Position numbers and translations under genes: made by a program
Origin: Diplonema japonicum
Lineage: Eukaryota > Protista > Euglenozoa: Diplonemea
Assembly (NCBI GenBank): GCA_964019335.1
Contig: OZ025679.1
Span: forward strand, 62,001 to 126,000
Length of the DNA: 64,000 nucleotides
Direction of reading: 5' to 3'
Shown: in pieces, positions 1 to 64,000 of the stretch
Layout of the letters: every line of letters begins with the position of its first letter
Position numbering within the stretch: the first letter of the stretch is position 1
The notes under the pieces: model-generated
Databases searched by the model: none
What the model saw: only the letters and a program-made list of their open reading frames with translations
Told to the model about the DNA's origin: nothing

Positions 1-463
1 TGTCAAGCTCGGCGACTTCGGGTTCTGCGCCATGATATCTGAGGGCAACGCTGCCAAGCGGCGCACAGTCGTGGGCACACCTTACTGGATGGCACCGGAG
101 GTCATCAAAGGTGACCCTTATGACTTCAAGGCTGACATGTGGTCGTTGGGCATTCTTGGGCTGGAACTATCTGACGGGGAACCTCCCCTCATGTCGCTCC
201 CCCCGATGAGGGCCCTTTATGTGATTGTGACACAGAGAGCGCCTAAGATGAAAAGTAGGAATAAGTATGAAGAAGGGGGGGTAGGGTGGCGTGGTACATA
301 TTCACACAGATGGTCTCGTGAGTGCATCGACTTTGTAGAATGCACGCTTCAGAAAGATCCCAAGCATCGGCCCACTGCCAACGAACTCATGACGCACCCC
401 TTCCTCCGCAAAGCCGCCAAGACCGACCCGAGTTTTATTAAAAAAGCGCTTTCCAGAAAATAG
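1..463 (+). CDS. STE20/PAK-family Ser/Thr kinase, 3' part (5' end outside window); intron 265-309
   Basis: VKLGDFG, VGTPYWMAPE, KADMWSLG, GEPP and RPTA.EL..HPF kinase motifs. Removing GTATG...CACACAG (45 nt) gives PKMKSRNKWSRECIDF, a typical STE20 segment. Confidence 0.92.
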   Translation, partial: VKLGDFGFCAMISEGNAAKRRTVVGTPYWMAPEVIKGDPYDFKADMWSLGILGLELSDGEPPLMSLPPMRALYVIVTQRAPKMKSRNKYEEGGVGWRGTYSHRWSRECIDFVECTLQKDPKHRPTANELMTHPFLRKAAKTDPSFIKKALSRK

Positions 464-1154
464 AAGGAAAATAAACCGGGGGGGGGGGGGGGGAGGGGAT
501 TTTTTTTTTTTACTATTATTTGTTCAAAGGGAACATGGTTGATTTATTTTTACTCTTTTGCTTTGAGTGAAGAGGGAAAAAAAAAAAAAAAAAGAAAAAA
601 AGAAGTCCTCCCCCAAAAGGCCGTATAAGCATTGCCATGTTACTTTTGTGTTTATTTTTCTTTGAACCTCTTTCTCCGAGAGGTGCCGAGTGTGCGTGTG
701 TGTATTCTCCCCCCGCCCCCCCTTCCCTCTTTCCCTTGTTTCCCCCCTTCTACTAGAAGTATAGAAAAAATAATTTGGTTTCTTTTTGATGGGAAGGGGG
801 GGGGAAGAAAAAAGACACTGGGACTGTATTCGTCTCGCATCCAAGCATTGTGAAACTTCCTTTGTGTTTGTTTTGTGTTGTGTGTGTGTTTTTTTTTTCT
901 TTTTTTTTTTTCCTCTACTTCATTTTCCGTATTGTACAGTTCCGTGTGCCATGATCTTTCTTTGCCACTTTGTTTTGAGGTAAGGGGGGAAATGAAAAAA
1001 AAAAAAAAAAAAAAAAAATGAAGGGAAAAAAAGGGGTAGCGGGAGGAAGTGGGCGAAAAACTTGGTAACACAAAGGTAAAAAAAAAAAAAAAAAAAAAAA
1101 AACCTGCAAACATGTAAACATAAAAACAAACCATAAGGAAGGGGGGGGGGGGGG

Positions 1155-1596
1155 GGGGGGGTCATATGGTCCTTAAAAAGGGCCACTTTTTGCCCTTTTT
1201 CAGGCTCTTCGCCAAGGACATTTTGGGCCCTTAAAAAAACTGTAACCACCCCAAAAGTGCCCACAAATCACCCAAACCCCCGTTTCCCGATGGTTTCCGG
1301 CCCCAGAAGTGCCCAGAATCATGTTCTAATTTTGGGACCCCCGTTTGGTACTTTCCCTGTGTAATCCTAGGGAACATAAAATAGGGGGCCCTAGGATTAC
1401 ATAGGGAAAGTACCAAACGGGGGCCCCAAAATTAGAACATGATTCTGGGCACTTCTGGGGCCGGAAACCATCGGGAAACGGGGGTTTGGGTGATTTGTGG
1501 GCACTTTTGGGGTGGTTGCAGTTTTCTTAAGGGCCCAAAATGCCCTTGGCGAAGAGCCTGAAAAAGGGCAAATAACGACCCCCTTATGACCCCCCC
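1155..1596. mobile_element. Foldback/MITE-like element: near-perfect ~185-bp inverted arms around a ~16-nt spacer
   Basis: 1189-1372 is the reverse complement of 1389-1572 with few mismatches; outer ends GGGGGGTCATA...TATGACCCCCC. Confidence 0.8.
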
Positions 1597-1788
1597 TAGG
1601 GCTATGCTGGCAGGAAACGTGGAAACGTTTCCGTTTCCGTTCCCGTTTCCGTTTCCATACTTTTCAAAATTCTTATGGAAACGGCTTCCTTCTTAAGGAA
1701 ACATAAGGAAACGTTTCCGTATCCGTTTCCGTTTCCCTTTTTTTCAAAAAATGCATGGAAACGCGTTTCCATGCCAGCATAGCCCTAG
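1596..1788. mobile_element. Short MITE with TIRs CTAGGGCTATGCTGGCA / TGCCAGCATAGCCCTAG and internal GTTTCC/GGAAAC repeats
   Basis: 17-bp terminal inverted repeats; a related degenerate fragment lies at ~28720-28825. Confidence 0.75.
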
Positions 1789-1914
1789 GGGGGGGGGGGG
1801 GGGGGGGGGGTGGTGACGGAAAAAAGAAAAAAAAAGAGTGAAAAAATGAGATTCCTGCTAGCTCTCTTCCCCTCCCCCCTTTTTTTTCTCCTTTTTCTTT
1901 CAATTGCAGTGGCG

Positions 1915-3563
1915 ATGGTGTCAAGTTATGCTAAACCTCATGAGAAGGTACTCTTCCTTTATTTCCCCCTTTTGAGATGACAGCGTCCTGCCACATACCG
2001 CAGGCACCTTGACTGTCTCTTTTTTTTTTTTTTTTTTCTTCTTTTCTTTTCCTTTTATCCTTTAAGTTTCTACTTCTTTTCCTCCCTTCAAGAGCCCCTA
2101 TTGGGAGGTGGGAAAAAGAAGAGAGCCCATCCCCCCACACTCCCCTTTTATTTTCATGCACACTGAACTTGCCTTGTTGTGTTTTTTTTTTCTTTTTTTT
2201 TTCTTTTTTTTTTCTTATTCACTGGTTTTGTTTATCTTATTATGAGGAGAAAAAAAAAAAGATTTCTATTATGAATATGAATGGAACTGGAAAAAAAAAA
2301 AAAAAAAAAAAAAACAACAACAACAAAAAAACAAAAAAAAAAAAAAGACACACACAGGAACTTCGAGAAAAAAAAATGAAAGTAACCCCGGAATGGCAGC
2401 CGCACACAATGTTGCTGGCAATGTGCCCCATATGGGCAGGGTGGTTCATAGGGCAGACTATTTGCGAGGAAGTCACAAAACTGATTCAGCGATCGAAGTA
2501 CGAAGAGACAATCCGTCCCATCTACCCTATGCTGATACATGGAGTGGTGCTCACTGCAAACCTTGTAGCGGGGTTTGTCATCTTGCTACTGGCACAGGAC
2601 ACGGACGGTGTCACCGAAATCGACATCTCTGCAGGGATGCTGGCGCTTGCCATCTTCATCCCTCACCCGCTCGTAGTGGGGGGCCTTTATGTCTACCAGA
2701 TACCGATCACCACACCCAATGAGGGGTTTACTGGCTGGGTTGTTCTTTCCAAACATAAGTACCTTGTCTTGTCTAGCTTTTTGCTCTCTGGCGGGATATC
2801 CCTGATGTACACCTTTGCCAACCTGGGTATCAAGTACTACACAACGGACACCACAATCCTTCCTGGGATAGCGATGTTAGGGCTGTTCCTCATGTGGGGG
2901 TTTTTATACGTTGCGCAAGCTGCCATGCTGCACATCCCCCGCAAGGCGTGCACCGTGCTCGCCACGGGACTGTCTGTGTTGGGCACTGTCCTGTACTGTG
3001 TGGTGATGAAGGAGTCTGTTGAGATTGATGTCCGGCACAAGTACCCCTACTCTGGAGGCGATGGTGCAGCACTGTGGTGGTCGTACCTTCATATTAACCT
3101 ATTTGTGGGGCTTGCTGCCATTGTTAATTCTGCCAGCCTCATGGTGACCTCACTTATGGTGAATTCCAGCCTCCAGAACTCCTACTGCCTCGGCCTTAGC
3201 CTTGGCATCTCGCTTGGGCTCGGTCTCAACGTTGATACAAGTAGCACCACGCAAGCCCTCTCTCTGTCTCTCTCCCTCACCTTGCTCATCTCTTACACCA
3301 CTCTCCTCTCGGGTATCGGCAACAGGATTCCTTACGGGATCTCCACGGGCCTCCCGTACGCCACAGCACTCTACCTCAACAAGGGTTCTCCTTACGCACA
3401 GCTCACCACCGGCGTGGGGCTTGCGGTGGCCATGGTCCTTGTGCAGGAGGTGTGCGTCGTGTTCACGCTGCAAATATATAAAATGGTTTTCACTACACAG
3501 TCGGAGGTGCCTGCAGGGCAAGTGCTAGAAAGAGACTCGAAAGAAGAAAGGAAGAAGAAATAA
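1915..3563 (+). CDS. Multi-pass membrane protein of unknown function; exons 1915-1947 and 2358-3563
   Basis: Pyrimidine tract + TTGCAG, then ATG at 1915. Phase-0 donor AAG|GTAC joins phase-0 acceptor ACACACAG|GAA. The ORF has about 10 hydrophobic segments. Alternative start at ATG 2376. Confidence 0.7.
1983..2020. repeat. ~38-bp dispersed repeat GCGTCCTGCCACATACCGCAGG...TGTCTC followed by poly-T (second copy 5832-5870)
   Basis: 22-nt identical core in both copies, each followed by a long T run. Confidence 0.8.
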
Positions 3564-3693
3564 GGAAAAGAGCAAACGCGAAAAAAAATGTATACTCCAT
3601 CTTTGACTTCCGTCAAGTAGTTGTTCAAGTAATACCCTTTTGCCTGCTTTTGTTTTTCCTCTTTTCGTTCTTTCAAATCCTCTTCCTCAGGGC

Positions 3694-4359
3694 ATGCCTG
3701 GGCAGTACTGGTGCCACACCTGCAAGGGGGAACGGGATGCACAGGCCGATAGTGACGGCGAGATGGCATGCATGACATGCAGGGGGTGCTTTGTGGAGGC
3801 AGTTGCGGACGATGGTGACAGACGGGAAGTGAATGCGTTTGTGAGTGGTAGTGGTTCTGCCAGCACACAACGAAGCACTGCACGTGGAGGGCTGCAATGG
3901 GAGCAAGTGCGAGGTGTCCCTGGGATGTACACTACTTTTCCAGCATCGCAGTTTGCCTCTTTCGGGCCGGCTTCCTTTTCTGACGACCTTCCAGCAGAGT
4001 TGCTCAACATGCTGCATCAGACTGCCGACGGCCCTGCAGGCCCACCCCCGGCTTCCATTGCCGCGGTGAACTCCCTCGCACAGGTCACCACCGACAGAAA
4101 CTTCTGCGAGGCAAAGAACAAAATTGCAGAGCACTGCACAGTGTGCATGCAGGAGTGGGAGGTGCAGGAGATGTGCACTGAAATGCCTTGCGGGCACTTG
4201 TTCCATACAGACTGTGTCAGCCCGTGGCTCGCAAGACATAATTCGTGCCCAACTTGCAGGTATGTGTGGAACAGGGAAAGAAAGGGAGCAACACACAGAC
4301 ACGAGCTGCCGACAGACGACCTCGACTACGAGACGCGCAGAGAGCGAGAGGGGAGATGA
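3694..4359 (+). CDS. RNF126/RNF115-like RING-H2 E3 ubiquitin ligase with N-terminal zinc ribbon; intron 4260-4298
   Basis: YWCHTC...CMTCRGCFVE zinc ribbon, PPPAS motif, and CTVC...PCGHLFHTDCVSPWL..HNSCPTCR RING-H2. Removing the 39-nt GTATG...ACACACAG gives CPTCRHELPTDD. Confidence 0.93.
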   Translation: MPGQYWCHTCKGERDAQADSDGEMACMTCRGCFVEAVADDGDRREVNAFVSGSGSASTQRSTARGGLQWEQVRGVPGMYTTFPASQFASFGPASFSDDLPAELLNMLHQTADGPAGPPPASIAAVNSLAQVTTDRNFCEAKNKIAEHCTVCMQEWEVQEMCTEMPCGHLFHTDCVSPWLARHNSCPTCRYVWNRERKGATHRHELPTDDLDYETRREREGR

Positions 4360-4386
4360 GTTGGTGGTTGTTCGTGTTTACTTATT

Positions 4387-4425
<39 letters not shown>

Positions 4426-4571
4426 CTTGTTTGTTCTTCTTTTTTCTTTCTCTTTCTAGTAGCATATGGAGGTAGACAAACGGGAAGTCGTTGCTTTTTT
4501 CCCCCCCCCTCTCCCCTTCCCCTCTTGAGCCAACCCACAGCACAGCACGCAGGCGAAAATATGTGAAAAAG

Positions 4572-4952
4572 ATGTTCAACACTTTGAAAGGAGATCTGCG
4601 GTTCATGTGGGGGTTCAAACGTGTGCGATATGGGTTGGGAACAATGGTGCTAGGCGGGGTGCTGGTGGGCACAGGGGTGATTAAGACACGTCCCGACCCT
4701 TATCACCCGCCTGGGCTGGTGTTGAAACCTGTGGCCAGCTACGAGGTTGATGCCTCGCCCCACGGGATGGACGGGGTGCTCTACAGGACGCACCCCGACA
4801 TCGCTTCTTCTATAAAAGGCCTCTACCCCGCCAATGGAACACTCCTCATGGGGAAGGAGACCGTGCAGCACCCGGACTGGATCATTGCCGACAACGGGTA
4901 CTGGCTCCCTCTGGAGGTGGACGGGAAAAAATGCATAAAGAAGAAAAATTGA
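4572..4952 (+). CDS. Small hypothetical protein with one predicted TM segment (start uncertain)
   Basis: Coding-like composition between low-complexity spacers; hydrophobic stretch YGLGTMVLGGVLVGTGVI. Confidence 0.6.
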   Translation: MFNTLKGDLRFMWGFKRVRYGLGTMVLGGVLVGTGVIKTRPDPYHPPGLVLKPVASYEVDASPHGMDGVLYRTHPDIASSIKGLYPANGTLLMGKETVQHPDWIIADNGYWLPLEVDGKKCIKKKN

Positions 4953-5099
4953 TCACGACAGAACATTTAAAAAAAAAAAAAAAAAAAGAAATAGTGTCCA
5001 CCTCCTTCCCTCTTCTTATATTCCGAAAAAAAAAAAAAAAAAATTCACAAACGCCAAGGTTGGGAGGACCGAGAGGGGGGCTCGGAAAAGGGGGGGGAA

Positions 5100-5780
5100 A
5101 TGGAAGCAAAAGTGACAAGACACAACCTAACGCCAGCACTACGAGCTCAGCTGATGTGCAAGGAGTACAGCATGCTCTGCGAACGCCCGTTGGGAGGGGT
5201 GTACCTGCACCCCGTGGACGCCTTTAATGAATGGGCGGGTGTAATATTCATCAATATGCTAAACACTGAAGAGGGCAACCCGTACATAGGGGGAGTCTTT
5301 CGGTTCGTGATCCACTTTCCTGAGACGTATCCTTTTGACAAGCCGAGTTGCCGTTTTTGCTCTGCTGTGTATCACCCCTCAGTGAGTGATATTTCAGGTG
5401 TTGCGGATGTGGGTTATGAATGGTTCAAGGAGCTCACGCCGTTCGTGGACAATATTGCTTATCATTTTGTGCGGCAGATCAGGCAGATTTTCACGACGCT
5501 GCGGCCTCGGGACAATCCGCTCAACGCGCAGGCGAACACCTCCATCTCCAGTAGTCTCTTTATTGAAAAGGCCGTCGAGTCTGCCAACCAGTCCCTCCTC
5601 TCCTGCAACAACCCTGTCAAAGGTTTTCCCAATGCCATGAAGTTCTCAGACCTCCCAGACGGTGCCATTCAGACTATTTTGTCGCTTCTCGAGGACAGGG
5701 ACAAAGCCATCGATATCTTGACTTGGTTCAGATTGGTGTTTCTACAGGTTTCGTCGACCACCGCTTTCAAAAATGTTTGA
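5100..5780 (+). CDS. AKTIP/FTS-like ubiquitin-conjugating enzyme variant (catalytically inactive UEV)
   Basis: UBC fold motifs W.GVIFI, PY.GGVFRF.IHFPETYP and YHPSV. The catalytic Cys position reads SGVADV (Asp), as in AKTIP-type proteins. Confidence 0.8.
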   Translation: MEAKVTRHNLTPALRAQLMCKEYSMLCERPLGGVYLHPVDAFNEWAGVIFINMLNTEEGNPYIGGVFRFVIHFPETYPFDKPSCRFCSAVYHPSVSDISGVADVGYEWFKELTPFVDNIAYHFVRQIRQIFTTLRPRDNPLNAQANTSISSSLFIEKAVESANQSLLSCNNPVKGFPNAMKFSDLPDGAIQTILSLLEDRDKAIDILTWFRLVFLQVSSTTAFKNV

Positions 5781-5831
5781 AAATGTCTTATAAGAAAAAA
5801 AAAGGGGGGGGGGGAACCTTCTTCTTTTTAG

Positions 5832-5866
5832 GCGTCCTGCCACATACCGCAGGTACCCTTAAATGT

Positions 5867-5870
<4 letters not shown>
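5832..5870. repeat. Second copy of the ~38-bp dispersed repeat
   Basis: Matches 1983-2020. Confidence 0.8.
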
Positions 5871-5943
<73 letters not shown>

Positions 5944-6404
5944 GTAGTGTAATCTTTCCGATTTTTTTTTATCCCAAAAAAAAAGGTCATTTTATTTTCC
6001 CCTCTCCACCCCTTTTCCGTCCAAATTTCTGTTTTTTTTTTTTCTCATATTTTTTTCTTCTTTTTTTTCTTGTTGTTGTTTTGCAGTGCTTAGGTTTGTA
6101 TTTTTTTTTTTCTTTTTATTCCCCTTTTGCCGTTTCGATCTTTTTCCCCCTCCTTCCCCCTTCTTCCCTTCTCTTGCCTATCAAACGGGGAAATGCAAAA
6201 TCTGAACAACGGAAAGAACAAAAAACAAAAAAAAAACACAGAAGAAAAAAAGAAGGAAACAAAAAAAAAAAAAAACCAAGGAAGGAAACAGAAGAGGGGA
6301 GGGAAAGAAGGATAGAGGAGAACGGGAAAGCAAATAAATTGACAATGAAAACCATTTTCCACCCCCCCCTTTTTAAAAATCTTCTCCCAAGCACCTTAGG
6401 AACC

Positions 6405-8393
6405 ATGGAGCCCGACTCACATGTAGTACCCAATTCACCTACAACGGCAACCCCGGCCGGGGACTCACCTGTAGAACCTGACTCGCCTGTAGTAGATGAC
6501 AGCAAGCCAAACAGCAAATGCGTGACGCCGTCGTTCTTAAATTTTTTGAAGGTTGTGTGTACAAAGCGTCCCTTAGGGATATTGGGGTCAGGGTCCAACT
6601 TTATGGACGGGATTGCAAATCTGTACATCACGAGTAAGAGCAAAAAGGAAGAAATCAACTGCAAAGCAGAAGAAGCCTTGTGGGAAGAATGCCGGTGGGG
6701 TGGCTGGAAAAAGACACTCTTCCAGGCTGTAGTCGCCCTGCGTCTTAACCCTGCTGAGGTGGACCGAAAGCGTGCGTGTCTCAAACCCCTGTTTCCTCTG
6801 CTTGACGACACGTACCTTGGCCCGGAGTACTATAAGTTCACAGTGATCCTTATCGTTGACCTTTCGTGCGGCATCCCAGGTGTGGATGTCAAGGCACAGC
6901 TTGTCGAGACAACCTCATCGGCGGTGTCGCTCTACCCCCACGAGCCAGTCTACTTCGGAATGTGGATGCACGCCGTCGCGCTGCTGGGCAACATGTCGAA
7001 CCTGCTGAACACCACCTCCACACGCTGCCGCACTGTCGGGGCTGTCCTCGAAGCAGCGGAACTATCACACTACAAACATCACCCGTACGTTGCGTTGGGC
7101 CTTGCGCGGTTACTTTACGAAGCTGGCGAGCACCGCAGCGTAGTTACTGTAGTTGAAAGCTACATTGATCGGGACTATAAAAAATGGATGGGCCTGGACG
7201 GGGATTTCCGGTCGTACCTCAAATGGGTGCAGGCAAAAGCTCTGCTGGAGTTGGTCAAGACAGAGCCGCCCCTGCACGCGGACAAGCATGTCACGAACAT
7301 CGCGAAGCTGCTCTGCGACGAGGTGTCCTTTCCTTCACAGTGCACGACGATGAAGTATGCGGTGTCGATCATGGTGGGGCTCAAGGGCGTCACGAGCGAC
7401 ATGGACAGCGTGCTGGCCGACGAATCCGATCGGCTGTGCAGGACACCCCCGCCGCTGGAGGCTTCCGTCGACGATATCGTTAGTTACGTCTTCCTGCTGA
7501 TGCTGTCGGGGAGGAGCCGCGAGGGGCTTACTTACTTACAGACCTGCAAGCGGAGGTCTTCTGAGATCACCTCCACCGACTTCCCGCTCAACGTGCTTCC
7601 TTCCCCGTCCTTTGCTGAACCTCAGAAGGCGATGTCAGGCGTCGGCTGCCAGTTGTACATTCTTGAATGCTTCTCTGCGTACATGAAGGCCTTCCATCTG
7701 CACGGGGAACTCATAAGGTCAAGAAGGATGCTTAAGCCATGCCGCCAGTCAGTGGTGCCGGGTGACGAAGCATTGCTGGGGGAACCGTTCGAGACCGTTC
7801 TGAACGGGGTTCATGAGTATCTGTCTGAGCATGTGTTTTGGTCGGACAAGCAGCACCCTCCTCCTGTAAACGCCAAAACGGTGGCTGCAACCCTCCCTTC
7901 TGGGCTGAAACATGTGCATGACAAGCACTTATATGCAGTAGTGCCATTCGTGTTGGGGGAGGGCATACTAGGAGGTGGGCATGTCCGGGGGATACTAGCA
8001 AACCCCCCACGAGAAGGGAGAGTGTTCAAAGGAGAAGTGGACTTTGATGATGCTGCTATGGAGTATGGGGACATTAGGAATGAGAGCGACAGCGACAACG
8101 GCAGGCTCAACCTCAACATAGAGTACACACTTGCTGACGAGGCACAGCTGTCTGAGAAGGCAGCTGCACACTTCGGAGACCTGGACGCCTCATGCCGTGG
8201 TGTCATCCACCTCCGCACAGCCGTTACCACTCTGCACCGCTACTTGCGCTGCAACTGCAAGCCCACTACCCCCGCTGACATCCTAACCCGCATCCTCCCC
8301 GTCCTCCACCCCACGGCGCCTGCCTTCATCGACTGCGACACCTGGGTCTGTGCTTTCCTGTCGATTCACAGATGGGAAGTGAACTTACAGTAG
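6405..8393 (+). CDS. Hypothetical protein (~660 aa, probably helical)
   Basis: Long ORF with coding composition from MEPDSHVV; the upstream in-frame part is low-complexity spacer. Confidence 0.8.
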   Translation: MEPDSHVVPNSPTTATPAGDSPVEPDSPVVDDSKPNSKCVTPSFLNFLKVVCTKRPLGILGSGSNFMDGIANLYITSKSKKEEINCKAEEALWEECRWGGWKKTLFQAVVALRLNPAEVDRKRACLKPLFPLLDDTYLGPEYYKFTVILIVDLSCGIPGVDVKAQLVETTSSAVSLYPHEPVYFGMWMHAVALLGNMSNLLNTTSTRCRTVGAVLEAAELSHYKHHPYVALGLARLLYEAGEHRSVVTVVESYIDRDYKKWMGLDGDFRSYLKWVQAKALLELVKTEPPLHADKHVTNIAKLLCDEVSFPSQCTTMKYAVSIMVGLKGVTSDMDSVLADESDRLCRTPPPLEASVDDIVSYVFLLMLSGRSREGLTYLQTCKRRSSEITSTDFPLNVLPSPSFAEPQKAMSGVGCQLYILECFSAYMKAFHLHGELIRSRRMLKPCRQSVVPGDEALLGEPFETVLNGVHEYLSEHVFWSDKQHPPPVNAKTVAATLPSGLKHVHDKHLYAVVPFVLGEGILGGGHVRGILANPPREGRVFKGEVDFDDAAMEYGDIRNESDSDNGRLNLNIEYTLADEAQLSEKAAAHFGDLDASCRGVIHLRTAVTTLHRYLRCNCKPTTPADILTRILPVLHPTAPAFIDCDTWVCAFLSIHRWEVNLQ

Positions 8394-8638
8394 TATTTCC
8401 CCCCTCGCCTATTGTCATCGGTAGCAACAACTGTTCGACTAATTTCCTTTTTCGGAAAAAAAGGGTGGAAGGGGAGTTATGTTATTTACACTTTTTTTTT
8501 CTCCTTCCCTTGGAACTTTAATTTTTTTATTCTCTTTTTTTTCTTGCATCCACAACTCCCCCCCCCCTCCCCGTGTTAACAACAAAAAAGGACCACCCCA
8601 CTTGGCCGTGGGGCTGTCCTCGAGGGCGCTTCCGGTTT

Positions 8639-10845
8639 ATGATCAACAACATGCCTCATGAAAACGAACCACACGAAAGCGATGCCTTATTGAGGGACCG
8701 GAAGAGGAATAGTAGGGAAGAGTATGCATTTCACAAGGTGCTGGATGGGGACAGGGAGAACAAGGGAAGGAGCGGGCTGAGGACAGCAGTGTCGGGAGAA
8801 GAGGAAAAGGGAGCACCCCCGCTGTTCCCTTCTGGTGAGTCGCACGCGTCTTCGCGTGTGGACACGCTACGCATCGACCTGCAGAAGGTAGCCTACAAGC
8901 TGAACATCCCTTTGAAAGCGCTGCTGAAGAATTTCCAGTCGGACCCCTCATCTGAGTCCTGTAAGAAGAATCGTGAGCGTGACCTCACAAAGCTTGAGCT
9001 CCCCCTTGGTGGCGACCCCTCTGGCTTGTTCCAAGACCCAATTGCAGGCACACCCCTTGCGTCCCCCTCCCTTCGCCCTGCAGAGATGAAGATGCAGACA
9101 AAGCGCTCCCTCAACGACTCCAGAGACTTCGGCACCACAGTGCTCATCAGCAACAACAACTGTGAATCACCGAATTTGATATCAGCGGACATGGCCTCTG
9201 TCTCTGCCTCCATGGCTTCAGACGAGAACCTCAAAGTGGAGCTCATGGCTGACAAGAGGGATGAGAAGCTCCCGCACGTTGCGTACCTAGTGCACGACGT
9301 TACACGGGGGGCTACTATGATGGCAATCCCCAACCTGCCGCCCCCGCCAGGCCCCATCGAAATGGATGAGGAGATCAACGAGCCTGCCAACGAGACGTGC
9401 TGCTGGTGCTTCGACATGCCAGAGGACAACCACCACGAGTCCACGTCCGCCATAGGTGAGGTCTCATGCTTCGACTTCACGCAGACCTTCACCGGTAGGA
9501 AGGATGTTGTCAAGTCTGTGATGCTGTATTCCGAGAATGGCGCTCTTTACTTGCAAGTGCAACGCAGGATGCCTTTCTGGGGACTTCCCTGCCTCCTCAC
9601 AGGCATTGTGTGCTCTGCTTTTGTCCCCACGCTCTATAGACAGCTCGCCGTTACCAGCAACGGGAACCACGACAGCAGTGGTGTGAGTGAGACAGTCGGG
9701 TCTGCTGCGTCGCACGTGTGGTGGGCATTAGGAGAGTTCATCGTGTCGAGCTTCTTGATGCTCGTGATGTTGAAGGTGCAAGGTCTGCGATGGCTGGACC
9801 CCTGGCGGTCCATGGCCGCGTCCGACACCCTCTTGTCGCAGTCGGGCATCTTCGTGCTCGTCACTGTCGTGGCTGACGTCGCAAGGCACATCTCGTGGTC
9901 CTTCATCATCAACGATGTGGCACAGGGCCCGACACAACTCTTGCATTCCAGCCATCCCTTGTGGCTGATGGTGTACAGGGCCATGTCGTCGAGCTTGCTG
10001 CTGCTCGGTGAGGTGGGCGGGTCTGTTCTGACTCTGACTGGGAACATCCTTGCTTCGCAGACCCTGGACGGGTTTAGTGACTGGGACCCCAACCACGGTG
10101 TAGTGGCGGGGCTCTGCAGCGGGCTGTCGACAGCTGTGTACCTGCTGTACGCACACAAAGTGATCGCCAACCAGCCAACTGTGGCACTTGTGTGGCTATG
10201 CAAGGTATGAGTACTAACAACTACAACACAGCACAGTGTGTAAACATGCTCGCTGCCATTGGTGTGGTCCTCATCAAGGGAAAGACAAGCTTCTTCACGG
10301 AACCTGCCCCTTTCATGGGCGGGACGGAAGGCTCACAGTATGTTGTGCTGCTAGCAATGGCTGGCATTGGGAGGGACGTGTCGTACCTGTTTGCGCTGAA
10401 AGCCCTGCACTCCCTCCCCGTGTCGACATCCATGGTGGTGGACGCTGTGCTGGCAATTCTTTTCAGCCACTGGTGTCTGAGCGAGAGCGAAAGCTTTGGG
10501 GAGTTGAAGTACCAGTTCATCGTGCCTGGGCTTCTTGTTGCAGTGACTGGGATGTTCATTGCATGTTATGTGGGGCTCAAGGAGAGGACTTTCCAGGAGG
10601 TGGACCTCACAAGCCCGGAGCTTACGAGGAAAGCAGCCCGACCACCTCCCAAACTGACATCAGCTGCACTTGGCGTTCAGCAACAGCGTGCCAAGTCCAA
10701 CCCCCCTATCATGTGGGAGTACTCGCCTCCCCCTTCGCATCTCATCAGTGAAAATGGTATGCAGCCAGCAATGTCATCACAACGCACAGAACCTTCGCCT
10801 CCTATCTATCCGAACGTAAGCCCCTCACGGAGATCAGAGCAATGA
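8639..10845 (+). CDS. EamA/DMT-superfamily-like multi-pass transporter with long soluble N-terminus; intron 10205-10236
   Basis: ORFs 8573-10210 and 10192-10845 join in phase 0 through the 32-nt GTATGAGTACTAAC...GCACAG. About 10 TM helices; LHSSHPLW and G...GLCSGLSTAVY motifs recall DMT repeats. Confidence 0.75.
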
Positions 10846-11460
10846 AAAAACAAAGAATGAAGAAAAAAAAGTGGGAAAGGGAATGGGGAAAAAAAAAAGG
10901 GTGGTTCGTTTTACTTTTTTCTTTTTTTTTTTTTTTTTTTCTTTTTTTTTTTTTTTTGGTGGGGCCGTTGTTAACCACATCGCTTCCTATCAGTGATTTT
11001 TTTTTTCTTTTTTTTCATATTATTATTATTCTTCTTTCCGATTTTCGTTTGGATGCCATGTGCATCTTCATGTATAAATTAAAAAATGCGAAGAGTGTGC
11101 CCTGTGTTCTTGTTCTTTTTTCCCCCTCCCGGTCATTCACGGGCGTCTGATAAGACGATTCTCGTACAGGGGTGTTAGCATGAGAGGTCAGATGCATTGA
11201 CCAGAACAGGGAACAGGGATGGATCTCTTTAAGAACAACGGGAAAAGTGAGCCTCTCTACACGCTGAAATTTATATATATATATTTTTTTTTCCCCCTGC
11301 AACGCTGAGTTAATTACCCCCCTTTTTTGTTCGCTCTTTTCCCCTTTGACCCCTCCCCTCTGACCTGATGTCGTCTTTCCCTGATGTGGTCCCTTTAAGT
11401 GAGGGTGGTACGTGGCTTTTGATGTGTGTGCGTGAGGGAAATCCTCCCTGTGTGGAACAT

Positions 11461-11506
<46 letters not shown>

Positions 11507-12020
11507 TTTCCCAAGCAATATATGGTTTAAAAAATGATAATAAGATCGTGTTCTTTGTGCCGAGTAAGGATTTGCTGCAGGGCTTTTTTTTTTCGTTTTC
11601 TTTTTTACCTTTGCTTTTCCCCTTACTCGAGCAAATAGCCAAAAACAACAGGTTTACCATACCCCCTCCCCCCTTTTATTTTTCTTTTGTTCTTTGCTCC
11701 TTTACAGTTGGTTCTTTGCCTTCACATCAGGGGGCTTCCTTAGTTCTGAAAGTTATTATTTATTTTCTTCTTTTTTTCTTCATTTCTGCAAAAGAAAAGC
11801 AAAAAAACATGCTCTCTTGCTCTCTTCAGGATTACAAACCCAATCAATTTCTGCTTCTACAGAAGGTTAAATGAACTAAAAAGGGTGGGAAGAAAACAAA
11901 CTAGCAATATTATTGAACGGTCCTTATTATCGATAACAACCAAATTTAGAGTAGTCGCTGTTGGATTTTTCACATTTAGTCGCAAGTTGCCCTGTCAAGA
12001 TCTCTGAGGAACAAAAAAAA

Positions 12021-12131
12021 GAGGGGTCAGTGGCCAAGCCATTCGGTTCTGTCACGAATCGCGGAAATCCCTTGAATTAATCCCATAGTTTGGAGCCACA
12101 CAGGCCCTTTCGGGTATGACCTCTTGAAATA

Positions 12132-12133
<2 letters not shown>
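12021..12133. ncRNA. Unidentified 113-nt structured multicopy sequence, copy 1 (candidate small RNA gene)
   Basis: Differs by 1-2 nt from 26187-26299 and 27564-27676 although flanks diverge. Terminal helix GAGGGGTCA/TGACCTCTT, inner GTGGC/GCCAC helix and CCC-TTTC-GGG hairpin; bounded by A and T runs. Confidence 0.45.
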
Positions 12134-12173
<40 letters not shown>

Positions 12174-12775
12174 AAATACCAATCCGATCCCACTACCAGA
12201 CGGAGGATTGGGGGATGTAGAGAAAACAATTCAAAAGGGAAAACGGAAAGGGATATCACTTCAATTGCTAACCAAAAAAGGGTGCGACCAAGGAATCGGA
12301 TATGAAATACCATGGAATAATGCCAGTTTTGATTTGAACTCTTATGTACTGTAACAAGTCCCAAAAGGTGCACAATATGCTCCCGGGCGTTCACAGTGAT
12401 GCTAGTTTGCCAAGAAGTGCTTTTTTGCACGGGCTAGCAACGCCGTCATGCAGTTACGAGTCTTGCGGCTGGACTCATCGTACAGAGCACTCCCATACTG
12501 TATTTTCTGTTCTTTCATAAAGTCAATCATATTGTAGTGACAGGATGAAGAACACAAGTTGCCTTGTGCCCTGGAACATCGTCTGCGTGCGCCGCAGGCT
12601 TCCAACCGATGTGGTCCATCATTTCGTCGAAGGCCACCATGGGGCCCCAGTGAGCAAAAACTTGCACTTCATATGCTGTTTTGCAAGGGTCTCCTGGAGC
12701 CGCTGTTTTTTTTAAAGGGTTCCTTTCAACCAGTTCTACCCGTATTCTGTATTTCCTCCGCTGCGTCCTTTCGTA

Positions 12776-12782
12776 GCCGCTT

Positions 12783-12831
<49 letters not shown>

Positions 12832-12848
12832 AATCCCAGGTGGTGGCA
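12776..12848 (+). tRNA. trnF: tRNA-Phe(GAA)
   Basis: Cloverleaf: GCCGCTT, D arm GCTC/GAGC, TCAGA-CTGAAGA-TCTGA, CCTGG-TTCAATC-CCAGG; followed by a T-run terminator. Confidence 0.96.
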
Positions 12849-12916
12849 TTTTTATTTATCTATCAAATTTTCACAGATTCCATTCATTTTCACTTACTTT
12901 ACAAACACTTTCTAAA

Positions 12917-13561
12917 ATGATGTTCGACGTTCCCCGTGCCAAGTCTGCGATTGTCGATTTTGTTGACGAGTTCGGGCTGCGCGAGTCGCAGTGCTCAGCT
13001 CACGAACAGCAGCCGAGCGAGGAAGGGCTCACGGACAGCCACTCGGAAGAGGTTGCCAAACCGAGGACGTTGGTGAGCGATACTGAGAGGCCGTGTGGGC
13101 ACAACCACTGGACGAAGCAGACGAAGAAGAGGGGTAAGCTGGTTCTTCGTTGCGATGTTTGCCAGTGTGTTTGGAAGACGAGGCCTGAGGCGCACACTAA
13201 GTGCGCCGCGTTCCATGCTGGGAAGTGCGAACAGGGCAACTCTTGCATTCACCCCCACATCTACGCTAGGCGTGAGACCGCTTCTCTGGCAAGGAGGAAG
13301 GCCAGGCTTGGAGTGCAGTCTGAGGTGCCTGAGGTGGAGAAGAAAGCACTTGTTATCACCGCTGCTGTTGAGGAAGAAGAGTTCTTGTGGGAACGCAGCC
13401 ACACTCCCGAGTCTTTCACTTACTCAACCTCCTTCGATCAGGAGTATGACAACACACAGTACCACTCAACCCCTGAGGCTGAAGTTTTTTACCCGACTCA
13501 GGCCTTCCCCACTGTTGCATGGTTGAACAGCTCCGAGTGGAGGCACAACCCTTACTTCTAG
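12917..13561 (+). CDS. CCCH zinc-finger protein with upstream CxH...CxxC module and C-terminal WRHNPY motif
   Basis: PCGHNHW...LRCDVC...KCAAFHAGKCEQGNSCIHPH (C-x7-C-x5-C-x3-H). ATG at 12917 follows a TTTCACAG acceptor. Confidence 0.85.
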   Translation: MMFDVPRAKSAIVDFVDEFGLRESQCSAHEQQPSEEGLTDSHSEEVAKPRTLVSDTERPCGHNHWTKQTKKRGKLVLRCDVCQCVWKTRPEAHTKCAAFHAGKCEQGNSCIHPHIYARRETASLARRKARLGVQSEVPEVEKKALVITAAVEEEEFLWERSHTPESFTYSTSFDQEYDNTQYHSTPEAEVFYPTQAFPTVAWLNSSEWRHNPYF

Positions 13562-13636
13562 GCCAGAAAGTATCCTATCTAATGTCTAATCGATGATGTT
13601 TGCCACGTTCCCCCTGCTGTCACGTTTTTTTATTTC

Positions 13637-14237
13637 TTTATTTCACTCTTCGTCATTTTCTTCACTCACTAGGGGCCTCATTATTTAACGCGAAATGGCC
13701 ATTATTTAACGCGAAACGGCCATTATTTAACGCGAAATCGCCATTATTTAACTAGTTAAATAATGAGATTTTGCAGTTAAATAATGGCCCTTCAGAGTGA
13801 AATAATGGCCCTTCAGAGTGGGAAAATGAGTCTCGCCGTGGAAAAAAATGCACCCAACCCCTTGAAAAATTTTTTTGGGGTGGGGGTATTTTGACTATTT
13901 TTGGCCATCTGAGGCCATTCCAGCCCTTAAAAGTGGGAATAAGTGCCTTACTTCCCCTTTAAATGCCATGGCGAAATAGCAACCCCATATTACCTTAGGA
14001 AACTCCCCAAAAAGGCTGACCTGCGTGAAAAAAAACAGCAGTGAAAGCAGTGAAGAGTGAGTGACTCAAATGACGAAGAGTGAAATAAAACGACTTACTT
14101 GCCGCCAAATGAGCCATTATTTAACTCTCGTTACCCGTTTTTTTGCACGAGGGCCCGCAGGGCCCTCGTGCAAAAAATTCGGGAACTCGCGTTAAATAAT
14201 GACTCATAATTTGTTGGCAATACATAGTTATTTTTTT
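13637..14237. mobile_element. ~600-bp non-autonomous DNA element with a large subterminal palindrome and TTAAATAATGG repeats (inverted copy at 58075-58654)
   Basis: Highly similar reverse-complement copy at 58 kb; nested palindrome 14099-14220. Confidence 0.85.
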
Positions 14238-17200
14238 CAATGCAGTAGAGTCAGTACTTTTTTTAAATCCTTTACCTGCCCCACCACTGGCGCTGCCCTT
14301 AAAGGGTGCTATCTGCTACTTTATTTTATTTTGACTGTGACGCGGGGGAAGGGAAAGAAACAGAAAGAAAAGGTACAACCCGTGGGCATTATGCCCCACC
14401 TGGGTTTTTATATATTCGATAAGAAGAAGAAGAAAAAAAAAACTAATACAAAACAAAGCAATGGGTATTGCTTGCCAATAATTCATTTTTACTTTTTTTT
14501 TTTTTTTTTTTCTTTTTATTATTATTTTCCTTTTACTTGCATTCCCTCTCTCGTTTTATTTTTATATTTTTTGTTTTTTTTTTTCTTCACCTGCTACCAT
14601 CCACCAGGGCTCGCCCCTACTTGCCTTTATTTATTTATTTTCTTTATCTTTTTTTTGTACATTCTTTTAATATAAACGTCCTACATTTTTCTTTCGTTTT
14701 TTCTCCTTACAGAGGAAAGAAAAGAAAACAAAAAAAAAATCGTAACTTTTTTTTTTTTGAATTTTTTAACTCAGGCCAGCTTTTTTTGAAGAGGGGGGTA
14801 TCTTGGGAAGGGGAATTAAAAAAAAGAAGAAGAAAAGGAAGAGTTCGCTACCAACTGTTCTTTCAGCTTCTTTTTTTTTTTTTTTTCGTTGCCTTCCCTC
14901 GCCCATCGCATTTTTTTATTTTCCCCCCTTCTTTTTCCTCGTTGCCCTTAATTTATAGCAGTAGCTTTTTCTTATTGTTCAAAGTACATTGTGCACTTGC
15001 CTCCCTCTTCTAGGCCTGTTGATCCATCCTTTATCCTTCTTCGGTTCGCTTTCAAAGTTCGTTCTTTTTTTCTCATTTTTCCACTTTTAGTTACCTACTG
15101 ACCACGTGACAGACCACTAAATATCGCCCTGCTCCTGTCACTGTTAGTAACTCTTCCTCTGGTGAGACTCTTCTTTCCAGGGGCGGTAAGGGGTTCTAGC
15201 TTTGGAGCAAATGAAAGGTATTTGGACTGGTTTCTGTTGGTGTGCTGCAGGGAACCCGAACAGTGGGTGAAAGGGGGAAGAGAGAGCAACGGAGAAAAAA
15301 AAATGAAGGGGGAAATGGGAACAAGACCAAAAATTTTACCCCGAATTTAAAAAAGAAAAGTAGGTCACCAGGGAAAAGTCAAGTGGAATGGAAGCTAGGA
15401 GGAGGGAGGACGAGGGGACGGAGAAAAAATACGAAGATGAAAGAAAGAAAACAAGTGAGCAGTGACCTTACCCTCTGGCTGAAAGAGATCTGCTTATTTT
15501 TTTTTTTTTTTTCCCTCTTCTTTTTTTTTTCTCTCTCTCTCTTTCCTTCCTCTTTTTTCCTTCTTCTTCTCTTTTCTATTTTCTCCCTGTCCTTACTTTT
15601 TGTTTTTGAAAGGAAAAAAAAAAGGAAAAAAAAGTGCACAAGAATAAGGAAAAAAAAACAAAACGAGCAGCAAAAATTGGAAAAAGGGGAAAAAAAATGC
15701 CAAAAAACAATTTTTTTTATAAAAAGAAGAAAAAAAACGAAGAGAACACAAAAACCAACCTATCTCTTCTTACCATCTAGCCATCAAAGTTTTTTTTCTT
15801 TACTAGTCAAAGTTGACCGATCTGATAAGAGAAGGAATATAAGAAACAGAAGAATGAGTATTAAAAAAAATGAGAAGAAAAACTAGGTTAGGTATATTTT
15901 CCTGATTTGTTTTTTCTTTTCTTTTTCTAATCTCTTTTTCTTTTCTTTTTTTTCTTTCTTCCCCACCCATTCCTGTTTACTTACGGGTGGACCTAAATAA
16001 GGTCAGCCTCCATTCAAAAAAGAAATCTTTTAAAAAAAAAAAAAATCTTACTCCTTTCAAAGAAGAAAAGCAAAGAGAAGAAGGAATACAACAAATCTTG
16101 CCAAAATACGATTGCCAAAGGTTGCGTGCACAGTTTCCTTTACACTGATCGCCCACTTCACTTTGGTATGCAAAGGCTAACTTACATTTTTTTTTGTTTC
16201 CTTCCTTTTTTTCTATCTTGCACCTTTGATGAGATTATCTGCCATGCTTTTTTCCCCCCTCTTTTTTTTCTTCATTTCTCTTTTTTCTTTTACTGCTTTT
16301 TGTTTTTTGTTTGTTTTTTTTCACTGAAGAAAAATCAAGCCTTTCCCTTTTTTATTCTTCTTTCCCCCCCTACTTTCTTCAGAGGAAGGAGGGGGGGAAA
16401 AGAAAGAGAAAAAAAACCCCCCCCTCAAGAGAAAAGAAAAAAAAAACTCCCACAAGAAATTACATGTTCTCCACCCTCCCTTTCCTTCCCCCTCCCCTTT
16501 TTTTTAAAAAAAAATAACTACAACTTTCCAATAATAATTTAACCCATAAAGGACCGCTGTTTTTCATCCAAAAAGTCGATTTTGAACTTTTCGTTCAGAT
16601 ACCAAAATAAAATGGCGAGGGTGGGGTTAGAGGGTGTGTACCAAAATTATTTCCACCACCCCATTTCTGGAGCGCGAAGCGGCCTGCATTTCAGCCCCAG
16701 ACGCGCCCAAACTTTGGTGGTAGAGCAGCATTCGAGAGAAACAACTCTTGCAAAGGGCACATGCTATCCGGGGGTTCCATGGTTTCGGCAAGCAGCGCTT
16801 ATTCAGCGTGCAGGGTGGGCTGGTTATTTTTTTTTCCACCACTTATGGCCGTTCTTTGAACACAGGTCCGAGGTGCCGCAGATATGCGACTTGTCCAATT
16901 TAAACGTATTTTTATTTTCAAGTGGTTTTCAAGAGGGTTTCAGGTGGTTTTTTAAGGTGTCGTTGGTGTGAAAAACTTCGGAACAGGGCACAGGGCACAG
17001 GGCACATTGCTACCTTGCAATCTTAGGTATCTTCGGCATATCTATCTTGATTATGAGCCCTGTAAGTATCCAAAGGCCTCTATACCACTCGAATGGCTTG
17101 CTGCCCACCCCACGATAGCCTTTTAGAGCTGCAGGAGTGAAAAACAAACTCAAAGTACAGGACAGGCCCCCTGCTGGAGGCGCCCTATCAAAAACAAGGG

Positions 17201-17545
17201 AAAACCCTCCTTACATTGAGACCCACTACTGGTACACTTGGACCTGGTACCTTGCGAATTTTCCTCCCCACCTGCTCGATTTTGTCATCCCATTTCATAT
17301 CCGGGATATCCCTATCATCCGGTGACACTGACACTTCTTCAGAAGTGCTTTCGGCACGACGCATTATGGAGTGTAAAAAAAACAATGTCTGTGCCACTAT
17401 TTTTTTTCTCCCCTTGCAGTTTGGATACAAAAATTTACGGGCGACATAGCGTTCAGTATAAAAAAGTCGCAAAATAGGCCCCTCTTAAGAGTGGGCATGC
17501 AGAGCACTAAAAATGCCTTAGCAGAATTAAAAAAAAAAAAAAAAA

Positions 17546-18073
17546 GGGGTAGAGTCCTAACTCGACCCCTAAGTTTCCGAAACGCTCAAATTCCGCCCCC
17601 TAGGTTTCCAAAATGCTCAATGTCCACCCCCTAGGTTTCCGAAATGCTCAAAGTCCACCCCCTAAGTCTTCAAAACGCTCAAATCCTGCCCCCTAAGTTT
17701 CCAAAGTGTTCAAAGTCCGCCCCCTCAGGTTTTCAAATGCCCTAACTAGGCCCCTACGGCGGGAAACCGCTCAAAGTCAACCCCTTAGTTTTCAAAATGC
17801 TCAAAAAAACCCCCCTTAGTTTCATGAATAACCCGATTGGGTCCCCTATGTTTCATTAATGCTCAACAAGGTTGTGCGCATGCATGTTCCTTAACAATAG
17901 GCAACTTGAAAGGAAAAGAAAAAGACAGCCCGGGTAACCAAGGCTACTTCTTAGAGGGCTGCGTCGAAGGTGTCTTCCTGTGTAATGTATTACAGCATTT
18001 AAAAGAAAACTCAAACTAAGGGGGTGGATTTTGAGCATTTCTCGAACTTAGGGGTCAAGTTAGAAGTTTTCTC
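17546..18073. mobile_element. Mutator-like MITE with TIRs and ~30-bp subterminal tandem repeats (CCCCTAAGTTTCCGAAACGCTCAAA...)
   Basis: GGGGTAGAGTCCTAACTCGACCCCTAAGTT versus AACTTAGGGGTCAAGTTAGAAGTTTTCTC. Flanked by A9 on both sides, compatible with a 9-bp TSD. About 9 repeat units on the left arm and 2 on the right. Confidence 0.7.
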
Positions 18074-18110
18074 AAAAAAAAATTAGATGGGTTTAAAAAA
18101 AAAAAAAAAA

Positions 18111-18540
18111 AATAGCTATTTATTTGCAACAAATTATGGCCATAATTTACTCGAGAATCGTGGGTTTTTTGGCTGAGGGCCCACAGGGCCCGAGGTCAAA
18201 AAAAAACGGTTCGAGAGTAAATGGGATGGCCATATTTGGTGCAAGTAATTTAAGTAATTTTATCTGATAGTTCAGAAATTGAGTCACTCCGAGTGACCAA
18301 AAAAGTGGGCCAAAAACCCAAAACCAAATTATGAGCTATCAACTGTCAATAATAGCTATCAAATTATGAAAAACGGTCTATTTTCAGCTGATTCAGGCGG
18401 AAGTGCGGTGACCCTACACATTTTTAGTCCCCCAGACATAATTGAGCTATCAAATTATAGCCCGGATTATCAAATTATGAGAGGGGGGGTAATCAGATTA
18501 TAGGGGGGGTTAGGAGTGAAGAAATTTCTGAACTATCAGA
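18111..18540. mobile_element. Diverged relative of the palindromic element family (GAGGGCCC-ACA-GGGCCCGAG hairpin; CAAATTATGAGCTAT repeats)
   Basis: Same end AATAGCTATTTATT and the same nested-palindrome layout as 58081-58220; right boundary approximate. Confidence 0.65.
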
Positions 18541-18589
18541 TTAAAAAAAAGAAAACGCACACCACAGTGGTATTCACCAACAACTTAAC

Positions 18590-19135
18590 ATGTCGTTCTC
18601 AGCTTCCTGCTCCACTCTTTCAAACAGCAGTCTGGACCTGCACAGCGAGGGGAGTTACGAGCACGTCGAGGCGCTACCAGCCGCCACTGTGCGGCCGAAA
18701 CCTTTTAGAAGCGATACTGAGAGGCCGTGTGGGCACAACCACTGGACGAAGCAGACGAAGAAGAGGGGTAAGCTGGTTCTTCGTTGCGATGTTTGCCAGT
18801 GTGTTTGGAAGACGAGGCCTGAGGCGCACACTAAGTGCGCCGCGTTCCATGCTGGGAGGTGCGAACAAGGCGATGCTTGTCCTCACCCCCACATCTACGC
18901 TAGGCGGGAACTTCTCGGGTCGGTACGACGCAGGGCACAACGGCAGTTCTACAAATCGGGTGCAGCTACGATGAACCCCCTTATGAGGGGCCTGTGCACT
19001 CTGCCACCTGCCACTATCAACCCAGTTGCCTGCCCACAACAACCTGCCCCTGTTATATTGCCCTGTCACCAACAGGAACGCACCTTTCAGCAACAGCAGC
19101 AGTGTGTCTGGACACACAACCCATACGCATCGTGA
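18590..19135 (+). CDS. CCCH zinc-finger protein paralogue with C-terminal WTHNPY motif
   Basis: Same zinc-binding module as 12917-13561; Q/P-rich tail ending WTHNPYAS. Confidence 0.87.
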   Translation: MSFSASCSTLSNSSLDLHSEGSYEHVEALPAATVRPKPFRSDTERPCGHNHWTKQTKKRGKLVLRCDVCQCVWKTRPEAHTKCAAFHAGRCEQGDACPHPHIYARRELLGSVRRRAQRQFYKSGAATMNPLMRGLCTLPPATINPVACPQQPAPVILPCHQQERTFQQQQQCVWTHNPYAS

Positions 19136-19528
19136 GCAGTAAAAGGTGCAGACGCGGACACTGAATTGGTATGGGAGAAAATTAAATCGATCGTAAAGTT
19201 TTATTACAAAAAAACACAGGCGATACCTTCGCGAGGCAGACAAGGGCCACGTTGACTCCCTTCGTCCACCTCCCCTTAAGAGCACGTATTCCTTTTTCTT
19301 TTCAAACTGGCGCACACTGCAGCTGGGCACAGGACAATAATATAAATAAACAAATGCTGTAAAACAAAAACAAAAAAAAAAGTTCCACAAGGGAAAAAAA
19401 AAACTTGGACCTGCCGAAATTTCCGGCGTTTTTCCATTCAGATTTTTTTTGTTTTTGGACTTTCCACCAGGATGGATTAATCATTCGGGGCAGACCATTC
19501 TAGATTTTCTGACGTGGCTCCTTTCGTA

Positions 19529-19535
19529 GCCGCTT

Positions 19536-19584
<49 letters not shown>

Positions 19585-19601
19585 AATCCCAGGTGGTGGC
19601 A
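19529..19601 (+). tRNA. trnF: tRNA-Phe(GAA), identical to 12776-12848
   Basis: Identical 73-nt sequence with shared upstream TCCTTTCGTA; T run downstream. Confidence 0.96.
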
Positions 19602-21569
19602 TCTTTTTCCGTTCCGGTTGTGTCGCAAAAAAAAGGTAAGGTATTTTTTTTCTACATGTTAAGTTGTTGGTGTTGGCACAAAGCGCCCAACAAGACCCAC
19701 CCCCCCATATAGTTCTTTGTCTGACGACTGAACTAGCTTTTTTTTCTTTCTTTCTTTTCCTTCTTCTTTCTCTCGTGATAACAATTTGATCAGCACTAAA
19801 ACTCTTTGTAGTTTTTTTTTTCTTTTTTTTTTCTTCTCCTTTTCTTGTCTTTTTCTTGGCTGCCCGAATTGGGAAAAAAGCAAACTTGGGCATCAAAAGC
19901 ACTGGCAGGATGATGCTCACCCTCAGTTTGTTTTTTTACCCTTACCCTCTTGTGTTGTCTATTGTAGGAAGGGCCGAGGTGTCTACGAAACTAGAAACAG
20001 TCTAGCCCTTGTTTCTCGTTCCTCGGGCTACTTCATTATATCTAACCTTACTCTCTACTTTAAATTCGTTCGTAAGAAATAACCTGTGGGGAAAAAAATA
20101 AAAGTCCTTTACTGACTTTTTAATGTTGGCAAGGAAGAGCACCCCTTACAACATTGGATAGCCTTGCTCAGAGTTATTTATACGATCTGACAGAACCAAT
20201 CCAATAATAATAAAATAAAAAAAAAGAAGAACAAAAAGAATAAATAAAGAAACAAATTAAAAAAGGCGACTTTTCCCTTTGGAACAACGCCGGAAAAGAA
20301 AGAAATCAAAACAAAAACCAAAAAAAAAAAAAAAAAAAAAAAAAAATGTTGCATTCAATTATTTTTTATATAAAAATTCTTATAATGTTGGTTACAGTAC
20401 TCGCATGTGGGTTCGGGAAGAGAAAAAGCGCTCTTTTTTTTTTTTCTTCCCCCTTTTCTTCTTTCAGCTCTTTTTATTTCTGCCAACCCTGACTCGCGGA
20501 TTAAATTGTGGCTTGGGGAGAAGTGGGGGAGGGAACTGTAGGGATGCTAACTCTTCAGAAAAACTTTTTTTTATTCCCTTTCTCGTTGGCACTCACATCT
20601 GCGATAATTACCTCCAGCAAGTTCGACTGAGGGAAAGGAAAAAAAAAGGAAAAAAAAAAGAGGGGAAAAGAAAAAGAGAAATAAAGAAAAGAAAGGGGGA
20701 GAAAGACCGACTTATCCCATGCTTTGAAAAACTTTTCTTCCGCCCCTTTCTTTATATTTTCTCTATTTATCCCCCCCCTATTTTTTTTCCGTCTTTTTTT
20801 TTTCTTGCTCCTCATTTTTTTTTTTTTTTTTCATTTCCTCTCTTTTATGTTTTCTTGGACACTTTCACTATATGAAAAATGTCCTTGGCACGCAATTTTT
20901 TTTTTCCATTCTCGATTCTTCTTTCTGCACAAGAAATTATAATTCCGGAGATTGTAAATCTGTAAAACGAACCCCCTTTTTTTTTTCTCTAGCAATTTTT
21001 TTTTTTTTCTCCTCTTTCGGGCTAAAAAAATTATTGCGTCGACGACTGGAAGACAACAACAACAATAACATTATGACAACCTGACCTTCGTTTTACACAG
21101 AAGAAAACAGAATTATATCCCCCTCCCAAAAAAAATCGTGGCCAAACTCCTTTCCCCTCCCCGCTTTTTTCTTTTTTTTTCCTTTTTTTTTTCGCGCGTG
21201 AATTCAGCACGTCAAGCGGAAAAAAACATGACAAAAAAAAAAAAAAAAAAAAAACTTGTATGACAAAAAATAAATAAGAAAAAACGAAGAAAAAAAAAAG
21301 AGTAAAGTTCCATTCCTCTCTTGCGCTTTTCTTACATTGTTTATTTTGATTTTTTTTTCCTTTTTTTTATATTTATTGTTCCCTCTCTTTCTCTTCTCTC
21401 CCTTCATTTCGTTTTTCTTTTTGATTTTTTTTATTAAATTTATCCATTTTCTTCTTTTACTTACTTCCTTTCCTTTCCTGATGTTTTTTTTTTTTTTTTT
21501 TTTTTTTTTTTTCTTTATTCCTTCCCCCCCTTTTTTTTTCATTCCCTTAAGTTTTGATTCCACTCAGGA

Positions 21570-22013
21570 ATGGACCGGGAGCTTATAGCTACACGGTATG
21601 ATGTCGAGGAATTGCAGTTGGTGGCGATGGAGGCCGAAGCCGACTTAGATGTGGCACTGGGAGAAATCAGCGAACTAAGGAAATCGTTGACAGACTCAAT
21701 GGTTAAAAAGGCGCAGGGTGAACGAGAACTGAGTGACCAACGTACCGAGATAAAATCCCTGAAGAAACAACTCGAGCTCTACCGCCAGAACGAGGAAGCC
21801 TTTCTACATCGCAATGAGGAGGTCTCACGCTTCCAAGCACAGCTCTCCCACACGCAACACGAGCTGGACGTCACTCAATCCGAGCTATCCTCAACCTACT
21901 CCAGACTCGAATGCCTTACCACAGAACTAACCCACCAGTCAGAATCCATGCGTTCTCTCTCTAAACGAAACAAGGAACTCGAAGGTGCAGCCACAGCCAG
22001 CAAAGCTGAAATT
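21570..22013 (+). CDS. Coiled-coil protein, exon 1 (ends at phase-0 donor GTATGT at 22014)
   Basis: Heptad E/K/Q/L-rich ORF after a pyrimidine tract + CAG; coding character stops at ATT|GTATGT. Confidence 0.7.
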
Positions 22014-22475
22014 GTATGTAAGTTTGTTAAGAAGTAATATACCGTATAAAACATGTACATTTTTATTTGGTATTAGTATCGCCGCCGGAGTTCTGGAGTC
22101 CAGGACTGAGGAAGTCCTGGAGAAAGCCCGTGAGGAGCGGGTAAGGGACAACGCCGCCGCCAGGGCGAAGCGCACGTGCGAGGAGGTGGAGAGGAAGCGC
22201 GCAGAGGGGGTCACGCCGGTGGTGACACCCTCCCCCGGGCAAGGGAAGAAGGCGGCCAGAAGGGCCAGACAGAAGGCAGCAGCTGCTGACGCTGCCACCG
22301 CCACCGCCGCCGCCGCCGCCGCCGCTTCAGGCTCCGACGATTCTGTCGTCTTAATTAGCGAGTCGCCAGGCATTGTCACCTTGTTCATGGTCGACATGCC
22401 TGAGATCAGGAGGGCGAGGATGAGGACTGCTGCTGCCGACACCACTGCTCCTGCACCTTAAAAAACTAGGGCGAG

Positions 22476-25400
22476 TTGTACAACTACCGAAAGGCAGACT
22501 GGGAAGCGTTCCAGAACTTTGTAGACGGGAGGCTTCGAGGGCTGGACGGTTGCAAACGGGTCACGACCTTCGCCAAGAGGATCCAAGAAGCCCTGAGCGA
22601 AGCCGCAACAAGGCACATACCTCGGCACGGGTGTTTCACCGAGAGGAAGCCATGGTGGAACAGCGAACTGGACACGGCCTTTGAAGAAAGGGACACCATC
22701 CTCAGGGGGGAATCCGAAGATCACGCAGGGCTCGCTGGGCTCAACAATGCAGTCAACGAGACGGTGAAGGCATCCAAAGAGAAGTCATGGAGGAGCCTCT
22801 GCTCCAAGTTCAGCTCCTCCAAGAACTTGCCTGCGGCATTCAAGGCAGTCAAGGAGCTCGACGGCAGGTCATGGAGGCCACCGATGCCCCCCCTTCAACA
22901 CGGCGACACTCTTCTCACAGGCAACAAGGCTAGGGCCGATCGTCTCGGACGCTACTACGAGACGATCTGCGGAGACGACACTGTCCCTGGTCTCGACACA
23001 ACAGGACAGACGCAGGAACCCTACGAGGGCGGAACGGGCTACTTCACGATGGACGAACTGCTGAGACAACTGCTCAGGACGAGAACGAAGAGTGCTGCAG
23101 GCGACGATGGAGTCTTCAACGTGATGCTGATGCGTCTGGGTAGGGAATCCCTGAGAATCGTTCTACAGCTGTTCAATCTCTCCTGGGCGAGCGGGCAAGT
23201 TCCGGACACGTGGAAACTGGCACTAGTCGTCTCGATCCCGAAGCCGGGCAAAGACCCCACGAAGATTGAGTCCTACCGCCCCATCAGCCTGACGAGCTGC
23301 CTCGGCAAGCTCATGGAAAGGATGGTCGAGGCCCGCGTGACGTATCTACTTGACTCCCCGACAACGATGGTAGAGGGACTTCACCCCGCCCAGGCTGGCT
23401 TCAGGAAAGGGAGGTCCACCGAGGAGCAGGTTGCCGCCATCGTGCAGCATGTGACGATAAAAAGGAACGCCGAAGTTAAGGAGGCATGCCTCACCATACT
23501 CTTTGACTTCTCAAAGGCGTTCGACAGGGTCAACCACTCAGAAGATGTCTCAGAAGCGCTTCCCCACGGCCTACACCAGGTGGGTTTCCTCCTTCCTAAC
23601 GTCCAGAACAGCGAGGGTAGTCGTGGAGGGTGTCAAGGGGACCCCTTACAAAATCAAGAGTGGCGTGCCTCAAGGTTCTGTACTCGGTCCAGTGCTGTTC
23701 ACCATCTTCGTGGACGACCTAGCGAGGGAACTTGAGGGTCTGGCTGGGCTCTCCACGATCTACGCGGACGACGTCGCGGTAGTAGTCTCTGCCACAACAA
23801 GGACTGAGCTCGAGGCCAGGGCCACGGCGGTAGTGGGTGCAGTCGAAGACTGGTGTACACGATGGGGGATGCAGTTGAGCAGGGAGAAGACGCTGTACGT
23901 CCCCACCCCCAAATGCGAACCGTACGACTTCCACGTCTACTTCCCCTCGACCGGGGCGACGCATCCGGGCTTCGAATTCCAGCCGCTGGAGCTCAAGGGC
24001 CGACTCATCGCCGGGGGACCTACTCACCTGATCGGGAGGAGGCTCCTGTCCGTTAACCGCACGGCCACGACACGACGCGACGTCTCTGCACTCGTCTCCA
24101 AAGGGCTGGTGTATGAATTCTCCACGGCCGTCCCCGTCGCGAGGCGTGACAGGGCCAAGTATCTAGGGGTCATCCTTGACGCTGACTTGTCTTTCGGTGC
24201 CCATGCCCGCGACATCATCGAGAGATACGACAAACGAATTCGCATACTGCGGCTCCTCTCCGGCTCGTCCTGGGGCAGTTCCGCAGCATCACTCAGGTCC
24301 TTGTACCTGGCCTACGTCCTACCGGTGTTCACCTACTCGATTGGCATCTTCTTCGCACTGATGTCTGCTCAAGACAGGAAGGCACTGTGCATGAGGCACG
24401 ATGAGGCAGCCCGACGAATCACGGGGTGCGTCAAGAACACCTCCACCTCGGCTGTACTGTGTGAGGCCCGCTTGCGCCCGCTCGACCTGATGGCCGACGC
24501 TGCTTCTGCCATTCTACTGCAGAGGGCACTGAGGTGGGTGGGAACCCCGGTGAACAGGGTGGTCAGGGGTGCAGCTACCGCAGGATGGGCCTTGGGAGCG
24601 CTGAAGGCGACGAGGAGTTCTGGGCTGAGTGCGGTTGCTTCCCTACCGCTAGGGCCTGATACGAGAGCCCCCCCCTGGGCGGAAGGCATCCACGTCGATC
24701 CCTACGCCACCGACACCAGGAGGACACTCCCCGACGATGTGAGGGCGGCAGCGGCTGCGGAAAAGCTGGACGAGATCCCAAGCGGCGCTCTGGTAGTGTA
24801 CACGGACGGCTCGGTGATAAGGGGGAGAGGGGGAGCTGGGGTTGCCCTCAGAGTCCCCGACATGGACCTCACCCTTACCACCTCTCACGGGGCCGGCATG
24901 GTCTCCACACCCATGTGCGCCGAGGGCACCGCTATCCTGATGGGGTTGAAGGAGGCTGCGGAGGTGTACAAAACGGTCGTGAACCTGAGGGGCCGCCCTC
25001 TCTACCTGCTGACCGACTCACAGACGATGCTGCGGAGGCTCGCTGGAGGCCCCGGACAGCAGAGGGAGTCCACGGACAGACGGATCTGGGATGCCGCTTC
25101 CTGGCTCAGGGCCAAACGCTCTGGTGATGTGCACTTCTGGTACATCCCCTCCCACTGCGGTGTGACGGGGAACGAGCTCGCCGACGGAGCGGCCAGGGAC
25201 GGGCTGTCGAAGTCGCCTTGCGGGGTTAGCTACCGCTCCAGCAAGGCGGCCATAAAAGCGTGGCTGAGAGGAAGGTCGCGTGCGAGATACAACAGCGACT
25301 CCCCCGGCCACCACCGCCTCGTCACCGGTGGCGAATGTCTCTCTCTCCCACCACTCAGTAGGAGGGATGAGGTCCTGATCATTCGGCTCCGGACCGGACA

Positions 25401-25692
25401 CACGCCTTTGAATAGGGGGTACCTCCAGCTCAAGGGACCCCTGAGGGCTGAGGGGAGTCATCACCTCACCTGCCCCGCCTGCAACGTTCAATCACCGCTC
25501 GACGCTGATCACCTGCTGAGGGGCTGTCATTCTCTGGCTCCCACAGCTAAGTCCTTCTACGACACTGGGCTGCCGCTCCGCGCGCTGCTTTCCAAGCACT
25601 CCGCCGAGGTCTGCGCCTTCATCGAGGCCTCCGGGCTCTTATCATGGTCTGAGTGTGGGATCTTCCCCCCGGCCGACGCAGCACAAGGGTGA
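22476..25692 (+). pseudogene. Disrupted RT-RNase H ORF: no endonuclease domain, frameshift at ~23540
   Basis: ORF 22476-23735 carries the RT N-half to FDRVNH; the protein continues in the frame of ORF 23503-25692 (QKMSQKRFP...). Confidence 0.9.
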
Positions 25693-26049
25693 TCGTGAGC
25701 CCATTATAGACCCCCCCCCTACCCCTTTGTCCCCCCCCCCCCCCCCCCCCACACACACACTCACACGCAAATGGGCCAAGAAACAACCTCCCGGGAGGCA
25801 GCCACAGGGAAGGCCGGGAGGGCGCAGGGCGCAGCAAGAGAACGCCCCTGCGTTCAGCCTCGAGGGGACCGCCCCGAATGTAATCAGCCAGGTCGGCTGT
25901 CCCAGGAAGGGGGAACGGAGCACCGAAGGGAAGGTTCAGCCCACGTGGTGGCCCTCTCGGTTACTCCAGACAAAAGACTGGACACACCCCACACCCCTCC
26001 CCCCACCCCCAGTTTCCCCCCAGTGGTTATTATTGCAAAAAAAAAAAAA
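22476..26049 (+). mobile_element. 5'-truncated non-LTR retrotransposon (Ingi/I-group-like: RT, RNase H, C-terminal Cys/His motif) with poly-A tail and TSD
   Basis: RT motifs YRPISLTS, QAGFRKGRST, DFSKAFD, GVPQGSVLGP, YADD and KYLGV. RNase H motifs YTDGS, AE..AI, TDSQ and PSHCGVTGNELAD. Also LRTGH...CPAC...HLL..C. TSD AAAAAACTAGGGCGAG at 22460-22475 and 26044-26059. Confidence 0.95.
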
Positions 26050-26053
26050 CTAG

Positions 26054-26135
26054 GGCGAGATGGCCGAGCGGTCTAAGGCGTTGCGTTTAGGCCGCAATAT
26101 CTCCGGATGCGTGGGTTCAAACCCCACTCTCGTCA
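26054..26135 (+). tRNA. trnL: tRNA-Leu(TAG)
   Basis: GGCGAGA/TCTCGTC acceptor, TGGCCGAGCGGTCTAAGGC D arm, TTGCG-TTTAGGC-CGCAA, long variable arm, GTGGG-TTCAAAC-CCCAC; T-run terminator. Confidence 0.96.
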
Positions 26136-26186
26136 CTTTTTCTTTTTTTGCCTTAACAATTGCCTCAAGGAATAAAAAAAAAAAAA

Positions 26187-26299
26187 GAGGGGTCAGTGGC
26201 TAAGCCATTCGGTTCTGTCACGAATCGCGGAAATCCCTTGAATTAATCCCATAGTTTGGAGCCACACAGGCCCTTTCGGGTATGACCTCTTGAAATACC
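26187..26299. ncRNA. Unidentified 113-nt structured multicopy sequence, copy 2
   Basis: See copy 1; begins 52 nt downstream of the tRNA-Leu 3' end. Confidence 0.45.
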
Positions 26300-27533
26300 T
26301 TTTTTAATAATAATAATAATAATAAATGTACCACTGTCGTGCGAAGCTAAAGGCTGGGGGGGGAGGGATAGGGCAGGAGGCCTGAAGGGCCTCCTACAAG
26401 TGAAAGGGGGAACAAGAGGGGCTGACAAATTTTTTGTAAAAGTTTAAAGACAACAGCACCCTTTGGCCGAACCTCCGGGATTTCAAGGTGTGGGGTACCT
26501 CGTCAGTGCTCGTAGGCACACCGGCACGGAGGCATCCCCTTCAGCCGGTTTTGTTGGGCTGTGGAGCCTTTGGAAAATAAAAATGTAAGGAAAACATAAC
26601 CAGAGAGGAAGAAAGAAGTTGGGGTGCACGACAGGGCAAAATAAAAAGGGAAGACATGGGGGATGAGAGTACTATTACTAAAAAAGTTTAAATCTACTTC
26701 TACTTCTTGCCGGCCCGGCACAGCACGCCTCGCACCCAGCAGCACACGCCACGCAGACAGACCAGCGCACCTCCACCGCCACCAGTTCTCTTCCAGTGTC
26801 CCCGTGCACCCCACCGTCGATCCGTTTATCTGTACCCAGTTCGGCTACCGATCTGTCTGGCCTTCCAGTTGCGACAGGGCGGTCATTGCCTGAAGGGCGC
26901 CGGGATCAACACTGTGGCCTCCACTCCGCGCGAGACCGGTCTCAGCCTCACGTCCCTCGGATGGGGAACGCTGGAACACTGGGCGACGCCGCCGCCCGCA
27001 TCACACCACAACACAGCGGAACCAGCACAAACAAACCGTACGCCACTCACCAGCGACACCAGCCACAACCCACCGCTCCTGTTCACCCCACCGTTGTCCG
27101 AGTACCTGTACCCAGTTAGCCTGTGTCCTGACTGGCCTTTCAGTTGGGGCAGGACTGACAACGCTACAAGGGCGCCGGGAACAACCTGTGGCCTCCACTG
27201 TGCGCGAGATCGGTCTCAGCCTCTCGACGCTGGTGGAATGAACAGGAACGGTGGGTGTCACCGCCGCACGCAACCACGCACACGCCGCGCGATGGGAGAG
27301 AATGCCTTTTGCTCAGACCGAGTCTGAGTGGTCTTACACCCCCGCTACCGGTGCCCCGATAGCGGCTTGTGCCAAACAGGCCGACTTCGCTCCAGCACCC
27401 TCCCCGACACGCCTTCGCGCTTTCGCACCACAGCCCTCCCTGGCCTGCGGTCCCAGGGGCCACCACGAGGAGGACAGCGCAGGATACTTCACACCATGTT
27501 GTTGTTCTTTTTTTTATGTGTACCCCAACCCCC
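26300..27533 (-). mobile_element. ~1.23-kb non-autonomous retroposon with 5' HDV-like ribozyme and (ATT)n-A tail
   Basis: The minus-strand 5' end coincides with the ribozyme G1. The 3' end reads ...CAGTGGTACATTTATTATT...AAAAAA. Flanked by direct repeats 26156-~26317 and 27534-~27693; no credible ORF. Confidence 0.7.
27416..27533 (-). ncRNA. HDV-like self-cleaving ribozyme (predicted)
   Basis: Minus strand: P1 GGGGGTT/GGCCCCT, hairpin-forming J1/2, P2 TGCGCT/AGCGCG, P3 (G)TCC/GGT (imperfect), L3 TCCTCGT, P1.1 GG, P4 ACCGCAG/CTGTGGT, J4/2 GCGAA. Confidence 0.75.
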
Positions 27534-27563
27534 ACAATTGCCTCAAGGAATAAAAAAAAAAAA

Positions 27564-27676
27564 GAGGGGTCAGTGGCTAAGCCATTCGGTTCTGTCACGA
27601 ATCGCGGAAATCCCTTGAATTAATCCCATAGTTTGGAGCCACACAGGCCCTTTCGGGTATAACCTCTTGAAATACC
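27564..27676. ncRNA. Unidentified 113-nt structured multicopy sequence, copy 3
   Basis: One substitution relative to copy 2 (TATAACC versus TATGACC). Confidence 0.45.
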
Positions 27677-28585
27677 TTTTTAATAATAATAATTATTCCA
27701 CTACCAGGCGGGGGGGATGGGGGGCGGAGAAAGTTGAAACCATAAAAATTGGGAAGGGAAGGTTAAAAACAGTCTCTCTTACTGAGCCATATCGGGGGGG
27801 ACCTCTTGCTCGTTTGCTCGACCTCTTGTATATTTTCCTGGGGCCCCCGACATCCACCTTTCTTATTTTTTCCCCATTCCCCCGCCACGCAGCTCTTGGG
27901 CCTCGAAGGCTTCGGCTGTCACCAAATAAAGACAACCCCAAATATTAAAGGACGGCGATGAGATCCCTAATTTTGATTTATCCAGCCACAGGGACCCCAC
28001 CATCTGCTGGTTTTGTTGGGCTGTGGGAGCCTAAAATATAAATTTGAAAAGGAAATGTAAAAGGAAAAGTCAAGTTCAGAACTCAACTTCCACAAAGAAG
28101 GGAGGAATGCATAACTAGAAAAGGAGCCTGGTAGGGAAAATAAAAAGAAAGGGAAACCAATGGGGGAGGGGGAAAAAGAATTACTGGTTACTATTTCTAT
28201 AAAAAAAACCCCCCTTCTCAGCTGCGAAAGATGTTTTTCCAACGAGACTCCCTATCGCGTAATGACGCGGGCGCACCAGGTAGGCCGGCGAGTGCTGTGG
28301 AGTCAATCGTCAGCGGGGAGGAAGAGGTTGTGAGAGGCGAAGTAGAGGAGGGGGACACGTTGGCAGATAACCCACCGGCCTTGGGCTTTCCCCGTGTGCG
28401 ACAGGTCACACAATGGTGTTCCTTACACCCCTATGCGGTTCTGCCTGCCTACCCACCAGAAGTCGGACCTTCACCGAGAGACTGTGTCACACAATGGACT
28501 TACATCCCTTGAGGTGGTCCACCGTACTTGACGCCTCCGCTCCGATTCTCTCTCCGCGGGAACCCAGCCTACAACTCTGGCCTAC
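27677..28585 (-). mobile_element. Second, diverged and probably truncated retroposon-like unit with (ATT)n-A tail
   Basis: Shares GGTTTTGTTGGGCTGTGG and downstream A/G-rich blocks with 26546-26700. Tail abuts GGTATTTC; ATACCTTTTT recurs at 28586-28595 as a possible TSD. Confidence 0.5.
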
Positions 28586-28885
28586 ATACCTTTTTTTGAT
28601 TTATCCAGCCACAGCGCGGCATTTCTGATGAATATCTATCATTTTCCCGAGGTTAGGATGGTAAGTTTGTTTCTGCATAGATTTCAGGTACTAAACCGTT
28701 GTCACTGTATTTTTTCAGATAAAGGAAACATTTCCCTTTCTTCTCAGAGGGAAACGTGTTCCTTCTTAGGAAAACGTTTCCTTATTTTCAAAAAAAAAGC
28801 TTGAAAACGCGTTTCCTTGCCGGGGTCTTTTTTTTGAAATCGACTCTCGAGGCATAAGCCCTCTATCCCCTATAACCTCCTGAGC

Positions 28886-29706
28886 ATGGTTCGAACGTTT
28901 GCAAACATTTTAGACCAAAGAAATCAGCGAAGAGTCAGCCCGTCCTGGCTTCAAAGTTACTCTCAAACCACCACACCAACTACAGGAAGAGATAATCGAC
29001 AACTTAGAAAACACTGTAAAACTATCAAAAGCGGAACAAAAGCAGCAGCAGAACGAGATCGATTCCTTGAACAAGCAGCTCGGCAAGGCGCGAAGTGGCG
29101 CAGAAAGCCTGGAACAAGAGGTATCGAAGAACATAAGCGTTAAAATGCACCAAACAGAACCGAAAATTGCAAGAAAAAGTAAAAAAAGCGATTGAAAACC
29201 AAACCGTAGGGCTTGAAGAAGCCGCCGAAGCGGAGAAAGAGAGGCAGCAGGAGTTGTTTTCGTTAGGAGAGAAACATGAGAAGGTGTTGTTGACAGCTAA
29301 AGAGGAAAGGGAAAAAGAAAAAAAAGAGATACTTGGAAAGTTGAAGCAAGCGGAAGAAGATTATGAAAACGAGAAAAAAATGAATGAGGTGCTTCTGATC
29401 GAAGTGAAAGAAACGAAGGAAAATGCTAACGAAGCAAGACAACAGTTAAGCGATGCTCTGGGCAGGATGCGCAACACAGTGCGGAATACAATCCAGGTGT
29501 CGGAGTTTGAAAAAATGCAGCAACATGCAATGCAGCTCCAGCACGAAAACCACATTCTGAGAACTAAACTTCTCCCTGCACCCCAGACACCACCATCCAA
29601 TACGCGTGACATTGCTCCTCACCGTCATCCTCATCCTCATCCTCGGAACAACCTCTCTCCCCTTAGCCCCGACATGCTCTCCTGTTCGTCTGCCTCTCCT
29701 GCTTGA
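28886..29706 (+). CDS. Coiled-coil protein exons 28886(or 28859)-28933, 28986-29120 and 29158-29706; possibly the 3' part of the gene starting at 21570
   Basis: Phase-0 introns 28934-28985 (GTCAG...CAACTACAG) and 29121-29157 (GTATC...CAAACAG) give a continuous heptad-rich reading: ...QRNQRR|EEIIDNLE...LEQE|NRKLQEKV... Confidence 0.7.
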
Positions 29707-29789
29707 TGTACACGTTTGTATTATTCTTAGATTTCCTATTTTTTCGTTTTCTTTCCCACCATTGCATACTGCTTTAATAAGGTACCAGG

Positions 29790-31628
29790 ATGCTCACGGC
29801 GGTCCTTTGCAGCGTATTGGCGGCAAACCCGACCAAGACCACCCCCGACGGTGTTGTTGAAGGGATCACACAAAACAATTATGACGTGTTTAGAGGCATC
29901 CCGTATGCGAAGCCTCCTGTTCGCAATCTACGGTTCAAGGCCCCTGTGCCTGCGGCCGCCTGGGGGGGTGTGCTCGATGCGACGAATTTTGGAGCCAGCT
30001 GTTCGCAACCAGGGTCGGCAGGGACAGGGTTCCCTCCGGGGTGGCCGAGCATCAACGTGACGGTCTCTTCAGAAGATTGCTTGTTCGTCAACGTGTTCAC
30101 CCCATCGGGACTGACGGAGGGGAGCAACGCAGCTGTGATGGTGTACTTCCATGCTGGTGAGTTCGAATACGGGTCGTCGAACGATGTAGAGAACAATTTC
30201 CCCTACTTCACAAAGGACAACATATTGGTCACAGCCAACAGTAGGCTGGGTGTCCTAGGCTACACGGGCTTCTCTGGCCTTGCAAAAGAAGACCCCAGTG
30301 GTATGACAGGCAACTACGGAACGCTCGACCAGCAACTAATCCTCAAATGGGTACATCGGTCCATTAGTTCTTTCGGAGGAGACCCAACTCGTGTGGCCAT
30401 CTTCGGTGAGTCCTCAGGAGGTTCTAGCGTTGCGTTTCACTTAACATCGAAGACCAGCTGGCCATACTTCCAAAGGGCTATACTAGAGTCCCCTGGCGTG
30501 ACGCAGACAAAACAACTCTCTCACGCCGAGGACAACGCGAGGTACTTGATTTCGAACCTCGCCGTTCTTAAGAGCACTAACTGCGTCTTATCAAAGCCGA
30601 TACAGTACCAGGCCTTCCCCGGGCACGCTGTTGGGTGGCACAACAACTACACGAAAGCAACCCTCGATGAGTTGAAGGCTCAGTGCACAGCGGACTCGAA
30701 GTGCATGCTTGTTGTTTATGACTACGTCAACAAGCAGGGGAGGCTCAGCCACGAAGGGTCCCCTGTTATGCCGTCAACCACGATGGACATCCACGTGAAA
30801 TGGGCGAACATGAGTTTGGGTGCTGAGTGCTTGCGTAGTGCTGATGTGAACGAGATGATCAAGCTGACCGGGGGAGGCGAGGGCATATGGGGTGATACTT
30901 TCAACACCGACAAGTACGCACCTGTGATCGACGGTGCAGTGTTGAACGCGTCCCTCCAAGCATTGGTCCGAGAAGGGCAGTTGGCCAATGTCCCGATCAT
31001 ATCCGGGTCTAACATGGACGAAGGGACAATGTTCATGGAGCTGGTGCCGCATATTGCCTGCAATGCTAGTTACGAAGACTACTCAGCATGGTGCCTGAAG
31101 CAGTTCGGAACAGAACTTGGAAACCAGCTGCCGTCTCTTTACAAAAATCTCAACGAGCCGCTTCCTTACTGTTACGGAGGGGACAACACGGACAGGGCCA
31201 ACAACTACTGGTACATGGCAGCGATGCGGACAGCGGGTGACAGTGCAATCCTTTGCAGAGGCAAGGAGATCTTAGAGACGGCAACACAACCTTCGTACCA
31301 GTACTACTTTACACACACACCGAACTACTCTATGAACTATAATAATATCCCGTATCTTGGAGCCTTCCATGGCGCCGAGGTCCCGTTTGCGTTTGGAGAC
31401 CAATTCGAGATGACAACACCTGCTGAGCGTGTTCTCACGGCAGAGATGGGCTGCTTTTGGTCGAACTTTGCACAGACAGGTGATCCCAATAAAGGGACCC
31501 AGCAATGCTCTTACACATGGCCGTCTTTCAAGGACGAAGGGTCGTACCTGGTGCTCACGAACACGTCACTTGTCGCGCTCAAAGGCCTGCAACAGAAGCA
31601 ATGCGATCTTTTCCGAAACTACCCGTAG
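29790..31628 (+). CDS. Secreted type-B carboxylesterase/cholinesterase-family hydrolase
   Basis: Signal peptide; FRGIPYAKPP, SEDCLFVNV, GNYGTLDQ, FGGDP..V.IFGESSG (nucleophile Ser), GSNMDEG and FHGAE. Confidence 0.95.
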   Translation: MLTAVLCSVLAANPTKTTPDGVVEGITQNNYDVFRGIPYAKPPVRNLRFKAPVPAAAWGGVLDATNFGASCSQPGSAGTGFPPGWPSINVTVSSEDCLFVNVFTPSGLTEGSNAAVMVYFHAGEFEYGSSNDVENNFPYFTKDNILVTANSRLGVLGYTGFSGLAKEDPSGMTGNYGTLDQQLILKWVHRSISSFGGDPTRVAIFGESSGGSSVAFHLTSKTSWPYFQRAILESPGVTQTKQLSHAEDNARYLISNLAVLKSTNCVLSKPIQYQAFPGHAVGWHNNYTKATLDELKAQCTADSKCMLVVYDYVNKQGRLSHEGSPVMPSTTMDIHVKWANMSLGAECLRSADVNEMIKLTGGGEGIWGDTFNTDKYAPVIDGAVLNASLQALVREGQLANVPIISGSNMDEGTMFMELVPHIACNASYEDYSAWCLKQFGTELGNQLPSLYKNLNEPLPYCYGGDNTDRANNYWYMAAMRTAGDSAILCRGKEILETATQPSYQYYFTHTPNYSMNYNNIPYLGAFHGAEVPFAFGDQFEMTTPAERVLTAEMGCFWSNFAQTGDPNKGTQQCSYTWPSFKDEGSYLVLTNTSLVALKGLQQKQCDLFRNYP

Positions 31629-32127
31629 AAGACCCGAGACGCTTCCGAAAATGCCTTCCTTCTTCGAAACAGTCTCTCCCACCCAATTAATTCAATGTAT
31701 TGTTCCATCCCCAGCCCTAACGTTTGTATTTTTTTTTTTCTCTCTTTTGTTCAAAGGAGCAAAAAGAAAAAAAAAAGAGGAAATAGAAAAAAAAGAGAAA
31801 ACAAAAACGGAGAGAAATGAAGGTGTGTCGTAACGGGTGTTGATGAGAATGGCAACATCTGCAACAAGTCTCTCTATCGAATAGTGTGCTTCCCCTTTGT
31901 CTTTTTTTTACTATGAAAAAAAATCTCTTTTTGTTTGTGTGTTGTTGTTTCCCAGGAGAATTAAAATATTATTCAAATATCATTCTCTTTTTTTGGGGGG
32001 GGGTTCAGTTTTTGGTTTTCTGGTAAGCCGGGGCCAGCAAATCAAAAAGGTTATTTTGTGGGCATTTTATGCGGACAGGCTCATATATTATTTATTTGTT
32101 TACGCGGTGATTCTTTCAGCAGGCAAC

Positions 32128-34584
32128 ATGTCCAGTTGCATCTTCCCGCCAGTACGGGAGAAGGGTCCGAGGAGAAGGGGAAAACACTCGTTAACATTGA
32201 TCCGGCAAGAAGAAGAAGAAGAAGTCCCCTTACGGCAGCCAAAGATCGAACAGCCAACCGAAGCACAGCCCGTGAAGAGGGAACGAGCACGGTCTGAAGT
32301 GTACACAGAAAAACAGCAACAAATAGCTGAAGATGCCTACAACTTGTTCATGTCAGCCCGGCAATTAGTTGAGCCCACCGCAAACATTTCGCTCCTCCTC
32401 CTCCTCGACAACACCTTGCTATGGAGCGCCGAAGGCGAAGGCCTTGCCAGTGAAACCCCGATCAAGAAACGTTCATTTTCTTCTAGCCCTAGAATCCCTG
32501 TACCGCCTGTGTCACCAGCACCTCCCGATGACGAACCGTCAACAATACGAATCCGTGCCAGCAAGGCGTACAGGAACATCTCCAACCACTATAAGAAAGA
32601 GCTCAAAATCCTCAAGGAACAGCTAGAACTTCTCAAAGCACAAAACATGGACCTCACAGAAGGCGGTAGCAAATACGCCCTGATGCAGAAAGAAGCCGTG
32701 TGGCTTGTCGCAGCAATGGAGGAGTCACAAACGAAGATCAGAGATTTGGTGGAACTAGTTGGAAAGTGCAGCGAGAAAATAAATGAGCTGCAGAAAGAGA
32801 ACATCCAGAAGGGGGAGCAGCTGACGGTGCCGCAAAAAGTGGATTGGAACGTCGTGCACAAGGTGTTCACCGAGTTTGTAATCGCGAACCGAACGGATGA
32901 GAGCATCTTGAAAGAGATCTGCAACAGGATCGCAACAGTGAAAACACTGAACGTTGACCTCAGCCTCCGGACAGAGAGGCTACGTGAGGCAGTTACGGTA
33001 TCTGAGTCGTTATTAGAGCAGAACGAGATGGAATATGCCAACACATGCATGGAAAACCAAAAGCTGCGAAACGAGAGAGATAAGTACAAGGAAGAGCTCG
33101 AGCAACTGCACACAGACGTGCAGTCTAAAAAAGAGGTCGATGAGATGATGCTGAAGAGAGTGAAAGATCTGGAAGCAGAAAAGATAAAACTGACTGATAC
33201 CGTTCTGTCCCTGCAGGCCGGGATGGCAAAGGTGCTTTCACATCACAAGACGTACTTTGTGGGACAGGGCAAACACAAAAACGTGCCTGTCTATCTACGA
33301 TACACGGGAAAGATCCACAACATTCACGTGGACAAAGGAACACTGGAAAAGGTCATCAATGATGTGTGGACCATCAGGGAGAACGAGTGGATGAACAAAA
33401 AAGTAGGATCGGAGCTGACTCAACAACAACTGCGAAGAGTCAGCAGGGCGAAGCCATCACTGTCAGGTAAGGCAAAAGAAGCTATGAAAGTGAGAATTAT
33501 CAACCTGGGCGTGATGGAACCGTCGTGGGTGGACACAGCTAAGAAGGACTACAACAATGTCGAACCAGCTGCCCAAGCAGCGAAGAACTTCCAAGAGTTC
33601 TTTCATTGGTATCTGACAGACAGGTATAAGACTACTGCAGAGTGGGCCTACGGACTGATGGACAGCTGCGAGCGGTACAAGTACGATGCTGATGTGGAGC
33701 TGTTCCAATCAGTGGTGACGTGTGAGTTGCCTGAGGATGGGTACTACGACCAAGTAGTCATGCTTGAGAAGTTCAAGTACTGCCTGTTGGAAGCAGATGC
33801 TCAGATATCTATGCAGAACACCTCCCTCTGCTGGGTTCGGGCTGTTGCAAAACATGTTCAAGACATCCCCAAGACGGCACGAAAGGTCCGCGAGGACGAG
33901 TTCCCTCACCTCCCGGAGTTCTACACCTCCGGTATCCTGAAAGGCAGCAATGTCGTGAAGTTGTTGCATTCCTTTTTTCCCTCCAAGTCGGACGACGACA
34001 TGAAGCGCCTCAAGATAGCCCTTTACGAGTCCGTCTTCCTGATTTCAGGCGGCAGCAACAAAGGGACCACGGAGCAAGAACGCCTCCAGAACCTAAGCTT
34101 GCAGGAAGTACCGTATAAAAGCCTGTTTACAAGCGATTCTAAGGGGAACCAGGGGCAATTCTTGGAGACGCTTCGAGATCAACACATTGAAGATCTAAAG
34201 TTGCACATCGCAGAGCTACTGCAAGCCATCACACAAGCGGACGGTGTGGAGTGCACAAGGGGTCATGTGATGCTGCGTGTCGTTCTGTTCAACGTGCTGT
34301 GCATCGACAAGAAGCCCATGCCGGACCTCTTCGCGTGGTTGAACACCATAATCAAGGAACCGAAAGCCGTTCAGAATTGCACGTTCACGATACACGATTA
34401 CCCTTCGGAGGCGATGCCCATAGCACTTTTAATTGAGCAAACACGAATCACCATCTGCAAGAGGTTTTGTAACACCCCTACGTCCTTGCAGGACATCCCC
34501 TTGATTGCCGAAGAGCTAGGCATCTCAGAGAACAGTAACACCGTCAAACGGGCGCTTCAAGCTGCCTACAGAAAAGCGTTTTAA
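32128..34584 (+). CDS. TSNAXIP1-like coiled-coil protein (probably flagellar)
   Basis: Long coiled coil followed by G.G...NVP.YLRY.GKI.N, AEWAYGL...RYKYDADVELF and LPEDGYYDQ motifs, recalled from TSNAXIP1-type proteins. Confidence 0.7.
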   Translation: MSSCIFPPVREKGPRRRGKHSLTLIRQEEEEEVPLRQPKIEQPTEAQPVKRERARSEVYTEKQQQIAEDAYNLFMSARQLVEPTANISLLLLLDNTLLWSAEGEGLASETPIKKRSFSSSPRIPVPPVSPAPPDDEPSTIRIRASKAYRNISNHYKKELKILKEQLELLKAQNMDLTEGGSKYALMQKEAVWLVAAMEESQTKIRDLVELVGKCSEKINELQKENIQKGEQLTVPQKVDWNVVHKVFTEFVIANRTDESILKEICNRIATVKTLNVDLSLRTERLREAVTVSESLLEQNEMEYANTCMENQKLRNERDKYKEELEQLHTDVQSKKEVDEMMLKRVKDLEAEKIKLTDTVLSLQAGMAKVLSHHKTYFVGQGKHKNVPVYLRYTGKIHNIHVDKGTLEKVINDVWTIRENEWMNKKVGSELTQQQLRRVSRAKPSLSGKAKEAMKVRIINLGVMEPSWVDTAKKDYNNVEPAAQAAKNFQEFFHWYLTDRYKTTAEWAYGLMDSCERYKYDADVELFQSVVTCELPEDGYYDQVVMLEKFKYCLLEADAQISMQNTSLCWVRAVAKHVQDIPKTARKVREDEFPHLPEFYTSGILKGSNVVKLLHSFFPSKSDDDMKRLKIALYESVFLISGGSNKGTTEQERLQNLSLQEVPYKSLFTSDSKGNQGQFLETLRDQHIEDLKLHIAELLQAITQADGVECTRGHVMLRVVLFNVLCIDKKPMPDLFAWLNTIIKEPKAVQNCTFTIHDYPSEAMPIALLIEQTRITICKRFCNTPTSLQDIPLIAEELGISENSNTVKRALQAAYRKAF

Positions 34585-34678
34585 GCCGTCCCTTGTTTCC
34601 ACAAGGCGTCAGCTGTCGACAGTATCCACCTCCGCATGCCTACAGTTTATACCTTTACTAAACTTACCAGCAGGCACG

Positions 34679-35839
34679 ATGATTGGCTCTCACGGGAATG
34701 GGAAGAAGTCTGCTCGGAAGGAGGCTGAGAACAGCAAAACTGCGGAGGTGCCCAACGGAAGCCCTCCCCCTCCTAGAAAGAAGTTCTCAAAAACATACCT
34801 GAAGAACGTGAAGCCTGTGCCGCATGTGAGCAGTTTCAAGGACAGAATGACTGCCCAGAAGGCGTTGGAGAAGACGCTGGGGGCGATGCGTGGGAGACAC
34901 CACCAAGAAGTGATGACAGCGAGAGCGGCACCCCCTTCCATGCAGTGTGAGGAGAGGGGTAGAAGAATGGGTGAGAGAGACAGGGGACAGGAAATGTTGA
35001 CCCACAGGAGCAGGTGTTCTCCAAGGAGATCGTTGAGCATGGAGAGACCTATTCGTGTAGCGTCATTGTCACCGCCGCCTGGTGTGTCGTTGGTGCGAGT
35101 GGAAGAGCCGGAGTTGCCGAAACAACCTGAGGAGCATAGTGAACCCACTGAAGCGGAGGTCCTCTGCAGCAATGGGTTCAAGCCCTGTCCACCCTTCGAG
35201 GCCAAGCAAGCTTTGAACGCTTCCGACTACAAAATCATCGTTAAACAAGAGCCGTACCTGCTGTCGTACGTAGCACGCGAGGCGGCCTACGCGGCTGCAG
35301 CTAACGCAAGGAAGTACAAGCACCCTAATATCCTACACAGCACGATGGGGTACTACCATGGTGACGAGACGGCTATTAGGTACGAATGGTGCGACGGCTG
35401 CAGTGTGGGTACCATTGTGAAGGCAAAGCTCGAGGTCTCCGAGGAGAGCGCTTTGTGCATCCTTCGAGGCGCACTGAAGGCTCTTAGGTACTTGCATTCC
35501 AAAGGAGTCTGCCATGGTCAGTTGAATCTTGATAACATGTACCTCATGAGTGATCTCAGGATCACAGTGGGCGGGCTAACCAAACTGCTCCCCTGCACAC
35601 CAGAGAACGTTGCAGTCGACATGCAAGCGGTGTTTTCAATATTAAGCATCTTGACCCCAACCTCGCAGTCGCTCCATAACCAGCTGGGGGCTGCCACTCC
35701 TGCGGCCCTTCTTGCATCACCTAGTATGTCGGCCATTGTAGGTGACACATCCCTCAAACCCATTCTTGTGGCTGTCCACCTCGCTCTTAAGAATGCTGAT
35801 CCTGCGGTGCCATTCGAGGACACCTTTAAAAGAAACTAG
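34679..35839 (+). CDS. Protein with C-terminal pseudokinase domain
   Basis: HPNIL, YEWCDG.S and ALRYLHSKGVCH motifs, but HRD is replaced by HGQ and DFG by GGL. Confidence 0.8.
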   Translation: MIGSHGNGKKSARKEAENSKTAEVPNGSPPPPRKKFSKTYLKNVKPVPHVSSFKDRMTAQKALEKTLGAMRGRHHQEVMTARAAPPSMQCEERGRRMGERDRGQEMLTHRSRCSPRRSLSMERPIRVASLSPPPGVSLVRVEEPELPKQPEEHSEPTEAEVLCSNGFKPCPPFEAKQALNASDYKIIVKQEPYLLSYVAREAAYAAAANARKYKHPNILHSTMGYYHGDETAIRYEWCDGCSVGTIVKAKLEVSEESALCILRGALKALRYLHSKGVCHGQLNLDNMYLMSDLRITVGGLTKLLPCTPENVAVDMQAVFSILSILTPTSQSLHNQLGAATPAALLASPSMSAIVGDTSLKPILVAVHLALKNADPAVPFEDTFKRN

Positions 35840-36058
35840 GGGGGGTTTTTTTCTCTCTTTCTCTTTCCTTCTCTATTCCTCCACAATTTCTTTTTTTCCT
35901 ATTTCTTTTTGGTTCTTCTTCTTTAGTTGTATATCTTCCTCTTTATTAATTGAGTCTTCCTTTCTTTTTAACACCCATTCCTCCCCCCTCTTGTTCCCTG
36001 GCTCGCTAGCTGTTCCCTGACCTACTTTTGCGCAACTACCTCAAGGACTTTGATCACA

Positions 36059-37648
36059 ATGATGCAGCGGACCATGATGATGCTCGGCCTGGTGGGGCTT
36101 GCCAGTGCCATCCACCCCTTCGAGGTTCAGATGAACGAGAAGAGGATCCAACGCGAGATGTACTGGAAGAACAGGCACGGTGTGAAGAGCTCCTCGGAGC
36201 TTGGTCTCGGCCCTGCTCCGCAGTTCTTCACGCAATTCCAGGACCACTTCGACGGTACCAACACTAAGACTTGGCAGCAGGCTTACTACATGAATGCTAC
36301 CTACTTCAAGCCCGGGAGCGACGCACCTGTCTTCATTTGTGTTGGTGGTGAGGGCCCCCCCCTGGACGGCTCCGTGGTCGTCTCCTCCGAGCACTGCAAC
36401 GTCGCTGTTGAGTGGCTTAAGGAAACCGGTGCCATCATGTTCGCTGTCGAGCACAGGTACTATGGGTGCCACAACATTTCAGCGTGCCCTGTGCCCGAGC
36501 CTGCTCTCCCCGGCGCACTCAAGTATCTGTCCTCGAGGCAGGCACTTGGTGACCTTGCTGAGTTCAGGGCCTTTGCCACCAAGCAGTATGGTCTCACCAA
36601 CAACAAGTGGGTGTCCTTCGGTGGGTCCTACCCTGGCATGCTCGCCGGGTGGTTCCGCCTGAAGTTCCCCCACCTCGTCCACGCATCCATCGCCTCGAGC
36701 GCCCCCGTGCAAGCACAGGTTGACATGAGGGGCTACAACGACGTCACTGCCGAGGCCTATTCCGTGTCCGACAACGGTGTGGGCGGATCTCCTGCGTGCA
36801 CTGCCAACATCGCCGACGGACACAAGGTCATCGGCCAGATGTTCAACACCACCCAGGGCAGGACAGAGCTCGCCCAGTTGTTCGGGCACACCGCCGACTG
36901 GTACCAAAGCCCCAGCAACCAGGCCGCCTTCGCGGGCAATGGTGTGGCCCAGTTCCCTTCCCAGTCCAACGACCCCGCGTGCACCCAGTCAGGCTGCAAC
37001 ATCGGCAAGATCTGCGTTATCATGACTGACAGCACGCTGGGCAACAACGTGCAGAAGCTGGCGCACCTGAGGAAGAACCAGCTGATGTACATGGAGGACA
37101 AGATGGTGAAGGCACCTGATTCCGTTGTGAACTACTGGGGCTACCAGACCTGCACTGAGTTCGCCTTCTACCAGACTTGCGAGGTCGGGTCCAAGTGCTT
37201 CTACACCCAGGGCTACGTCACTGTGGCCTCTATGATTGAGTTCTGCCACGTTGAGTTCGGGATCTCCACTGCGACTGTCCAGAGGAACGTGGACTACACC
37301 AACGAGTACTACGGTGGCAACAAGCCTGCCGGGAGCTGTGTGTTGTACCCTAACGGTGAGGTGGACCCCTGGCACTCTCTGTCGGTGCTGAAGTCGCCTT
37401 CTGCTGGCATCCCTGTCCTGATGGTGCCTGGTGCTTCCCACCACGCCTGGACGCACCCCAGCCTCCCATCCGACCAGGTATTCTTATAAACCAACTGCCA
37501 CCACACACAGGCGTCCGTTGTCCAGGCCCGCCAGACCATCCGCAACTACGTCACCAAGTTCCTCAATGAGGTATGCTAAAGGGGCTGGAGGAAAGAGACA
37601 AAAAAATAAAATAAAAAAACCCAGACATGTGAGCAGCCGACTATCTGA
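36059..37648 (+). CDS. Serine carboxypeptidase family S28 (PRSS16/PRCP-like); introns 37478-37510 and 37571-37624
   Basis: Signal peptide; Q..DHF, GGEG, EHRYYG, SSRQALGDLA, FGGSYPG, YQTCTEF, NGEVDPWH and GASHH. Splicing restores SDQ|ASVVQARQTI...FLNE|TCEQPTI*. Confidence 0.94.
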
Positions 37649-37834
37649 ACGCTTCGATCTTTCCAAAATGTGAGCTGATGTTGGTTACTTCCCATCCCCT
37701 TCCCTTTGTGCCACTTGGGACTACCATCGAGGCGTCCCACCAAAAGAGTGAACGTTATGTAATCAACGGCGTGCCCGTTTGTCTTCGTCGCCCCCACCTG
37801 CATTTGGTGTTTATCCTCACTACAGGTAATTGCA

Positions 37835-39044
37835 ATGGACGCGAAGCTCACGGAATTGGAGAAGAAGGTGGACGAGTTGGAATGGGCGCAGGACAACACC
37901 TTCGGAACGGAAAAAGAGAAGGTCATTGCACAGAAGGTTAGCGAGATCCTGAGAATGCTTCCCCAGATGGAGGAGGCGGAGAGCCCTCTGGCAAAGGCCA
38001 GAATGCTGAGTATTAAGGGACGGGTGCTGTGCGTGGAGGGAACGGACGCGAAGGAAGGTGTTGCTTTGCTGAGCAAGGCCGTGAAGATGAACCCGAAGTG
38101 TGCGATGTCCTGGAACGCATTGGGCCACCTGCACTGGTCTGAGGGGAACCTGAAGCCCGCACTCGACTCGTACGAAGGTTCACTGGAAGCAGACACCGAC
38201 AACCTGAACGCCCTGCGATCCTCAGCACTAGTACTGCGCTCCATTGGCGGCAAGGACAACATCGAAGCTGCAGTAGCCCGTTCCAAGAAGGCCCTCGCGG
38301 CAGGGCTCACCGATGCGCAGTCCTGGTACACTCACGGCATGGTCCACCTCACGAAGTACTTCAAAGCAACCTTCGACCAGAACGACCTCCGCGCTGCAAT
38401 GAAAGCCTTCAACCTCGCCGAGAAGAACGGCGCCGGCCACCCTGACATCAACATGAACAGGGGACAGTGCCAAAGGTACATGCTCCTATGGGAAGAGTCG
38501 CTTCTCTCTCTTAAGGCAGCCATTGCTGCTGACCCGGAGTTCAAAGAGGCCGAGGCCACGTTGGGAGAAATGACGCTATTCTTCGAGAAGCTTACAGGGA
38601 AGTGGGACACATACGCAGGGTTCAACGAGAAGACGCTTACAAAGCTTATCAAGTCGCTTCCCACTGCACCGGGGAAGAAGTCGATCCGTGGCAACACAGT
38701 CGAGATCATGCCACTGTCGGAGTTAACAAAGCCGGAGGGGTGTGTCACGGAGAAGAAATGTGTGGCGCTCAGGATCCTAGAGCTCGTAGACGACTCAAGC
38801 ATGCCTCTTGTGTACTTGGCATGTGGTATGTGAAGTTTTTTTTTTCTTCTTCTTTTGTATTAAATTTTCTTTTAGACGCAAACCGCACTCGCTGCCTTGT
38901 CTGTGCCTACGGTGTTGACAAAAAGGCAATCTCGTCTGGTAATGAGATTGTCTACGGCAACCCTGCTTACTACAACCGAATCGTGCCTATTAAGGCAGAG
39001 TGGCCCTGCCTCATGCTCGTTGTTGACAGGATGTCGGTATGCAC

Positions 39045-39077
<33 letters not shown>

Positions 39078-39172
39078 TAAATTTCACACAGGCCGTCACC
39101 ATCGGGGGGAGGCTCCTTGAAAAGACACAGTGGTCCACCATGGAACTCAACGTCACGAGAAAGGCAAATTAA
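37835..39172 (+). CDS. TTC5: TTC5-like TPR + OB-fold protein; introns 38826-38875 and 39037-39091
   Basis: LLSKAVKMNP...WNALG, SWYTHG..L..YF and HPDINMNR TPR motifs. Both GTATG...AG introns restore one frame: ACDANRT... and DRMS|AVTIGGR. Confidence 0.8.
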
Positions 39173-39630
39173 GAAGGAAGAAAAAAAAAAATCGTCACCT
39201 AGCATTTACGACATCACCCCCCCCCCCCCCCCCCCCCTCCCTAGATTAGTCGCGTTTAGAAGGAAGAAGGAGAATCCTCGTTGTCGCTATTTTCTTTTTT
39301 TTACGTCCCATATATGTAAAGCACGTCAAGTTGGGCCCTTCCATTAGATGCTTGAGGGTTTTTCTTTTTTTATTGAAATTATCGGCATTTTTTTTTTATT
39401 CATTCTTCTTCCGGAATTTGCTTCAGCCCCGGGAAAGCACGATGCTTTCAACATGTCGGCCTTTTCTTTTTGTAGCCCCTTAGAACCCTTCCCCGTTGGC
39501 TTGACGTGTTTCAGATATTTGGTGCGAAAATTTCAACTATTTCTCCCACCCTCCCCTCCCTTCTTCTTTTTTTTTTTTCATTGTACCCAAACACAGACGA
39601 AAGAGAACTAAAAAAAACAAATAAAATGGA

Positions 39631-40836
39631 ATGAATCGAGCCGTTCTATGCTCCATCGCAGCGAGGGGCAGGAGGTTCAACCAGGTGTGGATGGTGAAAC
39701 CACATAAACTTGAGGTGTGGCGTGACAAGGTTAACCGTAGACTGAAAGAGGACCTAACAAAGCCAGTGACACACAGAAAGAGGGAAAAAGAAGCCAGGGA
39801 AGAGAAAGAGGGGTGGCCGTGGAACGACGGACACATGGCAGACCACGCTGCAAAACTGATTCGAAAGGAGGTGCTTGGATACGGTGTTCGGAAGACTCAC
39901 GCAAAGATAACAGAGCTCCTCGTCGAGCTCAAGCGTCTAGAGCGCTTAGGTTGCACAATGGGTCCCAAAACCTTCAATGTCTTAGTAAAACATGCATTCG
40001 GGCAGCACGATCTCGTCACCATGAAGGTCTTGTGGGAAGACATTGCAGCAAGGGGCCTCCCAGTTAGCCAGTTCGTGTGGGGCAAGATCCTTTTTTTCCA
40101 CGTGACAATGAGAGACATTGGCGCCTTGAAGACGGCATGGAAGACCTACCTGCGCATCGATGGGAACAGGGAAGCCTTGCTGGGGACCTACATCAATGCG
40201 TTGGCCAAGGCGGGGTGCAGGGAGGAGGCGTTCTCTTTGTTCCGTGGGATCGTCGGCCCGTCGAAGGGGAACTACCACGCAGTTCTGCCAGCTTGTTCTT
40301 CGTACCAGGAGGCAAAGGAGCTTATCGGCGAGATGGAGAATACAGTGGGGACAGACCTCAAGACGTATACTGAGTTGATCGAACTACTGGCAAAACTGAA
40401 GAATCCTCAAATGGCACAAAAGGTATTCGATAAGGTTACAAAGGTCATCGAGCCCGACTCCTTGTGCAGAGACGCCCTATTGCGTGCCTACGCCGACTCT
40501 GCTGACCTTCCTGGGCTCCTCAGTGCTATTAAGATTTTCGAGGCTCGCTCTACCACAACATCACGGACGCCCATTTTCATCGTCACCACGTGCACGGCTT
40601 GTCTTGACCTGCCGGACCCTGACGTTCCTTACCTCCGTAGTCTTGTCCATGCCACTTACCACAACTACCGCTACAAGTGCAAACACAAGGACCAGTTCCG
40701 CCTCATCGCCTTTACTCACCGTTTCTACCATAAGCTTAGCCCCGATGAAGGTACCACCTTTAAGCGTGCTGCGAAGCTAGAAATGGACAACCGCGACAGG
40801 CACTCGTACACCAAACGGACAGGCTACACTTTGTGA
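39631..40836 (+). CDS. Pentatricopeptide-repeat (PPR) protein, probably mitochondrial
   Basis: Arg-rich N-terminus; ~35-aa repeats TFNVLVK, TYINALAKAG.EEAFSLF, TYTELIELLAK and DALLRAYA. Confidence 0.8.
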   Translation: MNRAVLCSIAARGRRFNQVWMVKPHKLEVWRDKVNRRLKEDLTKPVTHRKREKEAREEKEGWPWNDGHMADHAAKLIRKEVLGYGVRKTHAKITELLVELKRLERLGCTMGPKTFNVLVKHAFGQHDLVTMKVLWEDIAARGLPVSQFVWGKILFFHVTMRDIGALKTAWKTYLRIDGNREALLGTYINALAKAGCREEAFSLFRGIVGPSKGNYHAVLPACSSYQEAKELIGEMENTVGTDLKTYTELIELLAKLKNPQMAQKVFDKVTKVIEPDSLCRDALLRAYADSADLPGLLSAIKIFEARSTTTSRTPIFIVTTCTACLDLPDPDVPYLRSLVHATYHNYRYKCKHKDQFRLIAFTHRFYHKLSPDEGTTFKRAAKLEMDNRDRHSYTKRTGYTL

Positions 40837-40913
40837 CTTTCGTATCAGTAGTTTCGGTAGTATTTATCTCAACATTTTACAGACATTTCATTTTGCAACA
40901 CTCCAGGTCACCC

Positions 40914-43900
40914 ATGCAGCATGGATTGGGAAGGAGGTATCGGTCTGCCGCTGTGACCGTGGTTCTCGTGTCTCTGTGCGTTGGGTGCTCGGGGGACTGC
41001 AGCAAGTGGGAGGACCCTAAGAACAGCGGGCCGTACCCACTCTGGCACTACTGCAAGCGGCGAGCGGGATCCGGGGAGACGCTGTACCCTTACATGGAGG
41101 CTTCGCTGCGACCCGCGGAGGTGGCGCCGTACGACTGCAGGGCGGAGGGGAGGGTGCTTCGGCACGACGCGGCGGGGATCATCTGTGCGGACTACACGCT
41201 CGGGGACGAGTACGGGGGCCCTTGCACGACGGCGCAGTGCTGCGCGGAGGGGCTGTGCTCGAGCTATGTTTGCAAGGGAGGGGGTCAGCTGAAGGCGAAG
41301 GCGGGGGAGATCTCGTGCGCGTACTTTCCCTGCAACGACCACTTGTGCTGCGAGGGGCCATCCGGGTCGCCGAAGGAGGAGGCGAGGGGGCTCGTGTTCG
41401 TGGATCGGGACCCCGGGCGGTTCTCCTTCGGGGGCAAGGGGACCCTCCTGCGGGCAGCGGACGAGGCGGACATCACGCACTACCGGATCTACTGGGGGTT
41501 CGCGAAGACTGTTCGGAAGGTTCCGTCTTGCGGGTTGAAGAACCCAATTTCGTGGGAGCAGCACAAGTGGACGGACGAGAAGCGGCTGTTCCTGGAGCTC
41601 CCGGTGACTGGGTGCGACATCGACTTCGAGGTGCCGATGGGGACGGTGCCGTGGGAGCGGTGCCCTATCGCAACGGATCGGAAGGACAAGACGACGTCGG
41701 CGAACGACCCGTGCAACCCGCACTACCTGGTGGCGGTGTCGGTGAATGGGAAGGGGGAGCGATCCTTCGACGGGCAGGCGCAGCAGATCGGGCCACGGCA
41801 CCCGATCTCCGACTACGAGGGGGAGTTCGGGCTTCCGTGTGCGGAGGGAGGGGTGACCTACGGGCACGACCTCCCGGGACCGGACGACGTGATCTTGGGG
41901 AGCTGGAACGGGGTGGAGTCGGCGGCGCGGTGTGCGGAGCTGTGTCGAGGCTACTCGTCGAAGTCGAAGGGTCCTTGTCGGTACTGGGTGTGGGGGTACC
42001 CGACAGGGGGCCACACGGCGAAGTCGTGCTGGATGGAGACGCAGCTCCTTCAGAAGGCGCACTACGGGGTGCGGGTGGCGGGACCGGCGGTGTGCCCGAC
42101 GCGGGACGGGGAACGACCGACGGGGAGGGAGCGACCGCGGTGCGACCGCTGGGTCCGGATCCCGAACACCGCCGCTTGGAAGAACCCGGACACGACAGCG
42201 GGGCGGAACGCCTTCTTCGACAAGGGCGGGGCCTTCATGCAGAAGCCGAACCTCCCGGACGTCCCACTCGGACCCTACGACAACGCGGAGGAGTGCCAGG
42301 CCATGTGCGACATGGACCCGCTGTGCGTCGGCTTCACCTGGATGAAGCGCGACCCGACCGACACCTACTTCCACAAGTGTTTCTTGATCCGGGTGGACGA
42401 CGGGACGCGAGCCTCCACCGACTTCTACGACCTGTGGCTCTGCTCCAGGGAGGGGATGGCCCCGCTCCTCTCCGGATACGAGCTCCTCTCCCACCCCTTC
42501 GGCTACAAGACCTGCGGGGAGGGACCCCCCTCATCGTCCGAGGCAGCCTCCGACCACGACTGCTGCGCTCAAAAGTGCAACGACAACAAACCCTCCTGCG
42601 CCGCCTTCACCTTTCGACACACCGACAAGATCTGCGAGCTCCACTCCGCCTGCAGCGACGCCTCCCTCCGCTCCCACGACAAGGTCGAGGGCTGTGCCTA
42701 CGAGTCTTGCTTCCAAGGCTACGGGCTCGCGACCTACAGGCGGCTCGTCCCCACCATGCAGATCGTCGACAGGTGGCCTGTGGTCGGGGGGCAAGGGGGG
42801 GTCCCCGCCTTTGTCCAGACCACCCACATCCCTGAAGGGACCGACGTTCACTGTGTCATCAACGAAAAAGGAAAAAGCATCCCCTCTTCTGCGGCAAATA
42901 TGCTCGCCGTCCGACACTTCACAGGGAAGGTCTCCGCCTCTGACGGGGTCGCCAGCATGGTCCTCACACACGTCACAGACACAGAGTCCGTGAAGGCTGC
43001 GGAGAGCTACGTCATGCGCTGCGCCGCCGATGACATGGCTGGTTTCGGTCTCCCCGCCTACGTCGAGCACAGCTTTGAGTCAGAGGTGCCATTCGGCTTC
43101 GTGGAGATCAGGGCCCGGAACGGGGACACTGGGTACTGCAGGGGTCCGAACAACTGTTTGAATGGATACGTCGCCGACACAAAGAAGAAGCCTTACTCCC
43201 TCGAGGCCTGCAGGAAGATTAGTTACGGTGATTCCAAGTCTATTGCTTTCCTTTACAGAGCTCATGACGGGCACTGTGGGATCGTCACACCGAAGAAGGG
43301 GTGTACGTACATGACTACTGTTCAAGCTGACGATAAAGTGAGGTGCTACAACAAGCAGTGGGACACGGTGCACTCGATTGGGAAAGGGGAATGCACTGCA
43401 GAATGTCCTGGGACCTGCAGCTGGAAGAGACAGTTCGGAGCCTATGAACGCAACATTTTCTCACCAACACGTGCTGCACCTTGTTCGCAAATAGAAGTAC
43501 CTACAACTTCACCAAAGACATCAGCCCCTGAAACCCCTGCACCTGATACAACAGCTCCCGAGACGAAGCCACCAGCCACGAGAGCTCCTGAGACCGTGGC
43601 ACCTGACACAAGGTCTCCGGACACAAGATCCCCTGAGACACCAGCACCCGACACTAAACCCCCTGAGACCACTGCTCCAGAGACAGCAGCACCTCGAACA
43701 AGTGAGCCTACAGCAGAGCCAACCAGAAGCCCGGAAACCACTGCTCCAGAGACAGCTGCTCCTCTTACACCGGCTCCTAGAACAAGCGAGCCAACTGCAG
43801 AGCCAACCGGAAGCCCCTTGACGGCACAGCCAACAACGGAACCGACCACAGAGCAGACGACTGCTCCTCGAACGGAGGCTCCGGACACTGAAGCGCCGGA

Positions 43901-45770
43901 AACGAAGGTCCCTGACACCGAGGCACCTGAAACATCAGTGCCTGATACTAAACCCCCTGAGACGAGGGAGCCCACTGCAGAGCCAACCGGAAGCCCCTTG
44001 ACGGCACAGCCAACGACCACAGAGCAGACGACTGCTCCTCGAACGGAGGCGCCAGACACCCTTGCACCTGATACAAAAGCTCCTGACACCCTTGCACCCG
44101 ATACAAAAGCTCCTGACACCCTTGCACCTGATACAAAAGCTCCTGACACAGCTGAGCCGACGAGGACCCCTTCACAGGCACCCACGACGGCAGTTCCGAC
44201 AGCGCTCCCAACCGGGGTGCCGGGGGGGGCGAGGGAGAGGATCAGTGTGCAGGTTATCCTGGATGTGGTGTTCTCTGTTCTGGACGCAGCACGGCGGGGG
44301 GAGCTGGAAGAGTTCCTGTTGGGACACCTGCTGCGGTGGGTGGCGACACTGCAGAAGGTGAGGATCCTGTACGCCTGCGAGGCAGACCAGGCTGGAGAGC
44401 GTGTCGTGGCAACCTGTGTGGACTGGGATGGGGTGTGGAGCGGGAACGGGAGGACCGCGGCGATCACAGAAGGGGGCCTGACCTACGTGCACGTTCTTGG
44501 GGAAGTGGACGCTGTGGACCTCGAGGAGAGGAGGGAGGAGATGAAGGCGGCGACAGTTGTGAACACGGGTGTGGGTGGCGGCTACATCATTGTGGAACCA
44601 CGACAGCCTGTGGAGGTGACGCTGTGCGCGGAGGTGGTGTGCGACATCGAAGGACCGTGCAGGGGGAAGGGGGTGTGCGATGAGGGGACTGGGACGTGCT
44701 CCAGTGTCGTCTTGTCGAACGGGACCCTCTGCGACGACGGGAGCAGCTCCACAATGGAAGACAGGTGCAGCGGAGGGGTGTGCGTGGGGAGGCTGCTCGG
44801 ATGCGGGGCCTCGTGGTGCGAGGCATCTCGACCCGAGTGCCACGTCCCTGTGTGTGTGGATGGGGTGTGCGGGGAAGAGTCAAAGCCGGACGGCTCGGCA
44901 TGCAACGATGGGAACACGCTGACGACAAGCGACGTGTGCACAAAGGGAACATGCAGCGGGGTCTTCCGATGCGAGCTGACAACGTGTCCGAGCCAGCCCT
45001 GCAGGGTGAGCAGGTGCAACCCCTTCACAAGCCTCTGCAGCTACAGCTTCTCGCAAGACGGGACCCCTTGCGACGACGGGGACAGCGGAACGGTGGGCGA
45101 CCTGTGCAGGGACTCCGTGTGCGTGAGCGGGAACAGAAACGAGACGACTGGGACTAGGGCGGGCTCCTCGGGTTCAGACAACACGGTGCTGATGGTTGCC
45201 GTCGCAGTGAGTTGTGCTGTTCTGTGCTGCTGCCTCGTTGCAGGGGTGCTCCTGAGGAAGCGCAGGAATGATAAAAAGAAGATGCCGAAAGAGGTCAGCA
45301 AGCCCGAAGCGGCAAAGGACAGCAGCGATGTCGAGATGCCTGTGCAAGGGGAAAGGTGGGAAAGGCGCAAGCCGTCCTTACACGGGATGCCCTTTGCAGA
45401 CACCTTCAAAGAACGCAAATCTTCTGTGCACGGGATGCCCTTTGCAGACACCTTCAAGGGGCGCAGGTCCTCCGAGCACGGCATGCCATTCGCGGACACC
45501 GTGAAATGGGGAACCGAGGATAGAAGACCGTCCTTGCACGGAATGCCTTTTGCGGACACTGTTAAGGGCCTGCAGGACTTGGAGGGGCGTAGGTCCTCTG
45601 TGCACGGAAAGCCTTTTGCTGACACAGTCAATGTGGCTTCATTGGGTGACATATGTGACATGGAGCTTGCCAGTGACAGCGACACATGCCACACGTATAC
45701 AGAGAAGCTTGAGACCAGTAGTTACACTGACACGGAGCCGTCAGGGGATATGATGGAGGCGACAGTTTGA
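40914..45770 (+). CDS. Type-I surface protein, copy 1: signal peptide, Cys-rich and PAN/apple-like domains, TxAP mucin stalk, CDDG..T..D.C repeats, TM, repetitive cytoplasmic tail
   Basis: 1.6k-aa ORF. C...C......C...W/F PAN patterns; TM VLMVAVAVSCAVLCCCLVAGVLL followed by RKRR. Confidence 0.9.
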   Translation: MQHGLGRRYRSAAVTVVLVSLCVGCSGDCSKWEDPKNSGPYPLWHYCKRRAGSGETLYPYMEASLRPAEVAPYDCRAEGRVLRHDAAGIICADYTLGDEYGGPCTTAQCCAEGLCSSYVCKGGGQLKAKAGEISCAYFPCNDHLCCEGPSGSPKEEARGLVFVDRDPGRFSFGGKGTLLRAADEADITHYRIYWGFAKTVRKVPSCGLKNPISWEQHKWTDEKRLFLELPVTGCDIDFEVPMGTVPWERCPIATDRKDKTTSANDPCNPHYLVAVSVNGKGERSFDGQAQQIGPRHPISDYEGEFGLPCAEGGVTYGHDLPGPDDVILGSWNGVESAARCAELCRGYSSKSKGPCRYWVWGYPTGGHTAKSCWMETQLLQKAHYGVRVAGPAVCPTRDGERPTGRERPRCDRWVRIPNTAAWKNPDTTAGRNAFFDKGGAFMQKPNLPDVPLGPYDNAEECQAMCDMDPLCVGFTWMKRDPTDTYFHKCFLIRVDDGTRASTDFYDLWLCSREGMAPLLSGYELLSHPFGYKTCGEGPPSSSEAASDHDCCAQKCNDNKPSCAAFTFRHTDKICELHSACSDASLRSHDKVEGCAYESCFQGYGLATYRRLVPTMQIVDRWPVVGGQGGVPAFVQTTHIPEGTDVHCVINEKGKSIPSSAANMLAVRHFTGKVSASDGVASMVLTHVTDTESVKAAESYVMRCAADDMAGFGLPAYVEHSFESEVPFGFVEIRARNGDTGYCRGPNNCLNGYVADTKKKPYSLEACRKISYGDSKSIAFLYRAHDGHCGIVTPKKGCTYMTTVQADDKVRCYNKQWDTVHSIGKGECTAECPGTCSWKRQFGAYERNIFSPTRAAPCSQIEVPTTSPKTSAPETPAPDTTAPETKPPATRAPETVAPDTRSPDTRSPETPAPDTKPPETTAPETAAPRTSEPTAEPTRSPETTAPETAAPLTPAPRTSEPTAEPTGSPLTAQPTTEPTTEQTTAPRTEAPDTEAPETKVPDTEAPETSVPDTKPPETREPTAEPTGSPLTAQPTTTEQTTAPRTEAPDTLAPDTKAPDTLAPDTKAPDTLAPDTKAPDTAEPTRTPSQAPTTAVPTALPTGVPGGARERISVQVILDVVFSVLDAARRGELEEFLLGHLLRWVATLQKVRILYACEADQAGERVVATCVDWDGVWSGNGRTAAITEGGLTYVHVLGEVDAVDLEERREEMKAATVVNTGVGGGYIIVEPRQPVEVTLCAEVVCDIEGPCRGKGVCDEGTGTCSSVVLSNGTLCDDGSSSTMEDRCSGGVCVGRLLGCGASWCEASRPECHVPVCVDGVCGEESKPDGSACNDGNTLTTSDVCTKGTCSGVFRCELTTCPSQPCRVSRCNPFTSLCSYSFSQDGTPCDDGDSGTVGDLCRDSVCVSGNRNETTGTRAGSSGSDNTVLMVAVAVSCAVLCCCLVAGVLLRKRRNDKKKMPKEVSKPEAAKDSSDVEMPVQGERWERRKPSLHGMPFADTFKERKSSVHGMPFADTFKGRRSSEHGMPFADTVKWGTEDRRPSLHGMPFADTVKGLQDLEGRRSSVHGKPFADTVNVASLGDICDMELASDSDTCHTYTEKLETSSYTDTEPSGDMMEATV

Positions 45771-47055
45771 ACACCGTTTTTCAACACCTTTCAAATTATA
45801 TTATCGAACGTGTTAATCAACCAAGAAGAAGAAGAAGGAAAAGAGAGAGAGAGAAAAGAGAAAAAAAGAGGGGGAAAAAAACTTGCGATTTCTTTGTAAT
45901 AAGATTTTTCAAACAAACCGTTTTCCATACACCACATCACCCCGCGTCTCTGAAGCTTGCACAGGAACATACATCAGTGTTCTGGTATTGTAGAGGCAAA
46001 GGGTTTTGAATTTAAAAAAAAAAAAAGGGGAAAAAAAAAAAATAATAATAATGCGAGCAAATGCAAAATGCAAAAATCAACCGAGGGGAAGGAATAATAA
46101 AGAAAAAAAAAAGAAGAAAAAAAAAAAGAAAAAAAAAGAAAACCAGATTGTATCTGGTTCTCCTTTTTTTTCTTTTCTTTTTTTTCCTTATTGTTTTATG
46201 CTCCTCCCCTCTTTTTTTTTCTCCCCCCCCCCCGTTTGGCGATCGATCCTCTAGTCCTCCCCGCCTTATAAAGGCTTCTTATCGAGGCCTTCTTCCTCCT
46301 TCTCCCTCCTTCTGTATCTCTTCTTTGGTGGGTTGGTGTTTACACTTTTCTGTCATCGGAGGCACCCACTTGGTGAGCGTGTGAAGAAAAAAAAGAAAAT
46401 GCGAATCATTAAATGTCTAGTTCCCCCTCTCCCCCCCCCCCCCCCCCCCTTCCGTTTCGATTTATTTTTGCGCATATCTCTAAAGTCTGGTGAGCTCACA
46501 TTGCTCCAGTCTTCAATCCTTGAAAATAACTTGTAAGCGGGGAAGTTTTTACTGGCATGGAAAGCTCCACACACAACGTGGCTAGCATTCAAGACTATCA
46601 GATTTTTACTCTTTCGTTACCAGCACTTTCGAGGATTGAAATATGGACGTTGCTGGGTTCCGGAGATATGCATTTTGTTGACTTTTTTTTTTTTTTTTTG
46701 TTTTCCGTTCTTTACCTGCAATAAAGGATTGGAAGATACACACGCCCAGCGAAACATTAAGGCGGCACGCCTAGTGCAAGCCACTTCGTTTCCACATCAG
46801 CAGAGACCTTTCTCCCAGGACTAGATGTTGTCACAGTTATAAAGAAGTGGAGGAAAAAAAAAAAAAAAAGAAAAAGAAGAAAAAAAAAAAAGATAAATTC
46901 TCCAAAAGAATAAAATGGAATTTTGTTTGTGCACAGGTTACATTTTTTTCCCCCCTCTCCTCCCCTCCTTTTTATTATTATCGTTATTTTAACAACAATG
47001 CCCTAATAAAAAAGGTAAAAAATGTTTGTGTTAACAATCCAATCGCCAAGCAACA

Positions 47056-47092
<37 letters not shown>

Positions 47093-47420
47093 TTACAAAT
47101 ATTTATCTTTCAAAGAAAAAAAAAAGATTTTATAACTATATGTAACTTGTGCCGAGCAAAAAAAAACCTTTTTTTTGCTCGTGCGAATAATTCTTTTTTT
47201 TTTTTTTTTTTTTTTTTTGTAAAGCTTGTCGAGCAACCAAAGCTATTTGAATAGTGCCCACATAACACGAAAAGTAACCCTTTCCTCCCCAACCATTTTC
47301 TCCCAGCGGATAATTTCACTCAGCAGCAGGTTAACACGTTATTCATGAAACACTAATGCCCTCCTGCCCCGCGTCTTATATTTCCTCTCCTTTCCCTTAT
47401 AAGAGGTCATTGCGCTTAAT

Positions 47421-47488
47421 GGAGCCTCAGGAACCTCAGGAGCCTAGCCTCAGGAGCCTAGCCTCAGGGGCCTCAGGAGCCTCAGGAG
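47421..47488. repeat. Short tandem repeat of GGAGCCTCA-like 9-mers
   Basis: About 7 degenerate units visible. Confidence 0.7.
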
Positions 47489-47800
47489 GACAATTTGCGA
47501 ACCGATACCGCAACACTGAAGTAGCTGTTTAAACATATCTACAGCTAGTTGTTTCAGTTACCCCCAACCCGAACTGCTCTTTTTTTCTTTTTGTCATTTT
47601 TATTGCTTTTTTTTTTCCCCCCCCTTTCTTTTGCTGATTGTTTCCCTCTTCTCCTTTCTTTTATGGCTTCGTTCGTAATGCTTCGTTGTGCATCCTTTTC
47701 TTTTCTCCTCCTTAGCACTGCTCTGCGCCGTTCGTTCTTTTATTATTCTGATTTTCCTATTGCCTGTTACATTTAGCACCCACACCACAGGCGGCATGCG

Positions 47801-50800
47801 ATGGGGGAAGCTGCACAAGATGTGAGGTGGAGCACAGCGGTGGCAGTCTTTTTGACGCTGTGCGTTGGGTGCTCGGGGGACTGCAGCAAGTGGGAGGACC
47901 CTAAGAACAGCGGGCCGTACCCACTCTGGCACTACTGCAAGCGGCGAGCGGGATCCGGGGAGACGCTGTACCCTTACATGGAGGCTTCGCTGCGACCCGC
48001 GGAGGTGGCGCCGTACGACTGCAGGGCGGAGGGGAGGGTGCTTCGGCACGACGCGGCGGGGATCATCTGTGCGGACTACACGCTCGGGGACGAGTACGGG
48101 GGCCCTTGCACGACGGCGCAGTGCTGCGCGGAGGGGCTGTGCTCGAGCTATGTTTGCAAGGGAGGGGGTCAGCTGAAGGCGAAGGCGGGGGAGATCTCGT
48201 GCGCGTACTTTCCCTGCAACGACCACTTGTGCTGCGAGGGGCCATCCGGGTCGCCGAAGGAGGAGGCGAGGGGGCTCGTGTTCGTGGATCGGGACCCCGG
48301 GCGGTTCTCCTTCGGGGGCAAGGGGACCCTCCTGCGGGCAGCGGACGAGGCGGACATCACGCACTACCGGATCTACTGGGGGTTCGCGAAGACTGTTCGG
48401 AAGGTTCCGTCTTGCGGGTTGAAGAACCCAATTTCGTGGGAGCAGCACAAGTGGACGGACGAGAAGCGGCTGTTCCTGGAGCTCCCGGTGACTGGGTGCG
48501 ACATCGACTTCGAGGTGCCGATGGGGACGGTGCCGTGGGAGCGGTGCCCTATCGCAACGGATCGGAAGGACAAGACGACGTCGGCGAACGACCCGTGCAA
48601 CCCGCACTACCTGGTGGCGGTGTCGGTGAATGGGAAGGGGGAGCGATCCTTCGACGGGCAGGCGCAGCAGATCGGGCCACGGCACCCGATCTCCGACTAC
48701 GAGGGGGAGTTCGGGCTTCCGTGTGCGGAGGGAGGGGTGACCTACGGGCACGACCTCCCGGGACCGGACGACGTGATCTTGGGGAGCTGGAACGGGGTGG
48801 AGTCGGCGGCGCGGTGTGCGGAGCTGTGTCGAGGCTACTCGTCGAAGTCGAAGGGTCCTTGTCGGTACTGGGTGTGGGGGTACCCGACAGGGGGCCACAC
48901 GGCGAAGTCGTGCTGGATGGAGACGCAGCTCCTTCAGAAGGCGCACTACGGGGTGCGGGTGGCGGGACCGGCGGTGTGCCCGACGCGGGACGGGGAACGA
49001 CCGACGGGGAGGGAGCGACCGCGGTGCGACCGCTGGGTCCGGATCCCGAACACCGCCGCTTGGAAGAACCCGGACACGACAGCGGGGCGGAACGCCTTCT
49101 TCGACAAGGGCGGGGCCTTCATGCAGAAGCCGAACCTCCCGGACGTCCCACTCGGACCCTACGACAACGCGGAGGAGTGCCAGGCCATGTGCGACATGGA
49201 CCCGCTGTGCGTCGGCTTCACCTGGATGAAGCGCGACCCGACCGACACCTACTTCCACAAGTGTTTCTTGATCCGGGTGGACGACGGGACGCGAGCCTCC
49301 ACCGACTTCTACGACCTGTGGCTCTGCTCCAGGGAGGGGATGGCCCCGCTCCTCTCCGGATACGAGCTCCTCTCCCACCCCTTCGGCTACAAGACCTGCG
49401 GGGAGGGACCCCCCTCATCGTCCGAGGCAGCCTCCGACCACGACTGCTGCGCTCAAAAGTGCAACGACAACAAACCCTCCTGCGCCGCCTTCACCTTTCG
49501 ACACACCGACAAGATCTGCGAGCTCCACTCCGCCTGCAGCGACGCCTCCCTCCGCTCCCACGACAAGGTCGAGGGCTGTGCCTACGAGTCTTGCTTCCAA
49601 GGCTACGGGCTCGCGACCTACAGGCGGCTCGTCCCCACCATGCAGATCGTCGACAGGTGGCCTGTGGTCGGGGGGCAAGGGGGGGTCCCCGCCTTTGTCC
49701 AGACCACCCACATCCCTGAAGGGACCGACGTTCACTGTGTCATCAACAAAAGGGGAAGGAACATCCCCTCTTCTGCGGCAAATATGCTCGCCGTCCGACA
49801 CTTCACAGGGAAGGTCTCCGCCTCCGACGGGGTCGCCAGCATGGTCCTCACACACGTCACAGAGACCTGGTCCGTGAAGGCTGCGGAGAGCTACGTCATG
49901 CGCTGCGCCGCCGATGACATGGCTGGTTTCGGTCTCCCCGCCTACGTCGAGCACAACTTTGAGTCAGAGGTGCCATTCGGCTTCGTGGAGATCAGGGCCC
50001 GGAACGGGAACACTGGGTACTGCAGGGGTCCGAACAACTGTTTGAATGGATACATTGCCGACACAAAGAAGAAGCCTTACTCCCTCGAGGCCTGCAGGAA
50101 GATTAGTTACGGTGATTCCAAGTCTATTGCTTTCCTTTACAGAGCTCATGACGGGCACTGTGGGATCGTCACACCGAAGAAGGGGTGTACGTACATGACT
50201 CATGTTCAAGCTGACGATAAAGTGAGGTGCTACAACAAGAAGTGGGACACGGTGCACTCGATTGGGAAAGGGGAATGCACTGCAGAATGTCCTGGGACCT
50301 GCAGCTGGAAGAGGCGGCTGGGAGCTTACGAACGCAACCTGTTCCTCCCCGCACCAGCAGCAACTTGTTCACTGACAACTGCTGAACCGACTTCTGCACC
50401 TCAGACACCAGCACCTCGCACCCCTGCTCCAAAAACACCGGCTCCTGACACGCCGGCCCCGAAAACTTCTGCACCTGCGACACCTGCTCCCAAAACTTCG
50501 GCACCAAATACAGAAGCACCTGAGACCCCTGCTCCAAAAACACCAGCACCTGACACTGCAGCACCTGATACTGGAGCACCTGACACAAGAGCACCTGAAA
50601 CCACTGCCCCTAAGTCCCCAGCACCTGACACAAGAGCACCTGAAACCCCTGCTCCAAGAACACCGGCACCTGATACTCTAGCACCTGCCACGTCGGCACC
50701 TGACACAAGGGCACCTGAAACCACTGCTCCAAAAACACCGGCTCCTGACACGCCGGCACCGAAAACTTCTGCACCTGCGACACCTGCTCCCAAAACCTCG

Positions 50801-53800
50801 GCACCAAATACAGAAGCACCTGAGACCCCTGCTCCAAAAACACCAGCACCTGACACTGCAGTACCTGATACTGGAGCACCTGACACAAGAGCACCTGAAA
50901 CCACTGCCCCTAAGTCCCCAGCACCTGACACACGAGCACCTGAAACCCCTGCTCCAAAAACACCAGCGCCTGACACGCCGGCACCGAAAACTTCTGCACC
51001 TGCGACACCTGCACCCAAAACTTCGGCACCAAATACAGAAGCACCTGAGACCCCTGCTCCAAAAACACCAGCACCTGACACTGCAGCACCTGATACTGGA
51101 GCACCTGAAACCCCTGCTCCAAGAACACCGGCACCTGATACTTCAGCACCTGCCACGTCGGCACCTGACACAAGAGCACCTGAAACCACTGCTCCAAAAA
51201 CACCGGCTCCTGACACGCCGGCCCCGAAAACTTCTGCACCTGCGACACCTGCTCCCAAAACCTCGGCACCAAATACAGAAGCACCTGAGACCCCTGCTCC
51301 AAAAACACCAGCACCTGACACTGCAGTACCTGATACTGGAGCACCTGACACAAGAGCACCTGAAACCACTGCCCCTAAGTCCCCAGCACCTGACACACGA
51401 GCACCTGAAACCCCTGCTCCAAAAACACCAGCGCCTGACACGCCGGCACCGAAAACTTCTGCACCTGCGACACCTGCACCCAAAACTTCGGCACCAAATA
51501 CAGAAGCACCTGAAACCCCTGCTCCAAAAACACCGGCTCCTGACACGCCGGCACCGAAAACTTCTGCACCTGCGACACCTGCACCCAAAACTTCGGCACC
51601 AAATACAGAAGCACCTGAGACCCCTGCTCCAAAAACACCAGCACCTGACACTGCAGCACCTGACACAAGAGCACCTGAAACTCTTGCTCCTAGAACCCCA
51701 GCACCTGATACCACAGCACCTGACACGTTGGCACCTGGCACACGAGCACCTGAAACCCCTGCTCCAATAACACCAGCACCTGACACACGAGCACCTGGAA
51801 CCCCTGCTCCTAAAACCCCAGCGCCTGACACTGCAGCACCTGACACAAGAGCACCTGAAACCCCTGCTCCAAAAACCCCAGCACCTGATATCACAGCACC
51901 AGACACACGAGCACCCGATACTACGGCACCTGACACAAGAGCACCTGAAACCCCTGCTCCAAAAACACCGGCTCCTAACACTGCAGCACCTGATACTGCA
52001 GCACCTGACACAAGAGCACCTGAAACCCCTGCTCCAAAAACCCCAGCACCTGACTCTGCAGCACCTGATACCACAGCACCTGACACACAAGCACCTGAAA
52101 CTCCTGCTCCAAAAACCCCAGCACCTGACACTGCAGCACCTGATACCACAGCACCAGACACACAAGCACCCGATACTACGGCACCTGACACAAGAGAACC
52201 TGAAACCCCTGCTCCAAAAACACCGGCGCCTTACACTCCAGCACCTGATACTGCTGCACCTGGCACAAGAGCACCTGAAACCCCTGCTCCAAAAACCCCA
52301 GCACCTGATACTGCAGCACCTGACACACGAGCATCTGATACTACGGCACCTGACACAAGAGCACCTGAAACTCCTGCTCCAAAAACACCGGCGCCTTACA
52401 CTCCAGCACCTGATACTGCGGCACCTGACACAAGAGCACCTGAAACCCCTGCTCCAAAAACCCCAGCACCTGATTCTACGGCACCAGATACTCCAGCACC
52501 TGACACTGCAGCACCTGATACACGAGCACCTGAAACCCTTGCTCCAAAAACACCATTACCTAGCACACCGGCACCTGACACACGAGCACCTGAGACCCCT
52601 GCTCCAAAAACCCCAGCACCTGATACCACGACACCTGACACACGAGCACCTGAAACCCTTGCTCCAAAAACACCAGCACCTGACACTCCAGCACCTGATA
52701 CTCAAGCGCCTGACACACCAACACCCAACACACCGGACACTGCAGCGCCTGACACACAAGCACCTGAAACCACAGCACCTGACACGACAGCACCTGAAAC
52801 CCTTGCTCCAAGAACTCCTGCTCCCCGAACACCGGCGCCCAGCACAACGGCACCTGATACTCCAACACCTGACACGTCGGCACCTGAAACTCCAGCTCCA
52901 AAAACACCGGCACCTAGCACATCGGCACCCGACACTCCATCGCCTGACACACCAGCACCTGAAACTCTTGCTCCAAAAACGCCAGTGCCTGACACTCCAG
53001 CACCTGACACACAAGCACCTGAAACCTTTGCTCCAAAAACACGAGCGCCTGACACTCCATCGCCTGATACAACAGCACCTGACACATTAGCACCTGAAAC
53101 CCCTGCTCCAAAAACACCATCGCCCAGCACACGGGCACCTAACACTGCAGCACCTGACACTCAAGTACCTGAAACCACTCCGGCACCGAAAACCTCTGCT
53201 CCCGAGACATCTGCTCCCAGAACCCTGGCACCTAAAACCCAAGCCCCTGAAACCACCGCACCAAAAACAGAAGCACCGGAAACTCCAGCACCCCATCCCA
53301 GCACCTCTGCTCCAAAAACACCGACTCCTCGAACTCCAGCACCTGACACGCTGGCACCAGGGACACCTGCTCCCAAAACACAAGCTCCTCGGACGCAGGC
53401 ACCTTTGACGCTCTCACCAACATCAGTTCCAAGTACTCCTGAACCAGCTACTAGTTCGCCAGACACGAAACCACCTGAAACTAGGGCACCTGATACAAAG
53501 TCTCCTGACACGCGGACTCCGGATACGCTGGCACCAAAAACGTCAGCTCCAGACACACAAGCTCCGAGGAGCCCCGCACCAAAGACTCCTTCACCGAGTA
53601 CACGTGCTCCGAAAACATCAGCTCCAGATACTCCTGCACCCCATACAATGGCTCCAGACACTGAAGCGCCGGAAACTTTGGTTCCTGACACCGAGGCACC
53701 TGTAACGGCAACCCCGAACACACCTGCCACTGATCCACCTGATACGGCAGTTCCTCCAGCACATACAAGTCCCCCTGAAACATCAGTGCCCGATACTAAA

Positions 53801-55990
53801 CCCCCTGAGACGAGGGAGCCCACTGCAGAGCCAACCGGAAGCCCCTTGACGGCACAGCCAGCAACGGAACCGACCACAGAGCAGACGACTGCTCCCCGAA
53901 CGGAGGTGCCAGACACCCTTGCACCTGATACAAAAGCTCCTGACACCCTTGCACCCGATACAAAAGCTCCAGACACCCTTGCACCTGATACAAAAGCTCC
54001 TGACACAGCTGAGCCGACGAGGACCCCTTCACAGGCACCCACGACGGCAGTTCCGACAGCGCTCCCAACCGGGGTGCCGGGGGGGGCGAGGGAGAGGATC
54101 AGTGTGCAGGTTATCCTGGATGTGGTGTTCTCTGTTCTGGACGCAGCACGGCGGGGGGAGCTGGAAGAGTTCCTGTTGGGACACCTGCTGCGGTGGGTGG
54201 CGACACTGCAGAAGGTGAGGATCCTGTACGCCTGCGAGGCAGACCAGGCTGGAGAGCGTGTCGTGGCAACTTGTGTGGACTGGGATGGGGTGTGGAGCGG
54301 GAACGAAACAACCAGCGGAAGGACCGCGGCGATCACAGAAGGGGGCCTGACCTACGTGCACGTTCTTGGGGAAGTGGACGCTGTGGACCTCGAGGAGAGG
54401 AGGGAGGAGATGAAGGCGGCGACAGTGCCAGGAACAGATGTCGGAGATGGCTACATCATTGTGGAACCACGACAGCCTGTGGAGGTGACGCTGTGCGCGG
54501 AGGTGGTGTGCGACATCGAAGGACCGTGCAGGGGGAAGGGGGTGTGCGATGAGGGGACTGGGACGTGCTCCAGAGTTGCCCTGTCGGACGGGACCCTCTG
54601 CGACGACGGGAGCAGCTCCACAATGGAAGACAGGTGCAGCGGAGGGGTGTGCGTCAAGGCGAACGTACCTGGCTCCCGTTCGGACAACACAGTGCCTATA
54701 GTTATTGCGGTGTGCTGCTCGGTGTGCTGCTGCTGCTGCATCATTGCAGGGCTGCTGCTTTTCAGGAGACACGAAAAGAAAAAGAAGGAGATAGTTGAGG
54801 ACTTGAACCAATCAGATCCAGAGTACACTGTAGACGCTGCGAGAGATAGTGCCGCGAAATGTGAAGGCAGCGAAGGTCCTAAAACACTGCCCTTTGCAGC
54901 CTTGGTGAAGGAAAGACGCAGATCATCTGTGTTAAGCATGGCGCCACTTGCTGACTTGATGAAACGGGGCAGAAGTGCCACACCGCTATCCGACACGGTT
55001 AAGGAGGGTGACACGTTCGCAGACACGGTGAATGGGAGCACACCAGTATCCGGAGGTGGCGGTGCACCATTTGCAGACACCATGAAATGGGGAAATCGTG
55101 GAACGTCGCTTTCCCCACTGTCCCAACTTTCGGACACAGTGAAGTGGGGTGGTGGTGGTGCGCCCTTTGCAGACACCATGAGGTCTGTGCATGGGATGCC
55201 CTTTGCGGACACCGTGAGGTCCGTGCATGGGATGCCCTTTGCAGACACAGTGACACAGCTAAACTTTGACGAGACGGTGACGCAGTCTCCGTGGGCAGAG
55301 GAAGCTACCTTTCAAGAAACGGCAGATTACTCCACCACCCTGCCTTTGGAAGGCTCCCTCACGTTGCCTGATGACGGCGAGATGATGGAAGCGAGCACAG
55401 CAAACGTTGCAGACTTACGCAGATGGACGTCCACGGATGCGATCGGCCCCGAGCATGCTGTACTGGAGTTCAGCGACACCGAATATGCGATGCAGGAGGC
55501 AAGCGTGACAGAGCCTGGTGCCATGTGGACCAGCGGGTCTGTGACCGACCTGTCGGGAACAATCGGGAACGAAGGTGCCATGATGGAAGCAAGCGGGACT
55601 GAAGGCGATAAGTTACCACCCACAATGTTCCTTCCTGAGGGGACCATGATGGAGGCAAGCGGGACAGAGGGCGATGTGTTGCCGTCTACAACGTTCGGCG
55701 GTACCGAGGGAGCCATGATGGAAGCAAGCGAGACAGAGGGCGATATGTTACCGCCCACAACATTCCTTCCCGAAGGTGCCATGATGGAGGCAAGCGGGAC
55801 AGAGGGCGATATGTTGCCGTCTACAACGTTCCGTGCATTCTTGGAAGCCGGTGGTACCGAGGGAGCCATGATGGAGGCTAGCGCTAGCGGGACTGAAGGC
55901 GACGGTACTCGTGATCTGGCTTTGGACACAAATAGAACTGGGAAGGCGTTGCCAGAAGCTAGCAGCGAAGGCTCTGCGATGACAGGTTAG
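47801..55990 (+). CDS. Type-I surface protein, copy 2 (2729 aa) with ~1200-aa mucin stalk
   Basis: N-terminal ~2.4 kb nearly identical to copy 1; one Cys repeat; TM IVIAVCCSVCCCCCIIAGLLLF; tail with FADT and MMEAS repeats. Confidence 0.92.
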   Translation: MGEAAQDVRWSTAVAVFLTLCVGCSGDCSKWEDPKNSGPYPLWHYCKRRAGSGETLYPYMEASLRPAEVAPYDCRAEGRVLRHDAAGIICADYTLGDEYGGPCTTAQCCAEGLCSSYVCKGGGQLKAKAGEISCAYFPCNDHLCCEGPSGSPKEEARGLVFVDRDPGRFSFGGKGTLLRAADEADITHYRIYWGFAKTVRKVPSCGLKNPISWEQHKWTDEKRLFLELPVTGCDIDFEVPMGTVPWERCPIATDRKDKTTSANDPCNPHYLVAVSVNGKGERSFDGQAQQIGPRHPISDYEGEFGLPCAEGGVTYGHDLPGPDDVILGSWNGVESAARCAELCRGYSSKSKGPCRYWVWGYPTGGHTAKSCWMETQLLQKAHYGVRVAGPAVCPTRDGERPTGRERPRCDRWVRIPNTAAWKNPDTTAGRNAFFDKGGAFMQKPNLPDVPLGPYDNAEECQAMCDMDPLCVGFTWMKRDPTDTYFHKCFLIRVDDGTRASTDFYDLWLCSREGMAPLLSGYELLSHPFGYKTCGEGPPSSSEAASDHDCCAQKCNDNKPSCAAFTFRHTDKICELHSACSDASLRSHDKVEGCAYESCFQGYGLATYRRLVPTMQIVDRWPVVGGQGGVPAFVQTTHIPEGTDVHCVINKRGRNIPSSAANMLAVRHFTGKVSASDGVASMVLTHVTETWSVKAAESYVMRCAADDMAGFGLPAYVEHNFESEVPFGFVEIRARNGNTGYCRGPNNCLNGYIADTKKKPYSLEACRKISYGDSKSIAFLYRAHDGHCGIVTPKKGCTYMTHVQADDKVRCYNKKWDTVHSIGKGECTAECPGTCSWKRRLGAYERNLFLPAPAATCSLTTAEPTSAPQTPAPRTPAPKTPAPDTPAPKTSAPATPAPKTSAPNTEAPETPAPKTPAPDTAAPDTGAPDTRAPETTAPKSPAPDTRAPETPAPRTPAPDTLAPATSAPDTRAPETTAPKTPAPDTPAPKTSAPATPAPKTSAPNTEAPETPAPKTPAPDTAVPDTGAPDTRAPETTAPKSPAPDTRAPETPAPKTPAPDTPAPKTSAPATPAPKTSAPNTEAPETPAPKTPAPDTAAPDTGAPETPAPRTPAPDTSAPATSAPDTRAPETTAPKTPAPDTPAPKTSAPATPAPKTSAPNTEAPETPAPKTPAPDTAVPDTGAPDTRAPETTAPKSPAPDTRAPETPAPKTPAPDTPAPKTSAPATPAPKTSAPNTEAPETPAPKTPAPDTPAPKTSAPATPAPKTSAPNTEAPETPAPKTPAPDTAAPDTRAPETLAPRTPAPDTTAPDTLAPGTRAPETPAPITPAPDTRAPGTPAPKTPAPDTAAPDTRAPETPAPKTPAPDITAPDTRAPDTTAPDTRAPETPAPKTPAPNTAAPDTAAPDTRAPETPAPKTPAPDSAAPDTTAPDTQAPETPAPKTPAPDTAAPDTTAPDTQAPDTTAPDTREPETPAPKTPAPYTPAPDTAAPGTRAPETPAPKTPAPDTAAPDTRASDTTAPDTRAPETPAPKTPAPYTPAPDTAAPDTRAPETPAPKTPAPDSTAPDTPAPDTAAPDTRAPETLAPKTPLPSTPAPDTRAPETPAPKTPAPDTTTPDTRAPETLAPKTPAPDTPAPDTQAPDTPTPNTPDTAAPDTQAPETTAPDTTAPETLAPRTPAPRTPAPSTTAPDTPTPDTSAPETPAPKTPAPSTSAPDTPSPDTPAPETLAPKTPVPDTPAPDTQAPETFAPKTRAPDTPSPDTTAPDTLAPETPAPKTPSPSTRAPNTAAPDTQVPETTPAPKTSAPETSAPRTLAPKTQAPETTAPKTEAPETPAPHPSTSAPKTPTPRTPAPDTLAPGTPAPKTQAPRTQAPLTLSPTSVPSTPEPATSSPDTKPPETRAPDTKSPDTRTPDTLAPKTSAPDTQAPRSPAPKTPSPSTRAPKTSAPDTPAPHTMAPDTEAPETLVPDTEAPVTATPNTPATDPPDTAVPPAHTSPPETSVPDTKPPETREPTAEPTGSPLTAQPATEPTTEQTTAPRTEVPDTLAPDTKAPDTLAPDTKAPDTLAPDTKAPDTAEPTRTPSQAPTTAVPTALPTGVPGGARERISVQVILDVVFSVLDAARRGELEEFLLGHLLRWVATLQKVRILYACEADQAGERVVATCVDWDGVWSGNETTSGRTAAITEGGLTYVHVLGEVDAVDLEERREEMKAATVPGTDVGDGYIIVEPRQPVEVTLCAEVVCDIEGPCRGKGVCDEGTGTCSRVALSDGTLCDDGSSSTMEDRCSGGVCVKANVPGSRSDNTVPIVIAVCCSVCCCCCIIAGLLLFRRHEKKKKEIVEDLNQSDPEYTVDAARDSAAKCEGSEGPKTLPFAALVKERRRSSVLSMAPLADLMKRGRSATPLSDTVKEGDTFADTVNGSTPVSGGGGAPFADTMKWGNRGTSLSPLSQLSDTVKWGGGGAPFADTMRSVHGMPFADTVRSVHGMPFADTVTQLNFDETVTQSPWAEEATFQETADYSTTLPLEGSLTLPDDGEMMEASTANVADLRRWTSTDAIGPEHAVLEFSDTEYAMQEASVTEPGAMWTSGSVTDLSGTIGNEGAMMEASGTEGDKLPPTMFLPEGTMMEASGTEGDVLPSTTFGGTEGAMMEASETEGDMLPPTTFLPEGAMMEASGTEGDMLPSTTFRAFLEAGGTEGAMMEASASGTEGDGTRDLALDTNRTGKALPEASSEGSAMTG
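50395..54060 (+). repeat. 15-bp coding minisatellite (GCACCTGACACNNNN; T-x-A-P-x pentapeptide) with higher-order repeats
   Basis: Hundreds of pentapeptide units; a ~300-bp block recurs (50420 versus 50720). Confidence 0.95.
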
Positions 55991-56067
55991 TTGGGTATCT
56001 TGACAAAACTGATTTAACTTTTGCGGGGTGAAGACCTCAGAAAATTGCTATTTGCGCATATCGTCTC

Positions 56068-56098
<31 letters not shown>

Positions 56099-56659
56099 AA
56101 AGGTTCCTCGAACTCCTGGGTAGCCCCCTTTTTTAGAATTCTACGGTCTTTAGAAATACGAGGTGGTTTCCTTTTTTTTTTTTTTTTCCAACTGCAAAAC
56201 CCCTTAGTCTTTTGTCCTGGAAAAAAAAAAGGGTGGTCCATAATATTATTGTCCCCTCCCCCCCCATTTTTTTTAAAATCCAGTGAAGGTTTAAAAGGGA
56301 GGTGCAAACAAACTATGCCTCGGTTGGCCACCTGGGGTGAAAAGGTTTTTTTCTTCTTTTTTTTTCTTTTTGCCTGAAGTGGTGGTCGGTCAGTGGTTTT
56401 TAATTGCTTGGTTTCAAACCCCGTTGGTGGTCGGGTTAATCTTGGATACCTATGTTTATTATTTTTTTTTACCGGATTTGTATTTATATTGTTCAGTTTT
56501 AATAATGGTCTGGGTATTTAGTGTACTGTATAAATTATGTACCTTTTTCGGATTTTGGACCCAACTTGGGACTTTTTACAGAACAATACAAAAAACTATT
56601 TTTATTATTTTTTGGCCTGACCCCCCCCCCCCCCCCCCCCCCCCCCCAGGACAGGCCAC

Positions 56660-57540
56660 TAAAATCAAAGCCACGTTTGTGGTGTACAAGATCTACTTTT
56701 TGGTTTCCATTTTCAAAACAAGGTACGCGGACGCCCTGAAGGCCCAGATAAAGAAAGAGCGGAAAAGACACAGAAGAGAAGCCCTTCTTACTGCTGTTGG
56801 TCCGGCTTCTGTTCCCGTTAGTCCTGTTGCCGCGCAACCCCGTGGCCTCCCCTGCTGCCCCAACACCTTCACAGATTGCAAAATCAGCAATGCTAGAGGT
56901 TGACAAAAGGACAAAGATTATGCGTCCTTTTATTCTTGCCTGGGGTGTCGAGGCTTACCGCAAGCTAACAATCCGGGCAGGGTTCGCTTACCTTTTTAAC
57001 GATTTCCCACCCGGGTCTGCATCCGTGACCCCGCCCACTGAGGAAGTTCCTGCGCCCTCGCCTGGCCCTCCGCCCCCGCTTTCCGAGGTCGGGCTGGTTC
57101 GAGAAGCTGGGTGCAGATGCAGGAGTTGACCCGATGGAGATTGATCCATTGGAGCCATTGGGACTGTCAGTCGACCCGGAACCAGCACCCGAAGACCCGG
57201 ACATTGAGATCACTGAGATGTTCAGCAGGCTGGGCACCTCGACATAGAGGCCATTTCTGATGCGCCTTCTTCTGACGAAGAAGCAGAAGAAGAAGAAATG
57301 CCTGACCAAGAAGCTTCAGCCCCAAGCCAAGCAGCGGCACCAAGTGACCCCAAGCCAGCGAACGAACAACGTGACGAGGGTGCCCTGCCCCAACTGCAGC
57401 GCAACCCTCAAGCAGGTTAGAAAAGAGGCCAGTGTGGTAGTGCACGGAATGCTCTGGTGGGCATGACATGAGCACCCGCGGGAGGGTCTGCCCGTCCTGC
57501 GACTATGTGGTGTGCTTTACGTGTAGGACTGGGCAATAGT
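56660..57540 (+). pseudogene. Decayed ORF ending in a ZZ-like Cys-rich finger, between diverged direct repeats
   Basis: Frameshifted coding-like pieces; final frame reads W*CTEC...CPSCDYVVCFTC. Repeats at ~56490-56590 and ~57660-57745. Confidence 0.5.
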
Positions 57541-58074
57541 GAACTAGAATTGCGGTAATACCACCCCCTCCCCGGCTGGGGGGTATTTTGTTTTTGTCTT
57601 GGGATTTTTTATTTTTAGGGATATTTTCTGGGATTTCTTTTATTTTTGTGATTTTTATGTTCTGTTTTAATGGTGTTCTGTAAATATTATGTACCTTTTT
57701 CGAATTTTTTGCCCAATTTGGGACTTTTCACATAACAATATAAGTACAAATCCGGTAAAAAAAAATTATTTTATAACTCTCCTCCTTCAACCTCCTTCGA
57801 ATCGTCACAGCCGTGCTGAGGGCTGCGTTACACAGGCGGTGCCAACAAAGAAAAAAAATCAGATTTATTTTAGAAAGCCCTCTTTTTTTTTTACCCAATC
57901 GAGGTGAGTTGAAAAAGGGTTTTCTGGCACAAAAAAAAGAAAAAAAAGAAAAAAAGAACCCCTTCTTTTAATAGAGCGATAAGCGTGGGTGAACTGTTTA
58001 TACACTAATTTACTGTTTATAACCGTGCGCGCTGCATGCAAGAAGTCTTTTGTTGCAAGTTTGGGTTTAACAAC

Positions 58075-58649
58075 AAAAAAAATAACTATTTATTGCCAAC
58101 AAATAATGAGTCATTATTTAACTCGAGTTCCCGAATTTTTTGCACGAGGGCCCGCAGGGCCCGAGTGCAAAAAAACGGGTAACGAGTGTTAAATAATGGC
58201 TCATTTGGCGGCAAGTAAGTCGTTTTATTTCACTCTTCGTCATTTGAGTCACTCACTCTTCACTGCTTTCACTGCTGTTTTTTTTCACGCAGGTCAGCTT
58301 TTTGGGGATTTTCCTAAGGTAATACAGGGTAGCTATTTCGCCGTGGCATTTAAAGGGGAAGTAAGGCACTTATTCCCACTTTTAAGGGCTGGAATGGCCT
58401 CAGATGGCCAAAAATAGTCAAAATACCCCCACCCCAAAAAAATTTTTCAAGGGGTTGGGTGCATTTTTTTCCACGACAAGACCCATTTTTTCACTCTGAA
58501 GGGCCATTATTTAACTGCAAAATCTCATTATTTAACTAGTTAAATAATGGCGATTTCGCGTTAAATAATGGCCGTTTCGCGTTAAATAATGGCCATTTCG
58601 CGTTAAATAATGAGGCCCCTAGTGAGTGAAGAAAATGACGAAGAGTGAA

Positions 58650-58654
<5 letters not shown>
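58075..58654. mobile_element. Inverted copy of the 13637-14237 palindromic element
   Basis: Reverse-complement match with a few substitutions and a ~20-bp indel; sits between A runs. Confidence 0.85.
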
Positions 58655-58697
<43 letters not shown>

Positions 58698-59165
58698 CTT
58701 CCTCTTATTGGTTGACACAAAGCCTTGTTTCTGATAGTGCCTTGTCACCTAACAAAGAAGAGGAAGAGGAAGGGAGGAGATTAAGGGGAAAAAAAAAGAG
58801 AAAAAAAAAAAAAAAAACAGAATTTTTTCTGGAGCATGGGCGGTGTTCGGTGCTATCAGGCCAACACTGGCCTCCTTTATCTCTCATATTAATTTCTTCT
58901 TCTTTTTCTCTTGGGTCTTTTAATTATACCCTCTTTTTTTTTTTTCTTTTTTTCTTTCCCCTCACTCTCTTGAATCCTTTTGGCAAGCAGCAACAAAGAA
59001 ACCTTTTTTTCTTTCGTCCTTTTTTAAAAGGCGATCATTCATATTTCCATTTAAAAAAAAAAAAAAGAGAGGATAAAAAAAAATTAAATCTTAAATGTTC
59101 TGTATCCCCCCTTTCCCCTTGAAATAAGTAAAACAATTCTTTCTGAAGAATAATTGTTATATTAG

Positions 59166-59198
<33 letters not shown>

Positions 59199-59267
59199 AA
59201 GAAATTAAGACAAAAAAAAATCGTTCGTAAACTTTCAATCACAGTCACTTTTCTTTCATATAGTACC

Positions 59268-59298
<31 letters not shown>

Positions 59299-60357
59299 GG
59301 TTAACTATCTGATTTTCTTCAATTTTTATCGAACTTTTTTTTTGTTCTTTCTTCTTTTTTTTCTCTTTCCACTTCTCTATACTTCAAGACCCCCCCCCCC
59401 CCCCCCCCCCACCCCCATCGTCGCCTCCACAGCACAGATTGCTATCTGAGAATTGTGGGGGGGGGGGGGGGGGCAAGCAACAGAAAACAAGGAAAAAGAA
59501 AGAAGCGAAGGGAGGACTACCAGCCTCCCCCCCCCCCCCCAGCTAATGACTCTTCTAAGAGCATATAACTTAACACCTTTGCTTTCTACAAATTTGCTCT
59601 TGGTGACAAAGACATAAGTCATAGGGGAGAAAGACCCCCCCCCCCCCCCCCTCTCATTGCCCTATCCCCTTATCTAAAGGGGCATCACTTTATTAACTTT
59701 CCTCCAACCTCTGCACGAAGTTGTAACCTAAGCTTATTCAAAGCGATCTTAGCCTGGTAGCTAACACTGGGCAAATGAGGCAGGGGTTTGCTCCAAATAT
59801 CCCCCCCACCCTTCCTTAACAACTGTATTTCAAGCAGCCGCTACTTTTTTTTTTTTTTTTTTTTGCTTCCCGTCACTTTTCTTGATCAAGAAACCGTAAG
59901 AAAATCTATTAATAAAGAAAACCGAAATTTAACTTTTAAGAAAAAGAAAAAGAAAAGAAAAAAAAAGAGAGAGAATCACCAAGGGTAGTCCTTCGTTTCC
60001 CTTGTTAAGAATATCAATCAGATGCATCTTTAAGGTGAACACGAACAATCTAAAGTGTGCTGCCATGTCACCACTTACCCTTACCCATGTTGCCTTTTAC
60101 TTTTCGTTCCGTTCAATATTAGTATGCCTAACGAGTGGTGGTCATCTAAGAAGCACCTTGTCTTTAGAACATTAATAGCAACAGCCTCGAGCTCTGTATG
60201 CTTCGTGCTTCTCGATGCCATTCTTCCCTCGCCGCCACGGCTTGCCTACTCCTGTCGACCGATAAAACTCCCTTTCGCTTCATTACGTTCGTTCTTTTAT
60301 TATTCTCATTTTCCTATTGCCTGTCACATTTAGCACCCACACCACAGGCGGCATGCG

Positions 60358-63300
60358 ATGGGGGAAGCTGCACAAGATGTGAGGTGGAGCACAGCGGTGG
60401 CAGTCTTTTTGACGCTGTGCGTTGGGTGCTCGGGGGACTGCAGCAAGTGGAAGGACCCTAAGAACAACGGGCCGTACCCACTCTGGCACTACTGCAAGCG
60501 GCGAGCGGGATCCGGGGAGACGCTGTACCCTTACATGGAGGCTTCGCTGCGACCCGCGGAGGTGGCGCCGTACGACTGCAGGGCGGAGGGGAGGGTGCTT
60601 CGGCACGACGCGGCGGGGATCATCTGTGCGGACTACACGCTCGGGGACGAGTACGGGGGCCCTTGCACGACGGCGCAGTGCTGCGCGGAGGGGCTGTGCT
60701 CGAGCTATGTTTGCAAGGGAGGGGGTCAGCTGAAGGCGAAGGCGGGGGAGATCTCGTGCGCGTACTTTCCCTGCAACGACCACTTGTGCTGCGAGGGGCC
60801 ATCCGGGTCGCCGAAGGAGGAGGCGAGGGGGCTCGTGTTCGTGGATCGGAACCCCGGGCGGTTCTCCTTCGGGGGCAAGGGGACCCTCCTGCGGGCAGCG
60901 GACGAGGCGGACATCACGCACTACCGGATCTACTGGGGGTTCGCGAAGACTGTTCGGAAGGTTCCGTCTTGCGGGTTGAAGAACCCAATTTCGTGGGAGC
61001 AGCACAAGTGGACGGACGAGAAGCGGCTGTTCCTGGAGCTCCCGGTGACTGGGTGCGACATCGACTTCGAGGTGCCGATGGGGACGGTGCCGTGGGAGCG
61101 GTGCCCTATCGCAACGGATCGGAAGGACAAGACGACGTCGGCGAACGACCCGTGCAACCCGCACTACCTGGTGGCGGTGTCGGTGAATGGGAAGGGGGAG
61201 CGATCCTTCGACGGGCAGGCGCAGCAGATCGGGCCACGGCACCCGATCTCCGACTACGAGGGGGAGTTCGGGCTTCCGTGTGCGGAGGGAGGGGTGACCT
61301 ACGGGCACGACCTCCCGGGACCGGACGACGTGATCTTGGGGAGCTGGAACGGGGTGGAGTCGGCGGCGCGGTGTGCGGAGCTGTGTCGAGGCTACTCGTC
61401 GAAGTCGAAGGGTCCTTGTCGGTACTGGGTGTGGGGGTACCCGACAGGGGGCCACACGGCGAAGTCGTGCTGGATGGAGACGCAGCTCCTTCAGAAGGCG
61501 CACTACGGGGTGCGGGTGGCGGGACCGGCGGTGTGCCCGACGCGGGACGGGGAACGACCGACGGGGAGGGAGCGACCGCGGTGCGACCGCTGGGTCCGGA
61601 TCCCGAACACCGCCGCTTGGAAGAACCCGGACACGACAGCGGGGCGGAACGCCTTCTTCGACAAGGGCGGGGCCTTCATGCAGAAGCCGAACCTCCCGGA
61701 CGTCCCACTCGGACCCTACGACAACGCGGAGGAGTGCCAGGCCATGTGCGACATGGACCCGCTGTGCGTCGGCTTCACCTGGATGAAGCGCGACCCGACC
61801 GACACCTACTTCCACAAGTGTTTCTTGATCCGGGTGGACGACGGGACGCGAGCCTCCACCGACTTCTACGACCTGTGGCTCTGCTCCAGGGAGGGGATGG
61901 CCCCGCTCCTCTCCGGATACGAGCTCCTCTCCCACCCCTTCGGCTACAAGACCTGCGGGGAGGGACCCCCCTCATCGTCCGAGGCAGCCTCCGACCACGA
62001 CTGCTGCGCTCAAAAGTGCAACGACAACAAACCCTCCTGCGCCGCCTTCACCTTTCGACACACCGACAAGATCTGCGAGCTCCACTCCGCCTGCAGCGAC
62101 GCCTCCCTCCGCTCCCACGACAAGGTCGAGGGCTGTGCCTACGAGTCTTGCTTCCAAGGCTACGGGCTCGCGACCTACAGGCGGCTCGTCCCCACCATGC
62201 AGATCGTCGACAGGTGGCCTGTGGTCGGGGGGCAAGGGGGGGTCCCCGCCTTTGTCCAGACCACCCACATCCCTGAAGGGACCGACGTTCACTGTGTCAT
62301 CAACAAAAGGGGAAGGAACATCCCCTCTTCTGCGGCAAATATGCTCGCCGTCCGACACTTCACAGGGAAGGTCTCCGCCTCCGACGGGGTCGCCAGCATG
62401 GTCCTCACACACGTCACAGAGACCTGGTCCGTGAAGGCTGCGGAGAGCTACGTCATGCGCTGCGCCGCCGATGACATGGCTGGTTTCGGTCTCCCCGCCT
62501 ACGTCGAGCACAACTTTGAGTCAGAGGTGCCATTCGGCTTCGTGGAGATCAGGGCCCGGAACGGGAACACTGGGTACTGCAGGGGTCCGAACAACTGTTT
62601 GAATGGATACATTGCCGACACAAAGAAGAAGCCTTACTCCCTCGAGGCCTGCAGGAAGATTAGTTACGGTGATTCCAAGTCTATTGCTTTCCTTTACAGA
62701 GCTCATGACGGGCACTGTGGGATCGTCACACCGAAGAAGGGGTGTACGTACATGACTCATGTTCAAGCTGACGATAAAGTGAGGTGCTACAACAAGAAGT
62801 GGGACACGGTGCACTCGATTGGGAAAGGGGAATGCACTGCAGAATGTCCTGGGACCTGCAGCTGGAAGAGGCGGCTGGGAGCTTACGAACGCAACCTGTT
62901 CCTCCCCGCACCAGCAGCAACTTGTTCACTGACAACTGCTGAACCGACTTCTGCACCTCAGACACCAGCACCTCGCACCCCTGCTCCAAAAACACCGGCT
63001 CCTGACACGCCGGCCCCGAAAACTTCTGCACCTGCGACACCTGCTCCCAAAACCTCGGCACCAAATACAGAAGCACCTGAGACCCCTGCTCCAAAAACAC
63101 CAGCACCTGACACTGCAGCACCTGATACTGGAGCACCTGACACAAGAGCACCTGAAACCACTGCCCCTAAGTCCCCAGCACCTGACACAAGAGCACCTGA
63201 AACCCCTGCTCCAAGAACACCGGCACCTGATACTCTAGCACCTGATACTCTAGCACCTGCCACGTCGGCACCTGACACAAGGGCACCTGAAACCACTGCT

Positions 63301-64000
63301 CCAAAAACACCGGCTCCTGACACGCCGGCACCGAAAACTTCTGCACCTGCGACACCTGCTCCCAAAACCTCGGCACCAAATACAGAAGCACCTGAGACCC
63401 CTGCTCCAAAAACACCAGCACCTGACACTGCAGCACCTGATACTGGAGCACCTGACACAAGAGCACCTGAAACCACTGCCCCTAAGTCCCCAGCACCTGA
63501 CACAAGAGCACCTGAAACCCCTGCTCCAAAAACTGACACTGCAGCACCTGATACTACAGCACCGACACCTGACACACAAGCATCTGACACCGCAGTACCT
63601 GATACCACAGCACCTGACACACGAGCACCTGAGACCCCTGCTCCAAAAACACCAGCACCTGACACTGCAGCACCTGATACTACAGCACCTGGCACACCGG
63701 CACCTAACACACAAGCACCTGATACCGCAGCACCTGACACACGAGCACCTGAAACCCCTATTCCAGAAACACCAGCACCTGACACACCGACGCCGAACAC
63801 CGTGACTCCAGAAACTCCTGCTCCTCGAACTCTTGCACCTAAAACAGAAGCGCCAGAAACTCCAGCACCCCGCACTCCTGTTCCAAAATCACCGGCTCCT
63901 CGAACTCCTGCTCCTGACACCCCTGCCCCAAGGACCCCTGCCCCAAAGACGACGGCTCCTGAAACGCCAGTTCCGGCATCTAAAACTACTAGGTCTCCAC
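60358..64000 (+). CDS. Type-I surface protein, copy 3 (runs off the window end)
   Basis: ATG GGG GAA GCT as in copy 2; nearly identical through the PAN domains into the mucin stalk; no stop before 64000. Confidence 0.92.
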   Translation, partial: MGEAAQDVRWSTAVAVFLTLCVGCSGDCSKWKDPKNNGPYPLWHYCKRRAGSGETLYPYMEASLRPAEVAPYDCRAEGRVLRHDAAGIICADYTLGDEYGGPCTTAQCCAEGLCSSYVCKGGGQLKAKAGEISCAYFPCNDHLCCEGPSGSPKEEARGLVFVDRNPGRFSFGGKGTLLRAADEADITHYRIYWGFAKTVRKVPSCGLKNPISWEQHKWTDEKRLFLELPVTGCDIDFEVPMGTVPWERCPIATDRKDKTTSANDPCNPHYLVAVSVNGKGERSFDGQAQQIGPRHPISDYEGEFGLPCAEGGVTYGHDLPGPDDVILGSWNGVESAARCAELCRGYSSKSKGPCRYWVWGYPTGGHTAKSCWMETQLLQKAHYGVRVAGPAVCPTRDGERPTGRERPRCDRWVRIPNTAAWKNPDTTAGRNAFFDKGGAFMQKPNLPDVPLGPYDNAEECQAMCDMDPLCVGFTWMKRDPTDTYFHKCFLIRVDDGTRASTDFYDLWLCSREGMAPLLSGYELLSHPFGYKTCGEGPPSSSEAASDHDCCAQKCNDNKPSCAAFTFRHTDKICELHSACSDASLRSHDKVEGCAYESCFQGYGLATYRRLVPTMQIVDRWPVVGGQGGVPAFVQTTHIPEGTDVHCVINKRGRNIPSSAANMLAVRHFTGKVSASDGVASMVLTHVTETWSVKAAESYVMRCAADDMAGFGLPAYVEHNFESEVPFGFVEIRARNGNTGYCRGPNNCLNGYIADTKKKPYSLEACRKISYGDSKSIAFLYRAHDGHCGIVTPKKGCTYMTHVQADDKVRCYNKKWDTVHSIGKGECTAECPGTCSWKRRLGAYERNLFLPAPAATCSLTTAEPTSAPQTPAPRTPAPKTPAPDTPAPKTSAPATPAPKTSAPNTEAPETPAPKTPAPDTAAPDTGAPDTRAPETTAPKSPAPDTRAPETPAPRTPAPDTLAPDTLAPATSAPDTRAPETTAPKTPAPDTPAPKTSAPATPAPKTSAPNTEAPETPAPKTPAPDTAAPDTGAPDTRAPETTAPKSPAPDTRAPETPAPKTDTAAPDTTAPTPDTQASDTAVPDTTAPDTRAPETPAPKTPAPDTAAPDTTAPGTPAPNTQAPDTAAPDTRAPETPIPETPAPDTPTPNTVTPETPAPRTLAPKTEAPETPAPRTPVPKSPAPRTPAPDTPAPRTPAPKTTAPETPVPASKTTRSP

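What the first reader, a model, noticed from the sequence alone, without database searches (positions are those of the whole stretch)
27416..27533. HDV-like ribozyme exactly at the 5' end of a non-coding retroposon
Seen: the minus strand reads GGGGGTT-(45 nt hairpin-forming linker, GGGTAC/GTATCC)-TGCGCT-G-TCC-TCCTCGT-GGT-GGCCCCT-GG-G-ACCGCAG-(11 nt)-CTGTGGT-GCGAA-AGCGCG. Established: this is the order of the HDV/CPEB3 nested double pseudoknot, with G1.U wobble, L3 UYCHCGY, P1.1 GG and catalytic C in GCGAA (here at 27425). HDV-like ribozymes process the 5' ends of R2, RTE and L1Tc/ingi retroelements. The predicted cleavage site (before 27533) coincides to the nucleotide with the boundary of the flanking direct repeat, which is independent support. 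It does not resemble the trypanosomatid Pr77 signature as I recall it. P3 is imperfect (2 WC pairs plus a mismatch or bulge), so this copy may be slow or dead. Inference: a ribozyme-headed SINE/SIDER-like family that cuts itself out of read-through transcripts.
Basis: partly seen in the sequence, partly recalled or inferred. Interest (0 to 1): 0.9.

Follow-up and report, generated by a model that had tools for sequence, protein, structure and literature searches.

The report
Ribozyme-headed retroposon next to Pol III genes
The stretch is a well-formed HDV-like self-cleaving ribozyme fold that forms the first 118 bases of a young 1.2-1.35 kb non-coding jumping element of a diplonemid-type protist. 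This is a known retrotransposon trick in a lineage where no paper I found reports it, and this scan has already met the same family elsewhere in this genome.

Summary
**Observation confirmed.** The minus strand 27533-27416 reads exactly as described. It fits the HDV-like nested double pseudoknot:
- P1 has 7 bp with a G1·U wobble.
- A 45-nt J1/2 hairpin follows.
- P2 has 6 bp.
- P3 has 2 G-C pairs plus a U·U mismatch.
- L3 is UCCUCGU and P1.1 is CC/GG.
- P4 has 7 bp.
- J4/2 is GCGAA, with the candidate catalytic C at 27425.

**The element.** All ten full-length copies (97-100% identical) begin at G1, with unrelated flanks. Four of them have 8-11 nt target-site duplications. 5'-truncated copies also exist.

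**Support for the fold.** At least seven other repeat-associated head types in this genome carry the same core. P2 and P4 covary across them. P1 also covaries, although it was never in the search model.

**Likely partner and target.** The element encodes no recognisable protein. Its 3' tail matches that of a very young 6.2-kb LINE (endonuclease, reverse transcriptase, RNase H). It inserts a few bases upstream of tRNA genes. In this copy it abuts a 113-nt RNA-like gene that ends in a T-run.

**Limits.** Self-cleavage is inferred, not shown. Rfam models do not reach threshold. The P3 mismatch is family-wide, not a defect of this copy.

**Status.** This is a new member of a known kind. The scan already described another copy of this family (s1-861318) and sister families (s1-865580, s1-861312).

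The parts
27527..27533 (-). P1 5' strand GGGGGUU. The predicted cleavage site is immediately 5' of G1 (27533).
   Evidence: Pairs 7/7 with 27461-27455. It is the first base of homology in all 10 full-length copies.
27482..27526 (-). J1/2 insertion of 45 nt, forming a hairpin (a P1.2-like peripheral domain) that closes directly between P1 and P2.
   Evidence: GGGUAC/GUAUCC plus inner pairs; -5.0 kcal/mol when folded alone. Such domains activate large HDV-like ribozymes (PMC4908430).
27476..27481 (-). P2 5' strand UGCGCU.
   Evidence: Pairs 6/6 with 27421-27416. Five of 6 P2 pairs covary across families.
27462..27474 (-). P3 (UCC/GGU: U·U plus two C-G pairs) enclosing L3 UCCUCGU.
   Evidence: The other families have A-U or G-C at the first P3 pair. 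L3 and P3 align letter for letter with the Rfam drz-agam-1 consensus, except for that first base.
27455..27461 (-). P1 3' strand GGCCCCU.
   Evidence: P1 covaries across families, for example GGUGGGG/CCCCACU.
27453..27454 (-). The GG of P1.1, pairing with the CC of L3 (27470-27469).
   Evidence: Invariant in all families, so it is uninformative for covariation.
27427..27451 (-). P4 hairpin: ACCGCAG, an 11-nt loop, CUGUGGU.
   Evidence: 7/7 pairs. Six of 7 pairs covary across families. Two copies carry C-to-U changes that keep G·U pairs.
27422..27426 (-). J4/2 GCGAA, with the candidate catalytic cytosine at 27425.
   Evidence: The other families have GCAAA, GCGAA or GCUGAGA at this position.
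27416..27421 (-). P2 3' strand AGCGCG, the 3' end of the ribozyme module.
   Evidence: A related element in another organism's run keeps 27413-27533 but lacks 27283-27412, so the module behaves as a unit.
26300..27533 (-). The whole non-coding retroposon copy, 1234 nt, ending in (AUU)6 A6. It carries a 120-nt internal deletion after element position 1083, compared with the ~1.35-kb copies elsewhere. It also contains an internal ~200-nt duplication.
   Evidence: No Pfam domain in any of its ORFs.
27534..27676 (-). Upstream copy of the 143/144-nt flanking direct repeat. It comprises the 113-nt RNA-like gene, its T-run and 18 further nt.
26156..26299 (-). Downstream copy of the flanking direct repeat. 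The element's A-tail abuts the first base of the 113-nt RNA-like gene.

Best explanation
The 118 bases at 27533-27416 (minus strand) are an HDV-like self-cleaving ribozyme module. It forms the head of a non-autonomous non-LTR retroposon, called family A here.

**Proposed mechanism**
1. A copy is transcribed as part of a longer RNA, from whatever lies upstream (inferred).
2. The head folds into the nested double pseudoknot. The cytosine at 27425 and a bound metal ion catalyse cleavage just 5' of G1. The element RNA is left with a 5'-OH at G1 (established chemistry of the family; not shown here).
3. The RNA's 3' end resembles the 3' end of a very young 6.2-kb LINE: about 75% identical over 400 nt, and nearly identical over the last 50 nt. 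The LINE's endonuclease/reverse-transcriptase protein recognises this tail (inferred).
4. That protein nicks DNA a few bases upstream of RNA polymerase III genes and copies the RNA by target-primed reverse transcription.
5. A full-length cDNA ends at G1. Each new copy therefore starts with the ribozyme and can free itself from any transcript (shown as a pattern in the copies).

**Shown:** the fold, the exact 5' ends, the target-site duplications, the shared tail, the target preference, and covariation across families.

**Inferred:** cleavage, the source of transcription, and which protein mobilises the element.
For: - **Fold.** All helices pair as proposed. My descriptor gives a unique hit in the window against 0.15 per shuffled window.
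- **Exact 5' ends.** Ten full-length copies, 97-100% identical, all start at G1 with unrelated upstream flanks.
- **Retroposition.** Four copies have 8-11 nt target-site duplications that end 0-3 nt before G1. 5'-truncated copies exist.
- **Other families.** A covariance model built from this family's core found heads of other repeat families in the genome. A second model found at least 84 heads in about eight score classes.
- **Covariation of modelled helices.** Across these families 98% of cells pair, against 48-82% when partners are slid. 11-12 of 16-18 pairs show compensatory changes.
- **Covariation of P1.** The P1 5' strand was never in the model, yet it is complementary in every family. 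It changes to GGUGGGG/CCCCACU in two of them.
- **Family B.** Its 10 copies with flanks also start at G1.
- **Leave-family-out model.** A model trained without family A hits only 27481-27416 in the window (47.9 bits).
- **Relatives.** Related elements in other organisms' runs begin GGGGGCUGGGG with different flanks. One keeps the head while lacking the 130 nt after it.
- **Partner LINE.** The LINE tail is shared. The LINE encodes APE, RT and RNase H domains and has at least 16 RT copies at 100% identity over the full RT stretch queried.
- **Target.** tRNA genes start within about 12 nt of the A-tail in 5 of 10 full-length copies.
- **Precedents.** R2, L1Tc/NARTc and the ingi/SIDER elements (PMC3774820, PMC3185411, PMC4035085).
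Against: - No cleavage or RNA 5'-end data. The available runs were contigs only, and none is on record as RNA.
- Rfam finds nothing at its gathering thresholds. The best match is drz-agam-1 at 15.2 bits, E = 1.8.
- P3 has a U·U where every other family has a Watson-Crick pair.
- The nested minimum-free-energy fold is not the HDV fold. It pairs L3 (CCUCCUC) with the P4 loop (GGGAGGG), and its energy is no better than that of shuffles (z = 0.36).
- The covariation alignments were fitted to the model, and the other families were found with a model trained on this one. Those statistics and the E-value are therefore partly circular.
- This copy lies antisense to the neighbouring long ORFs, and a T-run-terminated gene sits directly upstream of it. 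Its own transcription is doubtful.
Confidence: 0.8

Rival explanations
1. The 5' end at G1 is set by transcription initiation from an internal promoter in the first ~120 nt, as Pr77 does in L1Tc. The HDV-like fold is then secondary or only a second function.
For: - In trypanosomatid L1Tc the same 77 nt act as both promoter and ribozyme (PMC3383444), so the two roles are not exclusive.
- The exact 5' ends of the copies fit a fixed start site equally well.
- This copy has a terminated gene directly upstream, which makes read-through less obvious.
Against: - Families with quite different head sequences keep the same pairing scheme through compensatory changes. That points to selection on RNA structure rather than on a DNA promoter motif.
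- The consensus scan for sigma-70-type promoters does not apply to this organism and was not used.
Confidence: 0.1
2. The fold is a genuine HDV-like relic, but in family A it is catalytically impaired by the U·U in P3 and by a competing L3/P4-loop helix. Something else then produces the 5' ends.
For: - Family A is the only family with a mismatch in P3.
- The minimum-free-energy structure favours a non-HDV helix.
Against: - Every copy of a young family (97-100% identical) carries the U·U, yet full-length insertions end precisely at G1.
- Relatives in other organisms' runs do the same.
- The mismatch is at the outermost P3 pair, and co-transcriptional folding would form P1 and P3 before the P4 loop is made (inference).
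Confidence: 0.08
3. It is a chance resemblance: a G+C-rich repeat end that happens to satisfy an HDV-like descriptor.
For: - The descriptor hits 0.15 times per shuffled window.
- Rfam scores are below threshold.
- The folding energy is unremarkable.
Against: - The match starts on the first base of the repeat.
- The same architecture heads several unrelated repeat families, with covarying P1, P2 and P4.
Confidence: 0.02

Closest known systems
L1TcRz / Pr77 ribozyme of Trypanosoma cruzi L1Tc and its non-autonomous partner NARTc, and the ingi/RIME and SIDER relatives (PMC3185411, PMC3383444, PMC4035085)
   Same: - An HDV-like ribozyme occupies the first nucleotides of a non-LTR retrotransposon and of its non-coding, non-autonomous derivatives.
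- The host is a euglenozoan with polycistronic transcription.
- The candidate partner LINE has the same endonuclease, reverse transcriptase, RNase H domain order.
   Different: - The core here looks like the classical HDV/drz-Agam type (L3 UCCUCGU, J4/2 GCGAA) and has a 45-nt J1/2 hairpin.
- Similarity to the Pr77 signature was not tested.
- The candidate partner LINE does not share the head. Its copies begin with the spliced leader.
- Insertion is next to Pol III genes.
- Promoter activity is unknown.
R2 retrotransposon 5' ribozyme and R2-derived non-autonomous elements (PMC3774820, PMC3414825)
   Same: - An HDV-like ribozyme cuts the element out of a co-transcript at, or close to, the 5' junction.
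- Non-autonomous derivatives keep the ribozyme and the 3' end needed for target-primed reverse transcription.
   Different: - R2 is specific for a 28S rDNA site and uses a restriction-like endonuclease.
- Here the targets are the starts of tRNA genes and other genes that look Pol III-transcribed, and the partner has an APE-type endonuclease.
Mosquito drz-Agam-1 and drz-Agam-2 HDV-like ribozymes (Rfam RF01787; PMC4908430)
   Same: - The P3/L3 core differs from the drz-agam-1 consensus ACC-UCCUCGU-GGU by one base.
- A structured J1/2 domain bridges P1 and P2, as in drz-Agam-2-1.
   Different: - The Rfam score is far below the gathering score (15.2 against 37 bits).
- The host lineage is unrelated.
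- P3 carries a U·U.
tRNA-gene-targeting retrotransposons: Dictyostelium TRE5-A, yeast Ty3 and Ty1 (PMC3159450, PMC5006619, PMC5911963)
   Same: Insertion is oriented and falls in a narrow window upstream of Pol III-transcribed genes in a gene-dense genome.
   Different: - The distance here is only a few bases to about 12 nt from the mature tRNA 5' end, against about 50 bp for TRE5-A.
- I know of no ribozyme head in those elements.
- The targeting mechanism here is unknown.

Membership tests
HDV-like self-cleaving ribozymes | Strand order of the nested double pseudoknot: P1, (J1/2), P2, P3, L3, P3', P1', P1.1, P4, J4/2, P2'. | tested here: met
   The descriptor hit and explicit pair lists.
HDV-like self-cleaving ribozymes | Cleavage-site purine at +1 forming the terminal (usually G·U) pair of P1. 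| tested here: met
   G1 (27533) pairs with U79 (27455). The pair is G·U in all families except one copy, which has A-U.
HDV-like self-cleaving ribozymes | P1.1: two C-G pairs between L3 and the bases just 3' of P1. | tested here: met
   C64 and C65 pair with G81 and G80. The pairs are invariant across families, so there is no covariation to judge.
HDV-like self-cleaving ribozymes | Catalytic cytosine in J4/2. | tested here: met
   GCGAA with its C at 27425. A C is present at the equivalent place in most other heads; L021, L060 and L013:3353 read differently there. Its catalytic role is not testable here.
HDV-like self-cleaving ribozymes | P3 helix of 3 bp closing a 7-8 nt L3. | tested here: inconclusive
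   Two C-G pairs plus a U·U in all family-A copies. The other families have A-U or G-C.
HDV-like self-cleaving ribozymes | Helices supported by compensatory substitutions. | tested here: met
   Five of 6 P2 pairs and 6 of 7 P4 pairs covary. P1 covaries although it was outside the model. Caveat: the alignments were fitted to the model, and copies within family A are too similar to test.
HDV-like self-cleaving ribozymes | A match to a curated Rfam HDV-family model above its gathering score. | tested here: not met
   No hit at gathering. drz-agam-1 scores 15.2 bits against 37. RF00094 and RF01787 find nothing useful genome-wide. These models cover narrow sub-families.
HDV-like self-cleaving ribozymes | Mg2+-dependent self-scission giving 5'-OH and 2',3'-cyclic phosphate ends. 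| not testable with these tools
   No raw RNA reads were available.
Non-autonomous non-LTR retroposon (SINE / NARTc-like) | Target-site duplications, an A-rich 3' tail and 5'-truncated copies. | tested here: met
   Duplications of 8-11 nt in four copies and 143/144 nt here. The tail is (ATT)n A(n).
Non-autonomous non-LTR retroposon (SINE / NARTc-like) | No reverse transcriptase of its own; 3' end shared with an autonomous LINE. | tested here: met
   No Pfam domain in its ORFs. The last ~400 nt are 75% identical to the 3' end of the L078-type LINE (APE-RT-RNase H).
Trypanosomatid Pr77-hallmark elements (L1Tc/ingi clade) | The conserved 77-nt Pr77 sequence signature at the 5' end. | not tested

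The most novel reading that the evidence does not exclude
In this diplonemid-type genome two different RNA-processing devices define retroelement 5' ends within one parasitic partnership. The autonomous 6.2-kb LINE carries the host spliced leader as its head. The non-coding element that borrows its 3' tail uses a classical HDV-like ribozyme. Both home to within a few bases of the starts of genes that look Pol III-transcribed. That would be a combination of ribozyme processing, trans-splicing mimicry and Pol III targeting not described for any retrotransposon system. It would also extend HDV-like ribozymes in Euglenozoa beyond trypanosomatids.
Probability: 0.45. Interest if true: 0.6.

Novelty: new member of a known kind. 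Interest (0 to 1): 0.42.

Why it matters
HDV-like ribozymes at retrotransposon 5' ends are well established in animals and trypanosomatids. The principle is therefore not new.

What this adds:
- **A new lineage.** The example comes from a free-living, diplonemid-type euglenozoan. Neither the Diplonema papillatum genome paper nor my full-text searches mention such ribozymes in this group.
- **A classical core.** The ribozyme has the HDV/drz-Agam-type core. Whether it resembles the trypanosomatid Pr77 signature was not tested here.
- **A set of test sequences.** The genome holds about eight head types with natural covariation. These could serve ribozyme biochemistry, including a natural U·U variant in P3 and variants with P1.2-like domains.
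- **An unusual system.** The ribozyme belongs to a retroposon system that targets Pol III genes and whose LINE partner is headed by the spliced leader.

For genome annotation, these heads mark retroposon 5' ends precisely.

Tried and rejected
- **Rfam scans.** Scans at gathering thresholds and at permissive E-values gave no significant HDV-family hit. RF01787 and RF00094 run on the whole genome gave nothing useful.
- **Folding energy.** Minimum-free-energy folding cannot represent the pseudoknot. It gave a competing structure with z = 0.36, so it neither supports nor refutes the fold.
- **RNA evidence.** No listed run is on record as RNA, and all were served as contigs. 5' ends could not be mapped.
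- **More loci.** I tried to fetch further loci, including the closer A-like heads at C74:116787, C14:695888 and C14:772127 and full copies of other LINE families.
- **The 113-nt gene.** I considered whether the neighbouring 113-nt gene is a spliced-leader RNA intron half or a U snRNA. Rfam gave no hit, and I left it open.
- **Head of L080.** I considered that the head found in L080 might belong to a LINE. It belongs to a separate 1.35-kb non-coding element (family D) stacked in front of a truncated LINE.

Full report
**1. The observation**

I checked each proposed helix explicitly:

| Element | Sequence | Pairs |
|---|---|---|
| P1 | GGGGGUU / GGCCCCU | 7 of 7, first pair G1·U |
| J1/2 hairpin (45 nt) | closed by GGGUAC / GUAUCC | 6 bp |
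| P2 | UGCGCU / AGCGCG | 6 of 6 |
| P3 | UCC / GGU | 2 C-G plus a U·U |
| L3 | UCCUCGU | its CC pairs with the GG after P1 (P1.1) |
| P4 | ACCGCAG / CUGUGGU, 11-nt loop | 7 of 7 |
| J4/2 | GCGAA | C at 27425 |

I wrote a generic HDV-like descriptor after seeing the site, so it is somewhat tailored.
- It finds this one site, and no other, on either strand of the window.
- Sixty dinucleotide-preserving shuffles gave 0.15 hits per window.

The fold alone is therefore only mildly improbable. The weight of the evidence lies in where it sits.

**2. It is the first base of a mobile element**

- A genome search with 181 nt around the site returned 11 places. Nine of them match from the position of G1 or one base before it; two cover only part of the head.
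- With the longer query, ten full-length copies (97-100% identical) and several 5'-truncated ones appeared.
- Printing the flanks shows that all ten full-length copies begin at GGGGGTT, after unrelated upstream sequence.
- The element ends in (ATT)n followed by 6-10 A.
- Four copies have clear target-site duplications of 8-11 nt: AAAAAATCAA, AAAAAAATTGC, GCAAACTT and AAAAAAAGTC. Each ends 0-3 nt before G1.

These are the marks of target-primed reverse transcription of an RNA whose 5' end is G1.

In the window copy, the flanking direct repeat is 143 and 144 nt long (27676-27534 and 26299-26156).

This copy is 1234 nt (27533-26300). It has a 120-nt internal deletion compared with the ~1.35-kb copies elsewhere. 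No ORF in it has a Pfam domain.

**3. Is the fold real? Evidence from other families**

The family's own copies are too alike to test covariation. The only stem changes are two C-to-U transitions in P4, and both keep G·U pairs. I therefore looked for other families.

- *First model.* I built a covariance model of the core (P2, P3, P4) from family A and searched the whole genome. Besides the family-A heads, it found about 19 weaker hits.
- *These are heads of other repeats.* Family B has the same core with quite different P2 and P4 sequences. In the 10 copies with normal flanks, homology begins at GGGGCUGG. One further copy carries the spliced leader joined one base inside its head.
- *Second model.* Built from all these heads, it found at least 84 heads in roughly eight score classes. 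This is a lower bound, because only 150 candidates were scored.
- *Pair counts.* On the model-fitted alignments 98% of cells form standard pairs, against 48-82% when the 3' partners are slid. 11-12 of 16-18 pairs show changes on both sides, concentrated in P2 and P4.
- *Circularity.* The hits were selected and aligned by a structural model, so these statistics are partly circular.
- *P1 as an independent test.* The 5' strand of P1 was never in any model. In every family the bases at the repeat's 5' end are complementary to that family's own P1 3' strand. They change together: GGGGGUU/GGCCCCU, GGGGCU/GGCCCU, GGGGGUU/AGCCCCU, GGUGGGG/CCCCACU and GGUGGG/CCCACU.
- *Leave-family-out model.* A model trained without family A hits only 27481-27416 in the window, at 47.9 bits. 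Its E-value is inflated, because its training set was itself found with family A.

**4. Relatives in other organisms**

Public runs of at least two other, coded organisms contain contigs 90-95% identical to the element.
- The contigs' ends read GGGGGCUGGGG, followed by different flanks. The head is therefore at the element's end there too, and position 6 of P1 is C (C-G instead of U·G).
- One contig lacks 27283-27412 but keeps 27413-27533, so the ribozyme is retained as a module.
- These runs are contigs, and none is on record as RNA. They say nothing about transcript ends.

**5. What argues for caution**

- Rfam gives no HDV-family hit at gathering thresholds. The best is drz-agam-1 at 15.2 bits, E = 1.8, although its alignment places P3, L3 and P4 just as proposed. 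Whole-genome runs of RF01787 and RF00094 were uninformative.
- The nested minimum-free-energy fold pairs L3 (CCUCCUC) with the P4 loop (GGGAGGG). It is no more stable than shuffles.
- Family A is the only family with a mismatch in P3. The U·U is present in every family-A head recovered, in a young family that has kept inserting with ends at G1. I therefore read it as tolerated, not as a dead copy.
- The J1/2 hairpin closes directly between P1 and P2, like the activating peripheral domain of large HDV-like ribozymes (PMC4908430).

**6. Partner and targets**

- *Shared tail.* The last ~400 nt of the element are about 75% identical to the 3' end of a 6.2-kb LINE. The final ~50 nt are nearly identical.
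- *The LINE.* It encodes a 449-aa ORF1 and a 1441-aa ORF2 with endonuclease, reverse transcriptase and RNase H domains. At least 16 copies are 100% identical over the full RT stretch queried.
- *Its 5' end.* Its two full-length copies in hand begin with the host spliced leader minus the first two or three bases, not with a ribozyme.
- *The host.* The leader differs at two positions from the "Euglenozoa 14" spliced-leader entry listed in PMC3795323, which I recall as the Diplonema leader (recollection, not checked). The host is therefore a diplonemid-type euglenozoan.
- *A LINE with a ribozyme head.* In another LINE family (49% RT identity), a ribozyme head lies 3.14-3.15 kb upstream of the RT at four loci. 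That spacing matches the distance expected from a LINE 5' end.
- *Target preference.* Five of ten full-length family-A copies end within about 12 nt of a tRNA gene on the same strand. Other copies are stacked behind the tails of earlier insertions.
- *This copy.* In the window the element abuts the first base of a 113-nt RNA-like gene that ends in a T-run. That gene is probably also a Pol III gene, and Rfam has no match for it.

**7. How it most likely works**

- The element is transcribed within a longer RNA (inferred).
- The head cleaves 5' of G1 (inferred from the fold and from the family's known chemistry).
- The LINE protein recognises the shared tail and inserts a copy next to a Pol III gene. 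The pattern is shown; the actors are inferred.

This copy lies antisense to the neighbouring long ORFs and has a terminated gene just upstream. It may well be silent.

**8. Comparison and novelty**

- The closest known systems are L1Tc/NARTc and ingi/SIDER in trypanosomatids (PMC3185411, PMC4035085), and R2 with its non-autonomous derivatives (PMC3774820, PMC3414825).
- The behaviour is the same kind. The differences are the classical HDV/drz-Agam-like core, the partner LINE headed by the spliced leader, and the Pol III-gene targeting. That targeting recalls Dictyostelium TRE5-A and yeast Ty3 (PMC3159450, PMC5911963).
- I found no paper that reports HDV-like ribozymes in diplonemids or other non-trypanosomatid euglenozoans.
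- The scan's own earlier notes already describe another copy of this family (s1-861318), sister families (s1-865580, s1-861312), the tRNA targeting (s1-866995) and the spliced-leader-headed LINEs (s1-859342). My results agree with them and were obtained from the sequence, independently.

**Verdict.** This is a real and well-supported feature, a new member of a known kind, of moderate interest.

Noticed in passing
window 12021-12133, 26187-26299 and 27564-27676 (minus strand): A 113-nt conserved, RNA-like gene ending in a T-run, in three copies (98-100% identical). Retroposon tails abut its first base (GGTATTTC), just as they abut tRNA genes, so it is probably Pol III-transcribed. It has no Rfam match, and only two weak or partial matches elsewhere in the genome.
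   Followed up: partly
window 27534-27676 and 26156-26299: The element is flanked by a 143/144-nt direct repeat that contains the whole 113-nt gene, its T-run and 18 more bases. This is either an unusually long target-site duplication or a local duplication. Other copies have 8-11 nt duplications.
   Followed up: partly
L078:3258-3295 and L079:3356-3393: Full-length copies of the 6.2-kb LINE (endonuclease, RT, RNase H) begin with the host spliced leader lacking its first 2-3 bases. At least 16 copies are 100% identical over the full RT stretch queried. The scan has reported this repeatedly elsewhere in the genome.
   Followed up: partly
L066, about 55 nt upstream of the core at 1501-1558 (minus strand): One copy of ribozyme-headed family B carries the spliced leader joined one base inside its head (…TTATTG|GGCTGG). 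It is apparently a retroposed trans-spliced RNA. An A before G1, behind a T-run, would make a splice acceptor.
   Followed up: no
G000 C52:219987/223136, C61:7101/3952, C15:159317/156171, C52:134337/131199: A distinct HDV-like head type (P1 GGUGGG/CCCACU) lies 3.14-3.15 kb upstream of the RT domain of a LINE family with 49% RT identity, at four loci. This suggests autonomous LINEs with ribozyme heads. The sequences could not be fetched.
   Followed up: partly
window 27684-28580 (minus strand): A 5'-truncated copy, 99% identical, of another ribozyme-headed 1.35-kb non-coding family (family D). It ends at the upstream copy of the 113-nt gene. Elsewhere (L077) this family ends directly at a tRNA-Thr gene.
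   Followed up: partly
window 22476-26050 (plus strand): A LINE with RT and RNase H domains, its frame broken between 23503 and 23735. It ends in a poly(A) tail about three bases before tRNA-Leu (26054-26135). Its 3' tail differs from that of family A.
   Followed up: partly
window 27465-27475 with 27434-27441 (minus strand): L3 and its flank (GUCCUCCUC) can pair with the P4 loop (GGGAGGGC). The minimum-free-energy fold prefers this helix over the ribozyme fold. It could be a misfolding trap or a switch.
   Followed up: no
window 26801-27272 (minus strand): The element contains an internal duplication of about 200 nt (element 262-456 against 534-733, 75% identical).
   Followed up: no
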